Below are positions 1 through 64,000 of a stretch of DNA of 64,000 nucleotides, piece by piece. The position numbers and the translations under genes were made by a program. The notes beneath the pieces are model-generated. The model ran no database searches. It was given only the letters and a program-made list of their open reading frames with translations, and was not told the origin of the DNA. Source of the stretch: Anaeramoeba ignava BMAN (taxonomy: Eukaryota > Protista > Anaeramoebae); the NCBI GenBank assembly GCA_028826165.1, contig JAPDFW010000138.1:1-64000 (forward strand), written 5' to 3'. Position 1 is the stretch's first letter; every line of letters starts with the position of its first letter.

Positions 1-3000
1 AATACAAGATGATGACCAAATAAGTCCTGGTGGAATTTCACTTCCTTTGTTTGGTAATCTTCTCCATCTTATTGTATCTGAAAAGGATATCAAAAAGAAT
101 TTTAATTTTAATTTTTAATTTTGATTTTGATTTTAAATTTTTGATTTTAATTTTAATTTTAATTTTAATTTTAATTTTGATTTTGATTTTCATTTAAATT
201 TAATTTTAATTTTTAATTTTAATTTTAATTTTAATTTTAAATTTTAATTTTAAATTTAAATTTTAATTTTTAATTTTAATTTTAATTTTAATTTTAATTT
301 AAATTTAAATTTTTAATTTTAATTTTAATTTTAATTTTAATTTGATTTTTAATTATAATTTTTAATTTTAATTTAATTTTAATTTTGATTTTCATTTTAA
401 TTTTAATTTTGATTTTAATTTTAATTTTAATTTTAATTTTGATTTTAAATTTTGATTTTAATTTTAATTTTTGATTTTAATTTTAATTTTGATTTTGATT
501 TTAATTTTAATTTTAATTTTGATTTTAATTTTTGATTTTAATTTTAATTTTAATTTTAATTTTAATTTTAATTTTAATTTTAATTTTAATTTTGATTTTA
601 ATTTTGATTTTAATTTTAATTTTAATTTTAATTTTAAATTTTTGATTTTAATTTTTGATTTTGATTTTAATTTTAATTTTAATTTTAATTTTAATTTAAA
701 TTTTAATTTTGATTTTAATTTTAATTTTAAATTTTATTTTTAATTTTAATTTTAATTTTAATTTTAATTTTAATTTTAATTTTGATTTTAATTTTTGATT
801 TTAATTTCATTTTAATTTTAATTTTAATTTTTGATTTCAATTTTAATTTTAATTTTAATTTTAATTTTATAAATGAATTTTGATTTTGATTTCTACCCAA
901 TAAATCAATTTCATGTTCATTAAAATCATTTATAACAGTAACAAAAGTATCAACTAAAAAAGTTTTTTCAGTTTCATCATGACAAAAAATAAAAATTTCA
1001 GCAGGAAATAAAATAATCCACATTGGATCATTTTTCTTAACAGTAATTATAAGATTTCGAATATAAATTAAATGTCTTTTAGTTAATCTTCCTTCTTTTC
1101 TTCTTTTAGCAAATAAAGCAATATCATTAAATAAGAAAAGAATTAAAGTACTTTTTCTTTGCTGATAAAAAATATTAACTTTCTTTTCGAAAATTAGTTT
1201 TCTTCCATATTCAGCTAAAACCTAATTTAAAAAATTATTCATCAATATAAATTTATATTGATTAGAAAGAATATCAACAAAATAATGTCTATTTAATCTT
1301 AATTATTTTGATTTTTTTACAATTTTTTCTTCTTTGAATTGTTTCTCAATTGAGAGTAATTTTTCAAACATTTCTGATTCTGCTTTATTTCTATTTACTT
1401 GTTGTGCAACTTCATTAATTTTTTCTAATGCTTGAGTTAAAAATTGGAAGTCTGGATGTTGAGGTTCTGTATATTTCAAAAAACCCTAAAAAAATATTGA
1501 ATATTAAATATTGAATTAAATATTGAATTGAATTGAATTGAATTGAATATTAAATTGAATATTGAATATTGAATTGAATATTAAATTAAATTGAATATTA
1601 AATTGAATTAAATTAAATTGAACATTAAATTGAATATTGATTTAAAAATTGAATTGAATTGAATTAAAAATTGAATTGAATTGAATTAAATATTGAATTA
1701 AATTGAATTAAATTGAATTGAATTAAATTGAATTGAATTGAATTGAATATTGAATTGAATTGAATTGAATTGAATTGAATTGAAATACCTCAAAAAGTAA
1801 TGAATAACGAGGAATTCTTTGAACAGGAGTAATAAGTAAAGTTTGTAAATCTAAACGTTTAATAAGAGGATCAGCAGCAATTTTTGCAAGTAATTTTGCA
1901 ATTGAAGAATTTTTCATGCAAGCATCTAAAATTTTATAAGCATTATCATAATTATTAACATAATGACTATAAGGTTTAATAAAAATAGGAATAAAATCTG
2001 ATAAAATATCTCCATAATAAAATATATTAGGATCACTTTTTCTTGCTAAAAGTTTTTCATAAAAAAGTGTATTAACTTGATAAAGTTGTTCTGAATTCGA
2101 AAATATTTGATCTAGTAATTCGTTTTTAACTAATTTTTTCTCTTTTAATGGTTTTCTATAATATGTATGCATTAAAGCAATATGATGAAGATAGTTTTTT
2201 TCCGTTTCAATTAATTCATTTAATAAAGCTCTTTTTTTAATTGCCGGTCGAAATTCCTCTATTTAATTTTAATTTTAAATTTAATTTTAATTTTAATATT
2301 TATATTTAATTTAAATTTTAATTTTAATTTTAATTTTGATTTTAAATTTAATTTTAATTTTAATATTGATTTTAATTTTAATTTTCATTTTGATTTTAAT
2401 TTAAATTTTAATTTTAATTTTAATTTAAATTTTAATTTTAATTTTTAATTTTATAAATGGATTTTGATTTTAATTTTAATTTTAATTTTGATTTTCAATT
2501 TTAATTTTGATTTTAATTTTAATTTTATAAATGAATTTTAATTTTAATTTTAATTTTATTTTTAATTTTAATTTTAATTTTTAATTTTAATTTTTAATTT
2601 TGAAATTTGTTTGTAATAATGATTGTAATTTTGAATTGAATTTTTGAATTGAATTTTTGAATTGAAATTTTAAATTTCAAAATTCAATAATTAAAAAAGA
2701 AAAAAGTTTTTGGATAAATTTTAATTTACGACAAGTTAATAATCTTTTTCGATCAAGAAAACCTCTACAAATTTTTTGTATTTGAATAGCTGCATTGTTT
2801 CTTTGAATTTCTTTTGGATCTTGAATTTTTTCTTTTGGTTTTTCAATTAAATTTTTAACTTCAGAAAGAATTTCTTGTAATTGATTTGTTGGCCTTCTTT
2901 TGCCACTATGAAGCAATTTTTTTTCTTCTGAATCTTCTTTTTCAATTTTAATTGGCTCAGAAATTGCTTTTCCAACTGGTTGAAAATTTTTTTGTTCAAG

Positions 3001-3012
3001 ATATTTTTGCAT
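1..3012 (-). CDS. IQ-motif + DH-PH RhoGEF (multi-exon, 3' end runs off the window; possible kelch region follows)
   Basis: Exons 3012-2730, 2258-1789, 1485-1321, 1221-897 and 77-<1 splice in frame at GT-AG. IQ motif AAIQIQKICRGFLDRK; DH motifs ELIETEKNY and LLITPVQRIPRYSLL, then HPDF; PH-like RKLIFEK..LFLFNDIALF. Confidence 0.85.
78..896. repeat. (TTTTAA/TTTTGA)n hexamer microsatellite filling a RhoGEF intron
   Basis: Visible hexamer array bounded by splice sites at 896-895 (GT) and 79-78 (AG) on the minus strand. Confidence 0.9.
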
Positions 3013-3443
3013 ATTTTGAAGAAAGAAAAAAAAAATTAAAACAAAAAAAAATGATTTTTTTAAATTGGAATTTTTTCCACTTTTTCTTTAATTTTTTAAT
3101 TTTAATTTTGAATTTAATTTCATTAATAATTTTTAAATTTTAATTTTAATTTTAATTTTGAATTTTGATTTTAATTTTAATTTTAATTTTAATTTGATTT
3201 TTAATTTTAATTTTGAATTTAATTTCATTAATAATTTTTAAATTTTAATTTTAATTTTAATTTTAATTTTAATTTTAATTTTAATTTTAATTTTGAATTT
3301 AATTTTAATTTTAATTTTAATTTTAATTTTAATTTTGATTTTAATTTTTGATTTTGATTTTAATTTTAATTTTAATTTTAATTTTAATTTTGATTTTAAT
3401 TTTAATTTTGATTTTAATTTTAATTTTGATTTTAATTTTAATT

Positions 3444-5228
3444 TTAATTATTAAATTTGTTAATTAATAAATCAAATAAATTTGGATTTGTTTGATTTAA
3501 TTGAAAATAATCAATTCCAATTTGAATTTCATTAATTATTTCTTGTGTAATTTCAATTCCTTCTTTGATTTGATTTGAATAAATCCAATATTCAAATATT
3601 TGAAATGATTTATTACTTAATTCACTATAATCTGTAACTTTATTAGAAGTATCATTTGTTACAGATAAAAACATTCCTCGATATAATTCACTTCTCATTA
3701 TTAATATTAATTTTGGAAATTTATACTGTTTTTCTTTTCTTTCAATTATAAAATCTTTTTCATTTTCATTTTCATTTAAATAAATTCTTTTCATTGTTTC
3801 TTCAATTTTTTCATTTGAATTTATAATTTCTTTAATTTCAAAATATAATTTTGGATTTATTTTGGAATTGTTTGAATAAATCATTTCAAATATTTGATTT
3901 GATTCTTTAATTGATTTTTTTGAAATAATTTCTTGAAGTTTTTCAATTTCATTTTGATTTTGTTTTAATCTATATTTCAATATTAATTTATGAGCTTCAA
4001 TTATTTCTCCATTTTCTGTTTTAAATGAAATATCACAAAATTCTTTTCTTCTAAATAATTTTATCAAATCTTCTTCAAGATTGGAAAAAGGAGAAAGGAA
4101 AGGAGAATAATAAAGAAATGATTTGTAAGCACAACAAGAAATATGATAATTAGAAATTTCTTCATTAAATCTTAATTCAGGAAATTCAATTTGAATAGGA
4201 ACTAATTGATTTTTTATATTTCCAGTTCCTAATTGATGAAAAAAATTATTTCCAAAACCTATTAATTTTGGTTTGGAAGTTAAAATCAAAGTATGATTAT
4301 ATCCACAAGAAATTTCAAGAATATTATCATCATCTTCAAATAAAGATGATTTGATTTCAGTAAATTCATAAGTATTTCCATTTTTGCCAAGTCCATTATA
4401 TTCCCCAAATCCACATGAATAAAGTTTTCTTTTTGGATTTTGATTTTGATTTTCATTTTCAATCAGCATTATTGAATGGTCATATCCACATTGAATATCA
4501 ATTATTTTGCCTTTTGGAATATTTTGGATTTTAGTTAATTTATCGATTGTTTCATCTTTTCTTCTTGATTCTCTTAATCCAAATTTACCATATTCATTAT
4601 ATCCACATCCAAATAATTCTTGATTTGAATTTAAAAGGAAAACACGATTTGAATAATTTCCTGAAAATATTTTAGAAACATTTTTCATCATTAAGATTGG
4701 TTTTTCTATTTTTTTAAGTGTTTTAGAATCAACACCAAGTTGAGAATATTGATTTGAACCAATTCCATAAGCATTTTGATTTGAAGTTAATAAGTAAATT
4801 GAAGTATATCCAGTAACAATATCTTGAATTATTCTATCATTTGTATCTTCAATTAATGATGAAATATTGATAAATTCATTTGAATTATTTGGATTAATAT
4901 CTTTTCCTTTGGCAAATACATTTCCTTCTTTTGTTAAAATAGCTTCATTTTGAGAACCAACAGTTACTTTTTGAATATTTTCTTCAATTTGGATTTTTTC
5001 AGGATTTTGATTTGAATCATTTAAATAATATTCATTTAAATATTCTATTGCTTTTCCATTTTCAAAAAGGAAAATTGTTGAATAATTTCCTGATGAAATT
5101 TGTTTAATTTGTTTTTCATTTTCATTTTCATTTTCAAATTTAAATTGAATTGGTTTTGTTATTTTATTTGGTTCATTTTTGAAAAGTTTTGGCTTATTAT
5201 TTAAACCAAAAAATAAAATTTCATTCAT
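3444..5228 (-). CDS. RCC1-like repeat + BTB/POZ domain protein
   Basis: Intronless 594-aa ORF. RCC1 repeats (IIDIQCGYDHSIML, ISCGYNHTLIL, GNNFFHQLGTG); BTB motifs FCDISF..IEAHKLILKYR and LILIMRSELYRGMF. Confidence 0.85.
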   Translation of the reverse strand: MNEILFFGLNNKPKLFKNEPNKITKPIQFKFENENENEKQIKQISSGNYSTIFLFENGKAIEYLNEYYLNDSNQNPEKIQIEENIQKVTVGSQNEAILTKEGNVFAKGKDINPNNSNEFINISSLIEDTNDRIIQDIVTGYTSIYLLTSNQNAYGIGSNQYSQLGVDSKTLKKIEKPILMMKNVSKIFSGNYSNRVFLLNSNQELFGCGYNEYGKFGLRESRRKDETIDKLTKIQNIPKGKIIDIQCGYDHSIMLIENENQNQNPKRKLYSCGFGEYNGLGKNGNTYEFTEIKSSLFEDDDNILEISCGYNHTLILTSKPKLIGFGNNFFHQLGTGNIKNQLVPIQIEFPELRFNEEISNYHISCCAYKSFLYYSPFLSPFSNLEEDLIKLFRRKEFCDISFKTENGEIIEAHKLILKYRLKQNQNEIEKLQEIISKKSIKESNQIFEMIYSNNSKINPKLYFEIKEIINSNEKIEETMKRIYLNENENEKDFIIERKEKQYKFPKLILIMRSELYRGMFLSVTNDTSNKVTDYSELSNKSFQIFEYWIYSNQIKEGIEITQEIINEIQIGIDYFQLNQTNPNLFDLLINKFNN

Positions 5229-5279
5229 TTTTAAAAAGAAAAAAAATGAAAAAAATGAAAAAATGAAAAAAAAAGAAAA

Positions 5280-8200
5280 TTAAATGAAATAAGTCTCAAG
5301 TTCATCAACTTCCCATTTATTTTGACAACCAGCTAAATAACTTGTTGCTTCTTCTGTATTAAATTGAATTCCATTAGGTAGTTTGTAACTGCTTCCAAAC
5401 CCTGAATATCCATATTTTAAATTAGAAAATAACTCGATATCACCTGTAAATATTTTAATAAAAAAAATGATTATGTTATTTATTTATTAATTTAATGTTA
5501 ATTTTGATAAAAATTTTTGATTAAACTAAAATAATTTACTATCTATTTCCATAAAGATAAATATATAATTTTAATAAAAATTTAATTTATTAAATCAAAA
5601 TCATTTACCCTCTATTTTCATAAAGATATTTAATTTTCATTATTTATTCAATGAATTTTAATTATAATAACAAGATTAAATAAATATTATATTTACTTCC
5701 AAAAACGGCAACTTTGCTTAATTGATACTTAATAGCATATTTTTCATAATAATTTTGAAGTGGGAATTTCTTTGGATTTCGATCTCCTTTATCATTTCTT
5801 AATGAAAAAATAAATGCATTTAGATCTGGAATATATCCCTCTTCCTTTCTTCTATCTTTTTTTCTCCATTTTAATTTATCAGTTGTAAATCCAACTTCAG
5901 TAAAACCTCCAAAAATAAAATTATCTTTTGTTTTGATAATAATTAATGTTTTTCCTTTATCATCACAACTTTTGTGCCATTTTTGAGAATTAAATCCATC
6001 ATTTTTTGCTGAAAATCCTTTTTTCATTTTAGAAAAAAAATCATTATCATTTATCCATCTTTGTAATTTATAAATATATTCTCTATCTTGAATAATTTCT
6101 GAATTGGAAAAAATCTTTTCTAATCCCATTTCTTGTTTCATTTTCTCAATTTCTGCTTTTAAATTTTGATTCTCTTTTTCTTTGTTTTGAATTTCTGATT
6201 TCAAATCTTGATTATCTCTTTCTTCATTTTTCTTTCTATTTCCTTGTTTTTCGATTTCTTCTTCTAATTTCTTGATTTTTTGATCTTTCTCTTCAATTCT
6301 CCTGTTTTTCTCTTGATTTTCTTTTGATTTTTCTTCAATAGTTTGTTTATGCAAATCTAGTTGAGAGTTATGAAACTGTGAAATTCCATCAAGAAATGTC
6401 TTTGTTTGTTCTTTTTGTGTTTCAATTTGTAAATTCAATTTGGAAATCTCTTTTTCTTTCTTCTCAGTTTCTTGATTTAATTTTTCAACTTCTAATTTCA
6501 AATTCAAAATCTCTTTTTCTTTCTTCTCATTTTCTTCATTTTTGTTTTCAACTTCTAATTTCAAATTCAAAATTTCTTTTTGTTGCTTTTGATTTTCTTG
6601 ATGTTTGTTTTCATTTTCTTGTTTTAATTTTGTGATTTCTTCTTGTTGTTTTTGATTTTCTAATTTCAAATTCAAAATCTCTTTTTCTTTCTTCTCATTT
6701 TCTTCATTTTTCTTTCCATTTGTTTTTCTTTCTCAACAAATTCTAATTGTGTTTTTAAAAATTTGAGAAATTTTTCTCGAGAAGTGTTTCTGTTTCTTGA
6801 TCTTGAATTTTATAATTCTTGACTAATGTGATTAAATCAAAAATTGATTTTTGTTTGGAAATCATTTCAAATGATAAATTAAAAGCTAAAGAATTGGATT
6901 TATCACATAAAAGTGCCTTCTTAAATTCCTCAATAGCTTTATCGTTTTCTTTTTTTTTAGAATAAATTTGCCCAATTTTGATGTGAATTAAACATTCATT
7001 CGATTTATCTTGTTTTAAATTATAAAAAGAAAGGCAAGTTTTTGAAGCGCTTCAAGATAATCTGGATTCATTTCTAAAACTTTATTCAAATATTCAATAG
7101 CTTTTGAATAGTTATTTTTTGTCAAATAACAATTTGCTTTTTTAAAATACCAATTTGGTGTTTCTTTATGATTTCCAAGTGCTTCTTCTGCTAAAATTAG
7201 AAGCGAATAAACTTCTAAATAAAGATTTGTTGTTGTTGTATCTTTATTTGAATTCCCTTCTTCGATTTGGATTAAAATATCCTTCGTTTTTTGAGGATTT
7301 TGTTCAAGATAAATTCTGGAAAGTGAAATATTTGTTTCTAAAATTTTTGAAGTTGAATTGCTAGTAGAATAAATTTCTTTTAAAATCAATAAAGCGTTTT
7401 CAATTAAATTCGGATTTGTTGTCAGTTTAAACGATTTTGTTAATAATTGTTCTGCTTCTCTGTATTCTCTTTGTTTAAAGAGAATTTCTCCTTTTGCAAA
7501 TTGTTGTTTAGCAAGTTCTTCTGGAATTCTTAATTCTTTTTCTAAAAGGGAAATTTGTAAATTAATAATTTGTAAATTTTCTGGTTCTAATTTTCTTGCG
7601 AATTCAAGAATTTTATAAGCGATATCGGAATTTGATTGTTTAATTTCTAGAGATTTGGTTACGCATTTTGAGATTTTTTCTGTTTTCCATTTTTCAATTT
7701 CAGATTTCAAATCCAAATTAGGTTGAACAAATTTAGGATCAATTCTTTCATTTTTTTCAGGAATAGTTGGATTTTCTGGATTTTCTTGAATAATTTTCTC
7801 AATATATTTTCTTTCATAAGTTCTTCCATTCACCAAAACTGGATCTTGAAGAATTTTATTTGATTCAAGTTTGTTTTCATAGTTTGTGGGTATTTTCATG
7901 AACTTCTCCAATTTTTTGATGTTGATGGAACTCTCATTTTTTGCTTCAATTTGATTTGTTATCAGAAATGTTGTTCCAACTGACTCATTCAATACAGTTT
8001 TGATCAAATTTAAAAACTGAATTACAAAATTTCCTGGATAATCGCAATAAGATTCAAATTGTGAGAAATTAATTTCATTTGCTTCTGAATTTAAAGAATC
8101 AAATATTTGCTCAATTTTTAAATCAATTTCGTTTTTGGCAACTAATTCTTCAATTACATTATAAAACTTCTTTTTTTCTTCTTCATTTAAATTGATTAGA

Positions 8201-9253
8201 TATTCTTGAAGAGATCCAACAATTTTTTTGGATTGTAAACAAGTTATCAGGAAATAGAAATCATGGATAGCTTTTGTTAATTCTTCTTTATCTAAAAATT
8301 TGTTGTTATCTCTATTTCAAACAAAAAGAAGGAATAAATCCAAAGAAATTTATTCTATTATAATTGAATTGTTGTTTTCAATTTATATTTAATTACAAAT
8401 CCCAAGAAGTAAATAGAATTTTAATTTGGTAATTCCAATCACTTATTGAAAATTCAAGAATTTCTTTCATAATTTTTTCAAAATTAATCGGATCTTCAGC
8501 TTTTCTATTTTCAATAAAAAATGAATCAAAAATGAATCAGTCTAATTATCAATTTGTAAAAGGAGATACTTACAGTTGAAATATTCCACAAATAATTTCT
8601 CCACTTTTCTTTTCAAGTCCAAATCTCTGTTCAATAAATCCCAAATTGGTTTTTTCATATTCAAATATTATTTGATTTCTTGGTTCATCAATTTTTTGGA
8701 TTTGATTTCGTTGAATTTCTTGAGATAAATTTTGAAGATATTTTTGAGTTTTTGCATCATTGCTTTGTTGATCATTCCTCATTTCCTTAAAAAGTTTAGC
8801 AAGATCTTGAATATCGGTATGAGTTAATATAGTTAAATCCATATTCAAATCCCCAATATAACTATCTAATCTAATTGATTCCTCTTGAAATGCTTTTTGT
8901 TTTTTTTTTGATGTAAAAAATTTCTTTACTTTTGATTCTGTATCATATTTTTTTAACATTTCTTGTATTTTTTTCAAAGTTTCATTAACGTTTTCTAATG
9001 TTGAAAAAAGAAACTTAGATGTTTGAATTTGTTTAATTTCTATTTTATTATTTTTTATTTTTTTTTGAATTAAATTATCCAATTTATTTTCCCTTTTTTT
9101 TTTTTGCTTTTTTTTACCTTCTATTGGGTTTTTGAGAGCATCTATTCTTTGAAGTAATCTCTTAACTTCATCAATATTCTCTTTATATGAATCATATCTT
9201 TTTTTAAAGAACCCAATAATAGAAGTAATTGATTGAATAATTTCAGATGCCAT
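5280..9253 (-). CDS. MLKL-N-like 4-helix bundle - EF-hand (NCS-like) - U-box - TPR - coiled coil - TLDc protein, copy A (homopolymer frameshifts at about 7025 and 6725-6780)
   Basis: Exons 9253-9118, 9039-8574, 8504-8397, 8311-5697 and 5443-5280. N-term KENIDEVKRLLQRIDAL..KYDTESKVKKFF..FQEESIRLD; EF loop DLDNNKFLDKEE; U-box ILQDPVLVNGRTYERKYIE..PNLDLKSEIEKW; TPR YSKAIEYLNKVLEMNPDY; TLDc DGFNSQKWHKSCDDKGKTL..IFGGFT..WEVDELETYFI. Confidence 0.75.
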
Positions 9254-9329
9254 AATTAACAAAAAAAAAATGAAAAAAAAATGAAAAAAAAATTTTTTTT
9301 TATTCCAATTTATTTAAAATAATTTATTT

Positions 9330-10145
9330 ATTAAAATAATATAAAACTATTCCAAATATTTTAATAAAATTGATAAAATATTTTAATAAAGAAAAAAAAT
9401 GAATTGAAACCTATTTTAATAATAATTTAATTATGGAAACTATATAAAAATTAATTTTAAAAATAATTTAATTATTAAAATATTATTTTTTAATTTAAAT
9501 TTATTTATATTTTATTATTAAATATTTTTATAAAGAAAAAAAAATGAATTGAAATCTATTTTAATAATAATTTAATTATAAAAACTATATAAAAATTAAT
9601 TTTAAAAATAATTTAATTATTAGAATAATATTTTTTAATTTAATTTTATTTATATTTTATTATTAAATATTTTTAATTAATTTATTATTTAAATTTTAAA
9701 TAGATTTAATTAAAATTAAATTATAGAAATTATATAAAAATTAATTTTAAAAATAATTTAATTATTAAAATAATATAAAACTATTCCCAATATTTTAATA
9801 AAATTGATAAAATATTTTAATAAAGAAAAAAAATGAATTGAAACCTATTTTAATAATAATTTAATTATAAAAACTATATAAAAATTAATTTTAAAAATAA
9901 TTTAATTATTAAAATAATATTTTTAATTTAAAATTATTTATATTTTTTATTAAATATTTTTAATTAATTTATTATTTAAATTTTAAATAGATTTAATTAA
10001 ATTTAAATTATGAAAATTATATAAAAATTAATTTTAAAAATAATTTAATTATTAAAATAATATTTTTAATTTAAAATTATTTATATTTTATTATTAAATA
10101 TTTTAATAAAGAAAAAAAATGAATTGAAACCTATTTTAATAATAA
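9330..10145. repeat. Complex AT-rich repeat modules in the divergent promoter (AAAGAAAAAAAATGAATTGAAACCTATTTTAATAATAA about 4x)
   Basis: Module recurs near 9388, 9532, 9822 and 10108, and again in the duplicated region at about 15990-16790. Confidence 0.7.
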
Positions 10146-10946
10146 ATTAATTTGGAATTTATTCTATTTTATATATTTTATTAATTTTTATTTATTTAGA
10201 ATAATATTTTTTAATTTAAAATTAATTATATTTCTTTATTAAATAATTTTAAATTGATTTTTCTTATTTTAATATTTTAATAAAAGAATCCAAATTTAAT
10301 TATAATTAAATTCTATTTCCAATTTTTATTTTAATTTATTAAAATTAATTAAATAAAAATAATTATAAAATTAAATTCATTTCACTTCTTAATTTATTTA
10401 TAATTTAAATAAAAACTTTTTTCCATTTTTTTTTTTTAAAATAAAATAAAAAGCAAAAAATAAAATAAATAAAAAGTTTTTGGAGAAGCAAAAGCAAAAA
10501 TAAAATCAATAAAAAGAAAAGAACATAATTTTTTATGTTATTGAAAAGAATCAATAATTTCTTTTATTTTTTAATTTAATTTTTAATTATTTAAACTCAA
10601 TTTCAAAAATTTGGACAATTTATTCCAAAAAAATATAAATAAATAAATATAAACAAAAGAAATAAAAATACTGTCCGTTTTTTAAATAATTAAAATTAGA
10701 TCAATAAGAAAAGGAAAAGAAATAAATATTTGTTTTATTTTGTTTTGGTTTTATTTTGTTTGTTTTATTTATGATCCTCTTTTTAATTTAAAATTGGACA
10801 AAAAAAATAATTTTTTTTATTAAAAAAATATTGCCTGCATTTTAATAAATAAAGAAATTGGACTTTAAAAGAAAAAAAAACTAAATAGAATAAAGTTCAT
10901 TTTTTTTTCATTTGGAAAAAATTTTTTTAAAAAACACAAAAAAAAG

Positions 10947-11372
10947 ATGGCAATTACTGAAAAACAAATCAAAGCAACATTTGATGCTATTGATACTGAT
11001 AAAAGTGGAAAACTTGATAAGAAAGAATTCACAACTTTTTGCAAAAGATTTGGAAATCGATTTTCAGATTGGGAAATTAACTTAATGATTAAAATTGCAG
11101 ATAAAGATGGAGATGGAATTTCTTATTCTGAATTCAAACATTATGTTCTTGATGATCATTCACATCCTTCCAAAGATGATTTAAAAAAGATTTTCAAAGC
11201 TTGTGATTTGGATGGAAATGGAACAGTTAGTAAAGGTGAAATTATGCAAGTTTCTCGTTTTTTACGTCGACCAATGACTGAACAACAAGCGAATCAATTT
11301 ATGGATAAATATGATACTGATAAATCTGGAAGTCTCAAATGGAAAGAATTCAAAAAAATATGGATCAAATAA
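10947..11372 (+). CDS. Calmodulin-like 4-EF-hand protein, copy A
   Basis: 141 aa. EF loops DTDKSGKLDKKE, DKDGDG-ISYSE (one residue short), DLDGNGTVSKGE and DTDKSGSLKWKE. Confidence 0.92.
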   Translation: MAITEKQIKATFDAIDTDKSGKLDKKEFTTFCKRFGNRFSDWEINLMIKIADKDGDGISYSEFKHYVLDDHSHPSKDDLKKIFKACDLDGNGTVSKGEIMQVSRFLRRPMTEQQANQFMDKYDTDKSGSLKWKEFKKIWIK

Positions 11373-11564
11373 TTTCTTTTTTTTTTCTTTTCAATTCTTT
11401 TTTTTTCTTTCTAATTTTTGAATTCCTTTTTTTTTTCTTCTTATTCAAACAAATTCAAACATTAAAAAAAGTTTCTTCCTTCTCAATTCTTTTATTTCCT
11501 TTTTATTTTCTTATTAGTTTATTAATTTTTAATTTGAATTGTTTTCTTATTTATTAATTAATTT

Positions 11565-14500
11565 TTAAATGAAATAAGATTCAACTTCATCAACAACCCA
11601 TGAATTATAAGAACCAGCTAAATAACTTCTAGCTTCATCGGTATCATATTGAATTCCTTTAGGTAAAGTATAAACTTCTCCGAAATTCGAAATATGAGGT
11701 TTTAATGAGGAATTCAGAATTATCGCGGAACCAAAATATGGACCTCTTTCTAAGTAATTATACCAAATAGCATTTTTTTCTTCTCCTTTTTGAATGGGAA
11801 ATTTCTCAGGTTTTCGATCTCCTTTATCATTTCTTAATGAAAAAATAAATGCATTTGAATCTAAAATAAATCCTTCATGCGCATGCGAGATTCTATATTT
11901 TTTACTCCATTTTGATGTATTAGTTGTAAATCCAACTTCAGTAAAACCTCCAAAAATAAAATTATCTTTTGTTTTGATAATAACTAATGTTTTTCCTTTA
12001 TTATCACAACTTTTATGCCAATTTTGACAATTAAATCCATCTCTTATTGCTGAAAATCCTAATTTCATTTTAGAAAAAAAATCATTATCATTTATCCATT
12101 CTTTTAATTTCTTAACATATTCAATATCTTGAATAATTTCTGAATTCAAAAATGCTGGAAATTCACTTTTCATTGCTTTGAATTCTTCCATTTCTTCTTC
12201 TAATTGCTTGATTTTCTGATCTTTCTTTTCACTTTCATCATTTTTGTTATTTCCTTGTGTTAATCTTTTATTTTGTTCTTCTAATTGCTTGATTTTCTGA
12301 TCTTTATTCTCACTTTCATCATTTTTGTTTTCATTTTCTTGTTTTAATCTTGTAATTTCTTCTTGTTGTTTTTGATTTTCTTCTTCTAATTGCTTGATTT
12401 TCTGATCTTTATTTTTAATTTTTCGATTATTATTTTTATTTCCTTTTTTTAATCTTTTATTTTCTTCTTCTAAATACTTGATTTTCTGATCTTTCTTTTC
12501 ACTTTCATCATTTTTGTTTTTATTTCCTTGTGTTAATCTTGTAATTTCTTCTTCTAATTGCTTGATTTTCTGATTTTTATTCTCACTTTCATCATTTTTG
12601 TTTTCATTTTCTTGTGTTAATCTTGTAATTTGTTCTTGTTTTTTTTGATTTTCTTCTTCTAAATGCTTGATTTTCTGATCTTTCTTTTTACTTTCATCAT
12701 TTTTGTTTTTATTTCCTTGTGTTAATCTTGTAATTTCTTCTTGTTGTTTTTGATTTTCTTCTTCTAATTGCTTGATTTTCTGATCTTTATTTTTAATTTT
12801 TCGATTATTATTTTTATTTCCTTTTTTTAATCTTTTATTTTCTTCTTCTAAATGCTTGATTTTCTGATCTTTCTTTTCACTTTCATCATTTTTGTTTTTA
12901 TTTCCTTGTGTTAATCTTGTAATTTCTTCTTCTAATTGGTTTATTTTCTGATCTTTTATTCTCACTTTCATCATTTTTGTTTTCATTTTCTTGTTTTAAT
13001 TTTGTAATTTCTTCTTGTTGTTTTTGATTTTCTTGATTTTTGTTTTCATTTTCTTGTTTTAATTTTGTGATTTCTTCTTGTTGTTTTTGATTTTCTAATT
13101 TCAAATTCAAAATCTCTTTTTCTTTCTTTTTACTTTCTTCATTTTTCTTTCCATTTGTTTTTTCTTTCTCAACAAATTCTAATTGTGTTTTAAAAATTTG
13201 AGAAATTGTTTGAAGGAATTTTTTATCTTGATCTTTCATTTTATATTCTTTGATGAATTCAATCAATTCATAAATTTGATTTTGGTTTTGGTTTCGATTT
13301 TGGTTTTGAACACAATTAAATAAAGAATCAAAAGCTTCACTATTGTTTGGATCACAAATAAGTGCTTTTTTAAAATATTGTTTTGCATCTTCATAATTAA
13401 ATTTTGTCGAATAAAATTGACCAATTTTGGTGTGTATTTCAGATTCGTTAATATTATCATTAACTGAATTATAAATTGTTATTAATTCCTTCAAAGGTTC
13501 AATATTATTGGGTTGAATCTTATGAGATTTCTTAAAATATTGAATACAATCTGAATCATTTCTTTGATTGAGAATTCTTGCTTTTTGCAAATACCAATTT
13601 GAAAGTGCATCAATATTTCCCAGAAGTTCATCAACTGAAATTAATAATGAATAAATTTCTAAATATTGATTGGAAGATGTTTTGGTTGAATATGGATTGT
13701 AATTCTGAATATCATGATGCAAATTCGAATTTTTTGATTCTAATTCAACCAAAATTTTTTTTGCTTCTTGTCTTTTATGTTGTATTAAATATATTCTTGA
13801 AAGTGAAATCTTGGTTTCATAAATTTTGGAAATTTTTTCCAAAGGTTTTGAAGAATCAAAATAACCATTATGGTTATAACATTTCAATAAAAGATTTAAA
13901 ATTTGTTCGGTTAATTCTGGATCAGTTGTTTTATCTATTGCTTTTTTTAATAATTTTTCAATATTTTCCAATTTTCCTTGATTAAATAATATTTCAGCTT
14001 TTTCAAATTGCTTCTGAGCTATTTCTTCTGGAATTTTTAAAATTTTTTCTAAAAGTGAGATTTGTAAATCAATGATTTCCAAGTTTGAGGAATCTAATTT
14101 CTTTGCAAATGAAAGAAGTTGATAAGCAATATCTGGATCTTTTTCCCTTATTATGTTTGCTTGATCCAAACATTCCTTAATTCTTTTTGTTTTCCATTTT
14201 TGAATTCTTTTTTTTTCTCCTGGATTTAGTTGAATAGCTTTTGGATCAAATGTTTTATTTGTATCAGGTAATTTTGGGTTATTTGGATTTTCTTCAATAA
14301 TTTTATCTATATCACTTTTTTCATAATTTTGCGAATTTACAAGTACTGGATCTTCAAGAATTTTATCAGGATGAAGTATATTTTGAAAATCTTCTTTTAT
14401 TTTCAATAATAGAGATAAATCAGTCTTGGATAATGAATTGGAATTGATTTCTAAAACTGGAACAGAATCAGAAAAAAATGTTTTTCCAACTGTTTGATTG

Positions 14501-15856
14501 AAAACGGTTTTGATCACATTTAAAAATTCAATCACAAAATTTCCAGGTTTGGTGCAATAATATTGGAATTGTTGAAGATTAATGAGATTTTTAGTTGATT
14601 TGTTTAAATCTAATGATTGCTTCAAAGAGTAACTTTGGGTTGTTTCTTCTTTTACATTTTCGAATAATTCTTCAATTTTGGATTCAATTTGATTTTTGTT
14701 AACAAAATCATCAATTATTTTATTAAATTCTTTTTTTTTTTCTTCATTCAATTTTTCCACATATTGATTAAGAGATCCAATAGAATCTTTCAATCTCAAA
14801 CAAGAAACCAAAATGTAAAGATTACGAAGAGCATTAGTTAATTCTTCTTCATCTAATTTATCATTACCATCACTATATTTTTTTTTACAAAAAGAAATAT
14901 AATAAATTTTTGATTTTTGATTTAAGAATATTTTGAATTATTTTACTCATCCCAAGATTTGAAAAGAAGTTTAATTTGAGTTTTTGGATCAGCAGTTGAA
15001 AAATCCAAAAGAGCTTTAAAAAATTGATTAAAGAGAATTGGTTCAGTAGGTTTTCTATTTTTAAATCAAGAGATAAATTAGAAAATTAAAAATGAAATTA
15101 AAATTAAAATTAAAATTAAAATTAAAATTAAAATTAAAATTGAATTAAATTACAGCCCACATGTTGTGCAAATAATAGTTCCACTTCTCTCTTCAAGTCC
15201 AAATTTTTGTTTAATAAATTCTAAATTTGTATAATCATTCAAAGTTTCATTTGAAGTTTCATTTGAATTTTGATTTGAATTTTGATTTGAATTTTGATTT
15301 GTTGATGAAAGTTGTGAAATTTGTGAAGATAAATTTTGGAAATATTCTTGAGTTTGAATTTCAACTTTGTTTTGATGTTTTTCAATTCCTCTAAAAATTT
15401 TAGCAAGATCTCTTACTTCTCGATTTATTAAAGAAGTTAATTCAAAACTTAAATCTCCAATATAACTATCTAATTTAATTGATTCCTCTTGAAATGCTTT
15501 TTGGTTTGTTTTTGATGTAAAAAATCTCTTTAATTTTGATTTTGTATCATATTCTTGTAGCATTTCTTGTATTTTTTTCAAAGTTTCATTAACATTTTTT
15601 AATGTTGAAAAAAGAAAATCAGATGTTTGAATTTGTTTGATTTCTATTTTATTTTGTTTTTTTTTTTTTGAATTAAATTATCCAATTTATTTTCCCTTTT
15701 TTTTTTTTGCTTTTTTTTACCTTCTATTGGGTTTTTGAGAGCATCTATTCTTTGAAGTAATCTCTTAACTTCATCGATATTCCCTTTATATGAATCATAT
15801 CTTGATTTAAAGAACCCAATAATAAAAGTAATTGATTGAATAATATCAGATGCCAT
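11565..15856 (-). CDS. MLKL-N-like - EF-hand - U-box - TPR - coiled-coil repeats - TLDc protein, copy B (one +1 homopolymer frameshift at about 12955)
   Basis: Exons 15856-15721, 15643-15154, 15054-14947 and 14872-11565. Same first three intron positions as copy A; EF loop DDDGNDKLDEEE; U-box ILEDPVLVNSQNYEK; TPRs; KDQKIKQLEEE repeats; complete TLDc. Confidence 0.75.
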
Positions 15857-17578
15857 AATTAACAAAAAAAAAATGAAAAAAAAATAAAAAAAAAATTTTT
15901 TTTTATTCCAATTTATTTAAAATAATTTATTTATTAAAATAATATAAAACTATTCCAAATATTTTAATAAAATTGATAAAATATTTTAATAAAGAAAAAA
16001 AATGAATTGAAACCTATTTTAATAATAATTTAATTATGGAAACTATATAAAAATTAATTTTAAAAATAATTTAATTATTAGAATAATATTTTTTAATTTA
16101 AAATTATTTATATTTTATTATTAAATATTTTTAATAAAGAAAAAAAATGAATTGAAACCTATTTTAATAATAATTTAATTATAAAAATTATATAAAAATT
16201 AATTTTAAAAAAAATAATTTAATTATTAAAATATTATTTTTTTAAAGAAAAATGAATTTAATTTTTATTTATATTTTATTATTAAATATTTTTAATTAAT
16301 TTATTATTTATATTTTAAATAGATTTTAATTTAAATTTAAATTATAGAAATTATATAAAAATTAATTTTTTAAAAATAATTTATTTATTAAAATAATATA
16401 AAAACTATTATTTTTAATTTATTTTAATTAAAATTTTGATTAAAATATTTTTATAAAGAAAAATGAATTGAAATTATATTTTAATAAATAATTTATTTAT
16501 TAAAATAAAAACTATATAAAAATTTTAATTTTAAAAATATTTTTTAAAGAAAAATGAATTGAAAAATATTATTTTTAATTTAAAATTATTTTTTAATTTA
16601 ATTATTAAATATTTTTAATTAATTTATTATTTAAATTTTATAATTTAATTAAATTTAAAATTATAGAAATTATATAAAAATTAATTTTAAAAATAATTTA
16701 ATTATTAAAAATAATATTTTTAATTTTAAAATTATTTATATTTTATTATTAAATATTTTTATAAAGAAAAATGAATTGAAACCTATTTTAATAATAAATT
16801 AATTTGGAATTTATTCTATTTTATATATTTTATTAATTTTTATTTATTTAGAATAATATTTTTAATTTAAATTTAATTATATTTCTTTATTAAATAATTT
16901 TAAATTGATTTTTCTTATTTTAATATTTTAATAAAAAAATCCAAATTTAATTATAATTAAATTCTATTTCCAATTTTTATTTTAATTTATTAAAATTAAT
17001 TAAATAAAAATAATTATAAAATTAAATTCATTTCACTTCTTAATTTATTTATAATTTAAATAAAAAGTTTTTTCCATTTTTTTTTTTTAAAATAAAATAA
17101 AGCAAAAAATAAAATAAATAAAAAGTTTTTGGAGAAGCAAAAGCAAAAATAAAATCAATAAAAAGAAAAGAACATAATTTTTTATGTTATTGAAAAGAAT
17201 CAATAATTTCTTTTATTTTTTAATTTAATTTTTAATTATTTAAACTTAATTTCAAAAATTTGGACAATTTATTCCAAAAAAATATAAATAAATAAATATA
17301 AACAAAAGAAATAAAAATACTGTCCGTTTTTTAAATAATTAAAATTAGATCAATAAGAAAAGGAAAAGAAATAAATATTTGTTTTATTTTGTTTGTTTTA
17401 TTTATGATCCTCTTTTTAATTTAAAATTGGACAAAAAAAATAATTTTTTTTATTAAAAAAATATTGCCTGCATTTTAATAAATAAAGAAATTGGACTTTA
17501 AAAGAAAAAAAACTAAATAGAATAAAGTTCATTTTTTTTTCATTTGGAAAAAATTTTTTTAAAAAACACAAAAAAAAG

Positions 17579-18004
17579 ATGGCAATTACTGAAAAACAAA
17601 TTAAAGCAGCATTTGATGCTATTGATACTGATAAAAGTGGAAAACTTGATAAGAAAGAATTCACAACTTTTTGCAAAAGATTTGGAAATCGATTTTCAGA
17701 TTGGGAAATTAATTTAATGATTAAAATTGCAGATAAAGATGGAGATGGAATTTCTTATTCTGAATTCAAACATTATGTTCTTGATGATCATTCACATCCT
17801 TCAAAAGATGATTTAAAAAAGATTTTCAAAGCTTGTGATTTGGATGGAAATGGAACAGTTAGTAAAGGTGAAATCATGCAAGTTTCTCGTTTTTTACGTC
17901 GACCAATGACTGAACAACAAGTGAATCAATTTATGGATAAATATGATACTGATAAATCTGGAAGTCTCAAATGGAAAGAATTCAAAAAAATATGGATCAA
18001 ATAA
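17579..18004 (+). CDS. Calmodulin-like 4-EF-hand protein, copy B
   Basis: Differs from copy A by two amino acids (KAT/KAA; QQAN/QQVN). Confidence 0.92.
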   Translation: MAITEKQIKAAFDAIDTDKSGKLDKKEFTTFCKRFGNRFSDWEINLMIKIADKDGDGISYSEFKHYVLDDHSHPSKDDLKKIFKACDLDGNGTVSKGEIMQVSRFLRRPMTEQQVNQFMDKYDTDKSGSLKWKEFKKIWIK

Positions 18005-18199
18005 TTTCTTTTTTTTTTCTTTTCAATTCTTTTTTTTTTCTTTCTAATTTTTGAATTCCTTTTTTTTTTCTTCTTATTCAAACAAATTCAAACATTAAAA
18101 AAAGTTTCTTCCTTCTCAATTCTTTTATTTCCTTTTTATTTTTTTATTAGTTTATTAATTTTTAATTTGATTTGTTTTCTTATTTATTAATTAATTTGA

Positions 18200-19972
18200 T
18201 TAAATGAAATAAGTTTCAATTTCATCAACAACCCATGAATGATAAGAACCAGCTAAATAACTTTTAGCTTCATCGGTATCATATTGAATTCCATTAGGCA
18301 GATTATAACTATAACCAAAATTTGAATAACCATGTTGTAACTTATTATCCAAATAAACATCATTTATACTATAACCAAAACCAAAAATGGGAGCATAATT
18401 TAAAAAAGAAAAAATTGCAATATCTTCTTTTCCTTTTTGAATGGGAAATTTCTCAGGTATTCTATCCCCTTTATCATTTCTTAATGAAAAAATAAATGCA
18501 TTTGAATCATTAATGCTTTGTCCATTTGATTTAAATCCAACTTGAGTAAAACCTCCAAAAATAAAATTTTGTTTTGTTTTGATAATAATTAATGTTTTTC
18601 CTTTATTATCACAAATTGAATGCCATTTATTACAATCAAATCCATCTCTTTTTGCTGAAAATCCTTTTTTCATTTTAGAAAAAAAATCATTATCATTTAT
18701 CCATTCTTGTAATTTCTGAACATATTCTTTTTCTCGAATAATTTCGGAAGCTGAGAAATATTTCATTATTTTTTCATATTCCAAATCTTTTTGATATTGA
18801 TCTCGATATTTATCAAAAATAGGTTTCATTTTCTCAACTTCTTTCTTCCATTTCTCTCGAATTTCTTTCTTTAAATTGTGAATTTCTTTTCTTTTTAAAT
18901 TCATTTTTTTTTCTTGTTTTCTATTTTCTTGAATTAATTTTTTTTGCTTCTTGATGTAAAGATATTTGGGAAAAAAATCAAATTGTTTTAATTTATCAAA
19001 ATCTTGTTTTGAAATTGAATCTTTATCAAATAATGAAAAAAAAGAATGAAATAATCTTTTCTTTTCATTCATTTTGTGTTCATATTTCTTTAATTTTAAT
19101 GATTTAATTCTTTTTTTAATCCAATTATTTAAAAATTGAAAAAAATCAAATTGAAAAATTTCTTTTTTTTCTTGTTTAAATTGAATAAATTTGATAATTT
19201 CTTCTTTAGTTAAATTGAATAAATTCTCATTATTCTGAATTTGGGAAAAATTTTGATTTATTAATTCAAAACATTTTATTTCAATTTCATTTGAATTTAA
19301 ATTTCGATTTTGGAAAAAAAATTGGAAAAAATTTGAATAATTAATTGAATTTGAAATTTTTTTTTGAATAATTTCTTTCAATAAATTTAATTTAAAATAA
19401 ATTGAAATTTCTAATAATTGAATAAGATTTTCTTGATTCTCAAAAGAAATATTTCCATAATAAATATAACTCAAAATTGATTCCATTTCTTTTTTATTAA
19501 ATTGATTTAAAGAAATAAAAAGAGATTCTTGCCTTAATGATTCATTAAAAAAAGGAGATCTTGAAGATAAAATTGATTTATGAACTTTAATTTCAAAAGG
19601 ATTTGATTTATTCTCAACAAAAATTGAAAAATCTTTAAATGAATTTCCTTTTAAAAGGTTTGAATAATCTTTAATTAAATTTTTTGTTACTTTTTTTTCT
19701 AAATTTTTCATTTCATTTTCATTTTGATTTTGATTTGCATTTTGATTTGCATTTTCAATTTGGTTATTATTATTATTATTGCTATTATTATTATTATTGT
19801 TATTATTATTATTATTGTTATTATTATTATTATTGTTATTGTTATTATCCTTCTTGTCCATTTTGTTTGTTTTGTGTTGATGTTTATGCTGATGTTTGTG
19901 TTTATGCGTTTTTGTTTTTGTTTTTGTGTTTTTGTTTTTGTTTTCATTTTTGTGTTGTTTTTTATTATTCAT
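18200..19972 (-). CDS. BTB/POZ + TLDc domain protein with N-terminal poly-Asn
   Basis: BTB FKDFSIFV..IKVHKSILSSRSPFF..ILSYIYYG; TLDc FSAKRDGF..WHSICDNKGKTL..IFGGFT..WVVDEIETYFI. Confidence 0.85.
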   Translation of the reverse strand: MNNKKQHKNENKNKNTKTKTKTHKHKHQHKHQHKTNKMDKKDNNNNNNNNNNNNNNNNNNNNNSNNNNNNQIENANQNANQNQNENEMKNLEKKVTKNLIKDYSNLLKGNSFKDFSIFVENKSNPFEIKVHKSILSSRSPFFNESLRQESLFISLNQFNKKEMESILSYIYYGNISFENQENLIQLLEISIYFKLNLLKEIIQKKISNSINYSNFFQFFFQNRNLNSNEIEIKCFELINQNFSQIQNNENLFNLTKEEIIKFIQFKQEKKEIFQFDFFQFLNNWIKKRIKSLKLKKYEHKMNEKKRLFHSFFSLFDKDSISKQDFDKLKQFDFFPKYLYIKKQKKLIQENRKQEKKMNLKRKEIHNLKKEIREKWKKEVEKMKPIFDKYRDQYQKDLEYEKIMKYFSASEIIREKEYVQKLQEWINDNDFFSKMKKGFSAKRDGFDCNKWHSICDNKGKTLIIIKTKQNFIFGGFTQVGFKSNGQSINDSNAFIFSLRNDKGDRIPEKFPIQKGKEDIAIFSFLNYAPIFGFGYSINDVYLDNKLQHGYSNFGYSYNLPNGIQYDTDEAKSYLAGSYHSWVVDEIETYFI

Positions 19973-20399
19973 TTTGTTTTTAAAAAAAGGAAAAAAATGA
20001 AAAAAAAAATTTAAATAAAAAAAAAATGAATAAAAAAATTGGATTTTGAAAATAAATAAAAATATAAAAAATAAGAATAAATTTAAATTAATAATTAATT
20101 TAATTTTCTTTTTAATTTATTATTTTAAATTAATTTATTAATAAATTATTATTATTTTTTATTAATTTTTATTATTAAAAAAAAAGGAAAATTATTTTAA
20201 TTTAATTTTTAATTTAATTTTTTTTTTGGAATTTAAAAATTATTAATAAATTTAAATTTTAAAACAAATTTCCAAATTAATATTAATTCAATTTAATTCA
20301 AAAAAAAGATAAAATTTTAATTTCAAAAAAATCAATTTTCAAAATATTTTTAAACATAAAATTAAATATTAAATTATTATTTTAAACATAAAATTAAAT

Positions 20400-20830
20400 A
20401 TTAAATTATATTTTTAAATTATTTTATAAATTAAATATTAAATTAAATCTATTTTCATTTTTTATATTTATATGTTAAATATTTAAATAATAAAATATTT
20501 AAATCTAAAACATTAAATTATTATTTTAATAATTGAATTAAATACTAAATTATATTTTTAAATTAATTTATAAATTAAATATTAAATTAAATCTATTCTC
20601 ATTTTTTATATTTATATGTTAAATATTTAAATAATAAAATATTTAAATTTAAAACATTAAATTATTATTTTAATAATAAAATTAAATACTAAATTATATT
20701 TTTAAATTGATTTATAAATTAAATATTAAATTAAATCTATTCTCATTTTTTATATTTTTATGTTAAATATTTAAATAATAAAATATTTAAATCTAAAACA
20801 TTAAATTATTATTTTAATAATAAAATTAAT
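20400..20830. repeat. About 3 tandem copies of a 144-bp AT-rich unit
   Basis: The AAATCT landmark ends at 20450, 20594 and 20738 (period 144). Confidence 0.8.
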
Positions 20831-20869
20831 TTATTAATTTTTTTTCATTTTTCATTTTTTTTTTCATTA

Positions 20870-22837
20870 ATGAATTCAAATTTACAAAACAAAATCAAAA
20901 AAAGAAAGGAAGATTCCAATCAAATCGAAAAACAAGAAGAAAAAAAGATAAAAACATCCAAATTAAATCAAGAAGAAAAGAAAGAAGAAAATTTATCAAA
21001 ATCAATTCTGAATCATTCCAAAAAGAAAAATGTTAATAGAGTGGGAGTAATTGATCTAAATTTTAAATTAGGATTTCCACAATCAATAGAGAAGCACGAA
21101 GTAGAAAATTCAATACCAATTTTGATTAGACAACAAACACAAGAAATTCTCCAAAAAATTGAAAAAAATGGTTTTATTAAATCATATATTTTCACAGGAC
21201 CACCAGGGGTTGGGAAATCATATATGCTTTATCATATTGCTGATTATTGCTCTAAATTGTCTAATTGGGTTGTTATCTATTTACCCAATATTGATGAATG
21301 GATAAATCAAGAAAGTTATGTTATATCAAGAAAAATTGTTATCAATTTAATTCAAAATTATCAATCGATTCTCAGTAAATGTTTTGCATTTGAATATGAT
21401 ACAAAATTATGGGATGAAAAAAATCCCACTGAAGAATCCAAAACAAAAATGATTTCTGAATGTACAAGATTGCTGAACTATCTTATGATGGGGAATCTCT
21501 TTGATATTCGAGTTTTAGTTGCAATTGATGAATGGAATTTTTTGTTTCGTCAAGAAAGAAAATATCAAGAACATATTTTAGATATTTTCAAAATCATTCC
21601 GACTATTAATCAAGGATTTTTCCTAGCTGCAGTAAGTTCAAGTTTTCATTATCCGATAGACCCAAATAATTCCAATAAACGATTTCTCGAGTGCAGAATA
21701 CCTATACAAATTTTTAATGAGGCTGAATTTCAATCAATTATTAATTGGTTAAAACAAAATGACTATTTACCACAATCCATGAAAGATGAAGAAATTGAGA
21801 AATTCACAGCCAGAATTCCAAAATTAATTGGTTTTCTTTTTCAATCATATTACAATTACCGTTTATCTCAAAAACAAAATTGGCTAAGTCATGCACATTA
21901 TCTTGCTGAAGAATCTTATGAATCAATGATTTCACATGTTCTTGATAAAAAGAAAATTGATTATGATCAAGTCAATTTTATTAAAAATATTTATTTAAAT
22001 TCACCTATTAAATATTTAGAAGATGAATGGAAGTTTTTAGGATTATTTAAGAAGAATAACCAAACTAATGAATTTAATCCAATTTGTGAATCAGTTAGAA
22101 AAGCTTTTATGTCTGTATTCCATCATAAACCCAATTCATATCTCTCCATATTAGCATCTAATGAACAATCAAGATGGATATCAGTAGAATTATATGTCTT
22201 CGAATCTTTCATTTCTAAAATCCAAAAATCAATTACAATCCCGAATATCAATCTAAGAGGAGAAAAAGGGAAGAATCAACAAGAATTCACAATTTTTTTA
22301 ACTCAGCAAATCCTTCAACAACCTTCAGAAACCCTTGATAAACTTGAACCAGGAACATTTCTAAAATGTTACCGAGATCATCCTGCTATTGATTGTATTG
22401 CTTATTCAACAACAAAAGAATTATTTTATATTCAAATTTCAGAAAAGTCATATTCACAACATATCCCCAAAATAGATTCACTTTTTGAAACAACATTCAA
22501 TAGAACCGAAGAAACTATTTTACAATATTATTCAAGAATTTGTGGAATGGAATCGGAATATCAACAATGTGAATTCACAAAAACAAAAAAAGAAAGAACA
22601 ATCAAATTACCAGCAAATCAATATTATATTTATATTACAACAAGCTCACATTATTACAAAAAAGCCAAATCTCAATATTCAGATGACCCAGTTATTTTAA
22701 TCAATTATGAAAATATTTCTCAACTTAATCCCGATCTTTGGGTATCAATAAGCAAATTTTTTGAAAATGAAGTGGAAAAACATTCTAATCAAGAAATACA
22801 TAATTCAAATTCAAATTCAAATTATATTTTTAAATGA
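20870..22837 (+). CDS. P-loop NTPase with C-terminal PD-(D/E)xK-like nuclease domain (Crinkler/RHS-type NTPase+REase architecture)
   Basis: Intronless 655 aa. Walker A YIFTGPPGVGKS; Walker B VLVAIDEWN; C-terminal SVELYV..HPAIDCIAY..LFYIQISEKSYSQH. Confidence 0.65.
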   Translation: MNSNLQNKIKKRKEDSNQIEKQEEKKIKTSKLNQEEKKEENLSKSILNHSKKKNVNRVGVIDLNFKLGFPQSIEKHEVENSIPILIRQQTQEILQKIEKNGFIKSYIFTGPPGVGKSYMLYHIADYCSKLSNWVVIYLPNIDEWINQESYVISRKIVINLIQNYQSILSKCFAFEYDTKLWDEKNPTEESKTKMISECTRLLNYLMMGNLFDIRVLVAIDEWNFLFRQERKYQEHILDIFKIIPTINQGFFLAAVSSSFHYPIDPNNSNKRFLECRIPIQIFNEAEFQSIINWLKQNDYLPQSMKDEEIEKFTARIPKLIGFLFQSYYNYRLSQKQNWLSHAHYLAEESYESMISHVLDKKKIDYDQVNFIKNIYLNSPIKYLEDEWKFLGLFKKNNQTNEFNPICESVRKAFMSVFHHKPNSYLSILASNEQSRWISVELYVFESFISKIQKSITIPNINLRGEKGKNQQEFTIFLTQQILQQPSETLDKLEPGTFLKCYRDHPAIDCIAYSTTKELFYIQISEKSYSQHIPKIDSLFETTFNRTEETILQYYSRICGMESEYQQCEFTKTKKERTIKLPANQYYIYITTSSHYYKKAKSQYSDDPVILINYENISQLNPDLWVSISKFFENEVEKHSNQEIHNSNSNSNYIFK

Positions 22838-23027
22838 AATTATATTTTTAAATGAAATTATTAATAAAATTATATTTTTAAATTTCTTTATAATTTCTTG
22901 TTTAATTAGAATTTTATTTTGAGAAATTTAAAACGAAATTTTTCTAAACTGTCGAAAAGAAAAGAAAAGAAAAGAAAAGAAAAGAAAAGAAAAGAAAAGA
23001 AAAGAATTAAAAAAAAAAAAGGGGAAT

Positions 23028-23768
23028 TTAGACCATTTGGTCGACAATAGAGTCTCTAAGATTATCGACAAGTTTTGAGGGATGTTTTGAATCATCCAAT
23101 TTAAAAATATTTTCGATGGTAGAAATTTCCGTACTTGTAGTATCCAAGCCACAGAAGGCGATCCAATCATTGACGACCAAACCTGCGGATATAACATCAC
23201 TACCCTTATTAACGGTACCAGAAACGAGAGGGACTTGGAGGAGGGAAGATAGCTCGTCTTGCTCCTCGATATGAGTTTTTGGATGAACCATTCCGCCCTG
23301 GTTAGTGAAAACACAATAAGTGCCTACCAGAGCCTCACCGGAGATAGTTTGCCTAAAGACCTCTACTTGGAGGGTATCAGCGATGATCTCCTCAGTTTCT
23401 TTATCCAGCTCGGGGTGTATTAGCGCGACGTAATCGTTGCAAGAAATGCAGTTTCCAAAAGCCGTTAATCTTTCTTCTATTCTTTTGACAGCTATAGAAT
23501 CTGGTAAGGAATTTCGGATTAGTTGTAATTCTTGATCTGTTGTTGTGCTTGGAAGCAATAATCCGTTCTTGTTCCCCGTGCTCATCCGTCCGATGATCTT
23601 CGTTCCTGCGATTGTTGCGTGGATTACTGGTATGTGATCTGATAATTCTGACTCAAATACTGAATAGAAATTTTCTGTTCCTCCTAATCCAACTAGACAA
23701 TATGAATTTGTTAATCGTGCAAATACTCCAATGTCGGAGCTGTGCTGAAATTGTGCTCGAAATGCCAT
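23028..23768 (-). CDS. EIF6: Eukaryotic translation initiation factor 6
   Basis: Full-length 246-aa match to the eIF6 consensus: [63 protein letters not shown]. Confidence 0.97.
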
Positions 23769-24516
23769 TCCGTTGTTGTTTTTCTTTGGTAATTGGAGAA
23801 AATTTGAAAAATGAAAAAATGAAAAAATGAAAAAATGAAAAAATGAAAAAATGAAAAAATGAAAAATTAAAATTAAAAAATTAAAATTAAAATCAAAATT
23901 GAAATTAAAATCAAAATTAAAATTAAAATTAAAATTAAAATCAAACTAAAAATTAAAATCAAAATTAAAATCAAAAATTTAAATTAAAATCAGAATTAAA
24001 ATCAAAATTAAAATTAAAATTAAAATCAAAATTAAAATCAAAATTAAAATTAAAATTAAAATTAAAATTGAAATTAAAATTAAAATTTAAATTAAAATCA
24101 AAATTAAAATCAAAATTAAAATCAAAATTAAAATTAAAATCAAAATTAAAAATCAATTTCAAAATTAAAATTAAAATCAAAATTAAAATTAAAATAAAAA
24201 TCAAAATTAAAATTAAAATAAAAATCAAAATTAAAATCAAAATTAAAATCAAAATTAAAATTAAAATTAAAATCAAAATTAAAATCAAAACTAAAATCAA
24301 AATCAAAATTAAAATTAAAATTAAAATTAAAATTAAAATTAAAATTATAATTAAAATCAAAATCAAAATCAAAATATAAATCAATTCCAAAAAATGTTCC
24401 TCTTTTAATTGATTACTTTTATTTTTAAATGTTTTTTTAAAAAAAAATCCTTTTTCATTTTTTTTCATTTTTTTCCTTTTTTTTTTTTTCAATTTTAATT
24501 GTTTGTTTGTTTGAAA

Positions 24517-25622
24517 ATGTCAGATAAAAAAAATTTACATTTACATTCCAATTCAAATTCCAATTCCAAAAGTAGATCATCTAAAAAAACCAAAAATAAA
24601 AATGAAACTAAAAGTAAATCAAAAACTGAAAGTAAATCAGATATTGAAAGTAAATCAGATAAAGAAAAAGAAGAAGAAACTGATCAAGATATTAAAAATG
24701 AAACTAAATCTGAAAATGAAATAGAAAATGAAATAGAAAATGAAATAGAAAATGAAAATGGAAATCAATTTGAAAATCCATTTTTAAATGAAATAGAAAA
24801 TAAAAATAGAATTTTTAATAAAGAAGAAGTTGAACAAATTGCTTTAAAAGAAAAAGCAATTATTAGAAAAGAATATCAACACAAAATAAAATTAATTCAA
24901 GAAGCAAATTTATTAGAAAAAAAGCAAAAAAATAAAAAAATTTATGAGCTTGAAGGTAAGTCTTTTATTTCCCATTAAAATCAGAATTAAATTCAAAATT
25001 TAAATTTAAAATCAAAACCAAAATCAAAATCTAAATTAAAATTAAAATTAAAATCAAAATCAAAAATTAAAAATAAAATCAAAATCAAAATCAAAATTAA
25101 AATTAAAATCAAAATCAAATTTAAAATTAAAATTAAAATTAAAATCAAAATCAAAATTAAAATCAAAATTAAAATCAAATTTAAAATTTAAAATCAATTT
25201 CTCCCTTTTTTTTAGAAGCAATTTCAAGAAAAATTAATGATTTACAAAAAATTCAAAAATCCAAAAAAGAAATTTTTGATGAAAATCGACAATTAATTCA
25301 ATTAAATAGTCATTTAAAAAAACAATCAACAAAATTAGATGAAGATCTTAAAGATTTACATGGAAAAAATTCATCACTTTATGATAAAATGAATGAAAAA
25401 GAAAATCCGACTGTTTTATCACTTAGAACAAATAGTATGAATTATTTCCATTAAATTTAATTTCAATTGATTTAATTTTAATTATTTTTAATTTAATTTT
25501 TAAAAGGTATAGATAAAGCACAAAGAATGTTAAAAGTTAAATCTCTTCAACCAAATAATTCTCAAAAACTTCAACATCTTAAATTAAGTGATGATTCTTC
25601 AGAAAAATCTGATGAAAAATGA
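24517..25622 (+). CDS. Hypothetical coiled-coil protein (3 exons)
   Basis: Exons 24517-24955, 25216-about 25434 and 25507-25622 splice in frame at GT-AG; no recognisable domain. Confidence 0.6.
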
Positions 25623-25764
25623 ATTATTCTAAAAACATAAATTCATTCCATTTTTTTTATTCCAGTTTATTATTTTTTTTATTTAAATTTTCCAAATAAA
25701 AAAGAATGAAAATAATAAATAAAAATTACAACTAAAACTCAAAAGAAAGCTCATAAGAAAAATG

Positions 25765-27255
25765 GAATAAATTTATAAATAAATTATTAATTAAATTAAT
25801 TAATAATTTATTTATAAATAATTATTAATTAAATTAATTAAATAAAATGAAATAAATTTATAAATAAATTATTAATTAAATTAATTAAATAAATTGAAAT
25901 AAATTTATAAATAAATTATTAATTAAATTGATTAAATAAAATGAAATAAATTTATAAATAAATTATTAATTAAATTAATTAAATAAAAATGGAATAAATT
26001 TATAAATAAATTATTAATTAAATTGATTAAATAAAAATGAAATAAATTTATAAATAAATTATTAATTAAATTAATTAAATAAAATGGAATAAAATTTATA
26101 AATAAATTATTAATTAAATTAATTAAATAAATTGAAATAAATTTATAAATAAATTATTAATTAAATTAATTAAATAAAGTGGAATAAATTTATAAATAAA
26201 TTATTAATTAAATTAATGAAATAAAATGGAATAAATTTATAAATAAATTATTAATTAAATTAATTAAATAAAATGGAATAAATTTATAAATAAATTATTA
26301 ATTAAGTTAATTAAATAAAATGGAATAAATTTATAAATAAATTATTGATTAAATTAATTAAATAAAATGAAATAAATTTATAAATAAAATTATTAATTTA
26401 ATTAATTAAATAAATTGAAATAAATTTATAAATAAATTATTAATTAAATTGATTAAATAAAATGGAATAAATTTATAAATAAATTATTAATTAAATTAAT
26501 TAAATAAAATTGAAATAAATTTATAAATAAATAAATTAATTAAATTAATTAAATTGAATAAATTTAAAATAGATTAAATTAAATTAATTAAATATTATTA
26601 ATTAAATTAATTAAATAAAATTGGAATAAATTTATAAATAAATTATTAATTAAATTGATGAAATAAAATGGAATAAATTTATAAATAAATTATTAATTTT
26701 GTTTAATTAAATAAAATGGAATAAATTTATAAATAAATTATTAATTTAATTAATTAAATAAAATGAAATAAATTTATAAATAAAATAAATAAATTAATTA
26801 AATAAATGGAATAAATTTTAAATAAAATTAATTAAATTAATTAAATAAAATGGAATAAATTTATAAATTAAATTATTAATTAAATTAATTAAATAAAATG
26901 GAATAAATTTATAAATAAATTATTAATTAAATTAATGAAATAAAAATGAAATAAATTTATAAATAGATTATTAATTAAATTGATTAAATAAAATGAAATA
27001 AATTTATAAATAGATTATTAATTAAATTAATTAAATAAAAGTGGAATAAATTTATAAATAAATTATTAATTAAATTAATTAAATAAAATGAAATAAATTT
27101 ATAAATAAATTATTAATTAAATTGATTAAATAAATTGAAATAAATTTATAAATAGATTATTAATTAAATTGATTAAATAAAATGGAATAAATTTATAAAT
27201 AGATTATTAATTTGTTTAATTAAATAAATTGGAATAAGATTATTAATTTAATTAA
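25765..27255. repeat. About 47-bp minisatellite, roughly 30 copies
   Basis: Unit AATAAATTTATAAATAAATTATTAATTAAATTAATTAAATAAAATGG repeated head-to-tail (e.g. 26281 and 26328). Confidence 0.9.
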
Positions 27256-27259
27256 TGAA

Positions 27260-27269
27260 ATGACGTCAT
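27260..27269. promoter_or_regulatory. CRE/ATF-type palindrome ATGACGTCAT upstream of MBF1
   Basis: Perfect palindrome about 75 bp before the ATG at 27343, in DNA almost devoid of G/C. Confidence 0.5.
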
Positions 27270-27342
27270 AAGAACTTTTTAAATAAAAAAATTTTTTTTT
27301 CATTTTTTTTTCATTTTTTTCATTTTTTTCAAATTTTAAATT

Positions 27343-27909
27343 ATGGATTATCAAGATTGGAACCCAGTTTTTATTGGAAATAAAAAACCAGAAAAAAAAC
27401 CAGAACCAACAAAAAAAGAAAAAGAAAAAACTAAAGAAAAAGAATTAAAAAGAGCAATTAAAAGTGGAAATGTTATTATTGAAAAAAAACGTAATTAAAA
27501 AAAAATTCGAAATGAAAAAAAATTTTTTTTATAATTTTCCATCATTTTTAATTTTATTAAGGTGATGCTGGTAAAAATGCAGCTAAAAAACAAGATGTGA
27601 ATATGAAAAATGTTGAAGAAGCTGAAACATTTGAAAGTAAATTAAATTAAAAAAAATTTAATTAAAATTTAATTAAAATTAAAAAATATAAATTATAAAT
27701 AAAAAGCAAAAAATGTTGGATTGAAATTGGGAAAAAAAATTCAACAAGCAAGAGCTACTAAAAAATGGACACAAAAGGAATTAGGAATGAGAATTTCTGA
27801 AAAACAATCTGTTGTAAATGAATATGAAACAGGAAAAGCAGTTAAAAATAATCAAATTTTAGCAAAAATGGAAAAAGCTCTTGGTGTTAAACTTCGAGGA
27901 AAAATTTAA
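27343..27909 (+). CDS. MBF1: Multiprotein bridging factor 1 (3 exons)
   Basis: MDYQDWNPV N-terminus; HTH IQQARATKKWTQKELG..INEYE-like VVNEYETGKAV..ILAKMEKALGVKLRG. Confidence 0.92.
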
Positions 27910-28136
27910 ATGAATTTTTAATAAATTGAAATTCAATGTTTATTTTCCAAAAACAAATTTCAAATTCTTTCAAAAAAAATTTAAAAAAAAATTTCAAAAC
28001 AAAAAATTTAAAGAAATTTTCCAAAAACAAATTTCAATTTCTTTCCAAAAAAAGAAAAAAATAAACTTCAACAAAAAATTTTTTTTTATTTAATTTTTAT
28101 TTCAAAATTCATTCCAAATTTGTTTCTTATTCAAAA

Positions 28137-29187
28137 TTAATTTGTAGTTCTTTTACTTGAAGAAAAACTTGAAAATCTTTTACGATTTTTTTTGGGTTTT
28201 TGATTTTGATTTTGATTTTGATTTTGATTTTGATTTTTTTTACGAGAAGGAGATTCTTGAGAAAAATCAAAAAAATCAAAAAAATCGAAGAAATCATCTT
28301 CAATTTGAAAAAAATCAGGAAGAACATCAGTCCATTTTAAGAAATTAACTTTTGATTGAATTCCATCTTCAAGATCGAAATTTAACATTTTTCTTTGTCT
28401 TGATTGTCTTGATTGTCTTGTTGAATGAAATCTTTTTGGGTTATTAGAAGATTGAGATGTTGTTTTTGGTTTTTTTTCTGAATTTTGATTTGTATTTGGA
28501 ATTGGTTCACTTATATTTTTTTTTCTTTTTTGATTTTTTCTTTTTTGATTTTCATTTTCATTTTCATTTTCATTTTCATTTTCATTTTCATTTTCATTTT
28601 CATTTTCATTTTCATTTTCATTTTCATTTTCATTTTCATTTTCATTTTCATTTAAATTTTCATTTTCATTTTCTATTTCATTTTCAGATTCATTTTCAGA
28701 TTCATTTTCATTTTCATTTTCAGATTCAGATTTAGATTTAGTTTCAGTTTCATTTTCATTTTCATTTTTATCTTCTTTTAAATCTTCATTTAAATCTTCT
28801 TTTAAATTTTCTTTTAAATTTTCTTTTAAATCTTCTGCTTTAACTTCTTCAAACTGTATTTTCTTTTTATTATTGAAACTTCTCTTTCTTTGAAGCTAAA
28901 AAATTATAAATAAAAATGTAATAATATAAATAAAAATTATAAATAAAAATTATAAATAAAAATTATAAATAAAAATTATAAATAAAAATTATAAATAAAA
29001 ATTATAAATAAAAATTTTAAATAAAAAATTTTTTTTTTATTTTAAATTTATTGCTTTTGTTTTTTACATAACGATAAGAAGGACTAAAAAAAGAATCAAG
29101 AGAAAATTTTGAAAAAGGATTTTGACTATTTCTTCTTGGAAAAAAATTATCAAAATCAACTTGAAAAAAAGCTCTATTCCAATTCAT
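28137..29187 (-). CDS. Hypothetical low-complexity protein with (NE)n tract (2 exons)
   Basis: Exon 1 29187-29068 (MNWNRAFFQVDFDNFFPRR..) and exon 2 28895-28137, in frame with ORF 28137..28388; GT-AG intron 29067-28896. Confidence 0.55.
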
Positions 29188-29286
29188 TTTTAAAGAGAAA
29201 AAAAAAATTTTTTTATAAAAAAAAGAAAAAAATGAAAAAAAATTTTTTAATAATTTTTAATTTTCATTTTTTCTTTCTCATTTTAA

Positions 29287-30372
29287 ATGACACTTCCAAG
29301 ATGTTTTTTTGATATTTCAGAAAACGGAAAACCATTAGGAAGAATAATAATCAAATTATACGCAAAAACTGTTCCAAAAACCGTTGAAAATTTTCGATCT
29401 TTATGTACAGGGGAAAAGGGAATAGGAAAGACAACAAAACGTCCATTATGGTTTAAGGGGAGCCGATTCCACCGCGTGATTAAGAACTTTATGATTCAGG
29501 GAGGAGACTTTTCGCGCGGAGATGGAACCGGTGGTGAATCTATTTATGGAAGAACATTTGAGGACGAAAATTTTCAAATTAAACATTCAAAAGAAGGATT
29601 ATTAAGTATGGCTAATTCGGGCAAGAATACCAATGGAAGTCAGTTCTTTATCACTTTGAATCCGACTTCTTGGCTTGATGGCGTTCATGTTGTCTTCGGC
29701 AAAGTTGTTGAAGGTATTGATATTATTAGATTTATTGGGAATACTTCAACTGATGATAATGATAAACCGTTTTCTATTTTTGAAATTGTAAATTGTGGTG
29801 AATTGATTTTGCAAAGGGATAGTGATGAAGAGGATGATTTAAAAGAAGATGAAAAGGAAAAAAGGAATTTAAGTGAAAAATCAAGTGAAGAAAAATCAAG
29901 TGAAAAATCAAATGAAGAAAAATCAAGTGAAAAATCAAGTGAAAAATCAAGTGAAAAAAAAAGCAAAAAAAATAGAAGGAAAAAACATAAAAGAAAAAAG
30001 AAAAACAAAGATAAACACAAGCACAAACATCATAAACATAAAAAATCAAAAAGAAAAAAAAAACATCAAAAAAAATCAAAATCAAAAAATCAAAATCAAA
30101 TTGAAATTGAAAATCAAATCCAAAAAGAAAATCAAGAAGAAAAAGAAAAAATAAGAATTGAAGAAATGAAGAAACAAGATGAAGAATTAAAGAGAAAAAG
30201 AATTGAAAGAGAAAAAAGAATGGAATTAATAAGAAAAATGGAAAAAGAAAAAGGAGAAGAAAAAAATGAAAGAAATTCCAATTCACGTTCCTTATCACCA
30301 ATATATGAAGAACGAAGAGGGAAAGAAAAAGAAGGGGATCACAAATCACATCACGATTCAAGGAGATCACAC

Positions 30373-30404
<32 letters not shown>

Positions 30405-30690
30405 CAATTATCATAATTATCATAATTATCATCATAGTAGGTATTCTGACAGCTATCAAAATCCAAAATATTCTGACAGCTATCAAAACCCAAAATATTC
30501 TGACAGCTATCAAAATCCAAAATATTCTGACAGCTATCAAAATGATAAAAGAAATTCTTATATTCCTGATAATTCTTCAAATAACTCTCAAAATCCCCAA
30601 GATTTATTGAAATATCGTAATCGTATTTATCGTGGAAGTGGAAATATGAAATATAAAACTCCTCCAAGATTTAAAGAAGATAGTGATTAA
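29287..30690 (+). CDS. Cyclophilin-type PPIase with long charged K/E/S/H/R tail (CYP G/CYP63-like)
   Basis: [70 protein letters not shown]. Confidence 0.93.
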
Positions 30691-30798
30691 ATTTTAATTT
30701 GTTATTTCTTTATTTCCAATTAAAATTAAAAAAAATTTCAATAAAAACAATTTCCTTTTTTTTTAATTATTTTTCTAATTGCGTTTTTTTTATTTAAA

Positions 30799-30806
30799 TG
30801 ACGTCA
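30799..30806. promoter_or_regulatory. CRE/ATF-type palindrome TGACGTCA upstream of the TMEM214-like gene
   Basis: About 100 bp before the ATG at 30903. Confidence 0.45.
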
Positions 30807-30902
30807 GTTACTTGTTTAAAAATTTAATTTATTTTTTTTTTTTCAATTTTTTTTTTTCATTTTTCTTTCTTTTTTTTTTTTTCTTTTTTCTTTTTTAAAA
30901 CT

Positions 30903-33463
30903 ATGGATTCAAATCAAAGTGAATGGAAACTTATTAGATCTAAAAAATACAAAACAAAACCAAAACAAAAACAAGAAATTCAACAAAGAAAAAAAGAAAT
31001 TAAACAAATTAAACAAAAGCAACAAATAATTAATAACAACAATAATAACAATAACAATAACAATAATAATAATAATAATAACAATAACAATAATAACAAC
31101 AATAATAATAAAAATCAAAACAAAAATCAAAACAAAAATCAAATCAATCAAATTAAAAAAAAATCAAAAAAGAAATTAAAAAAAAATCAACAAAATAATT
31201 TACCAAAAATTGAAGAAAAAGAAACAGTTGAAATTATTCGTTTAAATTCAAAAAAATCACAAGAGCAACTTGTAATTCAAAAATAAAAAATTAAAATAAA
31301 AAATTAAAAATTAAAATAAATTAAAATTAAAATAAAAAATTAAAAAATAAAAAGAAAAATATCAAAACTACAAATAGTTTAGAATTTTTCATTTCAGGAT
31401 TAATTAATAAATTTAAAGATAATGAAGAGGCTCAACTTAAAGTCTTTTGCAATTTTTTAATTAAAAAATTTTATCGATTTTCTTTAGAAACTGATTTAGA
31501 TGAACTTTCTTTTGAAGAACAAATTCGTATTTTAAATTAAATTTTAATTAAATTTAAATTAATTTTAATTTTATTTATTAAAAATTTTAACTAGATTTTC
31601 CTATTTCTAAATTAAGTAGTTCAACTAAAACAATTATGAATTCTTATTTTAAAGAAGTTTCAATTGAAGAAATTGAAAAAATTGTTCCTGTTATTTTTAC
31701 TTTAATTGTTAATAGTGATTCTCAAGGTTGTTATTAATTTACTTCTTTTATTAAAATCAAAATCAAAATTAAAATCAAAATTAAAATTAAAATTCATTTA
31801 TAAAATTAAAATTAAAATTAAAATTAAAATTCATTTTAAAATTAAAATTAAAATTAAAATTAAAATTAAAATTAAAATTAAAATTCATTTATAAAATTAA
31901 AATTAAAATTAAAATTAAAATTAAAATTAAAATTAAAATTAAAATTAAAATTAAAATTAAAAATAAAATTAAAATTAAAATTAAAATTAAAATTAAAATT
32001 AAAATTAAAATAAAAATTAAAACTAAAACTAAAATTAAAATTAAAATTAAAATTAAAATTAAAATTAAAATTAAAATTAAAATTAAAATTAAAATTAAAA
32101 TTAAAAATTAGGAAGAATGAATTTAAGTAACCAAATTGGAGCAAGAATTTTCTTACAAGCTTTATTATTATCAAGAATTTCACTTTTTGAACCTGAAAGA
32201 TTTCATAATATTTTTTCTAAATTTTTGAAAGTTCAAACATTAAGATTAAGAACAATCCAAAATTTAAATTGGTGTTTAGGATTATTATTAGAAGAAAATC
32301 CTGAAATTTGTTTAAGAAGTAAATGAAGCAAAAAGAAGAAAAAATTTTCTAATTCAAATTAAAAAATAATCCGTTTATTCTATTTTTTTTATAGTTTGGT
32401 TTGATGAATTATTTCCTTGTGTTCAATTAATTCAAACTTCAAAGAAAGTTGTACTTGAAATTTGGGAATTTTTAGAATTAATTCTTAATTCATTTCTGTA
32501 AAAAAAATATTAAAAAAAATCAAAAAGAAAATTTTTTCTAAAAAATAATAAATAATAATAATAATAAATCTAATAGTGAAAAAAACAAGCAAAAAGAAAC
32601 TAATTATTCCATTTCCAAAAAGGATTTCTATATTTTCCTTAACATTTATTGTTCTAGTTTTGAAGAAGAAATGAAAAATTGGGAAAGAAAAAGAATTCAA
32701 GAAAAAATTCAAAATTTATTTTCTTTATTTATGAAAGCATCTTTATTTTTAAAGCATGATTCACCTCATCTTTATTTTATTGAATTACTTTCTTTTTCAT
32801 TGATTGAAAACAAATTAATTCAATTTGAGTTTTTTATGCTTCTTATTCAAAGTTTATCTCAAGATCCTGATTGTTTTGTTGAATGGAAATTATCTTATAT
32901 TTTTCTATTGAAACACACTGTTAATTTACTTTCCTTTTTATGGAGTCATAAAGAATCATTTCTTGAAAAAGTGTGTTTGCAAATAAATTAAAATTAAAAT
33001 TAAAATTAAAATTAAAATTCATTTATAAAATTAAAATTAAAATTAAAATTAAAATTAAAATTAAAATTAAAATTAAAATTAAAATTAAAAATTAAAATTA
33101 AAATTTATTTATAAAATTTAAATTAAAATTAAAATTTATTTATAAAATTAAAATTTAAATTAAAATTAGATGGATTTAGTTCCTGTTCAAATGCTTGTTG
33201 ATCATATTAATAATGTTAATTCTCAAATTATTTCTCAAAAATATAAATTTCCAACTCAAATTGAAAATGAAACACTTCAAAATCTTAAAGTTAATTATGA
33301 AACAATTGATTTAGATCAATTAGAACTTAGTTCAAAATTAATGAAAAAATATGAAAAATTATTTCCAAAAAAAAAGAGTTATACAAAAATGAAAATGATT
33401 ATGATTTTAATAGCAATTCTTTATTTATTCTTTATAATTGGAATCAAATTATCAGGAAATTGA
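30903..33463 (+). CDS. TMEM214-like tail-anchored protein (multi-exon)
   Basis: N-term EWKLIRSKK; IGARIFLQAL, NLNWCLG and ICLR-IWFDELFP resemble the TMEM214 motifs GYRICIQAI, IMWALG and GLKVWLGIMLP; C-terminal TM helix MIMILIAILYLFFIIGI. Confidence 0.6.
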
Positions 33464-33962
33464 AAGCGAATGAAACATTTTTAAATTTTAATTCAAATTT
33501 TAATTCAAATATTAATTCAATTTTTAATTCAATTTTTAATTCAATTTTTAATTCAATTTTTAATTCAATTTTAATTCAAATTTTAATTCAATTTTTAATT
33601 CAATTTTTAATTCAATTTTTAAATCAATTTTAATCCAAATATTTAATTCAATTTTTAATTCAATTTTAATTCAATTTTTAATTCAAATTTTAATTCAAAT
33701 TTTAATTCAAATATTAATCCAATTTTAAATCCAATTTTAAATCAAATATTAATTCAATTTTAATTCAATTTTTAATTCAAATTTTAAATCAAATTTTAAT
33801 TCAAATATTAATCCAATTTTAAATCCAATTTTAAATCAAATATTAATTCAATTTTTAATTCAATTTTTAATTCAATTTTAAATTCAATTTTTAATTCAAA
33901 TTTTAATTAAATTTTTAATTCAATTTTTAATTCAATTTTTAATTCAATTTTTAATTCAATTT

Positions 33963-35087
33963 TTAAATCCAAATATTTAAATCATTTCCAGGAAAGATTG
34001 ATTTAATCTTGAAATTTTTAATATTTTCAATATTTTCAATATTTTCAATATTTTCAATATTTTCAATATTTTCAATATTTTCAATATTTTCTTTTTCTTT
34101 TTCTTCAGTGTTAATAAATTCACAAAAAAAAGAAGAACAAAAAAGTTTTGCATTTTCAAGAAAAATAGGATAATTTGGTTGAGAATGACCTAAAGGCAAA
34201 CCAATAAAAACTGGAAAAATTTGATTTTGAACTAAATTTTTTAATTTATTGGAAATTTTAATATAATATTCCATTTTATCCTTTTCAGATTTTTTTTTGT
34301 TTGCCAAACAATTTCCAATAATCAAGGCCTTTATTTGTGAAATGTTCTGAAATAATACATCCAATTTTTCTTCTTCATCTCCATAATCAACAAGTTCTAA
34401 AACCAAAATTTTTTTATCGAAATTGGAGAACTTTTCATCCAAATAATCGACAATAAAATGAACTAAACCAATAAAAATATCACCAGAAATTTCCTGGTAA
34501 TTTTGCATAAAAGTGTTTGCTGAATTATTTAAAGGAATTAAATTTGTAACTTCAAGTGAAAAATTTTTATGAAAAATTGAATTGATCATAGAAAAGCAAT
34601 TTTGATCAAGGAAAGAAATATCCAAGAAAACTGGTCCATGAATAACAAAAGCGAGTTTATAATGAAAGAGTAAACTAAGAACAGGATCAAAAGCGCAATA
34701 TCCCATTACAATTTTCTTTTTTTGTTGTGCTTTTTTTATGTAATTTTCATTTTCAATTTCGAGTTTTAATTTTTCTACAAATTCTTTGATGTTTCTAGAA
34801 TTTCCTCCGAAACACCAAATTATATCGATAGAAGAATCAATCAAAGCATCTGAAAATTCACTGAAGAAATCCCCAAAAGGTTCAATTTTTTGTTCTTTTA
34901 AATTTTGTATATGGTTGATTAAATCCAAATCATTTTCGAATTTTTCTTTTTTTAATTGAAGTGAAAAATTTGGGAAATTTGAATAAAATAAAGAGAAGAG
35001 ATTTTGAATTAAAGAAGGATTTCCAAATAAATTGAGGAATTTAAATCTTTGAGTTGGATCAACAATTTTAATATTTAATTTCTTCAT
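33963..35087 (-). CDS. Peptidase S66 / LD-carboxypeptidase (MccF-like) family protein
   Basis: Intronless. DIIWCFGG, KIVMGYCAFD (cf. GYSD), VIHGPV, KILVLEL and LPLGHSQPNYPI occur in the family order. Confidence 0.75.
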   Translation of the reverse strand: MKKLNIKIVDPTQRFKFLNLFGNPSLIQNLFSLFYSNFPNFSLQLKKEKFENDLDLINHIQNLKEQKIEPFGDFFSEFSDALIDSSIDIIWCFGGNSRNIKEFVEKLKLEIENENYIKKAQQKKKIVMGYCAFDPVLSLLFHYKLAFVIHGPVFLDISFLDQNCFSMINSIFHKNFSLEVTNLIPLNNSANTFMQNYQEISGDIFIGLVHFIVDYLDEKFSNFDKKILVLELVDYGDEEEKLDVLFQNISQIKALIIGNCLANKKKSEKDKMEYYIKISNKLKNLVQNQIFPVFIGLPLGHSQPNYPIFLENAKLFCSSFFCEFINTEEKEKENIENIENIENIENIENIENIENIKNFKIKSIFPGNDLNIWI

Positions 35088-35154
35088 TTTAGAAAAAAGA
35101 AAAAAAATGAAAATGAAAAAAAAATTATTTTTGATTTTTTGTTTTTATTGAAAA

Positions 35155-35615
35155 ATCAATTTCAAAATCAATTTCAATTTCAAAATCAATTTCAAAATCA
35201 ATTTCAATTTCAAAATCAATTTCAAAATCAATTTCAATTTCAAAATCAATTTCAATTTCAATTTCAAAATCAATTTCAAAATCAAAATCAAAATCAATTT
35301 CAATTTCAAAATCAATTTCAATTTTAATTTCAATTTCAAAATCAATTTCAAAATCAATTTCAATTTCAATTTCAATTTCAATTTCAAAATCAATTTCAAT
35401 TTCAAAATCAATTTCAATTTCAATTTCAAAATCAATTTCAATTTCAAAATCAATTTCAATTTTAATTTCAATTTTAATTTCAATTTCAAAATCAATTTCA
35501 AAATCAATTTCAAAATCAATTTCAATTTCAAAATGAATTTCAAAATCAATTTCAAAATCAATTTCAAAATCAATTTCAAAATCAATTTCAATTTCAATTT
35601 CAAAATCAATTTTAA
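35155..35615. repeat. (TTTCAA/AATCAA)n microsatellite; duplicated at about 37940-38370
   Basis: Visible array followed by the same AAAAGTCAAAAGTCAAAGTCAAA tail in both copies. Confidence 0.85.
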
Positions 35616-35636
35616 AAGTCAAAAGTCAAAGTCAAA

Positions 35637-37711
35637 TTATTGAGAATCATTAAATTGGAAAAGAACCCAAGGAAATTTAATTGTATCAGGAATATCCAAA
35701 TGAATCCAAGAAGAAAAAACGGGATTATCAAAAGTAAAAGGAGGTAAATCAACATAAGTAGGTGAATTAATAATCCAAGAACTCATTTGATTTTGAAAAA
35801 GTTGAAAAGAAGTAACTTTAGAATCAACAGCTCCAGTTGGAAAATTTTCTGTTATATCAGCTCTTGAAGCGATTGCAAGACTAGGATCTCCATGACTTAA
35901 TGGATCATTTAAATAATCATTATATCTCATCATTTCCTTCATATCTTCTATTGTTTTTATCATTGTTTGATTTCTTCTAAAAATATCTGCTCTTGAACAA
36001 TTTTCATATGAATATTGTTCTGGTCCATATTTTTCTTTTCTTGCTTCATATCCTGTTTCATTATAGATTTTCTTTGAAAATGGAATCTTTTCGAATTGAT
36101 TTAAATTAAAATTAAATTAAATTAAATTAAATTAAATTAAATTAAATTAAAATTAAAAATAAAATTAAAATAAAAAATTAAATTAAATTAAATTAAATTA
36201 AATTTAAATTAAATCAAAATTAAATAAAAATTAAATTAAATTAAATTAAATCAAAAATTAAATTAAATTAAATTAAATTAAAATTAAATTAAATTTTAAA
36301 ATTAAAATTAAATTAAAAATTAAATTAAATTAAATTAAAATTAAATTAAAATTAAAATAAATTTAAAATTAAATTAAAATTAAAATAAAATTAAATTTAA
36401 ATTAAAATAAAATTAAATTTAAAATTAAATCAAAATTAAATTAAATTAAAATTAAATTAAATTAAATTAAAATAAAATTAAATTAAATTAAATTACATTA
36501 TAAGAAGGCCAATAAGAATAATTTCTAAGAAATTCAGTTACATCTTGATAATAAAAATATCCTGGTTCTGTTTCAACAATATAAAGTGTTCCATCAATTA
36601 AATCATTTAATTTAGATTTTTTAAATAAATCAAATTTATTAAAATCTAAAATAACCCATTGATTATTTTGAGTTCCTGAAAAAGATTTAAGATAAAATTC
36701 TGCCCAAGAAACTCCATCATATGCCATTCTATTTGCTAAAACACCTCGCATCCAACTTAACAAAGAATATGGAGTTACTTTTTTATAAAGAGTTTGATTG
36801 AATATTGAGAAACTGGTTTCAAGAATACCAAGTCCATAACTTGTTAAATAATAATCATCTGCACTGCAAATTGTTCCAGGATAAGATGACATAACAACTG
36901 AATCGGAATAAATAGATGTATCTCCATTAAATTTAATATGATAATTTTTCATAAATCGAATTTCTGCAATGTAAATGTACCAAGTTGTATGTGCAAAATA
37001 TATTTCATTTGAATCTTTTAAAAATTTAACTAAAGCAGAACAATGTGAATTGAATAAATCTTCAAATTTAATATTATTATATTCAAATTTCGAATCTGTA
37101 AAAAAATCATTTGAAAAATCTTCATGATTATCTAATCCACAAGCTATACTAAGATCCATCATATCCGGCATATAAAGAAGAACTTGAAGCATCCAATCTT
37201 CCATTTTTTCAGATTCATTATTAACAAAATAATTATATCCATTTAATATTCCATCACTTTGATAAAGAACATAACCAACATTTCTCCAATAATCATCAGT
37301 AGCTTCAAATTCTTGTATATTTCCTCTTGTCCATGTGTCTTGAGTTGATAGAAATTTAACAACAAGTGGACTAATTGTTGAATTTGGTTGTGGAAACCAC
37401 ATTTGTTTAATATTAATCCATAATTCATAAATATATTTTTGTGTAAGTCCTGCTTCAAGAACACCTGCTGCATATGATCCTCTTTTTCCTTCTATTGGAG
37501 AGATATTTGGATTAACCCATATTTCTAATGTTTTCCATCCTGTTTCTTCATTTATTTCAATATATCCCCATGAATCTGCTGATGTGTTTTTTATGTTTTC
37601 ATACGTAAAATTGTATTCTTCATCAATAATACTAACACTTCCCCATTGTTTTATTGATTTAATAGTTTGTAAATAATAAAGAAATAAAATTAAAATTAAA
37701 ATAATTTTCAT
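35637..37711 (-). CDS. Phospholipase B-like Ntn-hydrolase, copy 1 (2 exons)
   Basis: Signal peptide; HCSALVK nucleophile; AHTTW, SSYPG, SGTQNNQW, YWPSYN|IPF, MRYNDY and GAVDSKVT; intron 36496-36087. Confidence 0.92.
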
Positions 37712-37848
37712 TTTTTTTTTTGCTTTTTTTTAATTAAATTTTAAAAAAGAAAAGAAAGAAAAAAATGATTTTTATTTTTCATTTTTTTTTTCATTTTTCT
37801 TCTTTTTTAAAAAATTAAATAAATAAATAAAATTTTTAATTTAAAAAA

Positions 37849-37896
37849 ATGGAAAGTTTAAAATTAGTTTTAATTGGAAATTCTCAAGTTGGAAAA
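37849..37896 (+). pseudogene. Orphan duplicate of Rab exon 1 (MESLKLVLIGNSQVGK + GT donor)
   Basis: Identical to 40483-40530 but runs into a microsatellite, with no downstream Rab exons. Confidence 0.85.
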
Positions 37897-38391
37897 GTAA
37901 TTTTAAATAATAAAAATAAAATAACGAATAAAATAATAATCAATTTCAATTTCAAAATCAATTTCAATTTCAAAATCAATTTCAATTTCAATTTCAATTT
38001 CAATTTCAAAATCAATTTCAAAATCAATTTCAAAATCAAAATCAATTTCAAAATCAATTTCAAAATCAATTTCAATTTCAATTTCAAAATCAATTTCAAA
38101 ATCAATTTCAAAATCAATTTCAATTTCAATTTCAATTTCAATATCAATTTCAATTTCAATTTCAATTTCAATTTCAATTTCAATTTCAATTTCAAAATCA
38201 ATTTCAATTTCAAAATCAATTTCAAAATCAATTTCAAAATCAATTTCAAAATCAATTTCAATTTCAAAATCAATTTCAAAATCAATTTCAAATTTCAATT
38301 TCAATTTCAAAATCAATTTCAAAATCAATTCCAAAATCAATTTCAATTTCAATTTCAAAATCAATTTTAAAAGTCAAAAGTCAAAGTCAAA

Positions 38392-40355
38392 TTATTGAGA
38401 ATCATTAAATTGGAAAAGAACCCAAGGAAATTTAATTGTATCAGGAATATCCAAATGAATCCAAGAAGATAAATCAGAATCATTAAAAGTAAAAGGAGGT
38501 AAATCAACATAAGTAGGTGAATTAATAATCCAAGAACTCATTTGATTTTGAAAAAGTTGAAAAGAAGTAACTTTAGAATCAGTTGCTCCAGATGGAGAAT
38601 GAGTAGTTATATCAGCTCTTGAAGCGATTGCAAGATCAGGATCTCCATGACTTAATGGATCATTTAAATAATCATTATATCTCATCATTTCCTTCATATC
38701 TTCTATTGTTTTTATCATTGTTTGATTTCTTCTAAAAATATCTGCTCTTGAACAATTTTCATATGAATAATGTTCTGGTCCATATTTTTCTTTTCTTGCT
38801 TCATATCCTGTTTCATTATAGATTTTCTTTGAAAATGGAATCTTTTCAAATTGATTTAAATTAAATAAAATTAAAAATAAAATAAATTAAATTAAAATAA
38901 AATTAAAAATAAAATTAAATTAAATTTAATTAAAAATTAATTAAATAAAATTAAAATTAAAATTAAATTAAAATTAAATTAAAATTAAATTAAAATTAAA
39001 TTAAAATTAAATTAAAATTAAATAAAATTAAATTAAATTAAATTAAAATTAAAATCAAAATTAAATTAAATTAAATTAAAATTAAAATTAAATTAAAATA
39101 AATTTAAAATAAATTTAAATTAAAATTAAAATCAAATTACATTATAAGAAGGCCAATAAGAATAATTTCTAAGAAATTCAGTTACATCTTGATAATAAAA
39201 ATATCCTGGTTCTGTTTCAACAATATAAAGTGTTCCATCAATTAAATCATTTAATTTGGATTCTTTAAATAAATCAAATTTATTAAAATCTAAAATAACC
39301 CATTGATTATTTTGAGTTCCTGAAAAAGATTTAAGATAAAATTCTGCCCAAGAAACTCCATCATATGCCATTCTATTTGCTAAAACACCTCGCATCCAAC
39401 TTAATAAAGAATATGGAGTTATCTTTTTATAAAGAGTTCTATTGAATATTGCGAAACTTGTTTCAAAAATAGCAATTCCATAACTTGTTAAATAATAATC
39501 ATCCATACTTCCAATTGTTCCAGGATAAGATGACATAACAACTGAATCGGAATAAATAGATGTATCTCCATTAAATTTAATATGATAATTTTTCATAAAT
39601 CGAATTTCTGAAACATAAGTATACCAAGTTGTATGTGCAAAATATATTTCATTTGAATCTTTTAAAAATTTAACTAAAGCAGAACAATGTGAATTGAATA
39701 AATCTTCAAATTTAATATTATTATATTCAAATTTCGAATCTGTAAAAAAATCATTTGAAAAATCTTCATGATTATTCTCTCTGCAAGCCACAATAAGATC
39801 AGAAATATCTGAGATATAAAGAAGAACTTGAAGCATCCAATCTTCCATTTTTTCAGATTCATTATTAACAAAATAATTATATCCATTTAATATTCCATCA
39901 CTTTGATAAAGAACATAACCAACATTTCTCCAATAATCATCAGTAGATTCAAATTCTTGTATATTTCCTCTTGTCCATGTGTCTTGAGTTGATAAAAATT
40001 TAACAACAAGTGGACTAATTGTTGAATTTGGTTTTGGAAACCACATTTGTTTAATATTAATCCATAATTCATAAATATATTTTTGTGTAAGTCCTGCTTC
40101 AAGAACACCTGCTGCATATGATCCTCTTTTTCCTTCTATTGGAACGATATTTGGATTAACCCATATTTCTAATGTTTTCCATCCTGTTTCTTCATTTATT
40201 TCAATATATCCCCATGAATCTGCTGATGTGTTTTTTATACTTTCATACGTAAAATTATATTCTTCATCAATAATACTAACACTTCCCCATTGTTTTACTG
40301 ATTTAATAGTTTGTAAATAATAAAGAAATAAAATTAAAATTAAAATAATTTTCAT
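38392..40355 (-). CDS. Phospholipase B-like Ntn-hydrolase, copy 2 (2 exons)
   Basis: Near-identical paralogue of copy 1 with the same intron position. Confidence 0.92.
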
Positions 40356-40482
40356 TTTTTTTTTGCTTTTTTTTTAATTAAATTTTAAAAAAGAAAAGAA
40401 AGAAAAAAATGATTTTTATTTTTCATTTTTTTTTTCATTTTTTCTTTTTTAAAAAATTAAATAAAAATTTTTAAATTTAAAA

Positions 40483-41686
40483 ATGGAAAGTTTAAAATTA
40501 GTTTTAATTGGAAATTCTCAAGTTGGAAAAGTAATTTTAAATAATAAAAATAAAATAAAATAATCAAAAAATTCCAAAAAAAATTTCAAAATAGACTTCT
40601 TTACTTTTTCAATTTTGTGAAGGAAAATTTCAACCAACTACAATATCAACAACAGGAGTTGATTTCAGATTTGCGACTATTTATTACAAAGGAGAAGCAA
40701 TTAAACTTCAAATTGTAAAAAAAAATTAAATTAAAATTAAATTAAAAATTTAAAAAAAATTAAATTAAAATTAAATTAAAAATTTAAATTAAAAAATTTA
40801 AATTAAAAAATTATTTCCTCATTTTTATAGTGGGATACAGCAGGTAAAATAATACCTTTAAAACAATAAAACAAACTTATATATATATTTTTAAAAAAAA
40901 GGCCAAGAGCGATTTCGAACAATTACTAGTTCATATTATAGGGATTGTGATGGAGTTATTTTTATTTATGATATTTCAAATTTTTCAAGTTTTCAACAAT
41001 TAAGTTATTGGATAAAATCTGTTAATGAAAATGCACCTCCAAATGTTTCTAAAATGATATTGGGAAATAAATCAGATTTAGAAAATAGAAAAAATGTTCC
41101 AACTCGTGATGCTAAAGTTGATATTAAAATTCATTTATAAAATTAAAATTAAAATTAAAATTAAAATTAAAATTAAAATTAAAATTAAAATTCATTTATA
41201 AAATTAAAATCAAAAATTAAAATTAAAATCAAAATTAAAATTAAAATTAAAATTAAAATTAAAATTAAAATTAAATTTAAAATTAAAATTAAAATTAAAA
41301 TTAAAATTAAAATTAAAATTAAAATTAAAATTTAAATTAAAATTAAAATTAAAATTAAAATTAAAATTAAAATTAAAATTAAAATTAAAATTAAAACTTA
41401 AAAATCGGATAAAAATTTTTATTAAAAAAATAATTAGGAACTTGCAACTTCTCTTGGTGCTTTTTTCTTTGAAGTAAGTGCTAAAAGTGGAGATAATGTT
41501 GAACCAGCATTTCAAGCTTTTTCTCAATTTATTTATCAAAAGTAAATAATAATATTTTCTTTTTTTTAAATTTTTTAATTTTAATTTAAATTTTTAAATA
41601 GAAAACCAAAACCAAAAAAAAGAAAAAAAAAGAAAATTAAAATTCGTTCAAAAAAAAACAAAAAGGATAAAAAGGAATGTTGTTGA
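40483..41686 (+). CDS. Rab GTPase (Rab1/Rab8-like), 6 exons, polybasic tail ending in CC
   Basis: GNSQVGK|T, TTGVDF, IKLQI|WDTAG|QERFRTITSSYYR, GNKSD and EVSAK; last exon 41602-41686 ends KKDKKECC*. Confidence 0.92.
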
Positions 41687-41786
41687 AATGAATGAATGAA
41701 TGAATTGAATGAAATTTTATTTCTTTTATTTTTTTTTAAAAAAGATTTATTTTGTAAATTCAAATAAAAATTGTTTCCTTTCTTTT

Positions 41787-44700
41787 TCAATTTTTAATTT
41801 TTAATTTTTTAATTTTTAATTTAAAAGCATTTGGAAATTCTTGAATCATTAAATTTGAAGTAGAAATTTGAGATTGAAAAAGAGAATTAAACTCTTGCGT
41901 TTTTTCTTGAAGTAATTTATATAAAGATGAACTTTCAATATCCATTTTTGCTTTTTGAGGGAAATTTGGAGAAATAACTTGAGTTGGTTGACCTGAATTT
42001 TGATGAACTTCAAATATTTTTTTCAAAAAAGGATTTGAATCAACAAATTGAATAATTTCTGGATTTAATTCAATTTTTTCTGAAATGATTTGGAATTGAT
42101 TTGAGATGAAATTGACATAATTGTCTTTTAATTTAAGCATAAAAAATATTGAGTTTTGAGGGATTTTATGCCGATTTGAATAATCAAGTGAATAATTATA
42201 AAGCCAAGTTATAAATTCAATTATTCTAACTGAAAGATCAATCAAAATACTTTCTTTTTCGTTATAGTTATTATTTTCCAAATTATTTAAATCCAAATTT
42301 AAAGATTTGATAATTCTTTCTGATTCATCAAAAACAATCAAAACAAACACTTGAACAACTAGAGAAATTCGGGAAAAATCACCGAAATATAAAGATGAAT
42401 TTTTGAAACAAAATCCAAAAAATTCAAATGCGTCTTGGAAATCATGGTTGATCATGTTTTCCATTCCCAAAGCAAGATGGTGAGTTAACAACAAATGAGA
42501 GTTCCAAATATTCTTCAAGTTTCTAACTACTCTTTCAATATTTGGTGGGAATGATAAGCGAGTGAAAATATTGATTGCATTTCCGTTATTTGATTTGACA
42601 TCAACATAAAAATCTGATTGAAACAAATTGGAATAAGTTCTTGAAACAATTTCATATTCCGCAGCCAAAATTTGATTATTCAGAATGCAGAAATGAGGAA
42701 AAGAAAGCAATGACGGGTCTGATTTTGTTTGAGCATATAAATTAATTTGATTTTGAACAAGTTCGCTGTTTTCTCTAAATTTATATAATACATCGTCTAC
42801 TCTTTGTTGATCTACAGGGATTAAAGATCCATCATATATTTTGTTTTTCAAATCAAAATCGTTATCATCGTCGATACCGCAATATAGTAATTGTGGATCC
42901 ATATATTCTTTTATTCTTGGGTAGTTATCAGTTTCTTTTCTTTTATTTTGTCTTGATTCTTTGAAATTATTTACTTCAATTAAGAAAGTTTCGTTCTCTT
43001 TTTTGATTTCTTCTATTAATTCTTCTGGAATAAATAAATTAGTGAAGGAAATATCTGCAAAGTTAAGGAAGTTATGTTTTTTTTGATTTTCATTTTGATT
43101 TTGATTTTCATTTTGATTTTGATTTTCATTTTGATTTTGATTTTGATTTTCATTTTGATTTTCATTTTGATTTTGATTTTGATTTTGATTTTCATTTTGA
43201 TTTTCATTTTGATTTTCATTTTTGATTTTGATTTTGATTTTGATTTTGATTTTGATTTTCATTTTGATTTTCATTTTCATTTTGATTTTCATTTTGATTT
43301 TCATTTTCATTTTGATTTTCTTTTTGATTTTGATCTGATTTTTGTTTTATTTGATTTTGATTTAATTCTTGTTTTATTTCATTTTGATTTTCATTTTCAT
43401 TTTGATTTTCATTTTCATTTTGATTTTCATTTAATTCTTGTTTTATTTCATTTTCATTTTCATTTTCATTTTCATTTTGATTTTGATTTTGATTTTCATT
43501 TGATTCTTGTTTTATTTGATTTTGATTTAATTCTTGTTTTATTTGATTTTGATTTAATTCTTGTTTTATTTCATTTTCATTTAATTCTTGTTTTATTTCA
43601 TTTTCATTTTCATTTTCATTTTGATTTTGATTTAATTCTTGTTTTATTTCTTTTTCATTCGTATTTAGTTTTGTTTCATTTTGATTTTGATTTTGATTTA
43701 ATTCTTGTTTTATTTCTTGTTTTATTTCATTTTCATTTGTTTCTTGTTTTATTTCTTGTTTTATTTCTTCTTGTTTTATTTCATTTTCATTCATATTTAG
43801 TTTTGTTTCTTCATTTGTTTCTTGTTTTATTTCATTTTGATTTTGATTTTCTTTTGATTTTGATTTTCATTTTGATTTTCATTTTCTTTTTAATTCTTGT
43901 TTTATTTCTTTTTCATTTTGATTTTTTTAATTCTTCTTTTATTTCTTCTTTTGTTTCTTCTTTTGTTTCTTGTTTTATTTGATTTTGATTTAATTCTTGT
44001 TTTATTTCATTTTGATTTTCATTTTCATTTTCATTTTGATTTTCTTTTTGTTTTATTTCATTTTGATTTTCATTTAATTCTTGTTTTATTTCTTTTTCAT
44101 TTAATTCTTGTTTTATTTCTTTTTCATTTAATTCTTGTTTTATTTCTTTTTCATTTGTTTCTTGTTTTATTTCTTTTTCATTCATATTTAGTTTTGTTTC
44201 ATTTTGATTTTGATTTTGATTTATTTTTGATTTTTATTTCATTTTCATTCATATTTAGTTTTGTTTCTTCATTTGTTTCTTGTTTTATTTCATTTTGATT
44301 TTGATTTTCATTTTGATTTTCATTTTGATTTTGATTTTCATTTTGATTTTCATTTAATTCTTGTTTATTTTCATTTTGATTTTCATTTTGATTTTGATTT
44401 TCATTTTGATTTTCATTTTTTTTCTTGATTTTTATTTTTTTTTATTTGTTTCTTGTTTTATTTCATTTTCATTTTGATTTTTCATTTTTTTCTTCATTTG
44501 ATTCTTGTTTTATTTGATTTTGATTTAATTCTTCTTTTATTTCTTCTTTTGTTTCTTCTTTTGTTTCTTGTTTTTTTTTTTTTTATTTCATTTTCATTCG
44601 TATTTAGTTTTGTTTCTTCTTTCTTCTTCAAATTCACTAATCTTTCAAAAAAATGACAATTTTCAACATTTTGTTTAAGTTCTTCATTGATATAAATTAA

Positions 44701-47700
44701 ACAATAAGCATTTTCAGTATCTTTATCATTTCCAAATGATTCTTTAAAAACTATTTTTTCATCAACTTCAGAAACATTTTCATCATTAAACTTCCACCAA
44801 ATCCCAAGAGAATAATCATAAATAAAAGCCCAATAATGGCCACTTCCAGCAACTCCACGATGAATCAAAATTGAATAAAGATAATAAGGAACATTTTTCA
44901 TATCTTCATATAATTTATTAATAGATTGCTTGTTTTGTTCAATTAAATCTGTCAATTCCTCCTTTCTTTTCTTCAAAAACTCTAACTCATCATCAACTAA
45001 CTGAATTGTCAATTTATAATCATTTAGTTCTTTCTCTAGATTTTCTTGATTTGGTTGATTTTCTAATAACTTTCCAATTTCTTGACATTTTTCTTCCAAA
45101 TGAATTTTCACATTTTCCAATGACAAAGAAAGTGGCTTTTCTGATTCACCAAATTTTTCCATTGATTTCAATTCTTCGTTGAATTCAGAAATTTTCTTCT
45201 TCAACACATTCGCTTGAATTCTTTTCTTTTCGGAAATTTCCAAATTAGATTCCAAATAACGATCGAGATAAAGCGTTCGATCGAATTCAAATTTGGAATT
45301 TTTTTTGACAGGTTTTTGAGATTTTGGATCAAAAACGACCCTTTGTAATTGTAATACTAAAGTTGGTGGCAAATCAATAATTGTGTTTTTCTTTTGAGCC
45401 GTTGTTTGGAAACCTGTGCTTGTTTTGTAGTCAATAGTGACATTATTTGTGAACTCGTCAAGTGATGAATATAAATCTCCATGATTAATATCAAGAATAA
45501 TTTGAGCAAAAGAAAATTTATCGAGTTGATCAACAAGAGATCCATCTTTTTCCTTTACAGTCAATAATTGATGAGCTTTTCCATGAAAAATTCTTGTGAT
45601 TAAACTTGTTCTTGATTGCTTGTTTTGGATGTAATTTGGATCTCTTTCTTTGAGTCTTTTTTCATATTCTTTTTGACATTCCATTTCGATTTCTTGTTCT
45701 TCTTTGTCTTCTTGAAGCGCTGCATTTTGTCCAGGGATTTGAACTGGTTGATTTTTCCGATATTCTGCTTGATGTCTTTTATGGAAATCATCATAACTTG
45801 AACAACTTTCCATAATTTCTTTACTTGGTTCATTTTTTTCATTTTGATCTTCTTTTTCTTTTTTTTCTTCATCAGGATTGATTTGATTGAGTTCTTTTTC
45901 GCCTGCAATTTCTGGTTTTGGTTCTTCTTGATTTTCTTTTTCTCCTGCAATTTCTTGCTTTGGTTTTTCTTCTTGGATTTTTTTTCTTTTTTCAATAATT
46001 TCCTGTTTGATTAATTGTTTTTCTTTTTCTTCTTCTACTTTTCCTTCATAATCTTCAATTGCGAATTCTCCTTCTTCGATTCTATTCCAAAATACATGAT
46101 TAAATTCTGTTACATCTTGTTGATTTCCTGCTGAAAATTTTTTTCCTGAGTTTGTAAGGATATTATCAACAACATGTGAAGGATCGATAGATTTATAGTT
46201 TGTTAAAATTAATCTACAAAATAGTCTTTGGAGTTCATGAACCACTTTTTGGAATTAAATTAAAATATTTATTAAATATTGAATTGAATTTTGAATTAAA
46301 TTTTGAATTGAATTAAATTAAATTTTGAATTGAATTTTGAATTGAATTAAATTGAATTAAATTGAATATTAAATTAAATTAAATTTTGAATTGAATTAAA
46401 TATTAAATTAAATTTTGAATTGAATTTTGAATTAAATTGAATTAAATTAAATTGAATTAAATTGAATTAAATTAATTTTTGAATTGAATTAAAATATTTA
46501 TTAAATTGAATTAAATTAAATTAAATTGAATTAAATATTGAATTGAATTAAAATATTTAATATTGAATTAAATTGAATTAAAATATTTAATATTGAATTG
46601 AATATTAAATTGAATTAAATATTAAATTGAATTTTGAATTAAATATTGAATTGAATTAAATATTGAATTAAATATTGAATTGAATTTTGAATTAAATATT
46701 AAATTTAATTAAATTGAATTGAATTAAATTAAATTATCTAATATTGAATTGAATTGAATTAAATTGAATTACATTTAAGAGATGAAAAAAATTTTTGTTC
46801 ATCTTCTGGTTTTTGTAAAACTCCTTCTTTTAATTCTTGCCAATTTTTTTCTGTAAGTTCAAATCCTAAAATTCCATCACGAAATGAAGGTATCATAAAA
46901 TATGTTTGTAATAATGAATTAAGATAACAAGTATTTCCAACATTTTTAAGACCAACTGGTTGTCTTTCTTCTCTCATTAATGAAAGTGGATTATTTTCAT
47001 ATCTACTATATTCATTATAACTCTCTTCAATTGCTCTTGATAAACTTGGATCATAATTATCATCCTTTTTTAATTTTAATTTTAAATTTTAATTTTAATT
47101 TTAATTTTATAAATGAATTTTAATTTTGATTTTAATTTTAATTTTAATTTTAATTTTAATTTTAATTTTAATTTTAATTTTAATTTTAATAATAATTTTA
47201 ATTTTAATTTTAATTTTGATTTTAATTTTAATTTTAATTTTAATTTTAATTTTATAAATGAATTTTAATTTTAATTTTAAAACAAGAAAATTATACTGAT
47301 TGTAAAGAACGTTGAATTGCTAAATCAATATTTCTTTGTTCTTGATCTACCATACGACTTGGTGTACCACCAGCTTCTCCAGCAGCAGTTTGATGAGGAA
47401 ATCCTTATTTATTTTTAATTTTTAAATAAATGAGAAAAAAATTGTTTTTCTTTCTTCTTGTTAAAAGAATTTAAATAAAAGGAAAATAAAATACGGTGAA
47501 TGTTTTGACTTAAATTTTTTTGGTATTCAAGCATATAATCAGAATTGCTTTTAAAATTTGAATCTTCTATAAATAATTTAATAAATAATTTTATAAATAA
47601 ATTTATAAATAATTTTATAAATAATTTTATATTTAATTTATAAATAATTTTATAAATAATTTTATAAATAATTTTATTAATAATTTTATATTTAATTTTA

Positions 47701-49245
47701 TAAATAATTTTATAAATAATTTTATAAATAATTTTATATATAATTTTATAAATAATTTTATAAATAATTTTATATTTAATTTTATAAATAATTTTATAAA
47801 TAATTTTATAATAATGTTATTAATAATTTTATAAATAATTTTATTAATAATTTTATATTTAATTTTATAAATAATTTTATATTTAATTTTATATTTAATT
47901 TTATAAATAATTTTATATTTAATTTTATATTTAATTTTATAAATAATTTTATAATTAATTTTATAATTAATTTTATAATTAATTTTATAAATAATTTTAT
48001 ATTTAATTTTATATTTAATTTTATAAATAATTTTATAAATAATTTTATAAATAATTTTTATTAATTTTATAAATAATTTTATTAAATAATTTTATAAATA
48101 ATTTTATAAATAATTTTATAAATAATTTTATAAATAATTTTATAAATAATTTAATAAATAATTTTATAAATAATTTTATATTTAATTTTATAAATAATTT
48201 TATAAATAATTTTATATTTAATTTTATATTTAATTTTATATTTAATTTTATTAATAATTTTATATTTAATTTTATAAATAATTTTATATTTAATTTTTAT
48301 AAATAATTTTATTAATAATTTTTATAAATAATTTTATAAATAATTTTATATTTAATTTTATATTTAATTTAATTAATTTAATAATTAATTTTATAAATAA
48401 TTTTATATTTAATTTTTTATAAATAATTTTATAAATAATTTTATATTTAATTTTATAAATAATTTTATAAATAATTTTATATTTAATTTTATAAATAATT
48501 TTATAAATAATTTTATAAATTTTTATATAATTTTAATTTAATAAATATTTTTTTAAATAATTTTTATAAATAATTTTATAAATAATTTTATAAATAATTT
48601 TATAAATAATTTATATTTAATTTTATAAATAATTTTATAAATAATTTTATAAATAATTTTATAAATAATTTTATAAATAATTTTATATTTAATTTTATAA
48701 ATAATTTTATAAATAATTTTATAAATAATTTTATTAATAATTTTATAAATAATTTTATATTTAATTTTATAAATAATTTTATAATTAATTTTATAAATAA
48801 TTTTATATATAATTTTATATTTAATTTTATTAATAATTTTATATTTAATTTTATAATTAATTTTATATTTAATTTTATATTTAATTTTATATTTAATTTT
48901 ATAATTAATTTAATTAAAGAATTATTGAATGTACTGCCATGAGCTTCTGGACTTTGTTCAATTTCAGTACTTTTTTGTTTCTCAACTTCAGGAATTTCTT
49001 CAATATCTTCACCATTAGCTAAAAAATTTTAATAATAAAATAATAATAATTTATAATTTTAAAGTAAGAACAAAAATTTCAATTAAATTATTAATTAAAA
49101 AAATTGATTTATTTTTGATTTTTATTTTGATTTTACTCAAATAATTTAAAATTCTTTCTGTATCTCGATAATAACGAAGTGCTTTCTTTACTTTTGATTC
49201 TGGAAAACCCATATCAATAAGAAAAGCTTCAGTTGGAATATCCAT
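41787..49245 (-). CDS. USP25/USP28-like deubiquitinase (UBA-UIM-UIM-USP), with a long low-complexity region and C-terminal domain
   Basis: [18 protein letters not shown]; UIM-like IDLAIQRSL and LSRAIEES; Cys box [16 protein letters not shown]; QQDVTEF; His box [25 protein letters not shown]. Joining to the 41787-43310 ORF requires frameshifts in repeats and is less certain. Confidence 0.8.
47570..48930. repeat. 12-bp (ATAAATAATTTT)n array filling a USP intron
   Basis: About 1.36 kb of almost pure A/T tandem repeat between splice sites. Confidence 0.9.
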
Positions 49246-49383
49246 TTTAATTAATTAATCAATCACTTATTATTTTTTTAATAAAAAAAAAATGAGAAAA
49301 AATGAAAAAATGAAAAAATGAAAAAATGAATTTTTATTTTTTTTATTAGAAAGAAAAAAAAAAGTAAAAAAAAAAGTTCGAAA

Positions 49384-52295
49384 TTATTTTTCTAAGCAAT
49401 GTTTTATTATAGTAATTATTTCAGAACCAGGAAATCTACCTAAAGAACCATCACAACAATCAATTTCTGAAAACATTGGAATTGAATCATTTCCAAAAAT
49501 AAAATCTCTTTTTTCATTTTGATTTCCATTTAATTCACAAATTGAATTCCAAACTGAACCAATTGCAAAAGGAACTGGTTCACAACTATGATCTCCATAA
49601 TTAGCAGGAGTTGAATGGTCTCCTATAATAAAAATAAATAAAAAAGAAGGATTTTTAATTGATTAAAATTTGTTCCACTTTTTTTTTCAATTTAATTTTA
49701 TATTTAATTTTATATTTAATTTTATATTTAATTTTAATTTTAATTTAATTTACCTGTAACAACAACATAATATTCTGTTTTATGATTTTTGCTTTTTTCA
49801 TCTTCATATAATGTTTCTAATAAATTTCTCAGCATTTTATCTGCTTTTTCAATTAATTCTGATTTAAGTTTTGGTAAATGATCATGACTTGAATCATCTG
49901 TTGCTTTAATATGAACAAAACCAAAATCATAATTTTCATCTAAAAAAGAAAGAAAGAAAGAAAAAATATTTTAAATTGAAATTGAATTTGAAATTGATTT
50001 TGAATTTTAATTTGATTTTGATTTTGATTTTGAAATTGATTTTGATTTTGAAATTGAAGTTGAATTTGATTTTGAAATTGAATTTGAATTTGAAATTGAT
50101 TTTGAAATTGAAATTGAAATTGATTTTGATTTTGAAATTGAATTTGATTTTGATTTTGATTTTGAAATTGAAATTGAAATTGAAATTGATTTTGAAATTG
50201 AAATTGAAATTGATTTTGAAATTGAATTTGATTTTGAAATTGAATTTGAAATTGATTTTGAAATTGAATTTGAATTTGATTTTGAAATTGAAATTGATTT
50301 TGAAATTGAAATTGATTTTGAAATTGATTTTGATTTTGATTTTGAAATTGGATTTGAATTTGAAATTGATTTTGAAATTGATTTTGAATTTGAAATTGAA
50401 TTTGATTTAGAAATTGAAATTGATTTTGATTTTGATTTTGAAATTGAATTTGAATTTGATTTTGATTTTGAAATTGATTTTGAAATTGAAATTGATTTTG
50501 AAATTGAATTTGAAATTGAATTTGAAATTGAATTTGAATTTGAAATTGAATTTGAAATTGGTTTCTAACCCTCATTCATCAAATGTTCAGCAGCAACTTT
50601 TCCTTTTGATTCCATATTTGTATGATAATCACCAGTAGCACCTTGTGCTTTAATTATATCTAATTGGATAGTAATACCAAGACCACTAATAATTGCAGTT
50701 GGAGCAATCATAAAAGTTTTCAATCCAGTTCTTTTTTCAAAGGAATCAACTCTTAATCTCATTCCAGGTCCTCGAAATAAAACAACATTTGCGAGAGATT
50801 TATTCATTTCTTCTCTCTTTTTATTAATTGGATGAACAGTTAATTTTTTTGTTATTTCTTTTGTTAAACTATTTAATAAATCGCTTGTCATTTTTGAATT
50901 TTCTTGTTCATCAAGTGGCTTTGATACTCTTAATGGTAAATTATCTTTTAGTGGATCAGTTCCTGAAATAGAATCACTTAGCTTCGGTCCTCGAATTCTA
51001 ATTCCACAACGATGCTCAGTTGCATATTTAACTGAAATTTGATATTCGGGAAAATTTGGAATTTTTCTGATCAAAAAAAATTTTTTTTTCAAATTAATTT
51101 TTTACTTTTCGGTTTTTATTTTTGTTTTTATATTTTTACAGATTATTTAAATAATCACAAAGAATTGGACCTGATTCTTCAAAATTACGATCACATCTTC
51201 TATTAACAACAATATTTTTATCATCTAAAGTTGAAAAATTACACTAAAAAAAGTTTATAAATTTAAATTATATTTTTTAATAAATTTAAAATATAATTTC
51301 TTTATAAATTTAAATTATAATTTCTTTATAAATTTAAATTATATCTTCTTTATAAATTTAAATTATAAATTCTTTATAAATTTAAATTATATCTTCTTAA
51401 TAAATTTAAATTATAAATTCTTTATAAATTTAAATTATAATTTTTAATAAATTTAAATTGTATTTTCTTTATAAATTTAAATTATAATTTCTTTATAAAT
51501 TTAAATTATAAATTCTTTATAAATTTAAATTATATTTTCTTTATAAATTTAAATTATAAATTCTTTATAAATTTAAAATTGTTTTTTCTTTATAAATTTA
51601 AATTATATTTTCTTTATAAATTTAAAATATATCTTCTTTATAAATTTAAATTATAATTTCTTTATAAATTTAAATTATATCTTCTTAATAAATTTAAATT
51701 ATATTTTCTTTATAAATTTAAAATTGTTTTTTATCAAACTTTAAAAGCTAAATCACCAGGATCCATTTCAAGACCAACTCCTAAACTTTCAAAAGCTCCT
51801 CTTCCTCGATAATAAACTCGTGGATCATATCCAAATATTGAAAGATGTGCGGTATCAGAACCACATGCAAGTCCAGGTTCTACGGGATCCATTAATCCAC
51901 AAACACCACTTTCTTTTTAAATTTAGATTGAATTTTTATTTCAAATTGAATTTTAATTTCAAATTTAATTTTTATTTCAAACTTAATTTTTATTTCAAAT
52001 TTAATTTTTATTTCAATTTATTTCAAATTTAATTTTAATTTCGAATTTTTATTTCAAATTGAATTTCAAATTGAATTTCAAATTGAATTTTTATTTCAAA
52101 TTGAATTTCAAATTGAATTTTTATTTCGAATTTAATTTCAAATTGAATTTCAAATTGAATTATAATTTTACTTGTAATTGAATTCATTGTTGGATGATTA
52201 GAAAATTGGAGAGGTGTTAAATTATTTAATTGATGACAAGAAACATCTCCAAGTCCATCAAGTAAAACAAAGACTAATTTTTTCTTAGTTTCCAT
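49384..52295 (-). CDS. apgM: 2,3-bisphosphoglycerate-independent phosphoglycerate mutase, ApgM/archaeal type (multi-exon)
   Basis: [64 protein letters not shown] and [17 protein letters not shown]. Confidence 0.9.
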
Positions 52296-52419
52296 TTTAT
52301 TTTTTTTTGATTAAATGAGAAAGAGAAAAAAATGAAAAAAAAATGAAAATTGATTTTTTGATTAAATTTTCTTTTTCTTTTACACGTAAGCAGTTCTCTC
52401 AACATCTAAAATCAACATC

Positions 52420-52900
52420 TAAAATCAAAATTAAATCAAATTTAAATCAAAATTAAATCAAAATTAAATCAAAATTAAATCAAAATTTAAATCAAAATTT
52501 AATCAAAATTAAATCAAAATTAAATCAATATTAAATCAAAATTAAATCAAAATTAAATCAAAATTTAATCAAAATTAAATCAAAATTTAATCAATATTAA
52601 ATCAAAATTAAATCAAAATTAAATCAATATTAAATCAAAATTAAATCAAAATTAAATCAAAATTAAATCAAAATTAAATCAAAATTAAATCAAAATTAAA
52701 TCAAAATTAAATCAAAATTAAATCAAAATTAAATCAAAATTAAATCAAATTTAAATCAAAATTAAATCAAAATTAAATCAAAATTAAATCAAAATTAAAT
52801 CAAAATTAAATCAAAATTAAATCAAAATTAAATCAAAATTAAATCAAAATTAAATCAAAATTAAATTAAAATTAAATCAAAATTAAATCAAAATCAAATT
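52420..52900. repeat. 11-bp (AAATTAAATCA)n array in the divergent promoter
   Basis: Visible tandem array. Confidence 0.9.
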
Positions 52901-52932
52901 TCATTTTTTTCCTTTCTTTTCTTTCAAAAAAA

Positions 52933-55900
52933 ATGAATATTGGTTTCATTTCAACAAGAATTTTTGGAACAGGTTCAAATTTACTTCCAAATTTAATTTA
53001 AAAATTTATTTTAAAAATTTATTATAAAAATTTATTATAAAAAATTTACTTTCAAATTTAATTTAAAAATTTATTTTAAAGATGGAGTTTCATTAGAAAT
53101 TTCAAAAATTCAAAATTTATTAATTCAAAAAGCTAAAAAAGTGTTTTTTATGGCTGGAGAATTAGATCCAATTTTCGAAAAACAAGAAAATGGATATTGC
53201 TTTGAAAAAATGCATTTTCTTAATTCAGAAATACAATCAATTCAAAAAACATTATTTGAAAACAAATTAGAAACAATAACAACAAAACAAATGCAAGAAT
53301 GTTGGGATAAAATTGATCAATTTGCGAATGAAATTGAATATGAAATTGAGAAATTTATCAACAAATTTAACATTCATAAAATTATAACACAGAATTGTTT
53401 ATCAATCCCAATGAATCTCCCACTTGGAAAGGCAATATACAATTATCTTTCTAAAACTGGAATGGAATGCATAAATCACAATCATGATTTTTATTGGGAA
53501 AGAGAAAGATTTCTTAATATTAAAAATCAAAATTTACAAGATTTTCTTGATAAATATTTTCCACCATCAATTCCAAATATGAAACATCTTGTTATCAATT
53601 CAATTTCACAAGAAACACTTTTGAAAAGGAAAGGAATATCAAGTGTAGTTGTTCCAAATGTGTTTGATTTTTCACAAAAAGAAAAATTTATTGATGAATA
53701 TAATCAAGATCTTAGAGAATCTTTAGAATTAGAAAAGGATGATATTTTTATACTTCAACCAACAAGAATTGTTCCTAGAAAATCTATTGAAACCAGTATT
53801 GAAATTGTTTCTCGTTTAAAGGATAAAAAGGCTAAACTAATTATTACACATTCAAGTTCTGATGAAGGTGATGATTATCTTGCTTTTTTACAACAAAAAG
53901 CGAAGGAACTTGATGTGGATATGAGAATTGCTAATTCTAGATTTAGTGAAACAAGAGGCATAAATCAAAATGATCAAAAAATTTATAGTCTTTGGGATGC
54001 TTATTTATTCGCTGATATTATTCTTTATCCAACTTTAATTGAAGGGTTTGGAAATTTGGTTTGTTTTTTATTCATTTCCTTTTTTTTTGCAAAAACAAAA
54101 TATTTATTTTAGAATTTGAATTTTAATTTTTGATATTTAGGTTGTTGAAGCTTTATTTGTAAATCAAAATTAAATCAAAATTAAATCAAAATTAAATCAA
54201 AATTAAATCAAAATTAAATCAAAATTAAATCAATATTTAATCAAATTTAAATCAAAATTAAATTAAAATTAAATCAATATTAAATCAATATTAAATCAAA
54301 ATTAAATCAAAATTAAATCAAAATTAAATTAAATTTAAATCAAAATTAAATCAAAATTAAATCAAAATTAAATCAAAATTAAATCAAAATTTAAATCAAA
54401 ATTAAATTAAAATTAAATCAAAATTAAATCAAAATTAAATCAAAATTAAATCAAAATTAAATCAAAATTAAATCAAAATTAAATCAAAATCAAATCAAAA
54501 TTAAATCAAAATTAAATCAAAATTAAATCAAAATTAAATCAAAATTTAAATCAAAATTAAATCAAAATTAAATCAAAATTAAATCAAAATTAAATCAAAA
54601 TTTAATCAAAATTAAATCAAAATTAAATCAAAATTAAATCAAAATTAAATCAAAATTAAATAATCAAAATTAAATCAAAATTAAATCAAAAAATCAAATT
54701 AAATCAAAAATTAAATCAAAATTAAATCAAAATTAAATCAATCAAAAATTAAATCAAAAATTAAATCAAAAAAATTCAAAATTAAATCAAAATTAAATCA
54801 AAAATTAAATTAAAATTAAATCAAAATTTAAATCAAAAATTAAATCAAAATTAAATAAAAATTAAATCAAAATTCAAAATCAATATTAAATCAAAATTAA
54901 ATCAAAATTAAATCAAAAATTAAAAATTAAATCAAAATTAAAATCAATATTAAATCAAAATTAAATCAAAAATTGCGTAGAAATCAAAATTAAATCAAAA
55001 ATTAAATCAAAATTAAATTAAATTAAAATTAAATCAATATTAAATCAAAATAAAAAATAAATCAAAAATTAAATCAAAATTAAATCAAAATTAAATCAAA
55101 ATTAAATCAAAATTAAATCAAAAATTAAATCAAAAATTAAATCAAAATTAAATCAAAAATTAAATCAAAATTAAATCAAAATTAAATCAAAAATTAAATC
55201 AAAAATTAAATCAAAATTAAATCAAAAATTAAATCAAAAATTAAATAAAAATTAAATCAAAATTAAATCAAAATTAAATCCTTAATAAAAATTAAATCAA
55301 AAATTTAAAAATTAAAATTAAATTAAAATCAAAATCAATTTAAAATTAAATAAATATTAAATCAAAAATGAACTTGAAAAAATCAAAATTAAATCAATAT
55401 TAAATTAAAAATTAAATCAAAATTAAATCAAAATTAAATCAAAAATTAAATCAAAATTAAATCAAAATTAAATCAAATCAAAATTAAATCAAAATTAAAT
55501 TAAAATTAAATCAAAATTAATATTTTTATTAAAAAATTTTTAAATCAAAAATTTAATCAAAATTAAATCAAATATTAAATCAAAATATTAAAGAAATCAA
55601 AAAAAAATATTAAATCAAAATTTAATCAAATTAAAGAAAAATTAAATTAAAAAATTAAATAAAATTAAATTAAAAATTTAATCAATATTAAATCAAAATT
55701 AAATCAATATTTAATCAATATTAAATCAATATTAAATCAAAATTAAATCAAAATTAAATCAAAATTAAATCAAAATTAAATCAAAATTAAATTAAAATTA
55801 AATCAATATTAAATCAATATTAAATTAAATTTAAATCAAAATTTAATCAAAATTAAATCAAAATTAAATCAAAATTAAATCAAAATTAAATCAAAATTAA

Positions 55901-56395
55901 ATAATCAAAATTAAATCAAAATTAAATTAAAATTAAATAAAAATTTAATCAAAATTTAATCAATATTAAATTAATATTAAATCAAAATTAAATCAAAATT
56001 AAATCAAAATTAAATCAATATTTAATCAAAATTAAATCAAAATTAAATAAAAATTAAATCAATATTAAATCAAAATTAAATCAATATTTAATCAATATTA
56101 AATCAATATTAAATCAAAATTAAATAAAAATTAGTTCAAGAAAATGGTTGTTGTTAATAAATATCCAGTTTATTTAAAAGACATTAAACCAACTGGTATT
56201 AAATTTATTGAACTTGAAAATAATCAAATTACTGATGAAACTATATCTCAAATTAAAGAAGTTTTACAATCTAAAAAAGATCCAATTTTAAAGAAAAAAT
56301 ATGATCAAATTATTCAAAAAAATTTCGAAATTGGAATTCAAAATTTTTCATTTGAAATTTTATCAGAAAAATTAAAAGAAATTGGATTAATTTAG
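52933..56395 (+). CDS. GT4-family glycosyltransferase, mannosylglucosylglycerate-synthase (MggS)-like (4 exons)
   Basis: Exons 52933-52972, 53082-54058, 54141-54158 and 56135-56395. MNIGFISTRIFGT|DGVSLE, NCLSIPMNLPLG, HNHDFYWERERF, LQPTRIVPRK and YPTLIEGFGNL|VVEALF|FKK (E-x7-E). Confidence 0.8.
54159..56134. repeat. About 2-kb 11-bp (AAATTAAATCA)n array forming intron 3 of the glycosyltransferase
   Basis: Begins GTAAAT at 54159 and ends TTAG at 56134. Confidence 0.9.
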
Positions 56396-56494
56396 AAAAA
56401 AGAAAGAAAACAAAAAAATATTTTTTTATTTTTTATTTTTTTATTTTTTCATTTTTCATTTTTTCATTTTTTTTTTTCATTTTTTAAAAAAATT

Positions 56495-59400
56495 ATGGAT
56501 GAAAAAGAAGAAGAGAAATTTATTCAAGCAATTGATCTTGAATTAAAAAAAGAATCAAGATTAACAAAAAAACAATCAAAAATATTCCTTTCAGAACAAA
56601 TACCTCATCATAAAGAAAATCCAATTATTGAAGGACTTCTTGCAAAAGCAGCAAAATATTTTATTTCTAAAAATTATCAAAAAGTTAAATCAAAATATTA
56701 ATTAACAATAAATAAATCACTTTTAAATAATTTTATTTTAAGAATTTATAATTAAATTTATAATTAAATTTATAATTATATTTATAATTAAATATATAAT
56801 TAAATTTATAATTAAATTTATAATTAAATTTATAATTAAATTTATAATTAAATTTATAATTAAATTTATAATTAAATTTATAATTATATTTATAATTAAA
56901 TTTATAATAATATTTATAATTATATTTATAATTATATTTATAATTATATTTATAATTAAATTTATAATAAAAATTTATAATTAAATTTATAATTAAATTT
57001 TATAATTATATTTATAATTAAATTTTATAATTAAATTTATAATTATATTTATAATTAAATTTATAATTATATTTATAATTAAATTTATAATTAAATTTAT
57101 AATTATATTTATAATTAAATTTATAATTAAATTTATAATTATATTTATAATTAAATAATTCAAATTTATAATTAAATTTATAATTATATTTATAATTAAA
57201 TTTATAATTAAATTTTATAATTAAATTTTAATAATTAAATTTATAATAAAATTTATAATTAAATTTATAATTATATTTATAATTATATTTATAATTAAAT
57301 TAATAATTATATTTATAATTAAATTTATAATTATATTTATAATTAAATTTATAATTAAATTTATAATTAAATTTATAATTATATTTATATTTATTTAGGC
57401 TTTAAATATTTTATTAGAATTTATTAAAGATTATCCACATATTCTTGATGGATATAATCAACTTGCAACAATTTATTTTGAAATAGGTGATTTAGAAAAA
57501 GCATATGAAATGAGATTTAAAGAAGCACAATGTAAAGGATATAAAGCTTCACCAGAACAATTTTTTGAGCTTGGATTAGTTGCAAGGTAAAAAATATTCA
57601 AATAAAAAATATTCAAATAAAAAATATTCAAATAAAATTATTTATAAAAATATCCAAATTCATTTTAAATAAAATTAATTATAAAAAATATTCAAATAAA
57701 ATTATTTATAAAATTATTTATAAAATTTTAAATTAAACTAATTATAAATCCAAAAGAAAATTTGGAAAATTTAAAGAATCTTTACATTTCCTTCAAGAAA
57801 CAAGAAAAAGTTCTCCAAAAAATATCTCTGTTCTTTTTAATCTTGGTGTTACTCATATTGCTCTTGGAAATTATAGATTCGCAAAAAAATTTTTTGTTAA
57901 AACTTTAAGATCAGATACTTTTAATCTTCAAGCAGCAAAACATCTTTTAAAAGTAAAAAAATAATTATAAATAAATAAATAAAAAATATATATATATATA
58001 TAAGAATGTGCTTAAATTTTTGATTTAGATTCATCTTAGAAATCCTGATAAACATCGATTTAAACTTATTCCACTTTTATTTGAATTTATGGACAAATTG
58101 AAAAAATATAAAGTTTTTGATTTCCTTTTAATTAATTTATATGTTGATTTTTTAATGATAAGAAAATTTTATCCTTTTGCATTGAATTTTATTGAAAATG
58201 TTAAAAAAGAACTTGAAAAAACAAAAGACAAAAATGAACCCCAAAAGAATCAAGAAGAATCAATTCAATTATTAAACCAAAACGATGATGATTTCTTTAG
58301 AAATATGGACTTAGTTGATGAAAGTATTTTCCAAGATCGAAAAAGAAAAAATACAAAATCAACTAAAAAACAAAAAGAAAAACAGAAAGAAAACCAAAAA
58401 GGAGAAAATAAAGAGAAAGAAAAAAGAGAAATTAAAGAAATGGAAATTGATGAAATTGTGGATGATTCACTTGATGCAATTTTTCAATCAGAAATACTCA
58501 ATTTTCAAGTGAACAAAGAAAACGTCAATTTAAAACAAACAAGAATCAAAGTGTTGAAAAAAAACAAAGAATTGCCTCAAATTTTACTTGTTAAACAAGG
58601 AATCTGCGCAATTTATGTGAATGATTTTGATTTTGCAAAAGAATTATTTATTGAGTCTCAAATATTTGATTTGCCATTAAATCCAATTGTGATTTCTTTA
58701 TTAACCAATATATCAAGAGCTTATGTTGAAACTGGTGAATTTGAAAAAGCTTTACCAATTCTTGATTTACTCAAAGAAAACTCAAATCAAAATAAACCTT
58801 TTCCTTCTAAAGAAATGGAAAAAAAATTCATGAATAGAGATTTAATGATTGAATCACAATTTGATCCTCAAATAAATGAATTGGAAGTGCTTTTTTTGAA
58901 TGGAATTTGTTTTAAACAAATGCATAATTTTGATTCTGCTATTGAAAAATTAGAACAAGTTGTTAGTTTATCCAAAAATATTAAAAATACTTTGGAAAAA
59001 TACATTCCAACTCCAAAAAAAAGAAGAAAGAAAAGAGAAATGGAAATTGAAAATGAAAATCAAAATCAAATTGAAATTGAAAATGAAAATCAAAATGAAA
59101 ATCAAATTGAAAATGAAAATCAAAATCAAAATCAAAATCAAAATCAAAATCAAAATGAAAATAATTTAATTCAACAAATTTTAGAAACAAATCTTGAAAA
59201 TGATGAAAATCATAATCAACGTTTAATAGATCAAAATGAAGATTTTTCAACAACAAAATTAAAATCTTCTTTGAAATTAAATTATGATGCTCTTAATTCT
59301 CTTCTTGAAATATCTCAAGAACTTGAAAAAAATGAAAATATATCATTATTTAATCAAAAAATTGAAGAAATTAAAACAAAATATTCAAATTTTATTGGAA

Positions 59401-60680
59401 TTAAAACAGAAAAAATTAAGAAAGAAAAAAAAATTGTTACTAATCGTTTTGAAAGACAGAAAGTTGATGAAATTTGGATCGAATTAGAATATTCATTTCA
59501 AAATAAAGAAACTGGAGAAATTGAGGAAAAAAAACAAACTATCAACTCAAAAACTTTTATAAACAAAACAAATGATCATTTCCAAAAGAAAAAAATCAAC
59601 AAATTACTTTCTTATGGTTATCCTGTTGTTCTTGATTGTTTAAAAACTGAAGTGAAACTAACAAAAAAGAAAGTATGAAAAAAAAAACAAAGAAACAAAA
59701 AAATAAATTGATTTATAAATTTTGTTTCTCATTTTGAATTAATAAATCTGCTTTTTTTGTTTTAATAGCAAAAAAATAGTCCATCTTTACCAAAAATTCA
59801 AGAATCATTTTATCAAATTGAAAAATATCCCAAAATCAAATATTTCGAAGTTGGAAATTATCAAAATGAATTAAATAGTTTATATGATTCATTAAACGAT
59901 TTAGAATTTTATGAAATTGTAGCAATGATTGTCAGAAGTCTGCTTTATATTAATGAACCAGAAAAGGCAGCAACATTAACAAATCTATTTGAAATTTGTT
60001 TGGGAAAATTTACTTATGAAGTGAAATATCAAGTCGCATTTTTAACATCACAAGTTGCATTTGCAAATCAAAAATATCATCTTGTTTTGAATCTTCTCAG
60101 ACGATTGATTACTAATCATTGGAATACAAATCACTTGTGGAATTTATTCTCTCAAAGCGGACATTTTGTTTCTGATGAAATTGAATACAAAAAAATCAAA
60201 AATTTAATTTCCAAAAATTTGGATAATTTCCCATTGATTATTTTATCAGGTCATAATGCATTGAGAACAGGATCATTTGCTTTGGCAATTAAACAGTATT
60301 ATATTGCACTAATGAAGGAACCAAATGATCCTTTACTTTTGCTTTGTTTGGGTACTTCATATTTGCAGTTAATGATGTCAAAACAATGTCCTTCAAGACA
60401 TCAAACTTGTTTAAAAGGATTTGCGTTTCTTTCCAAATATTATCACCAAAGAAAACAAAGAAATCATCAAGAAGCTTGTTTTAATCTTGCAAGAGCTTTC
60501 CATCGTTTGAAAATTTATGACCATGCTGTTTTTTGGTATAAAAAAGCTTTGAATTTCCCAAGAAAAAATGATGGTCTTGATTTGCATTATGGGATTGCTT
60601 GGAATTTATCATTGATTTATTTGGATTCTGGAAATAAAACACTTGCTTCTTATATGATTAGAACTTATTGTTATATTTAA
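56495..60680 (+). CDS. GTF3C3: TFIIIC TPR subunit (Tfc4/tau131/GTF3C3), multi-exon
   Basis: Multiple TPRs. The C-terminus PNDPLLLLCLG..RHQTCLKGFAFLSKY..QEACFNLARAFHRL..AVFWYKKAL..IAWNLSLIYLDSGN..RTYCYI is characteristic of GTF3C3. Confidence 0.88.
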
Positions 60681-60732
60681 ATTTTAAAATATTATTTTTT
60701 ACTTTAATTTCCCAAATAAATTCTTTTTTTGT

Positions 60733-63700
60733 TTAAATTTCTTTTCTTATTTTTTCAAAATTTAAATTATCAAAGTTTCCTGTAAATTTTTCCATATTTG
60801 TAAATAATTTTTCAACACTTTGAAGACAAGGAAAATAACAAGAAATATAATTTGATGGTAATCTTTCTTCTTGAAAATCAAAAGGATCAAAATGAATTTC
60901 AGGAATTTTCTCTTTGTAAATAATATTGTGTTGAATCAAATCTTTTAATAATTTTTTAGTTTGTGTTTGATAGAAAATCACCATTTTGCTTTGTATTTGT
61001 TGAAAAGAAATTCCTGGATTTTGATTTATAGTCAATGTTAAATGGAAATAAATATAATCAAGTATTTTTTGATTTTGTTCCAAATTTGTTTCATCTGAAG
61101 TAAGTACAAATTTCTTAAAACAATCTGGTAAAATTTTTGATGAATTGTTTGATATCTGAATTTGAATATCTTCAATAAATTTGGTCAAAATGAAAAAATC
61201 AAGAAATTTTGTAATAATTTTAAATGAAATTAAAAGTGAAATGTAATCTTTGAAATTGAATTCAAAATCCGAAAAGGAAATTTTTGAGTTTCTTGTTAGT
61301 AATTTAGTTCTAAAATGGTTAAAGTTGAATATTAATTGTTTTTTTATAATTCCATCTTTTGCTTTTGATATAATTGAATATAATTTTTGGATTTCAAGAA
61401 TAAATATATTTAAATTTTTAATATTATTTCTAATAGAATTGATTAGTTCTTTGAGATCTTTATATTTAATTTCATTTTCAATTTTATTTTCAATTTGATT
61501 TTCATTTTTAATTTCATTTTCATTTTCAATTTCATTTTCAATTTCATTTTGATTTTGATTTTCATTTTCAATTTTATTTTCAATTTTATTTTCAATTTTA
61601 TTTTCAATTTGATTTTCATTTTCAATTTGATTTTCATTTTCATTTTCATTTTCAATTTGATTTTCAATTTGATTTTCAATTTTATTTTCAATTTTATTTT
61701 CAATTTTATTTTCAATTTTATTTTCATTTTTATTTTCATTTTCAATTTCATTTTCAATTTTATTTTTAATTTGATTTTGATTTTGATTTTCAATTTTAAT
61801 TTCATTTTCATTTTGATTTTGATTTTGATTTTTAATTTTAATTTCATTTTCAATTTTAATTTCATTTTCAATTTGATTTTCATTTTCATTTTGATTTTCA
61901 ATTTTATTTTCAATTTTAATTTCATTTTCAATTTTAATTTCATTTTCAATTTTATTTTCAATTTTATTTTCAATTTGATTTTGAATTTGATTTTGAATTT
62001 GATTTTGATTTTGATTTGATATTTTCTTTTTATTAATTCGAGGTCTTTTAATTTCTTGAAGATAATTAATTTCTTCATCATTTTCGTTTGAAAAAACAAT
62101 TGTTTCAATTAAATCTATAGAAGAAATAATCTCCTTAAAATTTTGAGAATGTTTTCCAAAATGATTATTTTCATTTTCATTTTCTTCAATTTTTTCTATT
62201 GAATTATCAAATTGGTTTTTTGAAAAGTTTTCTAATTGAGGAAAAATTAAATCAATATTAGCTAATTCTTGAGAAAATAATCCCAAAATAACAAAAAGGG
62301 TTTGAGATGATAAATATAATTGAGAAGAATTTGAATTTGTTTTTGAATGATAAATGATTGATTTTTCATTTTGATTTTTGTTTTTGTTTTTCATTTGAAA
62401 TTTCTTATATTCATCAATAATACCAGAAACTAATTTGATTGGAAAAGAATGTAAAGATAATTTTTGAGTAACCCAACTAATTAATTAAATTAAATGAAAA
62501 AATTAAATTAAATTAAATCAAATTAAATCAAATTAAATTAAATTAAATTAAATTAAATTAAATCAAATTAAATAAAATTAAATTAAATTAAATTAAATTA
62601 AATTAAATTAAATTAAATCAAATTAAATTAAATGAAATCAAATTAAATTAAATCAAATTAAATCAAATTAAATTAAATCAAATTAAATTAAATTAAATGA
62701 AAAAATTAAATTAAATTAAATTATTCTTACGATCGAAAACGATTTTTCTTTAAAATTGTGTTAATTGGTGAAGTTAGAAATTTTTCTTTTAATAGAAATC
62801 TAACACATTTATTAATTTCTCGATAACCAAATATTGATAATTTTTCAGCAATATAATTTGGATCAAATTCAGAAATTGGAGTTAAAAGAGTCATAATTAA
62901 TAGTTGAAAAATTACATGATAATTCAAATGATTTGCAAAATTGTTTTCTTCACAAAAATCATAAATTAATTTCTCAAGTGATTTTGATGTGTTGATATTG
63001 AATTCAAATAAATCTGTAATAGAAACAATATTTGATTTTGATGAATTAGATAGAAATTCTTCCGAAATTGGACTGAATAATTGAATTTCTGAACCTTCAA
63101 TTTCTGCAATAATATTCAAAATATCAATTTTTGTTTTGTTTCTCATTTCAGTTAAAATCATTCCTAGAAAATCAAGGAATTGTCGATCCTTCCTTTTAGC
63201 TCGTAAAAATTTCAATAATCTTGTTCTTTCAATTGTAGATGGAAATAATATTTCCCAATTAATTTTTGAAATAACATTTGTATTTGGAATAACTCTTGAA
63301 AGAAACAAAATTAATCCACTCAAAAGTATCTTTTGATTTTGAGTAAAATGTTCATCAGAAAGAATATATTTTGTAATTGGATTTTCTGTTGATTCAATTC
63401 TTTTTTGTATTATTTTTTGGATATTTTCTTTTGGATATGAACTTAGAAGTTGATGGATATGTTTTCTGAAAGAAATTTTTTTTTTTTTTGGAGAAGATTT
63501 TTTTGAACTTGATTTTTTCATCATTTTTTCATTTCTTTTAATTTGTTTTAATTCTTGGTTTTGTTCTTTGCGAATTTTATCGCCATGTTTAATAATTCTT
63601 TTCAAGTTTCTTTTCATTAATAAATCAGAATTTGCATCAATATCGATAATTGGAAAATAATATCTGAGTAATTTTTTAGGGAAAATTGATAAATTTGAAT

Positions 63701-64000
63701 ATAATCCAAGTTTATGATAATCATTGATATCAATTTGATTAAATAAATTATCTTCATTAGTAGGATCTTGTAGAAAATTTGGGAAAAAATCATTAGGATT
63801 TAAATTCATAAAATTTGTATTGAAATTGAAGTTCATATCCAAATCTACATCCATATTCATATCTATGTCTAAATCTAAAAGATTTAGATTTTCAAAGTAT
63901 TCATCATTTTTAATATTTATAATTTCATTTTGATTTTGATTTTGATTTTGATTTTGATTTTGATTTTGATTTTGATTTTGATTTTGATTTTGATTTTGAT
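60733..64000 (-). CDS. Probable TFIIIC large subunit (Tfc3/tau138/GTF3C1), 3' part only
   Basis: Intron 62730-62477. C-terminal winged-helix-like INQNPGISFQQIQ..KKLLKDLIQHNII..CYFP and LLTPISEFDP..LSIFGYREINKCVRFL resemble the Tfc3/GTF3C1 C-terminal blocks. Confidence 0.55.

Follow-up and report, generated by a model that had tools for sequence, protein, structure and literature searches.

The two genes considered here raise the question of whether a helical bundle of the MLKL type has been built into one chain with a Ca2+ sensor, a U-box and a TLDc domain, and of what such a protein would do. They are tandem paralogues of Anaeramoeba ignava, both on the minus strand, at 5280-9253 and 11565-15856 of the window, by which we mean the whole 64,000-nucleotide stretch that was analysed. 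The existence of two gene copies, as proposed in the initial annotation, is borne out by the start/stop pairs and by the exon plan and GT..AG introns common to both. In each copy the chain runs from an MLKL_N bundle through a brace, an EF-hand domain, a U-box, a TPR solenoid and a coiled coil whose length varies to a TLDc domain, with the following features.

Copy 1, minus strand, ATG at 9253 to stop codon at 5280-5282
9118..9253 (-), exon 1: start codon and bundle helices 1-2, aligned with residues 1-45 of public paralogue models
9040..9117 (-), intron 1: 78 nt, GT..AG
8574..9039 (-), exon 2: bundle helices 3-4, two brace helices and the first EF-hand helix
8505-8573 (-), intron before exon 3
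8397..8504 (-), exon 3: N-terminal half of the EF-hand domain, ending within the Ca2+ loop
8312-8396 (-), intron after exon 3
5697..8311 (-), exon 4: remaining EF-hand domain, U-box (7675-7860), TPR (about 7024-7660), coiled coil (about 6130-6720) and N part of TLDc (5697-6108)
5444-5696 (-), intron before exon 5
5280..5443 (-), exon 5: C-terminal end of TLDc and stop codon

Copy 2, minus strand, ATG at 15856 to stop codon at 11565-11567
15721..15856 (-), exon 1: bundle helices 1-2
15644-15720 (-), intron 1, with an in-frame stop
15154..15643 (-), exon 2: bundle helices 3-4, brace with an N/Q/S-rich insert and first EF helix
15055-15153 (-), intron before exon 3
14947..15054 (-), exon 3: N-terminal half of the EF-hand domain
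14873-14946 (-), intron after exon 3
11565..14872 (-), exon 4: EF-hand loop, degenerate U-box (14185-14364), TPR, tandem-repeat coiled coil (12190-13096) and TLDc (11565-12146)

Intron 1 of copy 1 contains no in-frame stop and can therefore be read through as a 26-residue insert, which is a gap in all 28 other rows of alignment A2 and has low pLDDT in the AF2 model. Exon 3 of copy 1 matches residues 200-235 of the public models P0059 and P0060, and the intron ahead of its exon 5 is also present in the C143 paralogue and absent from copy 2, C35 and C36. Exon 2 of copy 2 is 61% identical to that of copy 1; the tandem repeats in the coiled coil of copy 2 have periods of 63-378 nt.

The earlier claim that the open reading frames of each copy are joined by splicing into one gene stands as far as the common exon plan is concerned, but splicing alone leaves the frame broken at homopolymers. 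Judging from tblastn frames, there are four in copy 1, at homopolymer runs near 7027, 6775, 6756 and 6727, and one in copy 2, at the A-run 12954-12957. Copy 1 is 98% identical to the C143 paralogue; all of the coding indels between them alter the length of a homopolymer run by 1-2 nt, and each is broken where the other is intact. The assembly was produced from Nanopore R9.4 data with Pilon polishing (PMC11550330). From the pattern of the sequence, residual Nanopore homopolymer errors are the most probable cause of the breaks in the two window copies. The copies could instead be true pseudogenes, decaying duplicates in a family with fast turnover, in which function is left to copies on other contigs (C35 and C36). 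Both do contain frame breaks with in-frame stops, the public protein collection searched returned no protein for either of them, and the 7027 break is a 2-nt difference (T5 versus T3) of a kind that polishing errors less typically leave. The dN/dS values among the paralogues (0.4-0.7, rising to 1.2 in the N part of TLDc) are also high, and fit a fast-evolving family as well as relaxed constraint. Nevertheless, we consider decay distinctly unlikely: every break falls within a homopolymer run, the reciprocally broken twins differ by few substitutions (over 3.7 kb, 30 mismatches against about nine indels in coding sequence), duplicated sequence of 80% A+T invites just such errors with this assembly method, and inspection of the window copies revealed neither a large deletion nor a splice site that had been lost, and no lesion outside homopolymer runs.

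That these segments constitute one chain from bundle to TLDc, with the homologies assigned here, is in our view highly probable. In the C35 and C36 paralogues single exons of 765 amino acids span the EF-hand domain, U-box, TPR and TLDc without interruption, so that this part of the protein is one chain. Exons L020:1431-3728 and L022:2983-5277 each combine U-box, TPR and TLD, and MLKL_N and TLD occur together in the public models P0059 (999 amino acids) and P0002 (990 amino acids). An alternative in which the segments are separate neighbouring genes, one for a small bundle protein, one for a U-box/TPR protein and one for a TLDc protein, might be drawn from the open-reading-frame track, which shows the pieces apart, and from the standalone MLKL_N proteins of 130-270 amino acids that exist elsewhere. 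It is scarcely credible in view of the paralogue exons just described and of the junction at the bundle, where the bundle exon has no stop ahead of its GT donor and the following exon lacks a start codon and opens mid-domain. Furthermore, the exon order is conserved in at least six paralogues, and an open reading frame from the A. flamelloides transcriptome (P0057) unites bundle, EF-hand and SH3 in one frame. The single chain of the initial annotation is thus upheld by paralogue exons, public models and a transcript. Its impression that the combination was unfamiliar is likewise sustained, as we found no paper describing a bundle with EF-hand, U-box, TPR and TLDc; public records do list the constituent domains.

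The family has at least nine members, some of which carry other tails (SH3, RRM or DUF4159-like), and its conserved unit is the bundle-brace-EF-hand segment and not the full five-domain chain. This core is also seen in the A. flamelloides transcript. Intact members exist (KAJ5079193.1, C35 gene). With its size, exchangeable tails, gene conversion and fast divergence, the family behaves like one of the conflict type.

By sequence the N-terminus belongs to the MLKL_N family (Pfam PF22215, curated cut-off 27 bits), in support of the MLKL-like bundle proposed earlier. The Pfam score is 28.8 bits for the open reading frame window:8570-9262:-, the retained intron notwithstanding, 29.8 bits for copy 1 in the genome scan, and 50.4, 40.8, 37.4 and 31.6 bits for the spliced public models P0001, P0002, P0003 and P0005, respectively. 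When the exon-2 profile A1 was compared with the PDB, the best seven matches were all MLKL (E 4e-6) and the next had an E value of 0.096. Among 1.84 billion proteins the exon-2 profile also retrieves tarsier MLKL and an MLKL-like protein from shad, and a plant DUF7792/MCAfunc protein is among the bundle profile matches.

AF2 models indicate an up-down four-helix bundle at the extreme N-terminus, followed by brace helices. The model built from the window sequence (pLDDT 79.5) has helices at residues 2-20, 27-66, 79-105 and 108-187, and that of a spliced paralogue has helices at 2-22, 28-50, 57-80 and 91-116, then at 118-135 and 139-154. As had been predicted for this region, the window model superposes on the MLKL bundle (VIA; Z 10.6, r.m.s.d. 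2.8 Å over 118 residues with 20% identity). The top Foldseek match is MLKL 6zvo with a probability of 1.0 and a TM score of 0.62, at an E value of 0.11 that is not significant. VIA comparison of the family model with AtMLKL2 and with the CC-R domain of NRG1.1 gives Z values of 10.2 and 10.4, respectively; unrelated bundles (gamma-TuRC GCP, IncA and Cbl) equal or exceed the MLKL score, with Z reaching 12. Four-helix bundles are common, and the fold by itself is unspecific for MLKL_N.

The family shares with animal MLKL (2MSV, 6ZVO, 4BTF) the same Pfam family and profile-level similarity over helices 1-4 and the brace. MLKL proper, that is an orthologue of the necroptosis effector, was considered and rejected, as its C-terminal pseudokinase is absent past the brace. 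No kinase family was found on any exon or any public paralogue model, and it is an EF-hand domain that follows the brace in place of the pseudokinase with its RIPK3-type phospho-switch. Animal MLKL also has no counterpart to the C-terminal half of the family (U-box, TPR, coiled coil and TLDc). Whereas animal MLKL is the executioner of necroptosis, a killing role for the family is putative.

Plant MLKLs, the RPW8/CC-R domains of NRG1 and ADR1 and the fungal HeLo/HELL domains belong to the same superfamily of N-terminal bundles, and they too form families of many paralogues in which partner domains are swapped. These bundles are switched by a pseudokinase, by NB-ARC oligomerization or by amyloid templating, and we know of no description of one that shares its chain with an EF-hand, U-box or TLDc.

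The similarity to MLKL does not by itself settle how the bundle acts. It may be a regulatory or protein-binding module used for oligomerization or partner binding, as in Cbl and as proposed for plant U-box N-terminal domains, the whole protein then being a Ca2+-modulated U-box E3 ligase or adaptor that permeabilizes nothing. The four-helix bundle of the Cbl TKB domain aligns about as well as MLKL (VIA; Z 9.2-10.1), the joining of the bundle to tails as different as RRM, SH3 and DUF4159-like is a habit of adaptor modules, and the net charge of the bundle (+1 to +4) is unremarkable. We nonetheless think this somewhat unlikely. The sequence profiles single out MLKL and not Cbl or generic bundles, and the bundle begins at residue 1 in every family member, as it does in the MLKL, HeLo and CC executioners. 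The U-box, moreover, is the least conserved of the named parts.

This last point is apparent from the Pfam scores (PF04564, curated cut-off 21.4 bits). The U-box proposed earlier scores above this in copy 1 (31.8 bits), whereas copy 2 scores 17.1 bits and falls under the cut-off; among the paralogues the scores are 23.9 for the P0059 exon, 21.9 for P0002 and 17.9 bits for P0001, the last also under the cut-off. The family U-box is divergent, at 25-35 bits where canonical U-boxes elsewhere in this genome reach 44-79 bits, and the match begins at profile position 11 in copy 1, C143 and C35. Copy 1 keeps the core D-P-V ... Y-E-R ... P-N ... W; other residues stand in place of the C-P-I stretch found in plant PUBs, and still more of the core is missing from copy 2. 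In the PDB, the best matches come from plant PUB12 and U-boxes of the PUB type (E 2e-4). Plant UND-U-box-ARM PUBs resemble the family in having an N-terminal helical domain, then a U-box and then helical repeats, and their UND domain may be kin to MLKL_N. They differ in that the family has an EF-hand domain between bundle and U-box, TPR in place of ARM repeats, and a terminal TLDc. The TPR, like TLDc, was recovered by Pfam on the window open reading frames, in agreement with the initial annotation; the sensor role that it assigns to the TPR, and self-ubiquitination, are putative.

The brace leads directly into an EF-hand domain of the NCS/KChIP type. Profile A3 matches KChIP4 (E 5.2e-10), frequenin (1.2e-9) and calcineurin B (1e-6) in the PDB, and the best Foldseek matches of model residues 1-350 are all EF-hand Ca2+ sensors, recoverin first, then NCS-1, KChIP and CBL, with a probability of 1.0 for recoverin, NCS-1 and KChIP. 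The domain lies in small exons, and an intron interrupts its Ca2+ loop. Pfam places P0003 above the EF-hand cut-off, P0005 at it (30.0 bits, EF-hand_7) and P0002 below. The EF-hands, in the plural, of the earlier description are thus real as a domain (profile E 5e-10), but there is just one canonical loop per protein (D-x-D/N-x-N/D/S-...-D/S-x-x-E), the remaining loops being degenerate. This loop is present in copy 1, copy 2, P0059, P0001, P0002, P0003 and P0005, and its positions 1, 3, 5, 9 and 12 are conserved in all members, A. flamelloides included. NCS, KChIP and calcineurin B-like sensors are comparable in profile and fold as compact multi-EF-hand domains, and sensors of this kind respond to Ca2+ binding by gripping a helix or lipid or by letting it go. 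Unlike them, the family domain is internal to a chain of 1,000-1,350 residues, is not N-myristoylated, and has a long insert and a single clearly canonical loop. The plus-strand open reading frame at 10947-11372, the sole EF-hand frame recognizable as such in the window, was rejected as a part of either gene, as it is a separate calmodulin-like gene.

The TLDc domain (PF07534, curated cut-off 24.5 bits) scores 45.3 bits in copy 1, where an intron leaves only the N part to be matched, 54.3 bits in copy 2, 58.8 bits in the C35 exon and 72.3 bits in the C36 exon. A C-terminal TLDc, at 45-72 bits in the family, is the arrangement of OXR1, NCOA7, mEAK7/TLDC1, TBC1D24/Skywalker and the yeast proteins Oxr1p and Rtc5p, and the Gly-containing motifs important in NCOA7 (DG, FGG and FG) are visibly retained. 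V-ATPase binding has been demonstrated for five mammalian and two yeast TLDc proteins (PMC8608904, PMC9263379, PMC11066047). Unlike those proteins, the family TLDc is one of hundreds in its own genome, with at least 150 matches above the cut-off and 556 candidates, most of which carry different N-terminal halves such as BTB; V-ATPase binding can therefore not be assumed for each. The suggestion that TLDc aims the protein at V-ATPase is weakened by this expansion and by the distance from solved metazoan domains (the best PDB match being Skywalker, E 0.011), and such targeting is weakly founded.

Taking these results together, we tentatively favour, at somewhat less than even confidence, tandem paralogues that each encode one chain carrying a Ca2+-switched, membrane-acting bundle. 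The brace helix is reported to auto-inhibit the MLKL bundle (PMC8433767), and brace mutations to unleash MLKL (bioRxiv 10.1101/628370). In the mechanism that we infer, the EF-hand domain would take the place of the pseudokinase switch and Ca2+ binding would alter the packing of brace against bundle. The freed bundle may then bind membranes or oligomerize. The choice of a partner or compartment, and perhaps the addition of ubiquitin, would fall to the exchangeable C-terminal half, which here carries U-box, TPR and TLDc. The outcome could be lethal permeabilization, or endolysosomal, phagosomal or symbiosome membranes could be remodelled without killing the cell. A more specific version, in which a Ca2+-gated MLKL-like executioner is aimed by its U-box/TLDc tail at V-ATPase-bearing phagosome or symbiosome membranes and brings about vacuole rupture, re-routing or self-killing upon infection, is a long shot.

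In animals, plants and fungi, it is bundles of the MLKL, HeLo and RPW8 type that attack membranes when regulated cell death is carried out, and their switches vary by lineage: phosphorylation, NLR assembly or amyloid templating. If the favoured reading is true, a brace leading into a Ca2+ sensor would be a fourth and kinase-free kind of switch, found in a free-living anaerobic protist, and would place an executioner module in the Anaeramoebae, for which we know of no account of cell death or immunity. Should the executioner reading hold, a deep-branching anaerobic protist would possess a necroptosis-like module that dispenses with kinases; if the bundle is merely an adaptor, the genes would represent an ordinary lineage-specific domain shuffle. 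The host amoeba is itself bacterivorous and houses symbionts.

Genes were predicted for the two tandem minus-strand copies, copy 1 (5280-9253) and copy 2 (11565-15856), and the A. ignava genome (42.8 Mb, 147 contigs, approximately 18% G+C) was searched for relatives. The window copies were searched exon by exon, and spliced public gene models of paralogues were used to represent the full chain. The predicted introns are GT..AG throughout, the first three lying at identical codon positions in the two copies.

Predicted gene structures of the two copies
9118-9253, minus strand, copy 1 exon 1 (predicted)
9040-9117, minus strand, copy 1 intron 1 (78 nt, in frame, GT..AG)
8574-9039, minus strand, copy 1 exon 2 (predicted)
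8505-8573, minus strand, copy 1 intron 2 (GT..AG)
8397-8504, minus strand, copy 1 exon 3 (predicted)
8312-8396, minus strand, copy 1 intron 3 (GT..AG)
5697-8311, minus strand, copy 1 exon 4 (predicted)
5444-5696, minus strand, copy 1 intron 4 (GT..AG)
5280-5443, minus strand, copy 1 exon 5 (predicted)
15721-15856, minus strand, copy 2 exon 1 (predicted)
15154-15643, minus strand, copy 2 exon 2 (predicted)
14947-15054, minus strand, copy 2 exon 3 (predicted)
11565-14872, minus strand, copy 2 exon 4 (predicted)

We note that intron 1 measures 77-78 nt in the window copies; the region set beside it lies at approximately 6063-7858 of L021 (C102:116000-124500).

The initial annotation proposed an MLKL-like helical bundle at the N-terminus, and the profile searches uphold this. 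Pfam MLKL_N scores 28.8 bits (cut-off 27) on the window ORF that continues in frame across the 78-nt intron 1, and 37-50 bits, over profile positions 1-134, on the spliced paralogue models. A profile, A1, was built on exon 2 of nine family members, which encodes bundle helices 3-4, the brace and the first EF helix. Searched against the PDB, A1 retrieved seven sequences at E values of about 4e-6 to 1e-5, every one of them human or mouse MLKL, with the next match at 0.096. Among 1.84 billion representative proteins it gave three strong matches, all from A. ignava, followed by 51 weak ones that include tarsier MLKL, a shad MLKL-like protein, a rotifer protein and a Lolium DUF7792/MCAfunc/RPW8-like protein.

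The structural comparison, carried out on the window sequence, was less discriminating. The AF2 model (28 homologues; mean pLDDT 79.5) consists of four long helices, with the insert coded by intron 1 appearing as a low-confidence loop. Foldseek ranked the MLKL executioner domain (6zvo) first with a probability of 1.0 and a TM score of 0.62, but the E value of 0.11 is not significant. VIA-align superposed the bundle model on MLKL with a Z score of 10.6 and an r.m.s. difference of 2.8 Å over 118 residues (20% identity); tomato NRC2, the NRG1.1 CC-R domain and AtMLKL2 were level with MLKL, and unrelated four-helix bundles reached Z scores of up to 12. The fold is thus compatible with kinship to MLKL but not decisive, and it is on the sequence profiles that we assign the N-terminal domain to the MLKL_N domain family. 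The chain is not an MLKL orthologue, as the pseudokinase is absent.

The EF-hands claimed for the gene are present as an NCS/KChIP-like domain within it, but the conspicuous EF-hand ORF at 10947-11372 belongs to a separate gene. That ORF was rejected as part of the gene because it lies on the plus strand, is a complete calmodulin-like ORF and has been duplicated as a separate unit. The in-gene domain is spread over several exons: its first helix is at the end of exon 2, the first, degenerate hand is in exon 3, and intron 3 splits the canonical 12-residue Ca2+ loop in both window copies. In the spliced paralogues this region matches KChIP4, frequenin, NCS-1 and calcineurin B (best E value 5.2e-10), and loop positions 1, 3, 5, 9 and 12 are conserved in all members, the A. 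flamelloides protein among them. Modelling of residues 1-350 of the A. ignava paralogue P0059 (pLDDT 73.4) gave the bundle, then a short helix and two brace helices, followed by a recoverin/NCS-like domain. A complex prediction for the bundle-brace against the EF-hand domain scored 0.06, which carries no weight either way. A shape search of the ESM Atlas returned EF-hand clusters only, and no cluster of the fused bundle-EF-hand form.

It could be argued that the bundle, U-box/TPR and TLDc segments are separate genes. On the following evidence this is very unlikely. Single uninterrupted exons on contigs C35 and C36 (766 and 765 codons, respectively) hold the second EF-hand half, U-box, TPR, coiled coil and TLDc, and the public models P0059 (999 aa) and P0002 (KAJ5079193.1, 990 aa) join those exons to bundle exons, each model having both MLKL_N and TLD. 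The bundle exon contains no stop ahead of its donor site and the following exon begins mid-domain. From the A. flamelloides transcriptome comes an ORF, P0057, that encodes bundle, EF-hand and SH3 without a change of frame; it is identical to the genome model P0005 over residues 1-446 of the latter. The view that splicing joins the ORFs of each copy into one gene therefore holds for the single chain, as seen in paralogue exons and models, but in the window the frame is still broken after splicing.

Set against the C143 paralogue, with which it shares 98% identity, copy 1 has shifts of reading frame near 7027, 6775, 6756 and 6727; copy 2 has one at the A-run 12954-12957. Over 3.7 kb, copy 1 and the C143 gene differ by about nine coding indels and 30 substitutions. 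Each coding indel is a change in the length of a T- or A-run, and C143 is broken at three other runs, all of which are intact in copy 1. The genome (80.65% A+T) was assembled from Nanopore R9.4 reads and polished with Racon, Nanopolish and Pilon (PMC11550330). Given this assembly method, the breaks are probably residual errors in duplicated A+T-rich sequence; it is possible that both window copies are real pseudogenes.

The U-box scores 31.8 bits in copy 1 and 17.1 bits in copy 2 (Pfam cut-off 21.4), and it has clearly diverged further than the canonical U-boxes in the A. ignava genome (44-79 bits). A family U-box profile matches the U-boxes of plant PUB12, another PUB, AtPUB14, UBE4B and CHIP (best E value 2e-4). 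The TPR repeats score up to 45 bits in the window copies, against approximately 61 bits for the paralogues on C35 and C143. The coiled coil differs in length among paralogues, and in copy 2 it is made up of tandem repeats that keep the frame, their periods ranging from 63 to 378 nt. The TLDc domain scores 45-72 bits across window copies and paralogue exons. It is far from the solved TLDc structures: a phmmer search of the PDB with the copy 2 domain found no match, and the TLDc profile found Skywalker alone (E value 0.011). TLDc is massively expanded in this genome, with at least 150 scored matches over the Pfam cut-off and 556 first-look candidates, most of the matches sitting at the end of ORFs of 400-700 codons.

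At least nine family members are present in the A. ignava genome.

Family members and their domains
C139 (two copies), C143, C35, C102, C36: members with the U-box/TPR tail
C9: bundle, EF-hand, coiled coil
C115 (P0003): bundle, EF-hand, three DUF4159-like domains; second bundle gene adjoining
C63: bundle ORF among RRM exons
A. flamelloides: bundle, EF-hand, SH3

Comparison of these sequences identifies bundle-brace-EF-hand as the constant unit of the family, to which an exchangeable tail is attached. The C102 member (P0001) is without TLDc in its public model. In the C115 region (L024; C115:358000-364800) the bundle genes are in tandem, and the P0003 repeats, of about 230 aa each, weakly resemble DUF4159 and class I glutamine-amidotransferase-like folds; NCBI names this protein 'T9SS type A sorting domain-containing'. 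In the C63 region (L025; C63:148500-156500) the MLKL_N-like ORF (3026-3657; 23.9 bits) is on the same strand as many surrounding RRM-type exons. A homologous-protein search returned only A. ignava paralogues or the query itself; since it missed known paralogues of 39% identity, its outcome is not informative on A. flamelloides or other taxa.

Blocks 8723-11564 and 15327-18197 are 91-95% identical; each takes in half of exon 2 together with intron 1, exon 1, the promoter region and the calmodulin-like gene. Identity between the two proteins is only 47-51% over the EF-hand, U-box and TPR regions, a mosaic pattern consistent with gene conversion or unequal crossing-over. Nei-Gojobori dN/dS ratios between paralogues, for which the method is rough at such base composition, are 0.4-0.7, with 1.2 for the N part of TLDc, and indicate constraint, yet fast change.

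When Ca2+ binds, NCS-family domains grasp or let go of a helix or lipid. In the family described here the brace passes directly into such an NCS-like domain, whereas in MLKL it is followed by the pseudokinase. Two reports on MLKL describe the brace as connecting bundle and pseudokinase, with pseudokinase activation freeing the bundle and brace mutations unleashing it (bioRxiv 10.1101/628370, PMC8433767). In the simplest model, Ca2+ would release the bundle, the freed bundle would engage membranes or oligomerise, and the U-box/TPR/TLDc half would set location and partners. The MLKL bundle, when ubiquitinated, is rerouted to endosomes (PMC8816944), and V-ATPase is bound by TLDc proteins of mammals and yeast (PMC8608904, PMC11066047). 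These findings make it thinkable that the protein acts at endolysosomes, phagosomes or symbiosomes.

Our literature search found no paper on this family or on any chain combining MLKL_N with TLDc, a U-box or an EF-hand, none joining MLKL and TLDc in one protein, none describing an Anaeramoeba host MLKL-like gene and none connecting the plant U-box N-terminal domain with MLKL. The architecture suggests that, in this little-studied protist lineage, a death-type bundle may be switched by Ca2+ and not by a kinase. In our view, this suggestion, together with the existence of intact members (KAJ5079193.1 and the C35 gene) for direct testing, gives the family moderate to good interest.

Two calmodulin-like genes, 99% identical, lie in the duplicated blocks, each head-to-head with one MLKL-like copy.

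10947-11372, plus strand, calmodulin-like gene (141 aa, four EF-hands)
17579-18004, plus strand, calmodulin-like gene (141 aa, four EF-hands)

Beyond these two, the nearest copies in the genome (C74, C78) share only 45-57% identity and are not beside other family members. With close copies confined to the window, the pairing is ruled out as a family feature and is a by-product of local duplication. Between copy 1 and its calmodulin-like gene (9376-10260) there is a tandem array of 145/287-nt period (about 3-6 copies, 78-85% matches), which recurs in the second unit at about 15910-16930. Immediately downstream of copy 1 is a gene with RCC1 repeats and BTB (3444-5228, minus strand), which is also found on C143 (L019:4465-6000) and C35 (L020:5163-5999); it is duplicated along with the MLKL-like gene on both contigs, so the duplication is segmental and covers two genes or more. 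The next gene, at 18203-19972 (minus strand), is the third of the row to encode TLDc; it has a poly-N/K/H-rich N-terminus, BTB (48.5 bits), a coiled coil and a TLDc domain (69.6 bits) that is closer to the one in the C35 MLKL-like gene than to the one in copy 1. Further on, an intronless 655-aa ORF (20870-22834, plus strand) contains a P-loop NTPase region; the ORF scores 46.6 bits on DAP3 and has weak matches to STAND-type NTPase families.
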